A DNA stretch of 64,000 bases, from assembly GCF_000026545.1 (NCBI RefSeq), contig NC_011601.1; one strand, written 5' to 3'. The translations under genes and the position numbers were made by a program. The notes under the pieces were generated by a model. The model was not told the DNA's origin, made no database searches, and saw only the letters and a list, made by a program, of their open reading frames with translations. Positions 1-64,000 of this stretch are shown here, piece after piece (position 1 is the first letter of the stretch; the number at the start of each line of letters is the position of its first letter). Origin of the DNA: Escherichia coli O127:H6 str. E2348/69 (lineage in GTDB: Bacteria > Pseudomonadota > Gammaproteobacteria > Enterobacterales > Enterobacteriaceae).

Positions 1-204
1 GGCTACCAGGGCCAGGCGACCGATATCGAAATTCATGCCCGTGAAATTCTGAAAGTTAAAGGGCGCATGAATGAACTTATGGCGCTTCATACGGGTCAAT
101 CATTAGAACAGATTGAACGTGATACCGAGCGCGATCGCTTCCTTTCCGCCCCTGAAGCGGTGGAATACGGTCTGGTCGACTCGATTCTGACCCATCGTAA
201 TTGA
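1..204 (+). CDS. clpP: ATP-dependent Clp protease proteolytic subunit ClpP, C-terminal fragment (5' end outside window)
   Basis: Frame 1 translates to ...[67 protein letters not shown], the ClpP C-terminus; directly upstream of clpX as in the clpPX operon. Confidence 0.9.
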
Positions 205-329
205 TGCCAGAGGCGCAACTGTGCCGCTATACTTATCCAGGGCGGCACAACGCTGTAAGCGGCTTGCGCCTGAGAATGGCATTTGCGTCGTCGTGTGCGG
301 CACAAAGAACAAAGAAGAGGTTTTGACCC

Positions 330-1604
330 ATGACAGATAAACGCAAAGATGGCTCAGGCAAATTGCTGTATTGCTCTTTTTGCGGCAAAAGCCAGCATGA
401 AGTGCGCAAGCTGATTGCCGGTCCATCCGTGTATATCTGCGACGAATGTGTTGATTTATGTAACGACATCATTCGCGAAGAGATTAAAGAAGTTGCACCG
501 CATCGTGAACGCAGTGCGCTACCGACGCCGCATGAAATTCGCAACCACCTGGACGATTACGTTATCGGTCAGGAACAGGCGAAAAAAGTGCTGGCGGTCG
601 CGGTATACAACCACTACAAACGTCTGCGCAACGGAGATACCAGCAATGGCGTCGAGTTGGGCAAAAGTAACATTCTGCTGATCGGTCCGACCGGTTCCGG
701 TAAAACGCTGCTGGCCGAAACGCTGGCGCGCCTGCTGGACGTTCCGTTCACCATGGCTGACGCAACCACGCTGACCGAAGCCGGTTATGTGGGCGAAGAC
801 GTTGAAAACATCATTCAGAAGCTGTTGCAGAAGTGCGATTACGACGTACAGAAAGCGCAGCGCGGGATTGTCTACATCGATGAAATCGACAAGATTTCTC
901 GTAAGTCAGACAACCCGTCCATTACCCGAGACGTTTCCGGTGAAGGCGTACAGCAGGCACTGTTGAAACTGATCGAAGGTACGGTAGCTGCTGTTCCGCC
1001 GCAAGGTGGGCGTAAACATCCGCAACAGGAATTCTTGCAGGTTGATACCTCTAAGATCCTGTTTATCTGTGGCGGTGCGTTTGCCGGTCTGGATAAAGTG
1101 ATTTCCCATCGTGTAGAAACCGGTTCCGGCATTGGTTTTGGCGCGACGGTAAAAGCGAAGTCCGACAAAGCAAGCGAAGGCGAGCTGCTGGCGCAGGTTG
1201 AACCGGAAGATCTGATCAAGTTTGGTCTGATCCCTGAGTTCATTGGTCGTCTGCCGGTTGTCGCAACGTTGAATGAACTGAGCGAAGAAGCTCTGATTCA
1301 GATCCTCAAAGAGCCGAAAAACGCCCTGACCAAGCAGTATCAGGCGCTGTTTAATCTGGAAGGCGTGGATCTGGAATTCCGTGACGAGGCGCTGGATGCT
1401 ATCGCTAAGAAAGCGATGGCGCGTAAAACCGGTGCCCGTGGCCTGCGTTCTATCGTAGAAGCCGCACTGCTCGATACCATGTACGATCTGCCGTCCATGG
1501 AAGATGTCGAAAAAGTGGTTATCGACGAGTCGGTAATTGATGGTCAAAGCAAACCGTTGCTGATTTATGGTAAGCCGGAAGCGCAACAGGCATCTGGTGA
1601 ATAA
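330..1604 (+). CDS. clpX: ATP-dependent Clp protease ATP-binding subunit ClpX
   Basis: 424-aa ORF; N-terminal C4 zinc-binding motif (CSFCGK...CDEC), Walker A GPTGSGKT; matches ClpX throughout. Confidence 0.98.
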
Positions 1605-1636
1605 TTAACCATTTCCATACAATTAGTTAACCAAAA

Positions 1637-1668
1637 AAGGGGGGATTTTATCTCCCCTTTAATTTTTC
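1637..1668 (+). terminator. Putative intrinsic terminator downstream of clpX
   Basis: G-rich/C-rich inverted repeat (aagggggga...tctcccctt) followed by a T-rich tract immediately after the clpX stop. Confidence 0.5.
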
Positions 1669-1682
1669 CTCTATTCTCGGCG

Positions 1683-1709
1683 TTGAATGTGGGGGAAACA
1701 TCCCCATAT
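1683..1709 (+). promoter_or_regulatory. Putative sigma-32 heat-shock promoter of lon
   Basis: TTGAA (-35-like) and CCCCATAT (-10, sigma-32 consensus CCCCATnT) at appropriate spacing upstream of lon; lon is a known heat-shock gene. Confidence 0.6.
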
Positions 1710-1792
1710 ACTGACGTACATGTTAATAGATGGCGTGAAGCACAGTCGTGTCATCTGATTACCTGGCGGAAATTAAACTAAGAGAGAGCTCT

Positions 1793-4147
1793 ATGAATCC
1801 TGAGCGTTCTGAACGCATTGAAATCCCCGTATTGCCGCTGCGCGATGTGGTGGTTTATCCGCACATGGTCATCCCCTTATTTGTCGGGCGGGAAAAATCC
1901 ATCCGTTGTCTGGAAGCGGCGATGGACCATGATAAAAAAATTATGCTGGTCGCGCAGAAAGAAGCTTCAACGGATGAGCCAGGTGTAAACGATCTTTTCA
2001 CCGTCGGGACCGTGGCCTCTATATTGCAGATGCTGAAACTGCCTGACGGCACCGTCAAAGTGCTGGTCGAGGGGTTACAGCGCGCGCGTATTTCTGCGCT
2101 CTCTGACAATGGCGAACACTTTTCTGCGAAGGCGGAGTATCTGGAGTCGCCGACCATTGATGAGCGGGAACAGGAAGTGCTGGTGCGTACTGCAATCAGC
2201 CAGTTCGAAGGCTACATCAAGCTGAACAAAAAAATCCCACCAGAAGTGCTGACGTCGCTGAATAGCATCGACGACCCGGCGCGTCTGGCGGATACCATTG
2301 CTGCACATATGCCGCTGAAACTGGCTGACAAACAGTCCGTTCTGGAGATGTCCGACGTTAACGAACGTCTGGAATATCTGATGGCAATGATGGAATCGGA
2401 AATCGATCTGCTGCAGGTTGAGAAACGCATTCGCAACCGCGTTAAAAAGCAGATGGAGAAATCCCAGCGTGAGTACTATCTGAACGAGCAAATGAAAGCT
2501 ATTCAGAAAGAACTCGGTGAAATGGACGACGCGCCGGACGAAAACGAAGCCCTGAAGCGCAAAATCGACGCGGCGAAGATGCCGAAAGAGGCAAAAGAGA
2601 AAGCGGAAGCAGAGCTGCAGAAGCTGAAAATGATGTCTCCGATGTCGGCAGAAGCGACCGTAGTGCGTGGATATATCGACTGGATGGTACAGGTGCCGTG
2701 GAATGCGCGTAGCAAGGTCAAAAAAGACCTGCGTCAGGCGCAGGAAATCCTTGATACCGACCATTATGGTCTGGAGCGCGTGAAAGATCGTATCCTTGAG
2801 TATCTTGCGGTTCAAAGCCGTGTCAACAAAATCAAGGGACCGATCCTCTGCCTGGTAGGGCCGCCGGGGGTAGGTAAAACCTCCCTGGGTCAGTCCATCG
2901 CCAAAGCCACCGGGCGTAAATATGTCCGTATGGCGCTGGGCGGCGTGCGTGATGAAGCGGAAATCCGTGGTCACCGCCGTACTTACATCGGTTCTATGCC
3001 GGGTAAACTGATCCAGAAAATGGCGAAAGTGGGCGTGAAAAACCCGCTGTTCCTGCTCGATGAGATCGACAAAATGTCTTCTGACATGCGTGGCGATCCG
3101 GCCTCCGCACTGCTTGAAGTGCTGGATCCAGAGCAGAACGTAGCGTTCAGCGACCACTACCTGGAAGTGGATTACGATCTCAGCGACGTAATGTTTGTCG
3201 CGACGTCGAACTCCATGAACATTCCGGCACCGCTGCTGGATCGTATGGAAGTGATTCGCCTCTCCGGTTATACCGAAGATGAAAAACTGAACATCGCCAA
3301 ACGTCACCTGCTGCCGAAGCAGATTGAACGTAATGCACTGAAAAAAGGTGAGCTGACCGTCGACGATAGCGCCATTATCGGCATTATTCGTTACTACACC
3401 CGTGAAGCGGGCGTGCGTGGTCTGGAGCGTGAAATCTCCAAACTGTGTCGCAAAGCGGTTAAGCAGTTACTGCTCGATAAGTCATTAAAACATATCGAAA
3501 TTAACGGCGATAACCTGCATGACTACCTCGGTGTTCAGCGTTTCGACTATGGGCGCGCGGATAACGAAAACCGTGTCGGCCAGGTAACCGGTCTGGCGTG
3601 GACGGAAGTGGGTGGTGACTTGCTGACCATTGAAACCGCGTGCGTTCCGGGGAAAGGTAAACTGACCTATACCGGTTCGCTCGGCGAAGTGATGCAGGAG
3701 TCTATTCAGGCGGCGTTAACGGTGGTTCGTGCGCGTGCGGAAAAACTGGGGATCAACCCTGATTTTTACGAAAAACGTGATATCCACGTCCACGTACCGG
3801 AAGGTGCGACGCCGAAAGATGGTCCGAGTGCCGGTATTGCCATGTGCACCGCGCTGGTTTCTTGCCTGACCGGTAACCCGGTTCGTGCCGATGTGGCAAT
3901 GACCGGTGAGATCACTCTGCGTGGTCAGGTACTGCCGATCGGTGGTTTGAAAGAAAAACTACTGGCAGCGCATCGCGGCGGGATTAAAACAGTGTTAATT
4001 CCGTTCGAAAATAAACGCGATCTGGAAGAGATTCCTGACAACGTAATTGCCGATCTGGACATTCATCCTGTGAAGCGCATTGAGGAAGTTCTGACTCTGG
4101 CGCTACAAAATGAACCGTCTGGCATGCAGGTTGTGACTGCAAAATAG
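1793..4147 (+). CDS. lon: Lon protease (ATP-dependent serine protease La)
   Basis: ORF-track frame 1748..4147; true start taken at the internal [26 protein letters not shown] (ATG 1793), giving 784 aa; Walker [10 protein letters not shown] and catalytic-Ser region PKDGPSAGI present. Confidence 0.97.
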
Positions 4148-4179
4148 TGACCTCCCGCAAAATGCACTAATAAAAACAG

Positions 4180-4216
4180 GGCTGGCAGGCTAATTCGGGC
4201 TTGCCAGCCTTTTTTT
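4180..4216 (+). terminator. Intrinsic terminator downstream of lon
   Basis: Inverted repeat ggctggcaggc...gcttgccagcc followed by TTTTTTT. Confidence 0.6.
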
Positions 4217-4355
4217 GTCTCGCTAAGTTAGATGGCGGATCGGGCTTGCCCTTATTAAGGGGTGTTGTAAGGGGATGGCTGGCCTGATATAACTGCTGCG
4301 CGTTCGTACCTTGAAGGATTCAAGTGCGATATAAATTATAAAGAGGAAGAGAAGA

Positions 4356-4628
4356 GTGAATAAATCTCAATTGATCGACAAGATTGCTGCAGGGGCTGAT
4401 ATCTCTAAAGCTGCGGCTGGCCGTGCGTTAGATGCTATTATTGCTTCCGTAACTGAATCTCTGAAAGAAGGGGATGATGTAGCACTGGTAGGTTTTGGTA
4501 CTTTTGCCGTCAAAGAGCGTGCTGCCCGTACTGGCCGCAACCCGCAGACCGGTAAAGAGATCACCATCGCTGCTGCTAAAGTACCGAGCTTCCGTGCAGG
4601 TAAAGCACTGAAAGACGCGGTAAACTAA
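4356..4628 (+). CDS. hupB: DNA-binding protein HU-beta
   Basis: 90-aa [93 protein letters not shown], matching HU-beta. Confidence 0.97.
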
Positions 4629-4663
4629 GCGTTGTCCCCAGTGGGGATGTGACGAAGTTCAAG

Positions 4664-4690
4664 GGCGCATCTACTGATGTGCCTTTTTTA
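4664..4690 (+). terminator. Putative intrinsic terminator downstream of hupB
   Basis: Hairpin ggcgcatc-tact-gatgtgcc followed by TTTTTT. Confidence 0.5.
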
Positions 4691-4819
4691 TTTGTATTCG
4701 GTGACTTTCTGCGTCTTGTGGGCTGACAATTGCCCCCGTTTCTTGTCACAATAGGCCTTTGCGCGCATCGATACGTTGCGTGAGGTACACAGTCATCTAC
4801 AGCGGAGTGTTGTTACACC

Positions 4820-7265
<2,446 letters not shown>

Positions 7266-7318
7266 TGACCTCTGTACTTATAACAGTTCTTATAACAACA
7301 ACGTAAGGTTATTGCGCT

Positions 7319-7717
7319 ATGCAAACACAAATCAAAGTTCGTGGATATCATCTCGACGTTTACCAGCACGTAAACAACGCCCGCTACCTTGAATTTCTCG
7401 AAGAAGCCCGCTGGCATGGGTTGGAAAATAGCGACAGTTTTCACTGGATGACGGCCCATAACATCGCCTTCGTCGTGGTCAATATCAATATTAACTATCG
7501 CCGCCCGGCGGTATTAAGCGACCTGTTAACCATTACCAGTCAGTTGCAGCAATTAAACGGTAAAAGTGGCATCTTAAGCCAGATCATTACACTGGAGCCG
7601 GAAGGACAGGTGGTAGCGGATGCGCTTATTACGTTTGTTTGTATTGATCTTAAAACGCAGAAAGCATTAGCTCTGGAAGGGGAATTGCGCGAAAAGCTGG
7701 AGCAGATGGTTAAGTAA
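7319..7717 (+). CDS. fadM: Long-chain acyl-CoA thioesterase III (hot-dog fold)
   Basis: 132-aa ORF MQTQIKVRGYHLDVYQHVNNARYLEFLEEARW..., matches FadM/YbaW. Confidence 0.93.
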   Translation: MQTQIKVRGYHLDVYQHVNNARYLEFLEEARWHGLENSDSFHWMTAHNIAFVVVNININYRRPAVLSDLLTITSQLQQLNGKSGILSQIITLEPEGQVVADALITFVCIDLKTQKALALEGELREKLEQMVK

Positions 7718-7729
7718 ACGTTTTGTGGT

Positions 7730-7754
7730 GCCGGATGCTCAAGCCGCATCCGGC
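7730..7754. repeat. REP-like palindrome between convergent fadM and queC (probable bidirectional terminator)
   Basis: gccggatgc-tcaagcc-gcatccggc perfect inverted repeat with the GCCGGATG core typical of REP elements. Confidence 0.5.
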
Positions 7755-7768
7755 GACACCCGGAATAA

Positions 7769-8464
7769 TTACTTCAACCCGGTTTTCTGCTTTATCGCTG
7801 CCATCACCGTCGGTTTATCGGCCAGATAATGATTCAAACCGTTGGCACGTAAATTACACGCCGCACAATGACCGCAACCGTCGCCTTTAATGCCGTTATA
7901 ACAGGTCAGCGTTTCGTTACGGACTAAATCCAGCTTGCCGTAATAATCTGCCAGCGCCCAGGTTTCCGCTTTATCAATCCACATCAGCGGCGTTTCAAAA
8001 CGAATATCTTTCGCCATGCCCAAACTGACGGCATGGTTTAGTGCTTTCACAAACTCATCGCGGCAATCCGGGTAGCCGGAGAAATCCGTTTCGCAGACGC
8101 CGGTAATTACGGCTTCTGCTTTTACCTGATACGCATATATTGCCGCCAGCGTCAGGAACAAAATATTACGCCCTGGGACAAACGTATTCGGGATACCATC
8201 GGCTTCAGGTTCATAATCAGGCACCGGAATGCTGTCACGCGTCAGGCTGCTGACCGCCAGCTCGTTGAGCAGCGTTACATCAAGCACCTTATGCGCGCGT
8301 GCCCCCAGTTTCAGCGCTAGTTCGCGTGCCACGTCGATTTCTGCGCGATGGCGTTGACCGTAATCGAACGTCACGCAATGGACTTCATCATATTGTTGTA
8401 ATGCCTGCACCAGACAGGTGGTGGAATCCTGGCCTCCACTGAACACAACGACAGCACGTTTCAT
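7769..8464 (-). CDS. queC: 7-cyano-7-deazaguanine synthase QueC
   Basis: 231-aa ORF with PP-loop motif VVFSGGQDS and C-terminal Zn-binding Cys cluster ([16 protein letters not shown]). Confidence 0.95.
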
Positions 8465-8528
8465 AGATAATCCTGCTTGAACAATAAAAGCGTTATGGTA
8501 ACGCCTGCGATTAACCCGGACCAGCTAT

Positions 8529-10229
8529 TCATTGCGACGGCGCGGGAAGCCAGGCTTCGGTAAATTCAAACCAGCCGCGCGGTGTCAGTCGCACACCGTT
8601 CACGCCGGGAGGGGCGCTAATGCGATAGTGATAGTTGAACAGCGGTGTCAGCGTCGCATCTGCCATTAACTGGCTAAAAACCGCTTTCAGGGCATTAAAT
8701 CGGTTTTCCTCATCAGGCATAACTTGCACCGCGTCCAGTGTCGATTGCAAATGTGCATATGCTGGAGCGTCGAAAACATGTGGCCACAGTGGATCGCAAC
8801 GCAGCCATTGCTCCAGGGTATATTCCGGTGCTTCGCCAATTAATCTGTCGCCCATCATGAGGTCTGCGTGTGCCAGTAGGGTCGTGTCGTCCCAGTTTTT
8901 TGCGTTATGAAAAATAATTGTGAGTTCACAGCCTTCCGCTGCCAGTGTCGCCTGTAGGCGTTCTGCCATGGTATGAAGTTCTATCGGTAGGTGATAAACC
9001 AGCGTCAAGGTTTTCGGTAGTTTGACCTCATCCGGTACTTGCCATTGCGGAATAGTCCAGCCTGGCAGTAATGCATGACTGGCGGTGATCAGGTTTTCTC
9101 CGACTTCTAACGTTTGTAATAAACCGGATTGATGAATAATGGAGATCACTTTTCGCGCCTGCCAGAGGGACAGTCGGGGACTTTTGCGCAACGTTAAATA
9201 GCAAAAACCTAAACTGATGCCACTACTGACCTGGCTGACCCGTTGCAGCTCCTCCGGTTTGCCGATGGTGATTTGCACGGGATGCCGACAACTGGTTCCC
9301 AAATCTTTTTCGAAAAGCGGCGGAGTTATCCAGTACTCAACCGCTTTAAGCAGCGGATGACGTAAATGGTAATAATCATGGCTTTCCAGGCGCACCAGCT
9401 CCGCTGTGAATTGTGTTAAGCGAAAAGGACCCGTGCCGATCAGTGGGAATTGCGGATGCGCCAGATGGCTGCAATAGCTCGCCAGCCGGTGAGCAAGCCA
9501 GTAATCAGGGCGATGTAAAAAGAAGGTCAGACACTGCGGATGGGTGACTTCAATACGCTTCACGCTAATGAATAATTGATCCAGTGCTGGCAGTTGTAAC
9601 AGCATCAATAACCGCTGGTGTAAGTGGGAGGCTTTTACTGCATCGCCGTTATGCCAGTGTAGGGTTGAACGAAGATAAAAGTCCCAGCGTAACCCGTCAG
9701 TAGAGGTTTCCCAGTGATGCGCTAAATCGCCAATCGGGCGCTGGGTATTATTATCGAAGCGGGTCAGGCCGGAAAATATCTGTCCGGCGAGATGCTGCTC
9801 GGCACGGCCGGGCAAAAAGCCCGGTTGTAGCGGTTCGAGCGGGCGATAGTAGGGAATACGCAACGTGGGCGTATCGTTTTGCCATTGTCCGCCCATAAAC
9901 GGCTGTAACAGAGTGCGCAGCTCACCTGGGGCCAGTTGCGCCAGCTCCAGCACATCTTGCTGCTTTCCGGTTTCCAGTGCCTGTTCCATCATCGCATTGC
10001 GTAGCGATTCCGGCGTGACCAGAAAGCGCAGTTGTCCGCGCTTTCCGCGTCCTGACTGTGCCTGCCACTCCAGCCATCCCGCCTCCTGTGCCTGACGCAA
10101 CACCGTACGAACATGGCGTTCGCTGCAAAAACAGCGTTCGGCCAGTTCGCTGACGGTGACGGTTTGCGGCTTCCCGGCGGAAGGTTGCCACAGACGTTGA
10201 TACTGGTTAAGACGGTTGAGCAGTCGCAT
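8529..10229 (-). CDS. ybaE: SgrR-family regulator-like protein with solute-binding-protein-like C-terminal domain (YbaE)
   Basis: ORF-track frame 8529..10244 (571 aa); start placed at the second Met (MRLLNRLNQYQRL) to give the 566 aa I recall for YbaE. Start is uncertain by 5 codons. Confidence 0.88.
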   Translation of the reverse strand: MRLLNRLNQYQRLWQPSAGKPQTVTVSELAERCFCSERHVRTVLRQAQEAGWLEWQAQSGRGKRGQLRFLVTPESLRNAMMEQALETGKQQDVLELAQLAPGELRTLLQPFMGGQWQNDTPTLRIPYYRPLEPLQPGFLPGRAEQHLAGQIFSGLTRFDNNTQRPIGDLAHHWETSTDGLRWDFYLRSTLHWHNGDAVKASHLHQRLLMLLQLPALDQLFISVKRIEVTHPQCLTFFLHRPDYWLAHRLASYCSHLAHPQFPLIGTGPFRLTQFTAELVRLESHDYYHLRHPLLKAVEYWITPPLFEKDLGTSCRHPVQITIGKPEELQRVSQVSSGISLGFCYLTLRKSPRLSLWQARKVISIIHQSGLLQTLEVGENLITASHALLPGWTIPQWQVPDEVKLPKTLTLVYHLPIELHTMAERLQATLAAEGCELTIIFHNAKNWDDTTLLAHADLMMGDRLIGEAPEYTLEQWLRCDPLWPHVFDAPAYAHLQSTLDAVQVMPDEENRFNALKAVFSQLMADATLTPLFNYHYRISAPPGVNGVRLTPRGWFEFTEAWLPAPSQ

Positions 10230-10328
10230 ATAAACCCGGAACAATATTATTTAACTATTCACTATTACTTCCGTATATATCAGGTGATACTCAATCACCA
10301 TTAACTGTGTCACAGAGTGGAGAAAGAA

Positions 10329-11147
10329 ATGGCTCGTCTGGCAGCATTTGATATGGATGGCACTTTATTGATGCCTGACCATCATTTAGGTGAGAAAACC
10401 CTCTCTACTTTGGCGCGGCTGCGTGAACGCGACATTACCCTCACTTTTGCCACGGGGCGTCATGCGCTGGAGATGCAGCATATTCTCGGGGCGCTATCGC
10501 TGGATGCATATTTGATTACTGGCAACGGAACGCGCGTGCATTCTCTGGAAGGTGAACTTTTACATCGTGATGATTTACCTGCGGATGTCGCGGAGCTGGT
10601 GCTGTATCAGCAATGGGATACCCGAGCAAGCATGCATATCTTCAATGACGATGGTTGGTTTACCGGGAAAGAGATCCCTGCGTTGTTGCAGGCATTTGTC
10701 TATAGCGGTTTTCGTTATCAGATAATCGATGTCAAAAAAATGCCACTCGGCAGCGTCACCAAGATCTGCTTCTGTGGCGATCACGACGATCTTACACGCT
10801 TGCAGATCCAGCTATACGAAGCATTAGGCGAGCGTGCACATTTATGTTTTTCCGCCACGGATTGCCTCGAAGTGCTGCCGGTGGGCTGCAATAAAGGCGC
10901 TGCATTGACGGTGCTGACCCAACATTTAGGTTTATCGTTACGCGATTGCATGGCCTTTGGTGATGCGATGAACGATCGCGAAATGTTAGGCAGCGTCGGT
11001 AGCGGATTTATTATGGGCAATGCGATGCCGCAACTGCGCGCGGAGCTCCCGCATTTACCGGTGATTGGACATTGCCGAAATCAGGCTGTCTCTCACTATT
11101 TGACGCACTGGCTGGACTATCCACATCTACCTTATTCCCCCGAATAA
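10329..11147 (+). CDS. cof: HAD-superfamily HMP-PP phosphatase Cof
   Basis: ORF-track frame 10317..11147; start at [14 protein letters not shown] gives 272 aa; HAD motif I DMDGT present. Confidence 0.92.
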
Positions 11148-11299
11148 CGAGATCCCTTCCAGCACCGGGCAATTGCCCGGTTTTTTTTGCGTTGAATTTG
11201 TCATTTTGTGCCGTGATGCTTAAACCGCACAGAATAAATTGTCGCGATTTCACCTTTAAAATAGAATTAAAAGAGAAAAAAATTCTCTGTGGAAGGGCT

Positions 11300-11758
11300 A
11301 TGTTAGATAAAATTGACCGTAAGCTGCTGGCCTTGCTACAGCAGGATTGCACCCTCTCTTTGCAGGCACTGGCTGAAGCCGTTAATCTGACAACCACCCC
11401 CTGCTGGAAGCGTCTGAAACGGCTGGAGGACGACGGTATCCTTATCGGCAAAGTCGCCCTGCTGGATCCGGAAAAAATAGGCCTCGGCCTGACCGCCTTT
11501 GTGCTGATAAAAACGCAACATCACAGCAGCGAATGGTATTGCCGCTTTGTCACGGTGGTTACCGAAATGCCAGAAGTGCTGGGGTTCTGGCGCATGGCCG
11601 GTGAATACGATTATCTGATGCGCGTCCAGGTTGCCGACATGAAACGCTACGACGAGTTTTATAAGCGTCTGGTAAACAGTGTACCGGGGCTGTCGGACGT
11701 CACTTCCAGCTTCGCGATGGAACAGATTAAATACACCACTTCTTTACCCATCGAATAA
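11300..11758 (+). CDS. decR: Lrp/AsnC-family transcriptional regulator DecR (YbaO)
   Basis: ORF-track frame 11072..11758 has an implausible N-terminal extension; internal start [43 protein letters not shown] gives 152 aa with an AsnC-type HTH. Confidence 0.9.
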
Positions 11759-11787
11759 ATATCCAGAATCAAGTCAGGACACAACGC

Positions 11788-15334
<3,547 letters not shown>

Positions 15335-15446
15335 ATAGCGCAATATTTCATCGTTGGTGCAAAAATGTAACGCACTGTGCACTGTCATAGTGCGTTTTCA
15401 TTTTCAATCTTCTTAACTTCCTGCTCTCTTTCTCGTTTTTCATTTC

Positions 15447-15462
15447 TGGCACACCGCTTGCA
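15447..15462 (+). promoter_or_regulatory. Sigma-54 (-24/-12) promoter of glnK-amtB
   Basis: TGGCAC-accgc-TTGCA matches the sigma-54 consensus TGGCAC-N5-TTGCA exactly, ~50 bp upstream of glnK; a GCACT...AGTGC dyad further upstream (15386-15398) may be an NtrC site. Confidence 0.75.
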
Positions 15463-15514
15463 ATACCTTCTTCGTGTAGCAGAACCATTACCGAATTCTG
15501 ACCGGAGGGGATCT

Positions 15515-15853
15515 ATGAAGCTGGTGACCGTGATAATCAAACCATTCAAGCTGGAAGACGTTCGTGAAGCGTTATCTTCCATTGGTATTCAGGGCCTGAC
15601 CGTCACCGAAGTGAAAGGTTTCGGGCGTCAGAAAGGGCATGCCGAGCTGTACCGGGGGGCGGAATACAGCGTCAACTTCCTGCCAAAAGTAAAAATTGAT
15701 GTGGCGATTGCTGATGACCAACTCGATGAAGTGATCGATATCGTCAGCAAAGCGGCTTACACCGGAAAAATTGGCGACGGCAAAATCTTCGTCGCTGAAT
15801 TGCAACGCGTCATTCGTATTCGTACCGGCGAAGCCGATGAAGCGGCGCTGTAA
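15515..15853 (+). CDS. glnK: Nitrogen regulatory protein PII-2 GlnK
   Basis: ORF-track frame 15377..15853; start at MKLVTVIIKPFKLEDVREAL gives 112 aa; T-loop with Tyr51 (RGAEYSV) present. Confidence 0.96.
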   Translation: MKLVTVIIKPFKLEDVREALSSIGIQGLTVTEVKGFGRQKGHAELYRGAEYSVNFLPKVKIDVAIADDQLDEVIDIVSKAAYTGKIGDGKIFVAELQRVIRIRTGEADEAAL

Positions 15854-15882
15854 TCTCTGGCACACAGCAACAGGAACGAAAA

Positions 15883-17169
15883 ATGAAGATAGCAACGATA
15901 AAAACTGGGCTTACTTCACTGGCGATGCTGCCGGGACTGGTAATGGCTGCACCTGCGGTGGCCGATAAAGCCGACAATGCGTTTATGATGATTTGTACTG
16001 CGCTGGTGCTGTTTATGACTATTCCGGGGATTGCCCTGTTTTACGGTGGGTTGATTCGCGGCAAAAACGTGCTGTCGATGCTGACGCAGGTGACGGTGAC
16101 GTTTGCACTGGTCTGTATTCTCTGGGTGGTTTACGGTTACTCGCTGGCGTTTGGTGAGGGAAACAACTTCTTCGGCAACATTAACTGGTTGATGCTGAAA
16201 AACATCGAACTGACGGCGGTGATGGGCAGCATTTATCAGTATATCCACGTAGCGTTTCAGGGATCGTTTGCCTGCATTACCGTAGGCTTGATAGTTGGAG
16301 CACTGGCGGAACGAATCCGCTTCTCAGCTGTGTTGATTTTCGTGGTGGTATGGCTGACGCTCTCCTACATTCCGATTGCGCATATGGTCTGGGGCGGCGG
16401 TTTGCTGGCTTCTCACGGTGCACTGGATTTCGCGGGTGGCACGGTGGTGCACATTAACGCCGCAATCGCCGGTCTGGTGGGCGCGTATCTGATAGGCAAA
16501 CGCGTGGGCTTCGGCAAAGAGGCGTTTAAACCGCACAACCTGCCGATGGTCTTCACCGGGACTGCCATTCTCTATATCGGTTGGTTTGGCTTTAACGCCG
16601 GGTCAGCGGGCACGGCGAATGAAATCGCAGCACTGGCATTTGTGAATACTGTGGTCGCAACGGCGGCAGCAATTCTTGGCTGGATCTTCGGTGAATGGAC
16701 GCTGCGCGGTAAGCCTTCACTGCTGGGAGCGTGTTCTGGCGCGATTGCCGGTCTGGTCGGCGTGACGCCAGCGTGTGGCTACATTGGTGTTGGCGGCGCG
16801 TTGATTATCGGCGTGGTAGCTGGTCTGGCGGGCTTGTGGGGCGTTACCATGCTCAAACGCTTGCTGCGGGTGGATGATCCCTGCGATGTCTTCGGTGTGC
16901 ACGGTGTTTGTGGCATTGTCGGCTGTATCATGACCGGGATTTTTGCCGCCAGTTCGCTGGGCGGCGTGGGCTTCGCTGAAGGTGTGACGATGGGCCATCA
17001 GTTGCTGGTACAGCTGGAAAGCATCGCCATTACGATCGTCTGGTCCGGTGTGGTGGCGTTTATTGGCTACAAACTGGCGGATCTGACGGTTGGTCTGCGT
17101 GTACCGGAAGAACAGGAGCGAGAAGGGTTGGACGTCAACAGCCACGGCGAAAATGCCTATAACGCGTAA
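15883..17169 (+). CDS. amtB: Ammonium transporter AmtB
   Basis: 428-aa polytopic membrane ORF with signal peptide, matches AmtB; 29 bp downstream of glnK (glnK-amtB operon). Confidence 0.97.
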   Translation: MKIATIKTGLTSLAMLPGLVMAAPAVADKADNAFMMICTALVLFMTIPGIALFYGGLIRGKNVLSMLTQVTVTFALVCILWVVYGYSLAFGEGNNFFGNINWLMLKNIELTAVMGSIYQYIHVAFQGSFACITVGLIVGALAERIRFSAVLIFVVVWLTLSYIPIAHMVWGGGLLASHGALDFAGGTVVHINAAIAGLVGAYLIGKRVGFGKEAFKPHNLPMVFTGTAILYIGWFGFNAGSAGTANEIAALAFVNTVVATAAAILGWIFGEWTLRGKPSLLGACSGAIAGLVGVTPACGYIGVGGALIIGVVAGLAGLWGVTMLKRLLRVDDPCDVFGVHGVCGIVGCIMTGIFAASSLGGVGFAEGVTMGHQLLVQLESIAITIVWSGVVAFIGYKLADLTVGLRVPEEQEREGLDVNSHGENAYNA

Positions 17170-17180
17170 TAAGCACTGCA

Positions 17181-17219
17181 AAAAACAGCCGGACGGTTTT
17201 CACCTCCGGCTATTTTTTT
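17181..17219. terminator. Putative bidirectional terminator between convergent amtB and tesB
   Basis: A-run, inverted repeat agccgga...tccggct, then T-run. Confidence 0.5.
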
Positions 17220-30096: not shown

Positions 30097-30185
30097 ATGT
30101 AAACCTCGAGTGTCCGATTTCAAATTGGTCAATGGTCAAAAGTTAATAAACCCATTGCTGCGTTTATATTATCGTCGTGCTATGG

Positions 30186-30209
30186 TACATACATTCACAA
30201 ATGTATGTA
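30186..30209. promoter_or_regulatory. AcrR operator (24-bp palindrome) in the acrR-acrA divergent promoter region
   Basis: tacatacattcacaaatgtatgta is the reverse complement of the AcrR operator TACATACATTTGTGAATGTATGTA as I remember it. Confidence 0.75.
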
Positions 30210-30237
30210 AATCTAACGCCTGTAAATTCACGAACAT

Positions 30238-30885
30238 ATGGCACGAAAAACCAAACAAGAAGCGCAAGAAACGCGCCAACACATCCTCGATGTGGCTCTA
30301 CGTCTTTTCTCACAGCAGGGGGTATCATCCACCTCGCTGGGTGAGATTGCAAAAGCAGCTGGCGTTACGCGCGGTGCAATCTACTGGCATTTTAAAGACA
30401 AGTCGGATTTGTTCAGTGAGATCTGGGAACTGTCAGAATCCAATATTGGTGAACTAGAGCTTGAGTATCAGGCAAAATTCCCTGGCGATCCACTCTCAGT
30501 ATTAAGAGAGATATTAATTCATGTTCTTGAGTCCACGGTGACAGAAGAACGGCGTCGATTATTGATGGAGATTATATTCCACAAATGCGAATTTGTCGGA
30601 GAAATGGCTGTTGTGCAACAGGCACAACGTAATCTCTGTCTGGAAAGTTATGACCGTATAGAACAAACGTTAAGACATTGTATTGAAGCGAAAATGTTGC
30701 CTGCGGATTTAATGACGCGTCGCGCAGCAATTATTATGCGCGGCTATATTTCCGGCCTGATGGAAAACTGGCTCTTTGCCCCGCAATCTTTTGATCTTAA
30801 AAAAGAAGCCCGCGATTACGTCGCCATCTTACTGGAGATGTATCTCCTGTGCCCCACGCTTCGTAACCCTGCCACTAACGAATAA
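30238..30885 (+). CDS. acrR: TetR-family repressor AcrR
   Basis: 215-aa ORF with N-terminal TetR HTH ([24 protein letters not shown]). Confidence 0.96.
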
Positions 30886-31012
30886 CCCTGAATCTGACTC
30901 CAGGAATTTTCCTGGACATTTTCGTCGTTGCTATTCTGGTTCACTGCGTCGTGATATTCTTGCGGTTTGACTTTTTCAGGTCGTTCTTCAGGTTCAGAAA
31001 CCTTCATTCATC

Positions 31013-34000
31013 ATGACTATGTTCCAGTATTACAAACGATCACGGCATTTTGTTTTTTCAGCATTTATTGCTTTTGTTTTTGTCTTGTTATGCCAGAACA
31101 CGGCGTTTGCACGGGCGTCATCGAATGGTGATTTACCGACAAAAGCGGACCTGCAGGCACAACTTGACTCACTGAATAAACAAAAAGATCTTTCTGCTCA
31201 GGACAAACTGGTGCAGCAGGATCTGACAGATACATTAGCCACCCTCGATAAAATCGATCGCGTAAAAGAAGAGACAGTTCAGCTACGGCAAAAAGTCGCT
31301 GAAGCGCCGGAAAAAATGCGCCAGGCGACCGCGGCGTTAACAGCACTTAGTGATGTCGATAACGACGAAGAAACGCGCAAAATTCTGAGCACGCTTTCGT
31401 TGCGCCAGCTGGAAACTCGCGTTGCCCAGGCGCTGGACGATTTGCAAAACGCACAAAACGATCTGGCGTCTTATAACAGCCAACTGGTTTCGCTACAGAC
31501 GCAGCCCGAACGCGTACAAAATGCGATGTATAACGCTTCGCAGCAGCTGCAACAAATTCGCAGTCGTCTGGATGGGACTGATGTCGGCGAGACTGCCTTA
31601 CGTCCCAGCCAGAAAGTGTTAATGCAGGTCCAGCAGGCTTTGCTGAATGCCGAGATTGACCAGCAGCGTAAAAGCCTGGAAGGGAACACTGTCTTGCAGG
31701 ATACCTTGCAAAAGCAGCGTGATTACGTGACGGCGAACAGCGCCCGTCTGGAGCACCAGTTACAACTGTTGCAAGAAGCGGTAAACAGCAAGCGCCTGAC
31801 TTTAACCGAAAAAACGGCGCAGGAAGCTGTCTCCCCGGATGAAGCCGCGCGTATTCAGGCTAATCCGCTGGTGAAGCAGGAACTGGAAATTAACCAGCAG
31901 TTAAGTCAGCGTCTGATTACCGCGACTCAAAACGGTAATCAGTTGATGCAGCAAAACATTAAAGTCAAAAACTGGCTGGAGCGTGCGCTGCAATCGGAAC
32001 GTAATATTAAGGAGCAGATTGCCGTTCTGAAGGGCAGTCTGCTGTTGTCACGTATCCTGTACCAGCAACAACAAACACTCCCCTCGGCAGATGAACTGGA
32101 AAACATGACCAACCGCATCGCGGATTTGCGTCTCGAACAGTTTGAAGTCAACCAGCAGCGTGACGCGCTGTTCCAGAGCGATGCGTTCGTCAGCAAACTG
32201 GAAGAAGGTCACACCAACGAAGTCAACAGCGAAGTTCACGATGCATTATTGCAAGTAGTTGATATGCGTCGCGAATTGCTGGATCAGCTTAACAAACAGT
32301 TGGGTAACCAGCTGATGATGGCCATTAACCTGCAAATCAACCAGCAGCAGTTAATGAGTGTGTCGAAAAACCTGAAATCCATCCTGACGCAGCAAATTTT
32401 TTGGGTGAACAGTAACCGCCCGATGGACTGGGACTGGATTAAAGCGTTCCCGCAAACGCTGAAAGATGAATTTAAGTCGATGAAAATCACGGTGAACTGG
32501 GAAAAAGCCTGGCCCGCCGTATTCATCGCCTTCCTCGCTGGTTTGCCGCTGCTGTTGATTGCCGGGCTGATCCACTGGCGTCTGGGCTGGCTGAAAGCGT
32601 ATCAACAAAAACTGGCTTCCGCTGTGGGTTCCCTGCGTAACGACAGCCAGCTCAACACACCAAAAGCGATCCTTATCGACCTGATCCGCGCACTGCCGGT
32701 GTGCCTGATTATTCTCGCTGTCGGCCTGATTCTGCTGACTATGCAGCTCAATATCAGCGAGTTATTGTGGTCGTTCAGCAAAAAACTGGCGATTTTCTGG
32801 CTGGTATTTGGCCTGTGCTGGAAAGTGCTGGAGAAAAATGGTGTTGCCGTGCGTCACTTTGGTATGCCGGAACAGCAGACCAGCCACTGGCGTCGGCAAA
32901 TTGTCCGCATCAGCCTCGCGTTGCTGCCGATCCATTTCTGGTCTGTGGTGGCAGAACTCTCCCCGCTGCATTTGATGGATGATGTGCTGGGGCAGGCGAT
33001 GATTTTCTTCAACCTGCTGCTGATTGCCTTCCTGGTGTGGCCGATGTGCCGCGAAAGCTGGCGTGATAAAGAGTCGCACACCATGCGACTGGTCACCATT
33101 ACCGTGCTGTCGATTATCCCGATTGCGTTGATGGTGCTGACCGCCACGGGTTACTTCTACACCACGCTGCGCCTCTCCGGGCGTTGGATTGAAACCGTTT
33201 ATTTGGTGATCATCTGGAACCTGCTGTACCAGACGGTATTGCGCGGCTTAAGCGTAGCGGCGCGGCGTATCGCCTGGCGTCGTGCACTGGCGCGTCGGCA
33301 GAATCTGGTGAAAGAGGGCGCAGAAGGTGCCGAACCGCCGGAAGAACCCACCATTGCGCTGGAGCAGGTTAACCAGCAGACGCTGCGTATTACCATGTTG
33401 CTGATGTTTGCGCTGTTCGGTGTCATGTTCTGGGCAATTTGGTCTGATTTGATCACCGTGTTCAGCTATCTCGACAGCATTACGCTCTGGCATTACAACG
33501 CTACTGAAGCTGGTGCTGCGGTGGTGAAAAACGTCACCATGGGCAGTCTGTTGTTTGCGATTATCGCCTCAATGGTGGCCTGGGCGTTGATTCGCAACCT
33601 GCCTGGTTTGCTGGAAGTGCTGGTGCTCTCGCGACTGAATATGCGCCAGGGCGCGTCGTATGCCATTACTACCATCCTTAACTACATCATTATTGCCGTT
33701 GGTGCGATGACGGTGTTCGGATCGCTGGGCGTCTCGTGGGATAAACTCCAGTGGCTGGCGGCAGCATTATCCGTAGGTCTTGGTTTTGGTTTACAAGAGA
33801 TCTTCGGTAACTTCGTTTCCGGTTTGATCATTCTGTTCGAACGTCCGGTGCGCATAGGCGACACGGTAACCATTGGTAGCTTCTCGGGTACGGTCAGCAA
33901 GATCCGTATTCGTGCGACAACGATTACCGATTTCGATCGCAAAGAAGTGATTATCCCGAACAAAGCGTTTGTTACCGAGCGTCTGATCAACTGGTCGTTG

Positions 34001-34375
34001 ACTGACACGACTACGCGTCTGGTGATCCGTCTCGGCGTAGCCTATGGCTCCGATCTGGAAAAAGTGCGTAAAGTGTTGCTGAAGGCGGCGACTGAGCACC
34101 CAAGGGTGATGCACGAACCAATGCCGGAAGTCTTCTTTACGGCATTTGGTGCCAGCACGTTGGATCATGAGCTGCGTCTGTATGTGCGTGAACTGCGTGA
34201 CCGTAGCCGTACTGTCGATGAGCTGAACCGTACTATCGATCAGCTGTGCCGTGAAAACGACATCAACATTGCCTTTAACCAGCTTGAAGTGCATCTGCAC
34301 AACGAGAAGGGCGATGAAGTGACGGAAGTGAAACGCGACTACAAAGGCGACGATCCGACGCCAGCGGTAGGGTAA
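31013..34375 (+). CDS. mscK: Potassium-dependent mechanosensitive channel MscK (KefA)
   Basis: 1120-aa ORF with signal peptide, long coiled-coil periplasmic domain, multiple TM helices and a C-terminal MscS-like domain. Confidence 0.96.
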   Translation: MTMFQYYKRSRHFVFSAFIAFVFVLLCQNTAFARASSNGDLPTKADLQAQLDSLNKQKDLSAQDKLVQQDLTDTLATLDKIDRVKEETVQLRQKVAEAPEKMRQATAALTALSDVDNDEETRKILSTLSLRQLETRVAQALDDLQNAQNDLASYNSQLVSLQTQPERVQNAMYNASQQLQQIRSRLDGTDVGETALRPSQKVLMQVQQALLNAEIDQQRKSLEGNTVLQDTLQKQRDYVTANSARLEHQLQLLQEAVNSKRLTLTEKTAQEAVSPDEAARIQANPLVKQELEINQQLSQRLITATQNGNQLMQQNIKVKNWLERALQSERNIKEQIAVLKGSLLLSRILYQQQQTLPSADELENMTNRIADLRLEQFEVNQQRDALFQSDAFVSKLEEGHTNEVNSEVHDALLQVVDMRRELLDQLNKQLGNQLMMAINLQINQQQLMSVSKNLKSILTQQIFWVNSNRPMDWDWIKAFPQTLKDEFKSMKITVNWEKAWPAVFIAFLAGLPLLLIAGLIHWRLGWLKAYQQKLASAVGSLRNDSQLNTPKAILIDLIRALPVCLIILAVGLILLTMQLNISELLWSFSKKLAIFWLVFGLCWKVLEKNGVAVRHFGMPEQQTSHWRRQIVRISLALLPIHFWSVVAELSPLHLMDDVLGQAMIFFNLLLIAFLVWPMCRESWRDKESHTMRLVTITVLSIIPIALMVLTATGYFYTTLRLSGRWIETVYLVIIWNLLYQTVLRGLSVAARRIAWRRALARRQNLVKEGAEGAEPPEEPTIALEQVNQQTLRITMLLMFALFGVMFWAIWSDLITVFSYLDSITLWHYNATEAGAAVVKNVTMGSLLFAIIASMVAWALIRNLPGLLEVLVLSRLNMRQGASYAITTILNYIIIAVGAMTVFGSLGVSWDKLQWLAAALSVGLGFGLQEIFGNFVSGLIILFERPVRIGDTVTIGSFSGTVSKIRIRATTITDFDRKEVIIPNKAFVTERLINWSLTDTTTRLVIRLGVAYGSDLEKVRKVLLKAATEHPRVMHEPMPEVFFTAFGASTLDHELRLYVRELRDRSRTVDELNRTIDQLCRENDINIAFNQLEVHLHNEKGDEVTEVKRDYKGDDPTPAVG

Positions 34376-34435
34376 TAACCAAAGGGGGCGACATTTAGTT
34401 GCCCCGAGATTACTAACAAAGTGCGCGTTGTTCAT

Positions 34436-34533
34436 GCCGGATGCGGCGTGACCGCCTTATCCGGCCTACGAAACCGCAAGAATTCAATATATTGCAGGAG
34501 CGGTGTAGGCCTGATAAGCGTAGCGCATCAGGC
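34436..34533. repeat. BIME: two inverted REP elements
   Basis: gccggatgcggcgtgaccgccttatccggcctac (34436-34469) and gtaggcctgataagcgtagcgcatcaggc (34505-34533) in opposite orientation. Confidence 0.7.
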
Positions 34534-34586
34534 AGTTTTGCGTTTGCCCACAATCTTAGGGGACATTTAGCGGCCCCATTTATTTC

Positions 34587-34748
34587 TCACTTTTCCGCCT
34601 CATCATCGCGCGTTAATTTCTTTTCATAATCGCGTTTTACAATATCCAGCGCGCGCAGTACGGTGCGGGCTGGGATCTGATTTTCTTCCAGCAGCACAAT
34701 CAAATCGACGGCCAGTTTGACATCGTCAGGGGCATTTTCCAGTGACAT
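34587..34748 (-). CDS. ybaM: Small protein YbaM (DUF2496)
   Basis: Hand translation of the minus strand gives ~53 aa beginning [23 protein letters not shown]... and ending ...DDEAEK*; below the ORF-track length cutoff; conserved position beside priC. Confidence 0.7.
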
Positions 34749-34761
34749 ACTCTCTCCATTG

Positions 34762-35289
34762 CTAGCGGGTTAAACGCGCTAACCTGTTTTCGATTTTTTC
34801 CAGCGCATGGCGGCAGCGTGCCAGGCGCGCTTCATAGGCTTCCACTTCACGATGCAGTGTCTGCTGTTCCACGAGAGCGGTCGCTCGCGCCAGACGGGCT
34901 CTACGTTCGGCAACCATCTCACGTAGCCGCCGCTCAAAATCCTGATGCTGAATACGTTTACGCTGCCAGCGGGCAATTTTCGGTGGTGCGCTATCCCACT
35001 CGCGTAGCGACCAGGCTGTGGCTTCACGCGCTATAGCCTCCAGTTGCGCCGCCAGATGTTCTGCCAGCCAGGCGACTTGCGGCAGCTGTTGCTGCTCAAC
35101 CGCATGACGAAGCGCAGCCAGGTTATCGCCCGCCTCATCGAGACAAGCCTGTAGTGTTGTCGCACGGGTCTGAAAAAGGTGCCTGTCAAAACGGGCACTT
35201 AGCGTGGCAAATTGCGCTACCGGGGCACAACGCTGACGCAGCGTGGCGAGCTGTCCTTCCAGTTTTTCCAGTAGCAGGGTGGTTTTCAC
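34762..35289 (-). CDS. priC: Primosomal replication protein N'' (PriC)
   Basis: 175-aa [43 protein letters not shown]..., matches PriC. Confidence 0.93.
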
Positions 35290-35358
35290 GATAAGACCTC
35301 AATGAAAATGATAATTGTTATGCTAAAGTAGCCACTCTGTAAGCTGACAACACTCAAT

Positions 35359-35736
35359 ATGCAACGAATCATTTTAATCATCATTGGCTGGCTGGCGGTA
35401 GTGCTGGGTACGCTAGGCGTGGTATTACCGGTATTACCGACGACGCCGTTTATCCTGCTGGCGGCCTGGTGCTTTGCCCGTTCTTCCCCGCGCTTTCACG
35501 CCTGGTTGCTGTACCGCTCATGGTTTGGCAGTTATCTACGTTTCTGGCAGAAACATCATGCGATGCCGCGCGGCGCAAAACCACGGGCGATTTTGCTTAT
35601 TTTGATTACGTTTACGATTTCGCTGTGGTTCGTCCAGATGCCGTGGGTGCGCATCATGTTGCTGGTAATTCTCGCCTGTTTGCTTTTTTATATGTGGCGA
35701 ATTCCGGTGATTGATGAAAAGCAAGAAAAGCACTGA
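35359..35736 (+). CDS. ybaN: DUF454 inner-membrane protein YbaN
   Basis: 125-aa hydrophobic [46 protein letters not shown]... Confidence 0.92.
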
Positions 35737-35888
35737 AGCACAACAATCGCAGTTGCAATTATTGCGTACAGCCAGTACATTCTGGCGTTTTCGAGCACAG
35801 GCGCAGGCGGTCAAAGGTTAAACAACTGTTACTTTTGATACGTTCAAAACGCGCCGTGAGTACCACCGTAACAAGCAGGCATACACTT

Positions 35889-36440
35889 ATGACCGCGACT
35901 GCACAGCAGCTTGAGTATCTCAAAAATAGCATCAAAAGCATTCAGGACTACCCAAAACCCGGCATTCTTTTCCGCGATGTCACCAGCTTACTGGAAGACC
36001 CGAAAGCTTACGCTCTCAGCATCGACTTGCTGGTTGAGCGTTACAAAAATGCGGGCATTACCAAAGTGGTCGGCACCGAAGCGCGTGGCTTCTTGTTTGG
36101 CGCTCCGGTAGCTCTGGGTCTGGGCGTTGGCTTTGTACCGGTCCGTAAACCGGGCAAACTGCCGCGTGAAACCATCAGTGAAACTTACGACCTGGAATAC
36201 GGCACCGATCAGCTGGAAATCCACGTTGATGCCATCAAACCGGGCGATAAAGTTCTGGTGGTGGACGATCTGCTGGCAACCGGCGGCACTATCGAAGCGA
36301 CCGTTAAACTGATCCGTCGTCTGGGTGGTGAAGTAGCTGACGCTGCGTTCATTATCAACCTGTTCGATCTCGGCGGTGAACAGCGTCTCGAAAAACAGGG
36401 CATTACCAGCTACAGCCTTGTCCCGTTCCCGGGCCATTAA
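35889..36440 (+). CDS. apt: Adenine phosphoribosyltransferase
   Basis: ORF-track frame 35835..36440; start at [35 protein letters not shown] gives 183 aa; PRPP-binding motif [13 protein letters not shown]. Confidence 0.96.
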
Positions 36441-36568
36441 TTATCGTCAGTCTTGCGCTGCTCACGCTACGGGCAGCACAAGATGTGCATTCAGCCTCGC
36501 CGTTCTGACGGGGCTGTGTTAGCATTACCCCTTCGTGAATCCACCTTCCAGCGTTTCAGAGCCTGCCA

Positions 36569-38500
36569 ATGAGTTATCAGGTCTTAGCCCGAAAATGGCG
36601 CCCACAAACCTTTGCTGACGTCGTCGGCCAGGAACATGTGCTGACCGCACTGGCGAACGGCTTGTCGTTAGGGCGTATTCATCATGCTTATCTTTTTTCC
36701 GGCACCCGTGGCGTCGGAAAAACCTCTATCGCCCGACTGTTGGCGAAGGGGCTAAACTGCGAAACCGGCATTACCGCGACGCCGTGCGGCGTGTGCGATA
36801 ACTGTCGTGAAATCGAGCAGGGGCGCTTTGTCGATCTGATTGAAATCGACGCCGCCTCGCGCACTAAAGTCGAAGATACCCGCGACCTGCTGGATAACGT
36901 TCAGTACGCTCCGGCGCGTGGTCGTTTCAAAGTTTATCTCATCGACGAAGTGCATATGCTGTCGCGTCACAGCTTTAACGCACTGTTAAAAACCCTTGAA
37001 GAGCCGCCAGAGCACGTTAAGTTTTTGCTGGCGACGACCGATCCGCAGAAATTGCCGGTGACGATTTTGTCACGCTGTCTGCAATTTCATCTCAAGGCGC
37101 TGGATGTCGAGCAAATTCGCCATCAGCTTGAGCACATCCTCAACGAAGAACATATCGCTCACGAGCCGCGGGCGCTGCAATTGTTGGCACGCGCCGCTGA
37201 AGGCAGCCTGCGAGATGCCTTAAGTCTGACCGACCAGGCGATTGCCAGCGGTGACGGCCAGGTTTCAACCCAGGCGGTCAGTGCGATGCTGGGTACGCTT
37301 GACGACGATCAGGCGTTATCGCTGGTTGAAGCGATGGTCGAGGCCAACGGCGAGCGCGTAATGGCGCTAATTAATGAAGCTGCTGCCCGTGGTATCGAGT
37401 GGGAAGCGTTGCTGGTGGAAATGCTCGGTCTGTTGCATCGTATTGCGATGGTACAACTTTCGCCTGCTGCTCTTGGCAACGACATGGCCGCCATTGAGCT
37501 GCGGATGCGTGAACTGGCGCGCACCATACCGCCGACGGATATTCAGCTTTACTATCAGACGCTGTTGATTGGTCGCAAAGAATTACCGTATGCGCCAGAC
37601 CGCCGTATGGGTGTTGAGATGACGCTGCTGCGCGCGCTGGCGTTCCATCCGCGTATGCCTCTGCCTGAGCCAGAAGTGCCACGCCAGTCCTTTGCGCCCG
37701 TTGCGCCAACGGCAGTAATGACGCCAACACAGGTGCCGCCGCAACCGCAATCAGCGCTGCAGCAGGCACCGACTGTACCGCTCCCGGAAACCACCAGCCA
37801 GGTGCTGGCGGCGCGCCAGCAGTTGCAGCGCGTGCAGGGAGCAACCAAAGCAAAAAAGAGTGAACCGGCAGCCGCTACCCGCGCGCGGCCGGTGAATAAC
37901 GCTGCGCTGGAAAGACTGGCTTCGGTCACCGATCGCGTTCAGGCGCGCCCGGTGCCATCGGCGCTGGAAAAAGCGCCAGCCAAAAAAGAAGCGTATCGCT
38001 GGAAGGCGACCACTCCAGTGATGCAGCAAAAAGAAGTGGTCGCCACGCCGAAGGCGCTGAAAAAAGCGCTGGAACATGAAAAAACGCCGGAACTGGCGGC
38101 GAAGCTGGCGGCAGAAGCCATTGAGCGCGACCCGTGGGCGGCTCAGGTGAGTCAACTTTCGCTACCAAAACTGGTCGAACAGGTGGCGTTAAATGCCTGG
38201 AAAGAGGAGAGCGACAACGCAGTATGTCTGCATTTGCGCTCCTCTCAGCGGCATTTGAACAACCGCGGCGCACAGCAAAAACTGGCTGAAGCGTTGAGCA
38301 CGTTAAAAGGTTCAACGGTTGAACTGACTATCGTTGAAGATGATAATCCCGCGGTGCGTACGCCGCTGGAATGGCGTCAGGCGATATACGAAGAAAAACT
38401 TGCGCAGGCGCGCGAGTCCATTATTGCGGATAATAATATTCAGACCCTGCGTCGATTCTTCGATGCGGAGCTGGATGAAGAAAGTATCCGCCCCATTTGA
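36569..38500 (+). CDS. dnaX: DNA polymerase III subunits tau/gamma (tau full length; gamma by -1 frameshift)
   Basis: 643-aa ORF with Walker A GTRGVGKTS and zinc module CGVCDNC; internal slippery site present. Confidence 0.97.
   Translation: MSYQVLARKWRPQTFADVVGQEHVLTALANGLSLGRIHHAYLFSGTRGVGKTSIARLLAKGLNCETGITATPCGVCDNCREIEQGRFVDLIEIDAASRTKVEDTRDLLDNVQYAPARGRFKVYLIDEVHMLSRHSFNALLKTLEEPPEHVKFLLATTDPQKLPVTILSRCLQFHLKALDVEQIRHQLEHILNEEHIAHEPRALQLLARAAEGSLRDALSLTDQAIASGDGQVSTQAVSAMLGTLDDDQALSLVEAMVEANGERVMALINEAAARGIEWEALLVEMLGLLHRIAMVQLSPAALGNDMAAIELRMRELARTIPPTDIQLYYQTLLIGRKELPYAPDRRMGVEMTLLRALAFHPRMPLPEPEVPRQSFAPVAPTAVMTPTQVPPQPQSALQQAPTVPLPETTSQVLAARQQLQRVQGATKAKKSEPAAATRARPVNNAALERLASVTDRVQARPVPSALEKAPAKKEAYRWKATTPVMQQKEVVATPKALKKALEHEKTPELAAKLAAEAIERDPWAAQVSQLSLPKLVEQVALNAWKEESDNAVCLHLRSSQRHLNNRGAQQKLAEALSTLKGSTVELTIVEDDNPAVRTPLEWRQAIYEEKLAQARESIIADNNIQTLRRFFDAELDEESIRPI
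37852..37892 (+). promoter_or_regulatory. dnaX programmed -1 ribosomal frameshift signal (slippery heptamer plus downstream stem-loop)
   Basis: A AAA AAG at 37852-37858 in the 0 frame; the -1 frame then reads GAG TGA (stop at 37861-37863); GC-rich hairpin ccggcagccgctacccgcgcgcggccgg at 37865-37892. Confidence 0.85.
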
Positions 38501-38537
38501 TCGTAAGCACAGCTTACGTTCGTCATCCTTAACGTGA

Positions 38538-38881
<344 letters not shown>

Positions 38882-38882
<1 letters not shown>

Positions 38883-39487
38883 TGCAAACCAGCCCGCTGT
38901 TAACACAGCTTATGGAAGCACTGCGCTGTCTGCCGGGCGTTGGCCCGAAGTCGGCGCAGCGTATGGCGTTCACGCTGCTTCAGCGCGATCGTAGCGGCGG
39001 GATGCGTCTGGCGCAGGCGCTCACCCGGGCGATGTCGGAAATCGGCCACTGCGCCGATTGCCGCACCTTCACCGAACAGGAAGTCTGTAACATCTGTTCG
39101 AATCCACGTCGTCAGGAAAACGGTCAAATCTGCGTGGTGGAGAGTCCGGCGGACATTTACGCCATTGAGCAGACGGGGCAGTTTTCAGGTCGTTATTTTG
39201 TGTTGATGGGGCATCTGTCACCGCTGGACGGCATCGGTCCTGATGATATCGGGCTTGATCGTCTGGAACAGCGTCTGGCAGAGGAAAAAATCACTGAAGT
39301 GATCCTCGCCACCAACCCCACGGTTGAAGGTGAAGCTACCGCTAACTACATTGCCGAGCTTTGTGCGCAATATGACGTGGAAGCCAGCCGAATCGCTCAT
39401 GGCGTACCGGTTGGCGGCGAACTGGAAATGGTCGATGGCACCACGCTGTCACACTCCCTTGCCGGGCGTCATAAGATTCGTTTTTAA
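38882..39487 (+). CDS. recR: Recombination protein RecR
   Basis: 201-aa ORF with C4 zinc finger (CADCRTF...CNIC) and Toprim domain; start overlaps the ybaB stop (TGATG). Confidence 0.96.
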
Positions 39488-39516
39488 GCAAACGAGAGCA
39501 GGATCACCTGCTCTCG

Positions 39517-39545
39517 CTTGAAATTACTCTCCCTTGTCCCCATCT
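39517..39545 (+). promoter_or_regulatory. Putative sigma-32 heat-shock promoter of htpG
   Basis: CTTGAAA (-35) and CCCCATCT (-10) with 14-bp spacer, ~50 bp upstream of htpG. Confidence 0.65.
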
Positions 39546-39596
39546 CTCCCTCATCCTGTTTTTAACCTTAAAATGGCATTATTGAGGTAGACCTAC

Positions 39597-41471
39597 ATGA
39601 AAGGACAAGAAACACGTGGTTTTCAGTCAGAAGTGAAACAGCTTCTGCACCTGATGATCCATTCTCTCTATTCCAATAAAGAAATCTTCCTGCGTGAGCT
39701 TATCTCTAACGCCTCCGATGCGGCGGACAAGCTGCGTTTCCGCGCGCTTTCTAACCCGGACCTGTACGAAGGTGATGGTGAACTACGCGTTCGTGTCTCT
39801 TTCGATAAAGACAAGCGCACGCTGACCATCTCCGATAACGGCGTGGGGATGACCCGCGACGAAGTGATTGACCATCTGGGGACTATCGCTAAATCCGGCA
39901 CCAAATCATTCCTCGAATCCCTGGGTTCTGACCAGGCGAAAGACAGCCAGCTGATCGGTCAGTTTGGTGTTGGTTTCTACTCTGCGTTTATCGTGGCTGA
40001 CAAAGTGACCGTGCGTACTCGCGCGGCAGGCGAAAAACCAGAAAACGGCGTCTTCTGGGAATCGGCTGGCGAAGGTGAATACACCGTTGCCGACATCACT
40101 AAAGAAGATCGTGGTACTGAAATCACCCTGCATCTGCGTGAAGGCGAAGACGAGTTCCTCGATGACTGGCGTGTGCGTTCCATCATCAGCAAATATTCCG
40201 ACCATATCGCGCTGCCGGTAGAGATCGAAAAACGCGAAGAGAAAGACGGCGAAACCATTATCTCCTGGGAGAAAATCAACAAAGCGCAGGCGCTGTGGAC
40301 TCGTAACAAGTCGGAAATCACCGATGAAGAGTACAAAGAGTTCTACAAACACATCGCCCACGACTTTAACGATCCGCTGACCTGGAGCCACAACCGCGTT
40401 GAAGGTAAGCAGGAGTACACCAGCCTGCTGTACATTCCGTCTCAGGCACCGTGGGATATGTGGAACCGCGATCATAAACACGGTCTGAAACTGTATGTTC
40501 AGCGTGTGTTCATCATGGACGACGCAGAACAGTTCATGCCGAACTATCTGCGCTTCGTGCGTGGTCTGATTGACTCCAGCGATCTGCCGCTGAACGTTTC
40601 CCGTGAAATCCTCCAGGACAGCACGGTAACGCGTAACCTGCGCAATGCGCTGACCAAGCGTGTGCTGCAAATGCTGGAAAAACTGGCGAAAGACGACGCG
40701 GAAAAATACCAGACCTTCTGGCAACAGTTTGGCCTGGTACTGAAAGAAGGTCCGGCGGAAGATTTCGCTAACCAGGAAGCGATCGCCAAACTGCTGCGTT
40801 TTGCTTCTACCCATACCGATTCTTCTGCGCAGACCGTGTCTCTGGAAGACTACGTTTCCCGCATGAAAGAAGGGCAGGAGAAAATCTACTATATCACCGC
40901 AGACAGCTACGCGGCAGCGAAGAGCAGCCCGCACCTGGAACTGCTGCGTAAGAAAGGCATCGAAGTTCTGCTGCTTTCCGACCGCATCGATGAGTGGATG
41001 ATGAACTATCTGACTGAGTTCGACGGTAAACCGTTCCAGTCTGTGTCTAAAGTTGACGAGTCGCTGGAAAAACTGGCTGACGAAGTTGATGAGAGCGCGA
41101 AAGAAGCGGAGAAAGCACTGACTCCGTTCATCGACCGTGTGAAAGCTCTGCTCGGCGAGCGCGTGAAAGATGTCCGTCTGACTCACCGTCTGACCGATAC
41201 GCCAGCGATCGTTTCGACCGACGCGGACGAAATGAGCACTCAGATGGCGAAACTGTTCGCTGCGGCGGGCCAGAAAGTGCCAGAAGTGAAATACATCTTC
41301 GAACTGAACCCGGATCACGTACTGGTGAAACGTGCGGCGGATACTGAAGATGAAGCGAAGTTCAGCGAGTGGGTAGAACTGCTGCTGGATCAGGCGCTGC
41401 TGGCAGAACGCGGCACGCTGGAAGATCCGAACCTGTTTATTCGTCGTATGAACCAGCTGCTGGTTTCTTGA
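39597..41471 (+). CDS. htpG: Chaperone HtpG (Hsp90 family)
   Basis: 624-aa [45 protein letters not shown] (GHKL ATPase N-terminal motif). Confidence 0.97.
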
Positions 41472-41579
41472 TGCCATGCCGGATGACCTTCGTGTCATCC
41501 GGCATTTTTCTTTTCTTCATCTGCACTTTCCGCAAATTATCTCGCCATTAACCGTTTCAGCCTCAGGTGCCTTTCTTGA

Positions 41580-42296
<717 letters not shown>

Positions 42297-42427
42297 TCAA
42301 GCCGCAGCAGATCTGCTTTCGGGCAGGTCTGCTCATCCTCCTCAGGCAATACCTCTTACAGCAATTAGTTCTTCTTCTTCACTTTTCCGCTACAATTATC
42401 AACAAGTTGAATCGATAAGAGGCGGTA

Positions 42428-43390
42428 ATGCGTCAGACTAAAACCGGTATCCTGCTGGCAAACCTGGGTACGCCCGATGCCCCCACACCTGAAGCGGTAA
42501 AACGCTATCTGAAACAATTTTTAAGCGACAGACGCGTGGTTGATACCTCACGGTTGTTATGGTGGCCGTTGCTGCGCGGCGTGATTTTGCCGCTGCGTTC
42601 GCCGCGTGTGGCGAAGCTGTATGCCTCTGTCTGGATGGAAGGTGGCTCGCCGCTGATGGTTTACAGCCGCCAGCAACAGCAGGCGCTGGCGCAACGTTTA
42701 CCGGAGACGCCCGTGGCGCTGGGAATGAGCTACGGCTCGCCATCACTGGAAAGCGCCGTAGATGAACTTCTGGCAGAGCATGTAGATCATATTGTGGTGC
42801 TGCCGCTTTATCCGCAATACTCCTGTTCAACGGTCGGTGCGGTATGGGATGAACTGGCACGCATTCTGGCGCGCAAACGTAGCATTCCGGGGATATCGTT
42901 TATTCGTGATTACGCCGATAACCACGATTATATTAATGCACTGGCGAACAGCGTACGTGCTTCTTTTGCCAAACATGGCGAACCGGATCTGTTGTTGCTC
43001 TCTTATCATGGCATTCCCCAGCGTTATGCAGATGAAGGCGATGATTACCCGCAACGTTGCCGCACAACAACTCGCGAACTCGCTTCCGCACTGGAGATGG
43101 CACCGGAAAAAGTGATGATGACCTTTCAGTCGCGCTTTGGCCGGGAACCCTGGCTGATGCCTTATACCGACGAAACGCTGAAAATGCTCGGAGAAAAAGG
43201 CGTGGGTCATATTCAGGTGATGTGCCCGGGCTTTGCTGCGGATTGTCTGGAGACGCTGGAAGAGATTGCCGAGCAAAACCGTGAAGTCTTCCTCGGCGCT
43301 GGCGGGAAAAAATATGAATATATTCCGGCGCTTAATGCCACGTCGGAACATATCGAAATGATGGCTAATCTTGTTGCCGCGTATCGCTAA
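42428..43390 (+). CDS. hemH: Ferrochelatase
   Basis: 320-aa [41 protein letters not shown]..., matches HemH. Confidence 0.96.
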
Positions 43391-44346
43391 AGCTGAGCGG
43401 TAAAGAACTGAGCGCCGTCGAGAAGAGCCTCGTCGGCGGTTTTCATCATCCGTGAATAATGCAAAAAGGCGTGCAGCGTGCCTGGGTAGAGTTTGAACTC
43501 ACAGGGCTGCTGATGCGCCGCTAACGTCTGGTAAAGCAGACGGCTGTCATCCAGCAGTGGATCGAACTCCGCCCCGGCAATAAAACAGGGCGGAACTTCG
43601 CGAGTGAGATCATTATTAAACAGGCAGTAATATGGCGACTCGCGGTCCGCGTCGTTGCTTAAATACGCCTCTTCATACATCTGCAAATCCTGTTGCGTTA
43701 AGCCATCCCAGACACCACCCAACAGACGACGAGTCACGGAATCCCGTAATCCGTAAAGCCCATACCACAGCAAAACGCCCGCAACTTTACCGCAATCGAT
43801 CTGTTTATCGCGCAACCACAACGCACTGGCGAGCGCCAGCATGGCACCTGCGGAATCACCGGCAAAACCAATGCGGGACATATTGATTTGATAATCCTCC
43901 GCCTGCTGGTGGAAATAACAACAGGCAGCCACAATTTCCTCTATCGCTTGCGGAAAACGCGCTTCAGGTGAAAGGGTGTAATCAATGCCAATCACCGTAC
44001 ATTGGCTGTAGCTTGCCAGCAGGCGCATGATGCGATCGTGGGTATCGAGATTGCCGAGAATAAAACCGCCTCCATGCAAATAAAATAGCGTCGCCGGGCT
44101 ATCTGGCTGCGGATAAAAGATACGTGTTTTCACCTGCCCATATTTTGTTGGAACCCTGTAAGCTCTGGTTGCCATTTCTGGAGCGCCCACATTCCAGAAT
44201 CGGCGCTCAAGCGTGTAATACTGTCGTTGCTCAGCAATCGTTCCCGTTGCAGGCCAGGGCGGTAAATCCGGCTGAAGAGTATTCACAACGGTCTTCATTT
44301 CAGCAGAGATAAGGTCCAGAACGGGTAATTTGTTTTCCGGCTTCAT
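43387..44346 (-). CDS. aes: Acetyl esterase Aes (alpha/beta hydrolase, HSL family)
   Basis: 319-aa ORF with HGGGF oxyanion-hole motif and GDSAG nucleophile elbow; 3' end overlaps the hemH 3' end by 4 bp. Confidence 0.95.
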
Positions 44347-44497
44347 GCAAAAACTCCTTTCAAATTACGTCATTGTAAGGAACCACTGCCATGAAAATGC
44401 GATCCCGCCTGCTGATATTGAAACTGGCTGCGTCTCGCGCGCTCCCGTCAGATTGTGTTAACATTCGCCGCTCAGTTAACCACCCGTAAAAACAACC

Positions 44498-45802
44498 ATG
44501 AAATTTCCCGGTAAACGTAAATCCAAACATTACTTCCCCGTAAATGCACGCGATCCGCTGCTTCAGCAATTCCAGCCAGAAAACGAAACCAGCGCCGCCT
44601 GGGTAGTGGGTATCGATCAAACGCTGGTCGATATTGAAGCGAAAGTGGATGATGAATTCATTGAGCGTTATGGATTAAGCGCCGGGCATTCATTGGTGAT
44701 TGAGGATGACGTTGCCGAAGCGCTTTATCAGGAACTAAAACAGAAAAACCTGATTACCCATCAGTTTGCGGGTGGCACCATTGGTAACACCATGCACAAC
44801 TACTCGGTGCTCGCGGACGACCGTTCGGTGCTGCTGGGCGTCATGTGCAGCAATATTGAAATTGGCAGCTATGCCTATCGTTACCTGTGTAACACCTCCA
44901 GCCGTACCGATCTTAACTATCTACAAGGCGTGGATGGCCCAATTGGTCGTTGCTTTACGCTGATTGGCGAGTCCGGGGAACGTACCTTTGCTATCAGCCC
45001 CGGCCACATGAACCAGCTGCGGGCTGAAAGTATTCCGGAAGATGTGATTGCCGGAGCCTCGGCACTGGTTCTCACCTCTTATCTGGTGCGTTGCAAGCCG
45101 GGTGAACCCATGCCGGAAGCAACCATGAAAGCCATTGAGTACGCGAAGAAATATAACGTACCGGTGGTGCTGACGCTGGGCACCAAGTTTGTCATTGCCG
45201 AGAATCCGCAGTGGTGGCAGCAATTCCTCAAAGACCACGTCTCTATCCTTGCGATGAACGAAGATGAAGCCGAAGCGTTGACCGGAGAAAGCGATCCGTT
45301 GTTGGCATCTGACAAGGCGCTGGACTGGGTAGATCTGGTGCTGTGCACCGCCGGGCCAATCGGCTTGTATATGGCAGGCTTTACCGAAGACGAAGCGAAA
45401 CGTAAAACCCAGCATCCGCTGCTGCCGGGTGCTATAGCGGAATTTAACCAGTATGAGTTTAGCCGCGCCATGCGCCACAAGGATTGCCAGAATCCGCTGC
45501 GTGTCTATTCGCACATTGCGCCGTATATGGGCGGGCCGGAAAAAATCATGAACACTAACGGAGCAGGGGATGGCGCACTGGCAGCGTTGCTGCATGACAT
45601 TACCGCCAACAGCTACCACCGTAGCAACGTACCAAACTCCAGCAAACATAAATTCACCTGGTTAACTTATTCATCGTTAGCGCAGGTGTGTAAATATGCT
45701 AACCGTGTGAGCTATCAGGTACTGAACCAGCATTCACCTCGTTTAACGCGCGGCTTGCCGGAGCGTGAAGACAGCCTGGAAGAGTCTTACTGGGATCGTT
45801 AA
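44498..45802 (+). CDS. gsk: Inosine-guanosine kinase
   Basis: 434-aa ORF MKFPGKRKSKHYFPVNARDPLLQQFQPENETSAAWVVGIDQTLVD..., matches Gsk. Confidence 0.96.
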   Translation: MKFPGKRKSKHYFPVNARDPLLQQFQPENETSAAWVVGIDQTLVDIEAKVDDEFIERYGLSAGHSLVIEDDVAEALYQELKQKNLITHQFAGGTIGNTMHNYSVLADDRSVLLGVMCSNIEIGSYAYRYLCNTSSRTDLNYLQGVDGPIGRCFTLIGESGERTFAISPGHMNQLRAESIPEDVIAGASALVLTSYLVRCKPGEPMPEATMKAIEYAKKYNVPVVLTLGTKFVIAENPQWWQQFLKDHVSILAMNEDEAEALTGESDPLLASDKALDWVDLVLCTAGPIGLYMAGFTEDEAKRKTQHPLLPGAIAEFNQYEFSRAMRHKDCQNPLRVYSHIAPYMGGPEKIMNTNGAGDGALAALLHDITANSYHRSNVPNSSKHKFTWLTYSSLAQVCKYANRVSYQVLNQHSPRLTRGLPEREDSLEESYWDR

Positions 45803-45816
45803 GTTATCGTCGGTTC

Positions 45817-45900
45817 GTAGGCCAGATAAGGCGTTCACGCCGCATCTGGCATTTTGCTTTCAATGCCTGATGCGACGCTGGCGCGTCTTATCAGGCCTAC
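45817..45900. repeat. BIME: two inverted REP elements downstream of gsk
   Basis: gtaggccagataaggcgttcacgccgcatctggca and gcctgatgcgacgctggcgcgtcttatcaggcctac in opposite orientation. Confidence 0.65.
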
Positions 45901-45931
45901 ATATCCGCGCCTATTATCCGGCAACCACCGT

Positions 45932-47608
45932 TTACCCCGTCACCACCTCACCCGCCGGTGGCGTTTCCAGCAGTTCCAGCATAGTACGGGCAATTTCACG
46001 CTCACCCATCACTACCTGATTCGCACCACGTTCGGTGATATACGCCACTTCATCGTCATAATGGGCGCGGGCAATAATCTCAATATCCGGATTTTTCGCG
46101 CGGGCAGATGCCACAATCTCGCCCGCTTCATAGCCGTTGGGAATCGTCAGGATCAGCCATTTTGCACATTCCAGATGCGCCAGTTGCATAATTTCTTCGT
46201 TCGCCGCATTGCCCAATACTGCGCGGACCCCGCGCTCGCGCAGCTCATCAACACGGGTTCGTGACGTCTCAATCACCACCAGCGGAATATCAGAGGCGAG
46301 CAATTTCTCCCCCAGCAGGCTGCCTACACGACCGTAACCCACCAGTAGCGCATGGTTGCAAATATCCACTGGGATCTGCTTCTCTTCTTCGATTGCCTCT
46401 TCCAGCGTCTGCTCTTCCAGCGTTTCGGTCTTCGCCAGATATTTCTCCAGTAGTGCGAACAGTACCGGGTTGAGCATAATCGACAGGATCGCCCCTGCCA
46501 GTACCAGGTTTTGTCCGGCCTGCGGCAGTAAATTCAATGCCATTCCTAGTCCCGCCAGGATAAACGCGAACTCACCAATCTGCGCCAGGCTGGCGGCGAT
46601 GGTTAACGCCGTGCGCTGGGAGTGACCAAACAAACGCACAAGGAACAGGGCCGCGACCGATTTACCAAACAGAATAATTGCCAGCGTCGCCAGTACTGCC
46701 AGCGGTTGCTGAATCAGAATTAACGGATCAAACAACATCCCGACGGAGACAAAAAACAGCACCGCAAACGCGTCGCGCAATGGCAGTGTATCGTGGGCGG
46801 CACGGTGACTCAGTTCAGACTCGTTCAGTACCATCCCGGCAAAGAACGCACCGAGTGCAAAGGAGACATCAAACAGCTCTACCGCACCAAAGGCAATCCC
46901 TAACGCCAGCGCCAGCACCGACAGGGTAAACAGCTCGCGGGAACCGGTTGCTGCGCTGCGTGCCATAATCCACGGCACCAGACGGCGACCTACCAGCATC
47001 ATAATGGCGATAAATGCGATCACCTTGCCGATGGTGATCCCCATATCGACTGCAAGAGTGGCAAAGCCCACATCGCCCTGTTCCATCATTCCTGCTACCG
47101 CGGGTAGCAATACCAGCGTCAGGACCATCACCAGGTCTTCCACAATCAACCAACCGATGGCGATTTGCCCACGCTGACTGTCAATTAATTGCCGTTCTTC
47201 AAGTGCGCGCAGTAACACCACGGTACTGGCGGTGGAAAGACATAAGCCGAACACGATACCGGTCATTAACGACCAGCCCAGCACGGCGGAGAGCGCCATA
47301 CCCAGCAGCGTCGCCACGGCTATCTGGGCGATCGCGCCGGGAATGGCGATGGACTTTACCGCCATCAAATCCTTGAGCGAAAAATGCAAACCGACGCCGA
47401 ACATCAGCAAAATAACGCCCAGTTCAGCCAGTTCCGGCGCAAGCTTGGTATCGGCAACAAAGCCCGGAGTGAATGGTCCTGCCAGCACACCCGCTAACAG
47501 ATATCCCACCAGAGGAGAAATACGTAGTTTATTGGCCAGCATGCCGAGGATAAAGGCGAGCACAAGGCCGCCAACAATGGTGGTGATAAGCGGGGTGGTG
47601 TGATGCAT
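45932..47608 (-). CDS. ybaL: CPA2-family cation:proton antiporter with C-terminal TrkA-N/RCK domain (YbaL)
   Basis: 558-aa ORF with multi-TM N-terminal domain and Rossmann-like motif VGYGRVGS. Confidence 0.94.
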   Translation of the reverse strand: MHHTTPLITTIVGGLVLAFILGMLANKLRISPLVGYLLAGVLAGPFTPGFVADTKLAPELAELGVILLMFGVGLHFSLKDLMAVKSIAIPGAIAQIAVATLLGMALSAVLGWSLMTGIVFGLCLSTASTVVLLRALEERQLIDSQRGQIAIGWLIVEDLVMVLTLVLLPAVAGMMEQGDVGFATLAVDMGITIGKVIAFIAIMMLVGRRLVPWIMARSAATGSRELFTLSVLALALGIAFGAVELFDVSFALGAFFAGMVLNESELSHRAAHDTLPLRDAFAVLFFVSVGMLFDPLILIQQPLAVLATLAIILFGKSVAALFLVRLFGHSQRTALTIAASLAQIGEFAFILAGLGMALNLLPQAGQNLVLAGAILSIMLNPVLFALLEKYLAKTETLEEQTLEEAIEEEKQIPVDICNHALLVGYGRVGSLLGEKLLASDIPLVVIETSRTRVDELRERGVRAVLGNAANEEIMQLAHLECAKWLILTIPNGYEAGEIVASARAKNPDIEIIARAHYDDEVAYITERGANQVVMGEREIARTMLELLETPPAGEVVTG

Positions 47609-47846
47609 TCCGTCTCCTTTTCCTGGTGGTTATTGTCCATTTTTGGCCGGGAAAACCAAAATTACAGGTAATAGTTTATGACAATTTCATTGATGATGTT
47701 TATGAATAATTGTTGAATTTTGCAGAAAAATGGAATTAGCTGCAAAAAAAAGCACGGATCGGAAAACAGAAGGCGGTTTAACAGAGGAAAGGCTTATGGC
47801 GACTGTAAAACGATGCAGCCAAAGTTTGCCTTTGGCTGCAATGAAA

Positions 47847-49067
47847 TCAGTCTTTATGCCGGTTATCAGGCAGGAATATGGTCAACATCCCCAATAGTGG
47901 CAGGAAAGCACAGATTTTATAGACTAACTCTATGCTGGTGTGGTCGGCGATAAGCCCCAGAACTGCCGCCCCCAGACCTCCCATGCCGAAAGCAAAACCG
48001 AAAAATAGTCCAGAAACCATACCGATACGTCCCGGAAGCAGCTCCTGGGCATAGACCAGAATGGCAGAGAATGCCGAAGCGAGGATAAATCCAATAATCA
48101 CCGTTAAAACCCCCGTCCAGTGCAGGCTGGCGTAGGGTAAAATCAGCGTAAACGGCGCAACGCCGAGGATAGAGCCCCAAATCACATATTTCCGTCCAAT
48201 TTTATCCCCTACAGGCCCGCCAATCACCGTACCTGCCGCAACGGCAAACAGGAAGGCAAACAAATGAAGCTGAGCATTCTGGATAGATAATCCGAATTTT
48301 TGCATCAGATAAAAGGTGTAATAGCTGCTGATGCTCGCCATATAGAAATATTTCGAGAAAATGAGGATTAACAGAATGCTGACCGCCAGAACAACTTTAT
48401 TGCGCGGCAGTGGATTGATAATCGTCGCTTTGGGTTTTCCTTTATTCATTCGGTGCTGTGCCGAGTACCAACGGCTGATTTGCGCCAACACCACGATCGC
48501 CAGCAGTGCCGCAAGCACAAACCAGGCAACGTTGCCTTTGCCATAAGGCGCGATAATCACCGCCGCCAGCAAGGGGCCCAGGGAACTGCCAAAGTTGCCG
48601 CCGACCTGAAATATAGATTGCGCCAGGCCATGACGCCCGCCGGAAGCCATACGGGCCACGCGAGAAGATTCCGGATGAAAGACCGATGAACCGGTACCGA
48701 CCAGCGCCGCTGCCAGCAGAACTGCGCCAAAACTGCCCGCCAGCGCCAGCAGCACCAGACCACTTAAGGTAAAACACATGCCAATCGGCAACGACCACGG
48801 CATCGGATATTTATCGGTCCAGTAGCCGACCACCGGTTGCAGTAGCGAAGAGGCGAGCTGGAAGGTGAGGGTTATCATGCCAATCTGCATAAATGTCAGA
48901 GAAAATTCTGACTGAAGCAGTGGATAAATCGCCAGAATCAGCGATTGGATCATGTCGTTCAGCAGATGTGAGAGGCTGATAGCACCTAAAATACCAAACG
49001 ATGTTCGGGCCTTAGTCGTTGACGCAGCCGCGCCCGCCACAGGCTGGGTTTGTTCACTCATTGCCAT
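47847..49067 (-). CDS. fsr: MFS transporter Fsr (fosmidomycin resistance)
   Basis: 406-aa 12-TM ORF MAMSEQTQPVAGAAASTTKARTSFGILGAISLSHLLNDMIQ... Confidence 0.94.
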   Translation of the reverse strand: MAMSEQTQPVAGAAASTTKARTSFGILGAISLSHLLNDMIQSLILAIYPLLQSEFSLTFMQIGMITLTFQLASSLLQPVVGYWTDKYPMPWSLPIGMCFTLSGLVLLALAGSFGAVLLAAALVGTGSSVFHPESSRVARMASGGRHGLAQSIFQVGGNFGSSLGPLLAAVIIAPYGKGNVAWFVLAALLAIVVLAQISRWYSAQHRMNKGKPKATIINPLPRNKVVLAVSILLILIFSKYFYMASISSYYTFYLMQKFGLSIQNAQLHLFAFLFAVAAGTVIGGPVGDKIGRKYVIWGSILGVAPFTLILPYASLHWTGVLTVIIGFILASAFSAILVYAQELLPGRIGMVSGLFFGFAFGMGGLGAAVLGLIADHTSIELVYKICAFLPLLGMLTIFLPDNRHKD

Positions 49068-49284
49068 AGGAAAGTCACTTTTTCAGGGTTGCGATGTAAA
49101 GAATGATCTTATTTGTGATTATTACCCGACTAACATACCTGTATGCGCCGCCTGAAGGAAGTCTCAACGCGGAATACAGAATTTCTAATCTGGATGCAGA
49201 TTTATCTTCACCGGACGCAGACTTGTTTATGATGTCGCGTCATACTATTTTTCAACACGTTGAAATCAGGTCAGGGAGAGAAGT

Positions 49285-50937
49285 ATGAAATTATTGCAGC
49301 GGGGCGTGGCGTTAGCACTGTTAACCACATTTACACTGGCGAGTGAAACTGCTCTGGCGTACGAGCAGGATAAAACCTACAAAATTACAGTTCTGCACAC
49401 CAATGATCATCATGGGCATTTTTGGCGCAATGAATATGGTGAATATGGTCTGGCGGCGCAAAAAACGCTGGTGGATGGTATCCGCAAAGAGGTTGCGGCT
49501 GAAGGCGGTAGCGTGCTGCTACTTTCCGGTGGCGACATTAACACTGGCGTGCCCGAGTCCGACTTACAGGATGCCGAACCTGATTTTCGCGGTATGAATC
49601 TGGTGGGCTATGACGCGATGGCGATCGGTAATCATGAATTTGATAACCCGCTCACCGTATTACGCCAGCAGGAAAAGTGGGCTAAGTTCCCGTTGCTTTC
49701 CGCCAATATCTACCAGAAAAGTACCGGCGAGCGCCTGTTTAAACCATGGGCGCTGTTTAAGCGTCAGGATCTGAAAATTGCCGTTATTGGCCTGACGACG
49801 GATGACACAGCCAAAATTGGTAATCCGGAATATTTCACTGATATCGAATTTCGTAAGCCCGCTGATGAAGCGAAGCTGGTGATTCAGGAGCTGCAACAGA
49901 CAGAAAAGCCAGACATTATTATCGCGGCGACCCATATGGGGCATTACGACAATGGTGAGCACGGCTCTAACGCACCGGGCGATGTGGAGATGGCACGCGC
50001 GCTGCCTGCCGGATCGCTGGCGATGATCGTCGGTGGTCACTCGCAAGATCCGGTCTGTATGGCGGCAGAAAACAAAAAACAGGTCGATTACGTGCCGGGT
50101 ACGCCATGCAAACCGGATCAACAAAACGGCATCTGGATTGTGCAGGCGCATGAGTGGGGCAAATACGTGGGACGGGCTGATTTTGAGTTTCGTAATGGCG
50201 AAATGAAAATGGTTAACTACCAGCTGATTCCGGTGAACCTGAAGAAGAAAGTGACCTGGGAAGACGGGAAAAGCGAGCGCGTGCTGTACACCCCTGAAAT
50301 CGCTGAAAACCAGCAAATGATCTCGCTGTTATCACCGTTCCAGAACAAAGGCAAAGCGCAGCTGGAAGTGAAAATAGGCGAAACCAATGGTCGTCTGGAA
50401 GGCGATCGTGACAAAGTGCGTTTTGTACAGACCAATATGGGGCGGTTGATTCTGGCAGCACAAATGGATCGCACTGGTGCCGACTTTGCGGTGATGAGCG
50501 GAGGCGGAATTCGTGATTCTATCGAAGCAGGTGATATCAGCTATAAAAACGTACTGAAAGTGCAGCCATTCGGCAATGTGGTGGTGTATGCCGACATGAC
50601 CGGTAAAGAGGTGATTGATTACCTGACCGCCGTCGCACAAATGAAGCCAGATTCAGGTGCCTACCCGCAATTTGCCAACGTTAGCTTTGTGGCGAAAGAC
50701 GGCAAACTGGACGACCTTAAAATCAAAGGCGAACCGGTCGATCCGGCGAAAACTTATCGTATGGCGACATTAAACTTCAATGCCACCGGCGGTGATGGCT
50801 ATCCGCGCCTTGATAACAAACCGGGCTATGTGAATACCGGCTTTATTGATGCCGAAGTGCTGAAAGCGTATATCCAGAAAAGCTCGCCGCTGGATGTGAG
50901 TGTTTATGAACCGAAAGGTGAGGTGAGCTGGCAGTAA
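49285..50937 (+). CDS. ushA: Periplasmic 5'-nucleotidase / UDP-sugar hydrolase UshA
   Basis: 550-aa ORF with signal peptide and metallophosphoesterase motifs (HTNDHHGH, GNHEFD). Confidence 0.96.
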   Translation: MKLLQRGVALALLTTFTLASETALAYEQDKTYKITVLHTNDHHGHFWRNEYGEYGLAAQKTLVDGIRKEVAAEGGSVLLLSGGDINTGVPESDLQDAEPDFRGMNLVGYDAMAIGNHEFDNPLTVLRQQEKWAKFPLLSANIYQKSTGERLFKPWALFKRQDLKIAVIGLTTDDTAKIGNPEYFTDIEFRKPADEAKLVIQELQQTEKPDIIIAATHMGHYDNGEHGSNAPGDVEMARALPAGSLAMIVGGHSQDPVCMAAENKKQVDYVPGTPCKPDQQNGIWIVQAHEWGKYVGRADFEFRNGEMKMVNYQLIPVNLKKKVTWEDGKSERVLYTPEIAENQQMISLLSPFQNKGKAQLEVKIGETNGRLEGDRDKVRFVQTNMGRLILAAQMDRTGADFAVMSGGGIRDSIEAGDISYKNVLKVQPFGNVVVYADMTGKEVIDYLTAVAQMKPDSGAYPQFANVSFVAKDGKLDDLKIKGEPVDPAKTYRMATLNFNATGGDGYPRLDNKPGYVNTGFIDAEVLKAYIQKSSPLDVSVYEPKGEVSWQ

Positions 50938-50944
50938 TCCGAAA

Positions 50945-50968
50945 GTGCCGGATATTTGCATCCGGCAC
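50945..50968. terminator. Putative bidirectional terminator between convergent ushA and ybaK
   Basis: Perfect inverted repeat gtgccggat-atttgc-atccggcac. Confidence 0.55.
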
Positions 50969-50973
50969 AATGC

Positions 50974-51468
<495 letters not shown>

Positions 51469-51573
51469 TTAAACAAAAAACGAAGCAAGCATACGCCTGA
51501 TGGCGGTCCCAAAAAAAGAGTCATCTTGCCTAAGAGTATTGGCAGGATGGTGAGATTGAGCGACAATCGACTT

Positions 51574-51657
51574 ACACCGTCGCTTAAAGTGACGGCATAA
51601 TAATAAAAATATGAAATTCCTCTTTGACGGGCCAATAGCGATATTGGCCATTTTTTT
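51574..51657 (+). ncRNA. chiX: Small regulatory RNA ChiX (MicM/SroB)
   Basis: ACACCGTCGCTTAAAGTGACGGCATAATAATAAAAATATGAAATTCCTCTTTGACGGGCCAATAGCGATATTGGCCATTTTTTT matches ChiX from memory, ending in a terminator hairpin (GGCCAATAGCGATATTGGCC) plus U-run; ybaK-ybaP intergenic as in K-12. Confidence 0.9.
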
Positions 51658-52450
51658 AGCGCAACATCTGCGGCAAATTCCCTTCTCCATACAGATGTAA
51701 AGCACCGACCGCGACCACATAGCGCCCCGGCGGCATGTCGCGTAATTTGTCCCGCCAGGCGAGATTTCGCTGATGCATCAGCACATCGTACAGCGACTGA
51801 CTGAATGTATTGGGCAGCGTTATTTCATTATTTTGCGGCGGCGCATTCAGCCACCAGCCCATCATTTGTTGCAGCAACCGTGCATTGGTGTGCCAGTGGG
51901 TCAGCGTATCGTCCAGCAGCGCCAGTCCTTTGTCAGGGAGCTGGAGCAACATGGCAATCTGTTTTTCTGCGCCTTCCAGTTCAATTACAGGTTTATGTTG
52001 TTGCTTCGCCGCCTGCAATAGCTGGTAATCGATACCATATTCTGCCCGCAGCCCCAGTTTTTGCGCCTGCGTCGCCTGAAGAACCATCGCGATTTGCCAC
52101 AACGGTTGAGTAGAAAAGAGTGACGGAGAAATGCCCATCTCCTGGCTAATGTGCTGCAGGTTTTGGAGTTGCTCCTCGCTAATGCGCTCTTCCAGTGCCT
52201 CGCAGGCAGGCAAATTGGCAAAAGGCGTATCGCTGGTGGAAACATCCGCCTCGACGATCAGCGCATCGGCGTTTTTGAGCTTTTTGAGCAAACGGGTGGG
52301 CAGGGGAGCCATATCGTGGCTACCCATATGAATACTGCCGATCAGATGAAAATGGCGATTGCCGGGAAGAGAGATATCGATAGCAGGCCAGGTGTAATGA
52401 TTACCGCGCAGCGCGGCCCAAAGCGTTTTTACCCGGTACAACAGATCCAT
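51656..52450 (-). CDS. ybaP: TraB-family protein YbaP
   Basis: 264-aa ORF MDLLYRVKTLWAALRGNHYTWPAIDISLPGNRHFHLIGSIHMG... Confidence 0.92.
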   Translation of the reverse strand: MDLLYRVKTLWAALRGNHYTWPAIDISLPGNRHFHLIGSIHMGSHDMAPLPTRLLKKLKNADALIVEADVSTSDTPFANLPACEALEERISEEQLQNLQHISQEMGISPSLFSTQPLWQIAMVLQATQAQKLGLRAEYGIDYQLLQAAKQQHKPVIELEGAEKQIAMLLQLPDKGLALLDDTLTHWHTNARLLQQMMGWWLNAPPQNNEITLPNTFSQSLYDVLMHQRNLAWRDKLRDMPPGRYVVAVGALHLYGEGNLPQMLR

Positions 52451-52595
52451 ACGACCTCCCTTTGTGAAATATCATGCTAGCGCGCGGGGAGGGATGGCGC
52501 AAATCGCAAATGGAGTTGGGGACTTGTTTGATGTGTTTGTATGCTTCAGTATGTTCCTGTATCGCTATTTCACAAGGAAGCAACAGTTAAAAACC

Positions 52596-52937
52596 ATGAA
52601 ACAGGCAACAAGAAAACCGACGACACCTGGAGATATTCTTCTCTATGAATATCTGGAACCGCTCGATTTGAAAATCAATGAGTTAGCAGAGTTGCTGCAT
52701 GTTCATCGTAATAGCGTCAGTGCACTGATCAATAATAATCGTAAACTCACCACTGAAATGGCATTCCGTCTGGCGAAAGTTTTTGATACCACAGTCGATT
52801 TTTGGCTAAACCTCCAGGCGGCAGTTGATCTTTGGGAAGTTGAAAACAACATGCGTACCCAGGAAGAATTGGGACGGATTGAAACAGTGGCTGAATATTT
52901 GGCACGCCGTGAAGAGCGTGCAAAAAAGGTCGCGTAG
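52596..52937 (+). CDS. ybaQ: XRE-family HTH protein YbaQ (HigA-antitoxin-like)
   Basis: ORF-track frame 52464..52937; start at MKQATRKPTTPGDILLYEYLEPLDLKINELAELLHVHRNSVSALINNNRKLT gives 113 aa with an HTH. Confidence 0.88.
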   Translation: MKQATRKPTTPGDILLYEYLEPLDLKINELAELLHVHRNSVSALINNNRKLTTEMAFRLAKVFDTTVDFWLNLQAAVDLWEVENNMRTQEELGRIETVAEYLARREERAKKVA

Positions 52938-52994
52938 AATAATTTCCCTATAACGGATGCGCCACCCTAAAGCAGTGCATCCGTAATGATGTAA

Positions 52995-64000: not shown

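Follow-up and report, generated by a model that had tools for sequence, protein, structure and literature searches.

In the stretch of DNA analysed here (64,000 nt, hereafter the window), the intergenic region between mdlB and glnK very probably holds glnKp, the sigma-54-dependent and NtrC-activated promoter of the E. coli glnK-amtB operon. Its core lies at 15447–15462, and two candidate NtrC sites lie directly upstream. Occupancy of this region by sigma-54 and NtrC and its dependence on rpoN and glnG come from published experiments on the same sequence, to which we add the observed matrix scores, conservation, helical phasing and folding potential. glnKp is already known and is an ordinary find; it is a textbook nitrogen-starvation reporter, its recognition adds nothing new, and both the sigma-54 promoter and its enhancer had been identified from the raw sequence in the initial annotation. 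Site A, a terminator-like hairpin and a CT-rich insulator, all described below, were absent from that annotation. The only new lead at this promoter is the possible dual role of its enhancer, which may also serve as the terminator of the upstream mdlAB transcript.

The glnK locus

The gene upstream of the promoter is mdlB, which is co-directional with glnK and ends with the stop codon TGA at 15332–15334 (plus strand); the ORF table, RefSeq (for the identical E2348/69 sequence) and the SmdB equivalog model of NCBIfam all support this assignment. Downstream lies glnK (15515–15853, plus strand), which encodes the PII-family protein GlnK of 112 aa (RefSeq WP_000780338.1) and matches the GlnK equivalog NF007946 of NCBIfam with 236.8 bits (cut-off 181); the score with the GlnB equivalog stayed below the cut-off of that model. 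The second gene of the operon, amtB (15883–17169, plus strand), encodes the ammonium transporter and reached 880 bits with the NCBIfam AmtB equivalog (cut-off 657); the naming of the downstream genes as glnK-amtB in the initial annotation is therefore borne out by both RefSeq and the NCBIfam equivalogs. A glnK Shine-Dalgarno (SD) sequence, GGAGGGG, was found at 15504–15510 (plus strand), 4 nt 5′ of the ATG at 15515.

According to RefSeq, the gene order in the identical stretch is decR, mdlA, mdlB, glnK, amtB, tesB (opposite strand), ybaY and an ISEc13 transposase gene. The last of these, an IS4-family gene at 19058–20431 located directly 3′ of ybaY, represents an insertion specific to the strain when compared with the core glnK-tesB-ybaY neighbourhood. 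The 701 bases around glnKp show 100% identity to E. coli E2348/69 (EPEC O127:H6) and are carried by 5423 of the 5426 complete E. coli genomes. Moreover, the mdlB-glnK intergenic region of K-12 (180 bp) and that of the window differ by one base, at position 15408 in the spacer (T versus A), and data obtained in K-12 can therefore be applied to the window.

The sigma-54 core promoter

The core promoter TGGCACaccgcTTGCA, at 15447–15462 on the plus strand, reads TGGCAC-ACCGC-TTGCA, with the GG of the −24 element TGGCAC at 15448–15449 and the GC of the −12 element TTGCA at 15460–15461, so that the two doublets are placed one helical turn apart. The box lies on the glnK strand and starts 68 nt 5′ of the glnK ATG (15515). 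It is exactly the −24/−12 element that had been annotated, and the sole exact match to TGGCAC-N5-TTGCA in the 64 kb, where 0.07 matches were expected and 6 of 100 shuffled sequences contained at least one. When one mismatch was allowed, the pattern was not enriched in the window (2 matches versus 1.9 expected), and the support for glnKp is therefore drawn from the exact match, its position and context, and the matrix score.

For the sigma-54 matrix, glnK was left out, and the other 17 E. coli promoters listed as known in PMC2831329 served as the training set. By this measure glnKp ranked first of 127,950 positions on both strands; its 19.4 bits exceed the median of 16.9 bits that the known sigma-54 promoters reached in leave-one-out scoring, and the scan proposed with the annotation agreed with its claim. 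No sigma-70-like promoter was found between 14800 and 16000. Across species, the −24/−12 box was kept 59–104 nt before the ATG in all 15 Enterobacterales genome loci, and in many of the more distant glnK loci (Pseudomonas and others) no box came within 2 mismatches of that of E. coli.

The second-best sigma-54 matrix match in the window scored 16.8 bits and corresponds to GTGGCACACATCACGCA at 18190–18215 on the minus strand, in the tesB-ybaY intergenic region. It sits about 120–130 nt upstream of the annotated tesB start, on the tesB strand; the published sigma-54 ChIP-seq study mentions neither tesB nor ybaY.

Sigma-54 promoters normally start transcription 11–13 nt 3′ of the −12 GC, and from this geometry we infer that +1 lies near 15473–15474 on the plus strand, 12–13 nt 3′ of the GC, which predicts a glnK 5′ UTR of about 41 nt. 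No mapped glnK 5′ end was found in the literature searched. Two published figures agree with the predicted start, namely the 42 nt by which PMC4591121 separates the glnK site from the gene start and the −4 numbering of the CT-rich region in bioRxiv 10.1101/086108.

Published occupancy and regulation of glnKp

Comparison with the published glnK promoter, the other check proposed with the annotation, led to the same element: the identical K-12 sequence is a known sigma-54 promoter that spans −68 to −51 relative to the ATG, and deletion of rpoN lowered glnK expression 18.8-fold (PMC2831329). A sigma-54 ChIP-seq peak, OS03, was reported upstream of glnK with the motif CTGGCACACCGCTTGCA (PMC4591121), and the mdlB>glnK spacer was recovered by gSELEX with the RpoN holoenzyme and with NtrC, each used singly, and also with the two together (PMC8743547).

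For NtrC, glnK-amtB was ChIP-seq peak 1 with a 39.7-fold enrichment, and glnK mRNA could not readily be detected once glnG had been deleted (PMC4066584), in line with the nitrogen-limitation control of glnK-amtB that had been proposed from the sequence. The NtrC ChIP-seq interval, 471741–471821 in K-12, corresponds to 15434–15514 of the window, and its centre is the core promoter and not the dyad. This offset is compatible with a low resolution of the peak or with cross-linking through the loop, and the ChIP-seq interval does not pinpoint the sites.

In published work glnKp has served as a reporter dependent exclusively on NtrC~P, and ammonium-starved cells showed a specific NtrC activity at glnKp 400-fold above that of cells rich in ammonium. 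For the Salmonella glnK promoter, 1.1 Miller units in ordinary medium compare with 1778 under nitrogen limitation. The published view is that glnK requires more NtrC~P than glnA.

Two probable NtrC sites of moderate score upstream of the promoter

The dyad pointed out in the initial annotation is present, with its inner arms GCACT at 15379–15383 and AGTGC at 15389–15393, but the NtrC site that contains it, TGCACTGTCATAGTGCG at 15378–15394 (site B), starts at 15378 and not at 15380, two bases having been cut off. Its centre, at 15386 or about −88, lies 63 bp from the −24 GG, which fits the distance of about 60 bp that had been given. The strict consensus TGCACCAnnnTGGTGCA specifies 14 positions, of which site B shares 10; with its 4 mismatches it was therefore missed when the window was searched for this consensus with at most 3 mismatches, a search that returned matches only at the chance rate. 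Site B fits all seven high-information positions of the NtrC motif GCaCcaaaAtgGtGC derived by ChIP-exo (PMC9853098).

To score the region, a symmetric NtrC matrix was seeded from the published consensus and refined from 16 sites in nine other K-12 NtrC/sigma-54 operons (glnA, glnH, nac, astC, rutA, yeaG, argT, hisJ and ddpX), in which the sigma-54 boxes and the best consensus matches had been located. The K-12 gltI region was left out because an IS5 element splits its regulatory region: IS5 separates the sigma-54 box TGGCACATCTATTGCT from the gltI coding region, and the best NtrC-like matches are on the gltI-proximal side of this box, an odd arrangement. The resulting matrix is noisy, with some doubtful training sites.

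With this matrix, site B scored 10.3 bits (rank 9 of 63,984 positions in the window), and a second, weaker-looking and more distal match, site A (TGCAAAAATGTAACGCA, 15358–15374, centre about −108), scored 10.1 bits (rank 10 of 63,984). The two are 20 bp apart, centre to centre, and lie directly upstream of the window's only sigma-54 box. Because eight unrelated positions of the window score higher, the NtrC matrix alone would not single out site B. In leave-one-out scoring, the glnA sites reached about 17 bits against about 10 bits at glnK, and the accepted weaker sites of astC, rutA and hisJ (the second site) obtained 7.7–12 bits, a range that includes site B. The matrix detected no other NtrC-like site near the E. 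coli glnK promoter. Taken with its conservation and helical phasing (below), site B is thus a probable NtrC site, as annotated, and a moderate rather than a strong match.

Overall, the glnK enhancer looks like two moderate NtrC sites two helical turns apart, in keeping with the higher NtrC~P requirement published for glnK, a point that Atkinson and colleagues reportedly also made in 2002. The matrices together with conservation argue for the base-level assignment of NtrC to these two 17-mers. Elsewhere in the window, the matrix gave two overlapping matches (11–12 bits) between ylaC and maa, at 23805–23834; these have no sigma-54 box in their vicinity and probably arose by chance.

Conservation and helical spacing of the enhancer

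Conservation was evaluated in two sets of loci: a GlnK scan with one genome per species gave 79 loci, 15 of them from Enterobacterales, and metagenomes, when searched with the conserved glnK leader as a DNA pattern, contributed a further 59 loci, which yielded 51 distinct upstream sequences. An orthologous site B of the form nGCACnnnnnnTGGTGCG was present in all 67 Enterobacterales upstream regions. Its left half is TGCAC in Enterobacteriaceae and Photorhabdus and C/AGCAC in Yersinia, Acerihabitans and Rahnella, while the right half, TGGTGCG, is nearer to the consensus in most of the 67 regions than it is in E. coli. Site A is kept in Enterobacteriaceae as the pattern GGTGCA...AACGCA at the fixed 20-bp offset.

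In many Enterobacter/Klebsiella-like sequences, a third NtrC-like 17-mer, TGCACCAAAAyrAGGCA (9–16 bits), overlaps the mdlB stop codon about 62 bp upstream of site B. The equivalent position in the window is about 15316–15332, and this third site at the mdlB stop codon is absent in E. coli.

The distance from the centre of site B to the −24 GG took only a few values across the 67 regions, namely 63, 72–73, 83–85, 94–95, 106–107, 116–118 and 183 bp, with Escherichia having the shortest enhancer-promoter loop (63 bp). The mean step was 10.8 bp and the best-fitting period 11.0 bp, a coherence that was matched by 24 of 20,000 random sets of six distances. Spacing in whole helical turns is what a face-of-helix constraint on a short loop between activator and polymerase predicts, and with six classes from 63 to 117 bp glnKp is a very clean natural case of a spacing that evolves only in whole helical turns.

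The looping spacer itself, at 15395–15446 between the enhancer and the promoter (plus strand), is about 85% pyrimidine on the top strand. It contains TTTTCATTT twice, at 15395–15403 and 15437–15445, 42 bp or four helical turns apart, and the two copies may act as phased T-tracts that favour bending of the short loop. A search of 15395–15446 for the IHF consensus WATCAANNNNTTR with at most 1 mismatch returned no site.

A published CT-rich anti-Shine-Dalgarno run just upstream of the predicted start

Just upstream of the predicted +1 lies a CT-rich run, CCTTCTTC (CCUUCUUC), at 15466–15473 on the plus strand, which is the anti-Shine-Dalgarno 'insulator' of Levy et al. (bioRxiv 10.1101/086108). 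In that work glnKp was found to silence downstream translation in read-through transcripts independently of rpoN, and the silencing was traced to CT-rich runs, above all to a heptamer centred at −4, mutations of which relieved it (bioRxiv 10.1101/086108).

The CT-rich run is transcribed only in read-through RNA. In the predicted minimum-free-energy fold of the native read-through RNA, CCUUCUUC pairs with the GGAGGGG region, while in the predicted fold of an RNA starting at 15474 the SD is open and the RNA is less structured than shuffled sequences. The fold energy of the read-through RNA was unexceptional compared with shuffles (z = +0.56), and for this reason the native folds are taken as agreement with Levy et al. 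and not as independent proof.

A terminator-like hairpin over the enhancer

A terminator scan, folding and an inverted repeat all pointed to a terminator-like hairpin with a U-rich tail at 15369–15405 (plus strand), which starts 35 nt after the mdlB stop codon. It has an 11-bp stem with 5 G-C pairs (15369–15379 with 15386–15396) and a 6-nt loop, followed by UUUUCAUUUUC; the stem is formed by the right half of site A paired with the right half of site B. A 76-nt segment folded with −23 kcal/mol (z = −4.1), which none of 200 shuffled sequences equalled, and the hairpin alone with −14.6 kcal/mol.

This raises the reading that the dyad region is at once the NtrC enhancer and the intrinsic terminator of the mdlAB transcript, which would extend the main explanation and not replace it; we regard it as plausible, if slightly short of an even call. 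In its favour, the hairpin with its T-run is the only terminator-like feature that the scan returned between mdlB and glnK, and mdlB is co-directional and upstream in nearly all glnK loci. Of 60 Enterobacteriaceae-like sequences, 58 have the T-run, of which NtrC binding has no need, immediately after site B; it is missing in all seven of the more distant Enterobacterales, where pairing is limited to a short dyad hairpin. The Enterobacteriaceae-like sequences retain the extended hairpin, with a median of −14.8 kcal/mol. At one Enterobacter/Klebsiella-like locus, site B with a T8 is the sole terminator-like feature, and in Photorhabdus, where the site has no T-run, a separate terminator-like hairpin lies just after the NtrC site. 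One stem pair was changed on both sides, being C-G in 29 sequences and U-A in 5.

Against this reading, palindromic half-sites bring pairing potential automatically, and the stem is made of conserved half-sites for protein binding. Covariation, with 92.7% of cells paired, points neither way, as the compensatory pair is confined to Escherichia and Citrobacter and the double change may be a single evolutionary event. The U-tract is broken (UUUUCA...), and the role of the T-run could lie in bending the loop DNA instead. In addition, no mapped mdlB 3′ end was found in the literature searched, and Yersinia has no terminator-like feature anywhere in the region, which suggests that a terminator may not be required here.

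The evolutionary form of this reading, that the glnK enhancer was co-opted in Enterobacteriaceae as the intrinsic terminator of mdlAB through a 10–13-bp RNA hairpin and a conserved T-run, is put forward a little more tentatively. If it is true, a single element of about 40 bp would both stop incoming transcription and recruit the activator of the next promoter, a compact combination of stop signal and enhancer that may be of interest to specialists. glnK would then receive two layers of insulation, the hairpin with its T-run and the CT-rich anti-SD run, within the 180-bp intergenic region, and the question would follow whether mdlAB transcription or the bound NtrC oligomer modulates the other process.

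That the dyad is the mdlB terminator hairpin only, with no NtrC site and with NtrC acting from elsewhere or from solution, would account for the hairpin and T-run, as well as for the modest NtrC matrix score and the 4 mismatches to the consensus. We nevertheless consider it very improbable, since in Photorhabdus the 17-mer still conforms to the NtrC consensus TGCACnnnnnnTGGTGCG, and in Yersinia, Rahnella and Acerihabitans to the close variant C/AGCAC...TGGTGCG, in each case with no T-run and with a weak hairpin. The spacing to the −24 element varies in whole helical turns, which is needless for a terminator, the E. coli promoter has no alternative NtrC-like site nearby, and NtrC binds the mdlB-glnK intergenic region in vivo and in vitro (PMC4066584, PMC8743547). 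A functionless chance similarity of the −24/−12 match, the dyad or both, to which the chance-level frequencies of the one-mismatch sigma-54 pattern and the three-mismatch NtrC consensus might point, has a negligible probability in view of the exact sigma-54 match, the top matrix score, the correct strand and distance relative to glnK, the conservation across a bacterial order, and the published occupancy and rpoN/glnG dependence of the identical sequence (PMC4591121, PMC4066584, PMC2831329).

A working model for glnKp

Under the preferred explanation, an NtrC-activated sigma-54 promoter, sigma-54 RNA polymerase would bind 15447–15462 as a closed complex that is unable to open alone. When nitrogen runs out, NtrB would phosphorylate NtrC, and NtrC~P would assemble on sites B and A, centred at about −88 and −108 and thus separated by two helical turns, from where it would reach the polymerase by looping out the short pyrimidine-rich spacer, with no IHF site involved. 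ATP hydrolysis by NtrC~P would then open the promoter, with transcription starting near 15473–15474. Because both sites are weaker than the enhancer sites of glnAp2, glnKp should fire only at high NtrC~P, that is, under true starvation. Transcription from mdlAB is probably kept out of glnK by the hairpin formed by the NtrC sites and its U-tract, and translation of the read-through RNA that still comes from mdlAB is probably blocked by the CT-rich anti-SD run.

Comparison with known systems

The element is the same as glnKp of E. coli K-12, with the core tttcTGGCACACCGCTTGCAATacct and a position of −68 to −51 from the ATG identical to those published; no substantive difference was found, and the strain background here is EPEC E2348/69-like. 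The archetypal NtrC/sigma-54 system, E. coli glnAp2, resembles glnKp in its activator, sigma factor and looping, and also in having two adjacent upstream 17-bp dyads and no IHF site. The glnAp2 sites TGCACCAACATGGTGCT and AGCACTATATTGGTGCA are near-consensus (about 17 bits) and 32 bp apart, whereas those of glnK score about 10 bits and are 20 bp apart. The glnK enhancer is reportedly weaker than the glnAp2 enhancer, as Atkinson and colleagues are said to have found in 2002. Conversely, the glnK core promoter is nearer to the consensus, with TTGCA at −12 compared with TTCGCT in glnAp2, and its enhancer is closer to the promoter. Moreover, glnAp2 has governor sites and an overlapping sigma-70 promoter, glnAp1, and neither was found at glnK.

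glnKp is also the founding example of the CT-rich anti-SD insulators described by Levy et al. (bioRxiv 10.1101/086108), and the same CT-rich run is present here, but their constructs were synthetic and carried another RBS and reporter, while the window presents the native context. Finally, the whole-turn spacing resembles that of the Vibrio qrr enhancers, in which spacer indels of whole helical turns were described (Brunwasser-Meirom et al., 2016, PMC4740811). The Vibrio case is a correlation signal at LuxO-dependent enhancers, whereas at glnK the spacing falls into six discrete classes relative to one orthologous NtrC site.

Follow-up and report, generated by a model that had tools for sequence, protein, structure and literature searches.

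Duplicated copies of a terminator hairpin probably flank a BIME-1 insertion between mscK and rsmS in Escherichia coli

In the present study, we analysed a stretch of 64,000 nucleotides from Escherichia coli O127:H6 str. E2348/69 (contig NC_011601.1), which is called the window below. The convergent genes mscK and rsmS are separated in it by a short interval that contains a pair of inverted REP sequences and, on each side of this pair, a short hairpin motif. The features of the interval and of the two genes are the following, in window coordinates.

31013-34375, plus strand: mscK coding sequence (1120 aa), TAA stop codon at 34373-34375, from the list of open reading frames and the annotation in matching E. 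coli records.
34376-34383, minus strand: outer flank of the left hairpin, a U-rich tail (CUUUGGUUA here, CUUUCGUUUUU in K-12) that reaches into the mscK stop codon.
34384-34405, no strand assigned: left terminator-hairpin copy, GGGGCGAC-AUUUA-GUUGCCCC, from folding, K-12 Term-seq and the direct repeat.
34406-34435, plus strand: BIME-1 left terminal segment GAGATTACTAACAAAGTGCGCGTTGTTCAT, an inverted repeat of 34534-34558, with the family consensus T(C/G)AGATTGTTGGCAAAGTGCGCGTTGTTCAT.
34436-34469, plus strand: REP (palindromic unit) 1 of the inverted pair, GCCGGATGCGGCG...CGCCTTATCCGGCCTAC, from inverted repeats, with a sub-threshold Rfam match to naRNA4 (REP-derived) at 34430-34466.
34470-34504, plus strand: long linker (L motif) of BIME-1, kept in other BIME-1 copies, with a putative IHF-type site ATTCAATATATTG.
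34505-34533, plus strand: REP (palindromic unit) 2, with 5' GTAG, GTAGGCCTGATAAGCGTAGCGCATCAGGC, from the inverted-repeat search and the sequence.
34534-34558, plus strand: BIME-1 right terminal segment AGTTTTGCGTTTGCCCACAATCTTA, with the family consensus AGTTTTGCGTTTGCCAGCAATCT(C/G)A.
34559-34577, no strand assigned: right terminator-hairpin copy, decayed, GGGGAC...GGCCCC, with the T-rich ancestral tail kept on the plus strand.
34578-34596, plus strand: T-rich tract ATTTATTTCTCACTTTTCC 3' of the right copy, overlapping the rsmS stop codon, from the alignment of the long and short alleles.
34587-34748, minus strand: rsmS coding sequence (53 aa; formerly named ybaM), TGA stop codon at 34587-34589, from the list of open reading frames and the annotation.

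The left motif, GGGGGCGACATTTAGTTGCCCC (34384-34405), has the mscK stop 8 nt upstream, and the right motif, GGGGACATTTAGCGGCCCC (34559-34577), lies 9 nt from the stop of rsmS/ybaM. By repeat search, 34387-34405 and 34559-34577 form a direct repeat of 19 nt with 16 identical positions (84%) and 172 nt from start to start. The pattern GGGGACATTTAGNNGCCCC, with at most 3 mismatches allowed, was found at 2 sites in the 64-kb window, which are these two, and none of 100 shuffled sequences gave at least 2 matches. When the left copy was folded, its plus strand gave an 8-bp stem of -15.6 kcal/mol (z = -4.6), and its minus strand gave -13.4 kcal/mol here and -16.0 kcal/mol in the K-12 version. The right copy reached -6.9 kcal/mol (z = 0.04), which is the same as shuffled sequence, and its K-12 version -6.1 kcal/mol. 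Hence the original prediction of two near-identical hairpins gave exact positions and a true direct repeat, but only the left member is a good hairpin. It was also correct that the motifs bracket a pair of REPs, whose inverted arms lie at 34436-34465 and 34505-34534. The idea of a small repeat family, raised in the same place, did not survive a regular-expression scan of 1.47 Mb of enterobacterial DNA (of which about 314 kb are non-redundant E. coli sequence), as all 85 matches to the motif fell at the mscK/rsmS locus.

The U-rich tail of the left copy is on the minus strand (CUUUGGUUAUU here, CUUUCGUUUUU in K-12). This copy is without a T-tract on the plus (mscK) strand, and the right copy is without one on the rsmS strand. 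A promoter and terminator scan of 33800-35400 requires 5 T in 8; the tails fall short of this, and so neither hairpin was flagged. In addition, the Rfam search returned nothing for either hairpin, and the REPs alone gave sub-threshold matches to naRNA4 and ES036.

The element between mscK and rsmS is a standard BIME-1 (RIP/RIB). In the literature, BIME-1 is composed of Y and Z1 units with a long conserved linker, about 140 bp in all. The full element is about 150 bp here and runs from T(C/G)AGATTGTTGGCAAAGTGCGCGTTGTTCAT through a REP, the L linker and an inverted REP to AGTTTTGCGTTTGCCAGCAATCT(C/G)A; the sequence GTAGGCCTGATAAGCG at 34505 carries the 5' GTAG. A single unit is present, extragenic and between two stop codons, and the type is multi-copy, with 15 distinct loci. 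The left terminal segment recurs in BIME-1 at tkt, mltA, fepA, barA and pgm. The terminal inverted repeats T(C/G)AGATTG...CAATCT(C/G)A were found at mscK in other Escherichia species, at tkt and at fepA, and they are degenerate at the locus that we label L098 and in the window's own element. In the long-allele genomes of other Escherichia species, GAGATTGCTGACAAAG and CTTTGCCAGCAATCTGAG, just inside the hairpins, are mutually inverted repeats. The linker sequence ATTCAATATATTG has 1 mismatch to WATCAANNNNTTR, which we take to be the IHF consensus, and by this sequence match it is labelled a putative site. The L linker of BIME-1 frequently carries an IHF site (Ton-Hoang et al. 2012). In strain DEC9B, IS621 is inserted directly after the position equivalent to 34508. 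In K-12, a GC-rich (Box C-like) repeat that lies downstream of adk ends with the same right terminus as BIME-1.

The arrangement of the window was then compared among 5,426 complete E. coli genomes. This long allele is present in 3,880 of them; in most of the other genomes the flanks gave two separate matches with 172 bp less between them, and about 28% of the genomes have this 172-bp-shorter allele. The sequence of the short allele was taken from strains AR_0086 and U14A, and O157:H7 is in the same class. It contains one hairpin and no BIME in the 38 bp between the stop codons, aataaaGGGCGACAGTGATGCCGCCCtttatttttt. This hairpin folds with -17.2 kcal/mol (plus strand) and -22.0 kcal/mol (minus strand) and, with its A-tract, GC-rich stem-loop and T-tract, is a canonical bidirectional intrinsic terminator. 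Its left half with the left flank aligns with the left motif of the long allele, and its right half with the T-tract aligns with the right motif and the ATTTATTTCT tail; the T-rich tract at 34578-34596 corresponds by homology to the single terminator's tail, tttatttttt. Since the short allele is shorter by 172 bp and has one hairpin, the long allele corresponds to a terminator plus a unit made of BIME-1 and a second terminator copy.

In the short allele, which is a divergent haplotype, the loop is another one (CAGTGATG) and the last ~8 codons of rsmS differ; KKLQSDETSQSE is one of the two versions of the rsmS C-terminus. This allele is not a mere deletion product of the long one. A synthetic empty site with an ATTTAG-type hairpin had no one-piece match in the E. 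coli genomes, where the single-piece matches were all to the divergent short allele. Because no ATTTAG-type empty site was seen, the case for an insertion at mscK is drawn from outgroups and from the analogy with other loci. For the outgroups, a query with the MscK C-terminus, using one genome per species, returned 80 loci. A single hairpin of the form GGGGCGGC-loop-GCCGCCCC follows mscK in Raoultella, Klebsiella spallanzanii, Citrobacter sp. FP75 and Enterobacter sp. JUb54; hairpin-BIME-1-hairpin was found in E. albertii, E. whittamii and two further Escherichia species. The left copy of E. whittamii is a perfect GGGGCGGC-ATTTA-GCCGCCCC stem. The outgroup genera have one hairpin, and therefore the single hairpin is ancestral. 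The long allele probably derives from a hairpin close to GGGGCGGCATTTAGCCGCCCC, and its distribution suggests that it is older than the split of E. coli, E. albertii, E. whittamii and the two further Escherichia species.

Three sources supplied further BIME-1 copies: E. coli genomes, a metagenome scan with a linker and REP pattern, and 250 kb of K-12. These copies are 85-90% identical over window positions 34407-34548, and 77-90% across the 15 loci. A hairpin duplication flanks BIME-1 at four of the 15 loci examined, namely mscK, tkt, mltA/tcdA and fbaA. At the tkt/prohibitin locus, the element stands between two copies of the local hairpin GGGCCGCGAAAGCGGCCC, with spans of 157 (empty), 330 and 505 nt. 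The local hairpin GGGTGAGGGGTAACCTCACCC is in two copies at mltA/tcdA (168 versus 330 nt), and two copies of CCCGCAGAGCGGG together with its A-tract are located downstream of fbaA (163 versus 330 nt). For tkt, mltA/tcdA and fbaA, there are other strains whose site is truly empty, with one hairpin, and these sites were matched in one piece with 97-99% identity. The 505-nt tkt span is hairpin-BIME-hairpin-BIME-hairpin, and such tandem doublets occur in some strains, also at fbaA. Smith-Waterman scores between left and right flanks were 23, 34, 31 and 52 at the four loci, against a null of 182 cross-locus pairs with a mean of 14.4, sd of 2.35 and maximum of 24. The repeat measures ~19-22 bp at mscK, 18-22 bp at tkt, ~21 bp at mltA and ~36 bp at fbaA. 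The fbaA repeat extends ~20 bp past the hairpin, and the right BIME-1 terminus is missing at fbaA and mltA.

At 10 of the 15 loci, local alignment measured against the cross-locus null gave no significant flanking repeat. At six of these ten loci (L098, L118, L137, glnS, pgm and opgH), a hairpin abuts just one end of BIME-1. At pgm/ybfP, the flank itself is variable in the presence/absence comparison. The BIME-1 of barA/gudD, present in 5,205 of the 5,426 genomes, is the most diverged copy; by eye it has at best a decayed left copy that agrees at 16 of 25 positions, and its flank score of 13 is not above the null. The full-length copy at fepA/entD has neither a hairpin nor a flanking repeat. 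Hence the duplication goes along with insertion at a hairpin and erodes over time, and it is not obligatory.

For the ends of transcripts, we used the K-12 Term-seq 3' ends of Adams et al. 2021 (PMC7815308, supplementary files 1-2), with coordinates converted as K-12 = window + 455523. Strong minus-strand ends are listed at 489902/489903(-), with scores of 336140 and 226826, in these published data from K-12 and not from the window's strain. They fall 4-5 nt past the stem of the left copy, and the listed context, ...CTCGGGGCAACTAAATGTTGCCCCCTTTCG, is the left copy on the minus strand. On that strand the left copy has the GC-rich stem-loop, the U-rich tract and the mapped K-12 end of an intrinsic terminator. 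Thus the 3'-end mapping that had been proposed as a check of the original prediction placed an end at the left copy, but at the right copy no plus-strand 3' end is listed (4900xx-4901xx). The right copy has kept a T-rich tail on the plus strand, but with neither a stable stem nor a mapped 3' end it does not qualify as an intrinsic terminator. A Rho-termination region, antisense to ybaM, is given at 490200(+) for K-12 in supplementary file 2.

Since the tail is on the minus strand only and the mapped end is on the same strand, the left copy ends transcripts from the rsmS side and not those of mscK. The K-12 3' end supports that rsmS transcripts run through both the right copy and the BIME and stop at the far (left) copy; by the same logic, mscK transcripts would end at the far (right) copy. 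Exonuclease trimming as far as the hairpin may also account for the K-12 end at the left copy. The original proposal of matched terminators for the convergent genes is therefore partly right: the motifs are terminator-derived, but the alleles and outgroups point to one duplicated terminator as their origin and not to two, and the hairpin-to-gene assignment is crossed. Similar ends were found at other duplicated hairpins. At mltA/tcdA, one Term-seq end lies after the distal copy and UUUUU (2945855(-)) and others after the other copy in reverse (2946049/50(+)). At fbaA there are ends at both copies (3070118(-) and 3069950(-)), and the duplicated segment there includes the tract. The Term-seq ends at the mscK, mltA and fbaA copies indicate that the duplicated hairpins are real 3'-end-forming sites. 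Each duplicated copy keeps its tail on the outer side only, unless the tract has been duplicated too.

Taken together, these results make it likely that the two motifs are a duplicated terminator that flanks a BIME-1 insertion. The ancestral state would have been one bidirectional terminator (A-tract, GGGGCGGC-loop-GCCGCCCC, T-tract) between the convergent mscK and rsmS. A BIME-1 of ~153 bp would have entered at that hairpin and left the order hairpin, BIME-1, hairpin, with a target duplication as long as the whole stem-loop. As the tails would be kept only on the outer sides, transcription of each gene would meet a tail-less hairpin at first and end at the far copy, and in this way the BIME would be placed in the 3' UTR. 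Against this stands that the copies are identical at 16 of 19 positions only and that the right one no longer folds.

For the origin of the duplication, the mechanism that we prefer, although tentatively, is nicking at a C/T step (the slash marks the boundary). Both strands would be nicked where the extruded hairpin has its 3' foot; the element would be joined at the nicks, and the hairpin-length gaps would then be filled in to give hairpin-element-hairpin. C/T is found at six of the eight junctions between element and duplication (hairpin-C / T-element in the filled sites). The 3' feet of the empty-site hairpins read CCC/TTTTT and CCC/TTCTC at tkt and CCC/TTTTT and CCC/TGTCA at mltA, and those of the short mscK allele read CCC/TTTAT on both strands. 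The left junction at mscK is C/G, not C/T. Ton-Hoang et al. 2012 reported in vitro cleavage of single-stranded DNA at C^T by the REP-associated Y1 transposase, including both sides of an inverted REP palindrome. The cleavage also occurs hundreds of nucleotides from the bound REP, and it leaves a 3'-OH and a 5'-phosphotyrosine (Ton-Hoang et al. 2012). The GTAG and the six C/T junctions are consistent with a possible role of TnpA_REP/RAYT. A wider proposal, which we put forward as speculative, is that BIME-1 and the Box C-like repeat are MITE-like and may insert through C/T cuts at terminator hairpins, duplicating the whole stem-loop. The Y1 transposase or a partner would take hairpins as surrogate REPs, one bidirectional terminator would become two one-sided ones, and with the hairpin pairs at mscK, tkt, mltA and fbaA a trace of REP/BIME transposition in vivo would be seen for the first time. 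The structural conclusion is independent of whether cutting or a template switch is assumed.

Such a template switch during replication (copy choice) is the alternative that deserves most attention, although we consider it rather doubtful. A nascent strand that has passed the hairpin would jump, through microhomology of the GC-rich stem, to a donor of the form hairpin-BIME-hairpin, copy the BIME and return upstream of the target hairpin, so that the hairpin is copied twice. The repeat length and edges do vary by locus. The fbaA repeat starts where the native flank TTGCTTTTGGCG resembles the right end of the element TTTTGCGTTTGCC, and its canonical right terminus is missing, as it is at mltA; irregular junctions (CACATCC at mltA, and a right copy at mscK that has lost GC from its 5' end) would fit imprecise switching. 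The C/G junction at mscK, the missing right termini and the longer fbaA repeat agree with template switching at least as well as with nicking. However, both termini of the element are complete and within 1-2 nt of the hairpin at tkt and mscK, and C/T at six of eight junctions is not predicted by switching. The missing termini could be explained by later deletion or by gene conversion from the adjacent repeat, and no donor locus was identified. A Campbell-type integration of a hairpin and BIME circle was rejected, as it predicts donor/target chimeras and both copies at tkt equal the empty-site hairpin.

The direction of change could also be reversed, if two hairpins with a BIME had come first at all these loci and precise deletion between the direct repeats had produced the single-hairpin alleles. 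Direct repeats of 18-36 bp promote such deletions, the tandem hairpin-BIME-hairpin-BIME-hairpin alleles at tkt and fbaA show recombination between repeats, and the long mscK allele is old, being common to E. albertii and E. whittamii. We nevertheless hold this to be unlikely, since it accounts for the loss of the repeats and not for their origin; moreover, the short mscK allele differs from both copies of the long allele in its loop, CAGTGATG, and is similar to the hairpins that other genera have, and the empty mltA allele has a perfect stem (CACCC) and is no chimera of the two filled-allele copies. It is very improbable that the motifs are two separate terminators, the left for mscK and the right for rsmS, made alike by selection for GC-rich hairpins or by gene conversion. 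Although a stop codon is only a few nucleotides away from either motif and the left one folds stably, a terminator does not need the common 9-nt loop core GACATTTAG, and a single hairpin is seen in the short allele and the outgroups. The tracts are also on the wrong strands for it (none for mscK at the left, none for rsmS at the right), and the Term-seq end of the left copy belongs to minus-strand transcripts. We give hardly any credit to a dispersed family of short hairpins, or to hairpins that are the outer ends of a mobile element and travel with it. The motifs do flank a known mobile repeat symmetrically, but the motif is confined to this locus in the 1.47 Mb (2 sites in the window), and the hairpins at other BIME-1 copies are unrelated, locus-specific and present in the empty alleles as well.

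The element itself is no different from the BIME-1 already known: two inverted REPs, a conserved long linker with a putative IHF-type site, a size of ~140-150 bp, an extragenic place at the 3' ends of transcription units, and presence or absence of the whole element among strains. What goes beyond the descriptions in the accessible literature is the terminal inverted repeats and, at hairpin targets, the position between two copies of the local terminator. When compared with bidirectional intrinsic terminators between convergent genes, the short allele is the textbook case and the left copy of the long allele is still at a strong mapped end, but here the terminator is split into two one-sided copies 172 bp apart. 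MITEs and DDE transposons make target-site duplications of a fixed short length (2-14 bp) that is set by the enzyme. Like MITEs with such duplications, BIME-1 is a short repeat without coding capacity that exists in multiple copies; it has terminal inverted repeats, direct repeats at its flanks, and filled as well as empty alleles. It differs in that its duplication, 18-36 bp, follows the target stem-loop and is absent at the non-hairpin fepA/entD site. Terminal inverted repeats and filled and empty alleles are thus MITE features of BIME-1, and a target duplication of fixed length is not among them.

In CRISPR spacer integration, Cas1-Cas2 attacks opposite strands at the borders of a partly palindromic repeat, the repeat is duplicated by gap repair, and IHF is involved in E. 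coli. The likeness is an analogy only, in that the repeat ends up on both sides of the insert, as in the BIME-1 footprint. That system works with a fixed ruler length, a 33-bp insert, a dedicated locus and another enzyme family, and there is no evidence of a link. The IS200/IS605 family and TnpA_REP/RAYT share with the present case subterminal hairpins (here REPs) with a 5' GTAG, and their C^T cutting beside palindromes may be compared with the six of eight C/T junctions. However, insertion without target duplication is what the literature describes for this family and its Y1 transposases, and this speaks against the nicking mechanism. The 'inverted-repeat-replacing' insertion of IS1272 was set aside as an analogue, because no duplication is reported for it.

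A review of 2011 stated that REPs lack MITE signatures, and according to a preprint of 2026 the mechanism of REP insertion in vivo is not established. In the accessible literature, which included Ton-Hoang 2012, Nunvar 2010, Bertels & Rainey 2011, Park 2021, Delihas 2011, Di Nocera 2013, Chiapello 2005, Choe 2022 and the preprint of 2026, we found no prior description of a hairpin or terminator duplication at BIME-1, although papers of the 1990s on BIME polymorphism may mention flanking repeats. The combination of terminal inverted repeats, a target duplication of stem-loop length and segregating empty alleles was likewise not found in the accessible literature. The abstract of a 1997 article in Genetics by Bachellier and colleagues reportedly speaks of 'excisions of a whole BIME-1'. 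The pair of motifs is nothing unusual as a feature of the window; seen as the footprint left by BIME-1 when it inserts, it gives a useful and possibly undescribed lead.

REPs and BIMEs are the most abundant repeats of E. coli, and the footprint opens the question of their insertion to direct experiment. It has three parts, which are the duplication of the whole stem-loop, the C/T junctions and the empty alleles still in the population at four loci. By this reading, insertion would leave a working 3'-end signal on each outer side, so that the BIME joins the 3' UTR and termination is not abolished. Retained termination may in turn explain the tolerance of BIMEs at the ends of transcription units. 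For annotation, the locus also carries a warning that the hairpin nearest to a stop codon is not necessarily the terminator of that gene.

The stem of the left hairpin at the mscK/rsmS locus (34385-34405) was compared among the window, K-12, E. albertii and E. whittamii, and its two arms read as follows.

Arms of the left hairpin stem
E. whittamii: GGGGCGGC/GCCGCCCC
E. albertii: GGGGCGGC/GTTGCCCC, with two G-U pairs
Window: GGGGCGAC/GTTGCCCC
K-12: GGGGCAAC/GTTGCCCC, a perfect stem

From E. whittamii through E. albertii and the window to K-12, the stem is a stepwise compensatory series. The G-U pairing of the intermediates exists only in the plus-strand RNA, yet 3'-end mapping places the transcript end on the minus strand.

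Across E. coli, this locus has two old and divergent haplotypes, the long and the short allele. The short allele matches the window strain at the mscK 3' end but shows about 10 differences from it within the final 30 nt of rsmS. This suggests that a recombination breakpoint, or else a polymorphism of long standing, is centred on the mscK/rsmS terminator. The rsmS 3' end (34587-34615), compared across the loci L005-L084 from other genomes, encodes a hypervariable C-terminal tail. In the window this tail is TRDDEAEK; other Escherichia species have TRDDEAQSEK, and the short allele has QSDETSQSE. The tails in Enterobacter, Lelliottia and Kosakonia read ...PHPNPLPQGEG, as though translation continued into a GC-rich intergenic repeat.

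At the same locus of the Escherichia lineage of 'E. coli strain E69' (CP089930.1, L008 2104-2342), both hairpins and the terminal segments of BIME-1 are retained, and a GC-rich CCCTCGCCCC...GGGTGAGGGG repeat, which we take to be Box C-like, stands in place of the REP-linker-REP core. K-12 has this same GC-rich repeat too, downstream of adk (L212 1825-1915), with the BIME-1 right terminus ...CAGCAATCTCA at its end; the hairpin that it adjoins has a 3' end mapped by Term-seq at 497940(+).

In E. coli DEC9B (NZ_CP074760.1), the mscK/rsmS BIME is interrupted by IS621, a member of the IS110 family (L004 1710-3060).

L004 1815-2795: IS621 transposase coding sequence, E. coli DEC9B

The insertion point is directly 3' of the GTAG of the second REP, corresponding to about 34508/34509 in the window, and the insertion is a case of IS621 targeting REP. 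The tkt locus of strain TUM11356 (L210) carries an allele with a 319-nt span, in which BIME-1 has lost 11 bp across the boundary between linker and REP and the hairpins on both sides are intact. The lost bases, GGAAGTATGTA in L086, take in the GTA of the GTAG tag.

BIME-1 has been described in the literature as a single-copy unit; in contrast, tandem hairpin-BIME-hairpin-BIME-hairpin arrays occur in some strains, including DG341-1 (L085 235-600) and the loci H93-H95 and L159 (fbaA locus), as expected from unequal recombination between duplicated hairpins. The window holds two more REP clusters.

45811-45900: REP cluster
61790-61837: REP cluster

Both were ruled out as BIME-1 because they have no L linker.

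Follow-up and report, generated by a model that had tools for sequence, protein, structure and literature searches.

Introduction

The closest described system is the frameshifting element (RF00382) in dnaX of Escherichia coli K-12. In the published cassette, a slippery heptamer (A_AAA_AAG) lies between a 5' Shine-Dalgarno (SD)-like sequence and a 3' stem-loop; a -1 shift of about 50% or more takes place, and the gamma stop codon is reached one codon later. Three stimulators are described, namely the heptamer, the SD-like sequence and the hairpin; owing to their spacing, the hairpin has reached the mRNA entry channel, and the SD-like sequence has paired with 16S rRNA, at the moment when the P and A sites hold the heptamer. 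The dnaX shift in vivo is about 50%, and efficiencies of 50-80% are also quoted. By the main route, both tRNA-Lys slip during hindered translocation; a slow route with one tRNA is used under aminoacyl-tRNA limitation only. At a distance of 11-12 nt from the P-site codon, the hairpin also inhibits binding of the A-site tRNA. In E. coli, AAA and AAG are both read by a single tRNA-Lys which pairs better with AAA, so that the shift on A_AAA_AAG is favoured.

The dnaX genes of Thermus thermophilus and Caulobacter crescentus also give tau and gamma at roughly 1:1. In T. thermophilus, RNA polymerase slips on a run of 9 A's, whereas the site analyzed here has 6 A's and ribosome-directed stimulators; in C. 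crescentus, gamma is made by post-translational cleavage, in contrast to the site analyzed here with its ribosome-directed stimulators. An X_XXY_YYZ heptamer with a 3' RNA structure, as in dnaX, is found at the sites of IS3-family elements (e.g. IS911) and at viral gag-pol and 1a-1b sites, and many IS elements also share the 5' SD-like stimulator. The shifts of the IS3-family and viral sites extend into an overlapping ORF and yield a fusion, whereas the dnaX shift truncates the product after one codon.

The DNA analyzed in this study is a stretch of 64,000 nucleotides from E. coli E2348/69 (O127:H6), hereafter the window; all positions are those of the window, and all dnaX features are on its + strand.

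A second gene of the window, copA, has its own known -1 frameshift site, at 55299-55293 on the - strand, from which CopA(Z) is made, as described in PMC6747150. Like the dnaX site, that of E. coli copA combines a -1 shift with an in-phase heptamer ending in A_AAG and a near-immediate -1 stop, and the product of both is truncated, in copA to the N-terminal domain; the gene is a different one, and the heptamer is C_CCA_AAG in copA and A_AAA_AAG in dnaX. The copA stimulators and efficiency reportedly also differ from those of dnaX (Meydan et al. 2017).

Results

The dnaX gene and its frameshift cassette

The zero-frame ORF of dnaX, stop codon included, extends from 36569 to 38500 and encodes tau (643 aa, about 71.1 kDa), a DNA polymerase III subunit, as established from the ORF list, the translation and NCBIfam. 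It is the sole long ORF (643 codons) at the frameshift site in the ORF list, and its product matched the NCBIfam equivalog PRK07994, 'DNA polymerase III subunit gamma/tau', with 979.9 bits (cut-off, 613). The gene is 100% identical to dnaX of E. coli E2348/69 (O127:H6), and dnaX is single-copy in 5424 of 5426 complete E. coli genomes.

The local sequence, from about 37830 to 37899, is GUGCAGGGAGCAACCAAAGCAAAAAAGAGUGAACCGGCAGCCGCUACCCGCGCGCGGCCGGUGAAUAA. The slippery heptamer A_AAA_AAG is located at 37852-37858, about two-thirds along dnaX (codons 429-430 of 643). Since its first A is the third position of a codon, the zero frame is read GCA AAA AAG AGU GAA, with Lys429, Lys430 and Ser431. The phase is X_XXY_YYZ, as tandem -1 slippage requires, and the heptamer is unique, as no second in-phase X_XXY_YYZ heptamer is present anywhere in dnaX. 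When read in the -1 frame, the sequence from 37852 gives Lys Lys Glu stop; the last two codons, GAG (37858-37860, Glu431) and UGA (37861-37863, the gamma stop), together occupy 37858-37863.

Both stimulators were located around the heptamer. The internal SD-like sequence, AGGGAG, lies on the 5' side of the heptamer at 37836-37841, with 10 nt (37842-37851) between the two. The 3' stem-loop is at 37864-37893, and its structure by RNAfold is the same as the Rfam consensus structure. When the segment 37859-37895 was folded with RNAfold, a single dominant hairpin of 11 bp was obtained (-19.1 kcal/mol, 91% of the ensemble). This hairpin consists of a lower stem of 6 bp (ACCGGC/GCCGGU), an A/G mismatch, an upper stem of 5 bp in which one C is bulged (GCCGC/GCG-GC) and a loop of 5 nt, UACCC. 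Between heptamer and hairpin is the linker AGUGA (37859-37863), of 5 nt; the distance becomes 6 nt when it is measured past the closing A-U pair, to the first C-G pair.

The heptamer, the GC-rich hairpin 6 nt after it and the -1-frame stop GAG TGA had all been claimed in an earlier note on this DNA, and all three were recovered, the wording on the 6-nt spacing being acceptable for a linker of 5 or 6 nt. That note had placed the cassette at 37852-37892. This extent is slightly too narrow: the full DnaX frameshifting element was found by cmscan at 37833-37897, aligned to positions 1-65 of the 65-position model RF00382 (96.8 bits, E = 5.8e-20; gathering score, 35), and AGGGAG had been omitted.

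A run of A's in dnaX might also be used by RNA polymerase. Slippage of the polymerase on it, as in T. thermophilus, would add A's to the mRNA or leave some out, and ordinary translation of these mRNAs would give gamma. A homopolymeric A run is indeed present at the site, and slippage of this type is documented for T. thermophilus dnaX in a review; however, the run here has only 6 A's (37852-37857), and the runs on which bacterial slippage takes place are, according to the review, of 9 A's or T's. Nor does a polymerase-based event need a conserved and precisely spaced SD-like element and hairpin, both of which are directed at the ribosome, and the E. coli event is ascribed to the ribosome in the literature. 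Transcriptional slippage was thus given next to no weight as the source of gamma, and programmed -1 ribosomal frameshifting is the reading followed below.

Products of the dnaX gene

The gamma coding region extends from 36569 to 37863. It is read in the zero frame up to Lys430 (AAG, 37856-37858); the -1 slip then re-reads G37858 as part of GAG (Glu431), and translation ends at UGA (37861-37863). The protein predicted by translation has 431 aa, a mass of about 47.6 kDa and the C-terminus ...ATKAKKE. Chains of DnaX of 643 and of 431 residues are both present in the PDB, the latter as 8giy_B. The domains of tau were assigned with Pfam: the AAA+ module, the lid and domain III are within residues 20-358 (domain III, 232-358), and the two domains found in tau only are domain IV (DnaB-binding, 417-498) and domain V (alpha-binding, 500-640). 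With the shift at residue 430, these boundaries mean that gamma loses most of domain IV and all of domain V.

Products in addition to tau and gamma were also considered. In the -2/+1 frame, the sequence past Lys430 encodes 12 residues, RVNRQPLPARGR, followed by UGA (37893-37895), where the 3' arm of the hairpin ends. Translation of this frame gives a hypothetical gamma-like protein of 442 aa with a basic tail. Alternative slippages have been observed in vitro on dnaX model mRNAs. That the cassette yields minor products of this kind is very unlikely; if it did, a conserved in vivo function of the -2/+1-frame product would be new.

Identity with the K-12 site and annotation

The 65-mer at 37833-37897 was compared with the sequence of E. 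coli K-12 MG1655 and is identical to it base for base. This is the K-12 sequence of the published experiments, so the comparison with the published dnaX site suggested in the earlier note comes out as complete identity. The element here and that of K-12 (RF00382) share their length (65 nt), phase, products, SD-like element, spacers and stem-loop; the differences are limited to the surrounding gene, with zero within the element. In the first 1509 nt of dnaX, 30 differences from K-12 were found, none of them in the 189-nt block 37759-37947. Within the species, identity of the element is 99% or higher in 5372 of 5423 E. coli genomes, and the whole of dnaX is only 95-99% identical in 4505 of 5424.

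The 'DnaX frameshifting element' is already present in the RefSeq (PGAP) annotation of E2348/69, as a sequence_feature at positions 37833-37897 of the window. Apart from this feature, PGAP gives the CDS of tau and no other CDS for dnaX in E2348/69. In the RefSeq record of K-12 MG1655, tau and gamma have separate CDSs. The gamma CDS consists of 2 joined segments, and its last base, 493386 of the record, corresponds to 37863 of the window and closes the same UGA. The earlier note had identified the site as the dnaX signal by which gamma is produced from the tau reading frame, and this identification is borne out by PRK07994 for the gene, by RF00382 for the element and by the end of the K-12 gamma CDS. 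It had also remarked that a single ORF call understates the coding output at this locus; for E2348/69 this is the case, as gamma is left without a CDS.

Conservation and covariation in Enterobacterales

Species-representative genomes were scanned with the pattern AGGGAG-N(8-12)-AAAAAAGAGTGA, and at least 120 loci were matched. About 43 of the matches listed are in dnaX of Enterobacterales. The genera and species represented among the dnaX matches listed include Citrobacter, Escherichia albertii, Enterobacter, Kosakonia, Kluyvera, Pluralibacter, Phytobacter, Siccibacter, Pseudescherichia, Pantoea, Mixta and Serratia, and the tau proteins of the Enterobacterales matches listed are 64-99% identical to that of the window. 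The many matches in Collinsella were rejected as dnaX relatives; they sit at the 5' end of the gene for the primary sigma factor.

A comparison set of 36 distinct dnaX sequences (the window and 35 other Enterobacterales) was assembled from the matches listed; as it was picked by the AGGGAG, heptamer and GAGTGA pattern, it is no measure of how often the cassette is absent, and the spacing and the hairpin alone were left unconstrained in it. Although spacings of 8-12 nt were permitted, the distance from the SD-like sequence to the heptamer is exactly 10 nt in every Enterobacterales dnaX match listed. When the 36 sequences, drawn from the matches listed, were folded singly, a hairpin was found in all of them, starting 4-6 nt past the heptamer and with energies of -16.9 to -30.4 kcal/mol.

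The position of the hairpin is constant and its sequence is variable, with at least three upper-stem layouts and loop sizes among these same 36 listed sequences. The stem is closed by A-U in 24 and by G-C in 10, and in the Mixta sequence (1 of the 36) a G-C pair of the inner lower stem is replaced by A-U. The E. coli structure was then imposed on the 36 sequences: 88.6% of the cells were paired, against 30-52% when the partners were slid by 1-3 columns. Two-sided changes were detected at five pairs, and the covariation score of this set from the matches listed was reached by none of 500 shuffles. Pairs 41-51 and 42-50 of the E. coli register are unpaired in about half of the 36 sequences. The absence of an upper stem in Enterobacter, Pantoea, Serratia and other clades was considered and rejected, because the single folds show a different, unbulged upper stem.

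These results also bear on the idea that the short product is derived from tau by proteolysis, with the sequence features being incidental, a model that has a precedent in C. crescentus, whose gamma is reported to be a cleavage product of tau. Proteolysis leaves unexplained the covariance-model match (E = 5.8e-20) as well as the invariant spacing and the hairpin covariation seen among the matches listed. Moreover, the -1 stop predicts a C-terminal Glu431, which is not encoded in tau (Ser431 at that position), and for gamma of E. coli the literature credits frameshifting. An origin by cleavage is regarded as extremely improbable, and frameshifting at the heptamer is the preferred explanation of these features.

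Chance tests

The heptamer and the GC-rich hairpin could also be a coincidence without function in a GC-rich, Lys-containing linker region. AAAAAAG is common, with 26 copies observed in the window (15.4 expected). The stability of the hairpin was compared with that of dinucleotide shuffles, and the shuffled sequences were nearly as stable (z = -1.81; 11 of 200 shuffles equally stable). The weakness of this score is explained by the fact that GC-rich 37-mers in general fold well. In place of shuffles, real 37-nt windows and a composite test on the 26 AAAAAAG copies were therefore used as the background for the hairpin. Equally stable 37-nt windows account for 0.6% of those in dnaX and 0.2% of those in the 64-kb window, and the dnaX windows that match the stability of the hairpin all overlap the hairpin itself. 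Of the 26 copies, the composite test singles out the one at 37852: no other combines the shift phase within a long ORF with an SD-like motif upstream, the most stable fold downstream and a -1 stop after one codon. The two further copies in dnaX (37982 and 38060) have phase 1, AAA AAA G.

Against coincidence, then, stand this unique combination at 37852 (phase, SD-like motif, strong hairpin and immediate stop) and the fact that the heptamer is the sole in-phase X_XXY_YYZ of dnaX. The element is nearly invariant in 5423 E. coli genomes, against a variation of 1-5% for the gene, and compensatory changes preserve the hairpin across genera among the matches listed. Given the score of the covariance model together with conservation and covariation, chance is excluded for practical purposes, and the site is read as a functional cassette.

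A possible long-range pairing that brackets the cassette (about 37825-37832 with about 37900-37907) was obtained in a 101-nt fold. With z of only -1.0 and 40 of 200 shuffles equal to it, this pairing was taken as not significant.

Discussion

The site in the window is almost certainly the native cassette of E. coli dnaX for programmed -1 ribosomal frameshifting, and no feature of the sequence speaks against this reading. Its anatomy and phase, its products, its identity with K-12, its family membership, its conservation and its covariation were established in this analysis. The cassette is a textbook one; it is intact and already annotated.

Identity with the K-12 element and the published experiments suggest that frameshifting takes place here, and that the efficiency and the kinetic mechanism would be those described for K-12. 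On this basis, a ribosome translating dnaX would come to have the Lys codons AAA AAG (37853-37858) in its P and A sites. The hairpin (37864-37893) would then be at the mRNA entry channel and would slow the translocation driven by EF-G, and AGGGAG (37836-37841), behind the ribosome, would be paired with the 3' end of 16S rRNA. Both tRNA-Lys could then move back by one base and pair with AAA AAA. A large share of the ribosomes would be shifted in this way, to read GAG and the UGA stop and release gamma (431 aa, clamp-loader domains I-III); the ribosomes that do not shift would go on to make tau (643 aa), with the extra domains IV (DnaB-binding) and V (alpha-binding).

The significance of the dnaX site is confined to correct annotation. 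From the one ORF of dnaX, two proteins of essential machinery are made, and gene callers that assign a single CDS overlook gamma.

The dnaX frameshift cassette

Beyond the dnaX heptamer, the −2/+1 frame reads RVNRQPLPARGR and then reaches a UGA at 37893-37895 (+), at the base of the hairpin on its 3′ side, so that both non-zero frames of the cassette end quickly. When 101 nt were folded, an upstream segment, GCAGCGCG (about 37825-37832), was paired with a downstream one, CGCUGCGC (about 37900-37907; both on the + strand), enclosing the entire cassette; the pairing in this 101-nt fold was not significant against shuffled sequences (z = −1.0).

Matches in other genomes

The cassette of Candidatus Pantoea persica dnaX was recovered by the genome pattern scan at L067:2972-3036 (−), L067 being one of the scanned loci. 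It retains an SD-like motif, the heptamer and a stop in the −1 frame, and its hairpin region is rearranged, with a different layout. Among the matches listed, its hairpin (−16.9 kcal/mol) is the weakest of the 36-sequence comparison set.

The exact string AGGGAG-N10-AAAAAAGAGTGA was found by the same scan at a Collinsella locus (L006:2457-2484, +) and at a minimum of about 45 further Collinsella loci, spread over many genomes of the genus. These matches fall at the beginning of the primary sigma-factor gene, and comprise an SD sequence (AGGGAG), a GTG start codon and CCA AAA AAG AGU GAG. The heptamer lies at codons 2-4 in the shift phase, with the initiation SD 10 nt 5′ of it, and the predicted product of a −1 slip is MPKKE-stop. 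Inspection by eye of the region 3′ of the Collinsella heptamer revealed no evident hairpin. The dnaX-like string at this gene start is probably a coincidence.

Other annotated features of the window

Strain-specific features of E2348/69 were taken from the RefSeq annotation. They include an ISEc13 (IS4-like) transposase between ybaY and an MGMT-family gene (about 19058-20431, +), maa, marked as a frameshifted pseudogene (about 23842-24394, −), and a short frameshifted ORF remnant directly before cueR (about 58020-58117, +). The small RNAs belong to known families, with Rfam matches exceeding the gathering score: sraA (1625-1721, −), the SRP RNA ffs (20931-21027, +), naRNA4 (CssrE; 45820-45897, +) and sroB (51574-51657, +).

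Recoding sites and AAAAAAG heptamers in the window

The second recoding site of the window is at 55293-55299 (−), inside copA (about 52995-55499, −). The window sequence has an in-phase C_CCA_AAG heptamer at codons 68-70, directly followed in the −1 frame by GGC UAA. This is the already known frameshift site for the copper chaperone CopA(Z) (Meydan et al., 2017, as cited in PMC6747150). In the RefSeq annotation of E2348/69, the full-length CDS is the sole copA entry.

AAAAAAG occurs 26 times in the window, and 10 copies are inside ORFs longer than 200 aa. Eight of these are in phase 1 (AAA AAA G), including two extra copies in dnaX (37982-37988 and 38060-38066, both +) that are not shift-prone; the local fold 3′ of the first is fairly stable (−17.2 kcal/mol). 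One copy (54502) is in phase 2, and the dnaX site alone is in the shift-prone phase 3 (X_XXY_YYZ). This distribution would be compatible with coding regions avoiding shift-prone heptamers, but 10 copies are too few for a statistical test.

Follow-up and report, generated by a model that had tools for sequence, protein, structure and literature searches.

The 84 nt at 51574..51657 on the plus strand of the window, by which we mean the whole 64,000-nt stretch of contig NC_011601.1 analysed here, are almost certainly chiX of Escherichia coli O127:H6 E2348/69, the gene of an Hfq-dependent trans-acting sRNA. This assignment is built on sequence identity, RNA structure, gene order, covariation among homologues and the two complementary sites that the E2348/69 genome contains. 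ChiX, for which the names SroB, MicM and RybC are also in use, is a textbook sRNA under target-mimic decoy control, and the gene as well as both pairing partners are intact in this EPEC reference strain. The locus is already known; it is ordinary here and lies in its usual place, and checking it matters little beyond correct annotation. Two small details are new, namely a U37 polymorphism that adds one base pair to the helix with the decoy and the breadth over which the overlap with ybaP is conserved.

Identity and location of chiX in E2348/69

An Rfam scan of the whole window gave a match to RF00368 (sroB, the older, original name of ChiX) at 51574..51657 on the plus strand. With 81.1 bits (gathering score 44; E = 2.8e-10), the match extended over the full length of the model (positions 1-83 of 83). 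In a permissive local scan of 50900-52600, no other credible Rfam family was found on either strand. A covariance model of our own (R1, described below) has its single match in the window at the same coordinates, with 106.3 bits. Compared with chiX b4585 as annotated in K-12 (MG1655), the sequence is identical in 83 of 84 positions. Furthermore, 5422 of the complete E. coli genomes (n = 5426) carry chiX, each as a single copy. The intergenic region 51454-51700 agrees with E2348/69 at every position; in a comparison of 44000-64000, three O127:H6 E2348/69 records matched all 20 kb at 100% identity, and the next best genomes reached 98.5%.

The gene is located between ybaK (50974..51453, minus strand) and ybaP (ORF 51656..52450, minus strand), in the opposite direction to both. 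The same order is found in the annotations of E2348/69, for its ybaK and ybaP genes, and of MG1655, in which the ncRNA chiX b4585 occupies 507204..507287 on the plus strand and ybaP 507286..508080. The sRNA itself carries no annotation in RefSeq/PGAP for E2348/69, which is an annotation gap and no evidence of absence. The features of the locus are as follows.

51539..51544, plus strand: predicted -35 hexamer of chiX, TTGGCA (promoter scan)
51562..51567, plus strand: predicted -10 hexamer of chiX, GACAAT, within the conserved block TTGAGCGACAAT (promoter scan)
51574..51657, plus strand: ChiX sRNA, 84 nt (RF00368, identity to b4585, model R1)
51577..51595, plus strand: 5' hairpin, nt 4-22, 8 bp, loop UAA (minimum-energy fold, covariation)
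51599..51610, plus strand: four AAN motifs, AAU AAU AAA AAU, in the single-stranded linker (read from the sequence)
51610..51617, plus strand: nt 37-44, UAUGAAAU, forming the second helix with the chbBC decoy (complementary to ATTTCATA)
51618..51631, plus strand: seed, UCCUCUUUGACG at nt 45-56 for chiP and CUCUUUGACGGG at nt 47-58 for chbBC (perfect complements)
51630..51649, plus strand: Rho-independent terminator stem-loop, nt 57-76, 8 bp, loop GCGA (terminator scan, fold)
51651..51657, plus strand: 3' U7 tail, putative Hfq proximal-face site (read from the sequence)
51656..51658, minus strand: ybaP stop codon TAA, TTA on the plus strand (end of the ybaP ORF 51656..52450)

The sequence-only reading had placed ChiX at 51574-51657, as an element of ~84 nt with a terminator hairpin that lies between ybaK and ybaP and whose 3' end adjoins or runs into the ybaP stop region on the opposite strand. 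All of this is borne out: the sroB match has exactly these coordinates, one mismatch in 84 to b4585 is not a substantial divergence, the hairpin appears in the fold as well as in the terminator scan, the placement agrees with the ORFs and with both annotations, and the overlap amounts to 2 nt.

Elsewhere in the window, four further Rfam matches exceed their gathering thresholds.

1625-1721, minus strand: sraA sRNA (Rfam, 105 bits)
20931-21027, plus strand: small SRP RNA, ffs (Rfam, 68.1 bits)
37833-37897, plus strand: dnaX programmed-frameshift element (Rfam, 96.8 bits)
45820-45897, plus strand: naRNA4, a REP-type element (Rfam, 79.8 bits)

In addition, the spacer between ybaQ and copA measures about 57 bp in the window (~52940-52995) compared with about 315 bp in a K-12 derivative (L002, 3977-4293), so that the two are separated by an indel of roughly 250 bp.

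RNA structure, promoter and the end of ybaP

The minimum-energy fold of the 84 nt (-23.9 kcal/mol, z = -3.8, with none of 200 shuffles as stable) consists of two hairpins with the linker and the seed open between them and U7 following the terminator; seed positions nt 45-56 are unpaired. The terminator scan returned the same stem as the fold, with the tail ATTTTTTT. Within the seed, AAAUUCCUCUUUGAC corresponds to a highly conserved block of the Rfam sroB consensus, where it is written in upper case.

Four AAN motifs of ChiX have been described to bind the distal face of Hfq, and their deletion weakens the competition of ChiX for this chaperone (PMC7987339). A single-stranded U tail of 7 nt has also been reported (bioRxiv 10.1101/2021.04.25.441314). 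The sequence features that define class II Hfq sRNAs, an oligo-U tail together with several AAN/ARN motifs, are found here as U7 and AAU AAU AAA AAU. As a side observation, the ChiX linker of E. coli N1420 (NZ_CP176489.1; L004, ~301-387) is longer by an inserted ATA (3 nt); it reads AAU AAU AAU AAA AAA and comprises five AAN motifs compared with four.

Upstream of the gene, the promoter scan detected a promoter-like site at 51539..51567, with TTGGCA, a 17-nt spacer and GACAAT, which matches the consensus in 9 of 12 positions and has its end 6 nt upstream of the annotated 5' end. The hexamer TTGGCA is kept across the genera of the Enterobacteriaceae, together with the block TTGAGCGACAAT and an A-tract upstream, and the block AGCGACAAT around the -10 hexamer is invariant in all Enterobacteriaceae homologues aligned. 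Promoter function of this site is predicted from sequence. At position -3 (51571) the window has C and K-12 has G. The upstream region is disrupted in E. coli GPT24-01 (NZ_OZ282436.1; L005, 379-1359), where the ybaK-chiX spacer carries an IS5 insertion; the end of the element lies a few bases upstream of the -35 hexamer and the upstream A-tract is replaced, and this insertion could have altered chiX expression in that strain.

Another block of the same spacer, AGCATACGCC (~51485-51499), has an invariant sequence across Enterobacteriaceae genera and was scored as terminator-like on the minus strand by the pattern scan. Since the sequence is conserved without covariation, and since the minus strand reads TATGCT (~51488-51493) at a distance of about 35 nt from the downstream ybaK ATG, this block is more likely the -10 element of ybaK, divergent from chiX, than a terminator.

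At the other end of the gene, the last two U of ChiX (51656-51657) fall within the ybaP stop codon, and the same 2-nt overlap exists in MG1655. Hairpin and U-tract might on these grounds be taken mainly as the 3' end of ybaP, that is, as a shared or bidirectional terminator with no independent RNA gene on the plus strand, and the stem is indeed palindromic enough to form on either strand. This explanation is extremely improbable. On the minus strand the stem is followed by CGUCAAAGAGG, which contains no U-run, and would make a poor intrinsic terminator for ybaP. Moreover, the plus strand has a conserved upstream promoter, a 5' hairpin with covariation and a seed, all without a role in ending ybaP, and Rfam and the MG1655 annotation both assign the ncRNA to the plus strand.

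Homologues, covariation and gene order

Homologues were collected with a 19-base pattern containing the seed, using one genome per species, which yielded 120 loci. All of them belong to the Enterobacterales except for one contig labelled "Proteobacteria", which is Enterobacter-like, and one chance match. The latter was discarded: it is a 20-mer match (L063) in a 'Lindowbacteria' metagenome-assembled genome, is devoid of the hairpins and is not matched by R1. The genera with ChiX include Escherichia, Salmonella, Citrobacter, Enterobacter, Klebsiella, Kluyvera, Pantoea and Erwinia as well as Serratia, Yersinia, Rahnella, Hafnia, Proteus and others. Because the search pattern contains the seed, its invariance among these homologues is circular.

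In a fold survey, from which L062, L065 and L102 were excluded because automatic detection of the -10 element had mis-set their 5' ends, 74 distinct full-length homologues displayed 54 distinct 5' stems, nearly all of which form hairpins with a median of 7 bp, and a terminator stem of 8-9 bp was present in every one. A plain MAFFT alignment of 43 homologues (A2) was not used for counting pairs, as the 5' hairpins were 1 nt out of register between groups. Instead, the covariance model R1 was built from 13 well-aligned sequences of Escherichia, Citrobacter and Intestinirhabdus (alignment A3). Applied to 100 sources, R1 gave exactly one match per genuine locus and none in the chance match, and the 99 hits were realigned (alignment A4), giving 95 distinct Enterobacterales sequences.

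In alignment A4, 97.9% of the stem cells pair, compared with 81.3% in shuffles; A4 was fitted to the model structure and such percentages are somewhat inflated, but the margin is large. Compensatory changes on both sides occur in 10 of 15 pairs, and the covariation score of 0.353 (0.104 in shuffles) was reached by none of 500 shuffles. When the partners were slid by 1-3 columns, pairing fell to 19-50%. All seven modelled pairs of the 5' hairpin covary, with 95.9% of cells paired, and in the terminator stem 99.3% of cells pair, with compensatory changes in three of its eight pairs.

These changes also bear on the idea that the locus encodes a small protein and that its RNA-like features are incidental. 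The six-frame list does contain two minus-strand ORFs here, 51450..51635 (61 aa) and 51469..51720 (83 aa). The 2-nt indels in the linker and the compensatory stem changes of close relatives would, however, scramble a reading frame while keeping the RNA structure; in addition, the 83-aa ORF overlaps the coding end of ybaP, and neither ORF is annotated in E2348/69 or MG1655. Neither ORF is kept as a reading frame among close genera, and we assign practically no probability to a coding function.

The gene order is conserved as well. Of 119 loci, 109 have an opposite-strand ybaK immediately upstream and 111 a ybaP homologue immediately downstream; most of the others are truncated at an edge, and in a few ybaP is somewhat more distant. 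In most genera of the Enterobacteriaceae, the ybaP stop codon is adjacent to the U-tract of ChiX or shares bases with it, at an offset of 46-49 from the seed. A different arrangement was seen in Proteus, where ybaK and ybaP both lie on one side of the ChiX-like RNA. In P. faecis and P. cibi (L068, L094), this RNA has the same seed and scores 39.5-45.5 bits with R1. The ybaP homologue is located 1.5-1.9 kb upstream and does not abut the terminator, the only ybaK match of the pair (in L094) lies 2.4 kb upstream, and the Enterobacterales gene order is broken.

Pairing partners, the U37 allele and known systems

Both published pairing partners of ChiX are present in the E2348/69 genome. The 5' UTR of chiP contains CGTCAAAGAGGA at -19..-8 from the ATG, over the Shine-Dalgarno sequence; all 12 nt are complementary to ChiX nt 45-56. 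The chbB-chbC spacer, which is identical to that of K-12, contains CCCGTCAAAGAG, a perfect 12-nt complement of nt 47-58, followed after a 2-nt mismatch by ATTTCATA, the complement of nt 37-44, so that a total of 12 + 8 bp can form. Full-length hybridization energies were dropped as evidence: RNAduplex runs of ChiX against 177 nt of chiP and 124 nt of chbBC (-38.7 and -39.3) produced long, heavily looped structures, and the chiP value does not discriminate, being no more than about 1.4 sd away from those of shuffled targets (mean -32.9, minimum -46.0). A shuffle control for the longest complement was equally uninformative, with shuffled targets reaching 12-13 nt through pairing of A-runs with T-runs. 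As the energy statistics do not discriminate, the case for the targets rests on the contiguous complement at the Shine-Dalgarno sequence and on published compensatory mutations.

Repression of chiP by ChiX is known for K-12 and Salmonella (PMC4098024, PMC7815308). It is constitutive and works through base pairing at the ribosome-binding site. On induction of the chb operon by chitobiose, ChiX is titrated by the chbBC spacer, which also triggers its degradation, and NagC adds a layer of transcriptional control (PMC4098024). A fragment of the chiP 5' UTR, ChiZ, acts as a second sponge of ChiX (PMC7815308). The sequence-only reading had described an Hfq-dependent repressor of chitoporin and chitobiose genes. 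Hfq-dependent repression of chitoporin with a link to the chitobiose operon is the published function (PMC4098024, PMC7815308), and it is supported at the level of sequence in E2348/69, where the seed is intact, both sites exist and each sequence element of the published model is present in chiX and its target genes.

Transcription, Hfq binding, repression and decoy-induced decay of ChiX in E2348/69 are extrapolated from the literature on K-12 and Salmonella. In this model, chiX would be transcribed from its own sigma-70-type promoter (TTGGCA, 17 nt, GACAAT) up to the intrinsic terminator, and the RNA would be held by Hfq as a class II sRNA, with the U7 tail on the proximal face and the four AAN motifs of the linker on the distal face. 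The single-stranded seed UCCUCUUUGACG would then pair with the Shine-Dalgarno sequence of the chiP mRNA, blocking translation, promoting Rho-dependent termination and keeping the chitoporin off. Upon induction of the chb operon by chitobiose, the chbB-chbC spacer, with its more extensive pairing (12 + 8 bp here), would titrate ChiX as a decoy, possibly with ChiZ as the second sponge; the titrated ChiX would decay and chiP would be de-repressed.

The sole difference from K-12 chiX within the 84 nt is T for A at nt 37 (window position 51610). Of the 5422 complete E. coli genomes with chiX, 382 (7%) have the exact allele of the window, and nearly all others differ from it by one base. E. albertii and E. 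whittamii likewise have T at nt 37 together with C at -3, and two further species-representative Escherichia genomes have T at nt 37. The combination shared with E. albertii and E. whittamii suggests that the window allele is probably the older state, and U37 has probably been maintained in Escherichia from that state.

We also considered whether A37U and the G>C change at -3, which together make up the whole divergence from K-12 in and beside the gene, mark a decayed or altered allele with impaired Hfq loading or expression, in particular as A37U interrupts the A7 run. This is very unlikely. In the fourth AAN motif, U37 stands at the free N position, and all four motifs remain in place (motif rule from PMC7987339); the seed, the hairpins and the U7 tail are unchanged. 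Moreover, the occurrence of the exact allele in hundreds of E. coli genomes and of U37 with C at -3 in E. albertii and E. whittamii speaks against decay.

With U37, the second helix with the decoy comprises 8 bp compared with 7 bp for A37 of K-12, through an extra A-U pair, and the local ChiX-chbBC duplex has an energy of -29.6 instead of -28.5 kcal/mol. In the fold of the K-12 allele (-24.1 kcal/mol), the A-run at nt 32-40 is base-paired to the 3' U tail, whereas in the U37 allele the A-run and U-tail regions (51605-51657) are left open (-23.9 kcal/mol); this energy difference is tiny and probably meaningless. It is conceivable, but we consider it unlikely, that U37 is a natural tuning variant, in which the second decoy helix gains an eighth base pair (about -1 kcal/mol) while the A7 run is broken. 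If so, either effect could slightly shift the ease with which ChiX is removed on induction by chitobiose.

A further speculation concerns ybaP, which has no good minus-strand terminator before crossing chiX. Read-through from ybaP would consequently be fully antisense to ChiX, and such transcripts might act as a cis-antisense sponge of the sRNA, an option to which we give even less credence than to tuning by U37.

Among known systems, that of Salmonella, reportedly described by Figueroa-Bossi et al. 2009, has the same architecture, seed and gene order, and the homologue of S. enterica subsp. arizonae (L106) scores 91.2 bits with R1. The sequence of the 5' hairpin differs in Salmonella in a compensated manner, and the linker is 2 nt shorter (AAUAAUAACGAUG). 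A more distant parallel is MgrR, which resembles ChiX as a class II Hfq sRNA that uses the proximal face for its U tail as well as the distal face (PMC7987339). In contrast to ChiX, MgrR has an unrelated sequence, another locus and other targets and is no family relative; PMC6239178 places it under the control of Mg2+ levels. The closest counterpart is K-12 chiX b4585. It differs from the window in nt 37 (A37U at 51610), in the base at -3 (C for G at 51571) and in the second decoy helix (8 vs 7 bp). In all other respects compared, the two agree: 84 nt in length, the same promoter hexamers, 5' hairpin, four AAN motifs, seed, terminator and U7 tail, the location between ybaK and ybaP with the 2-nt overlap at the ybaP stop codon, and complementary sites in chiP and chbBC of the host genome.
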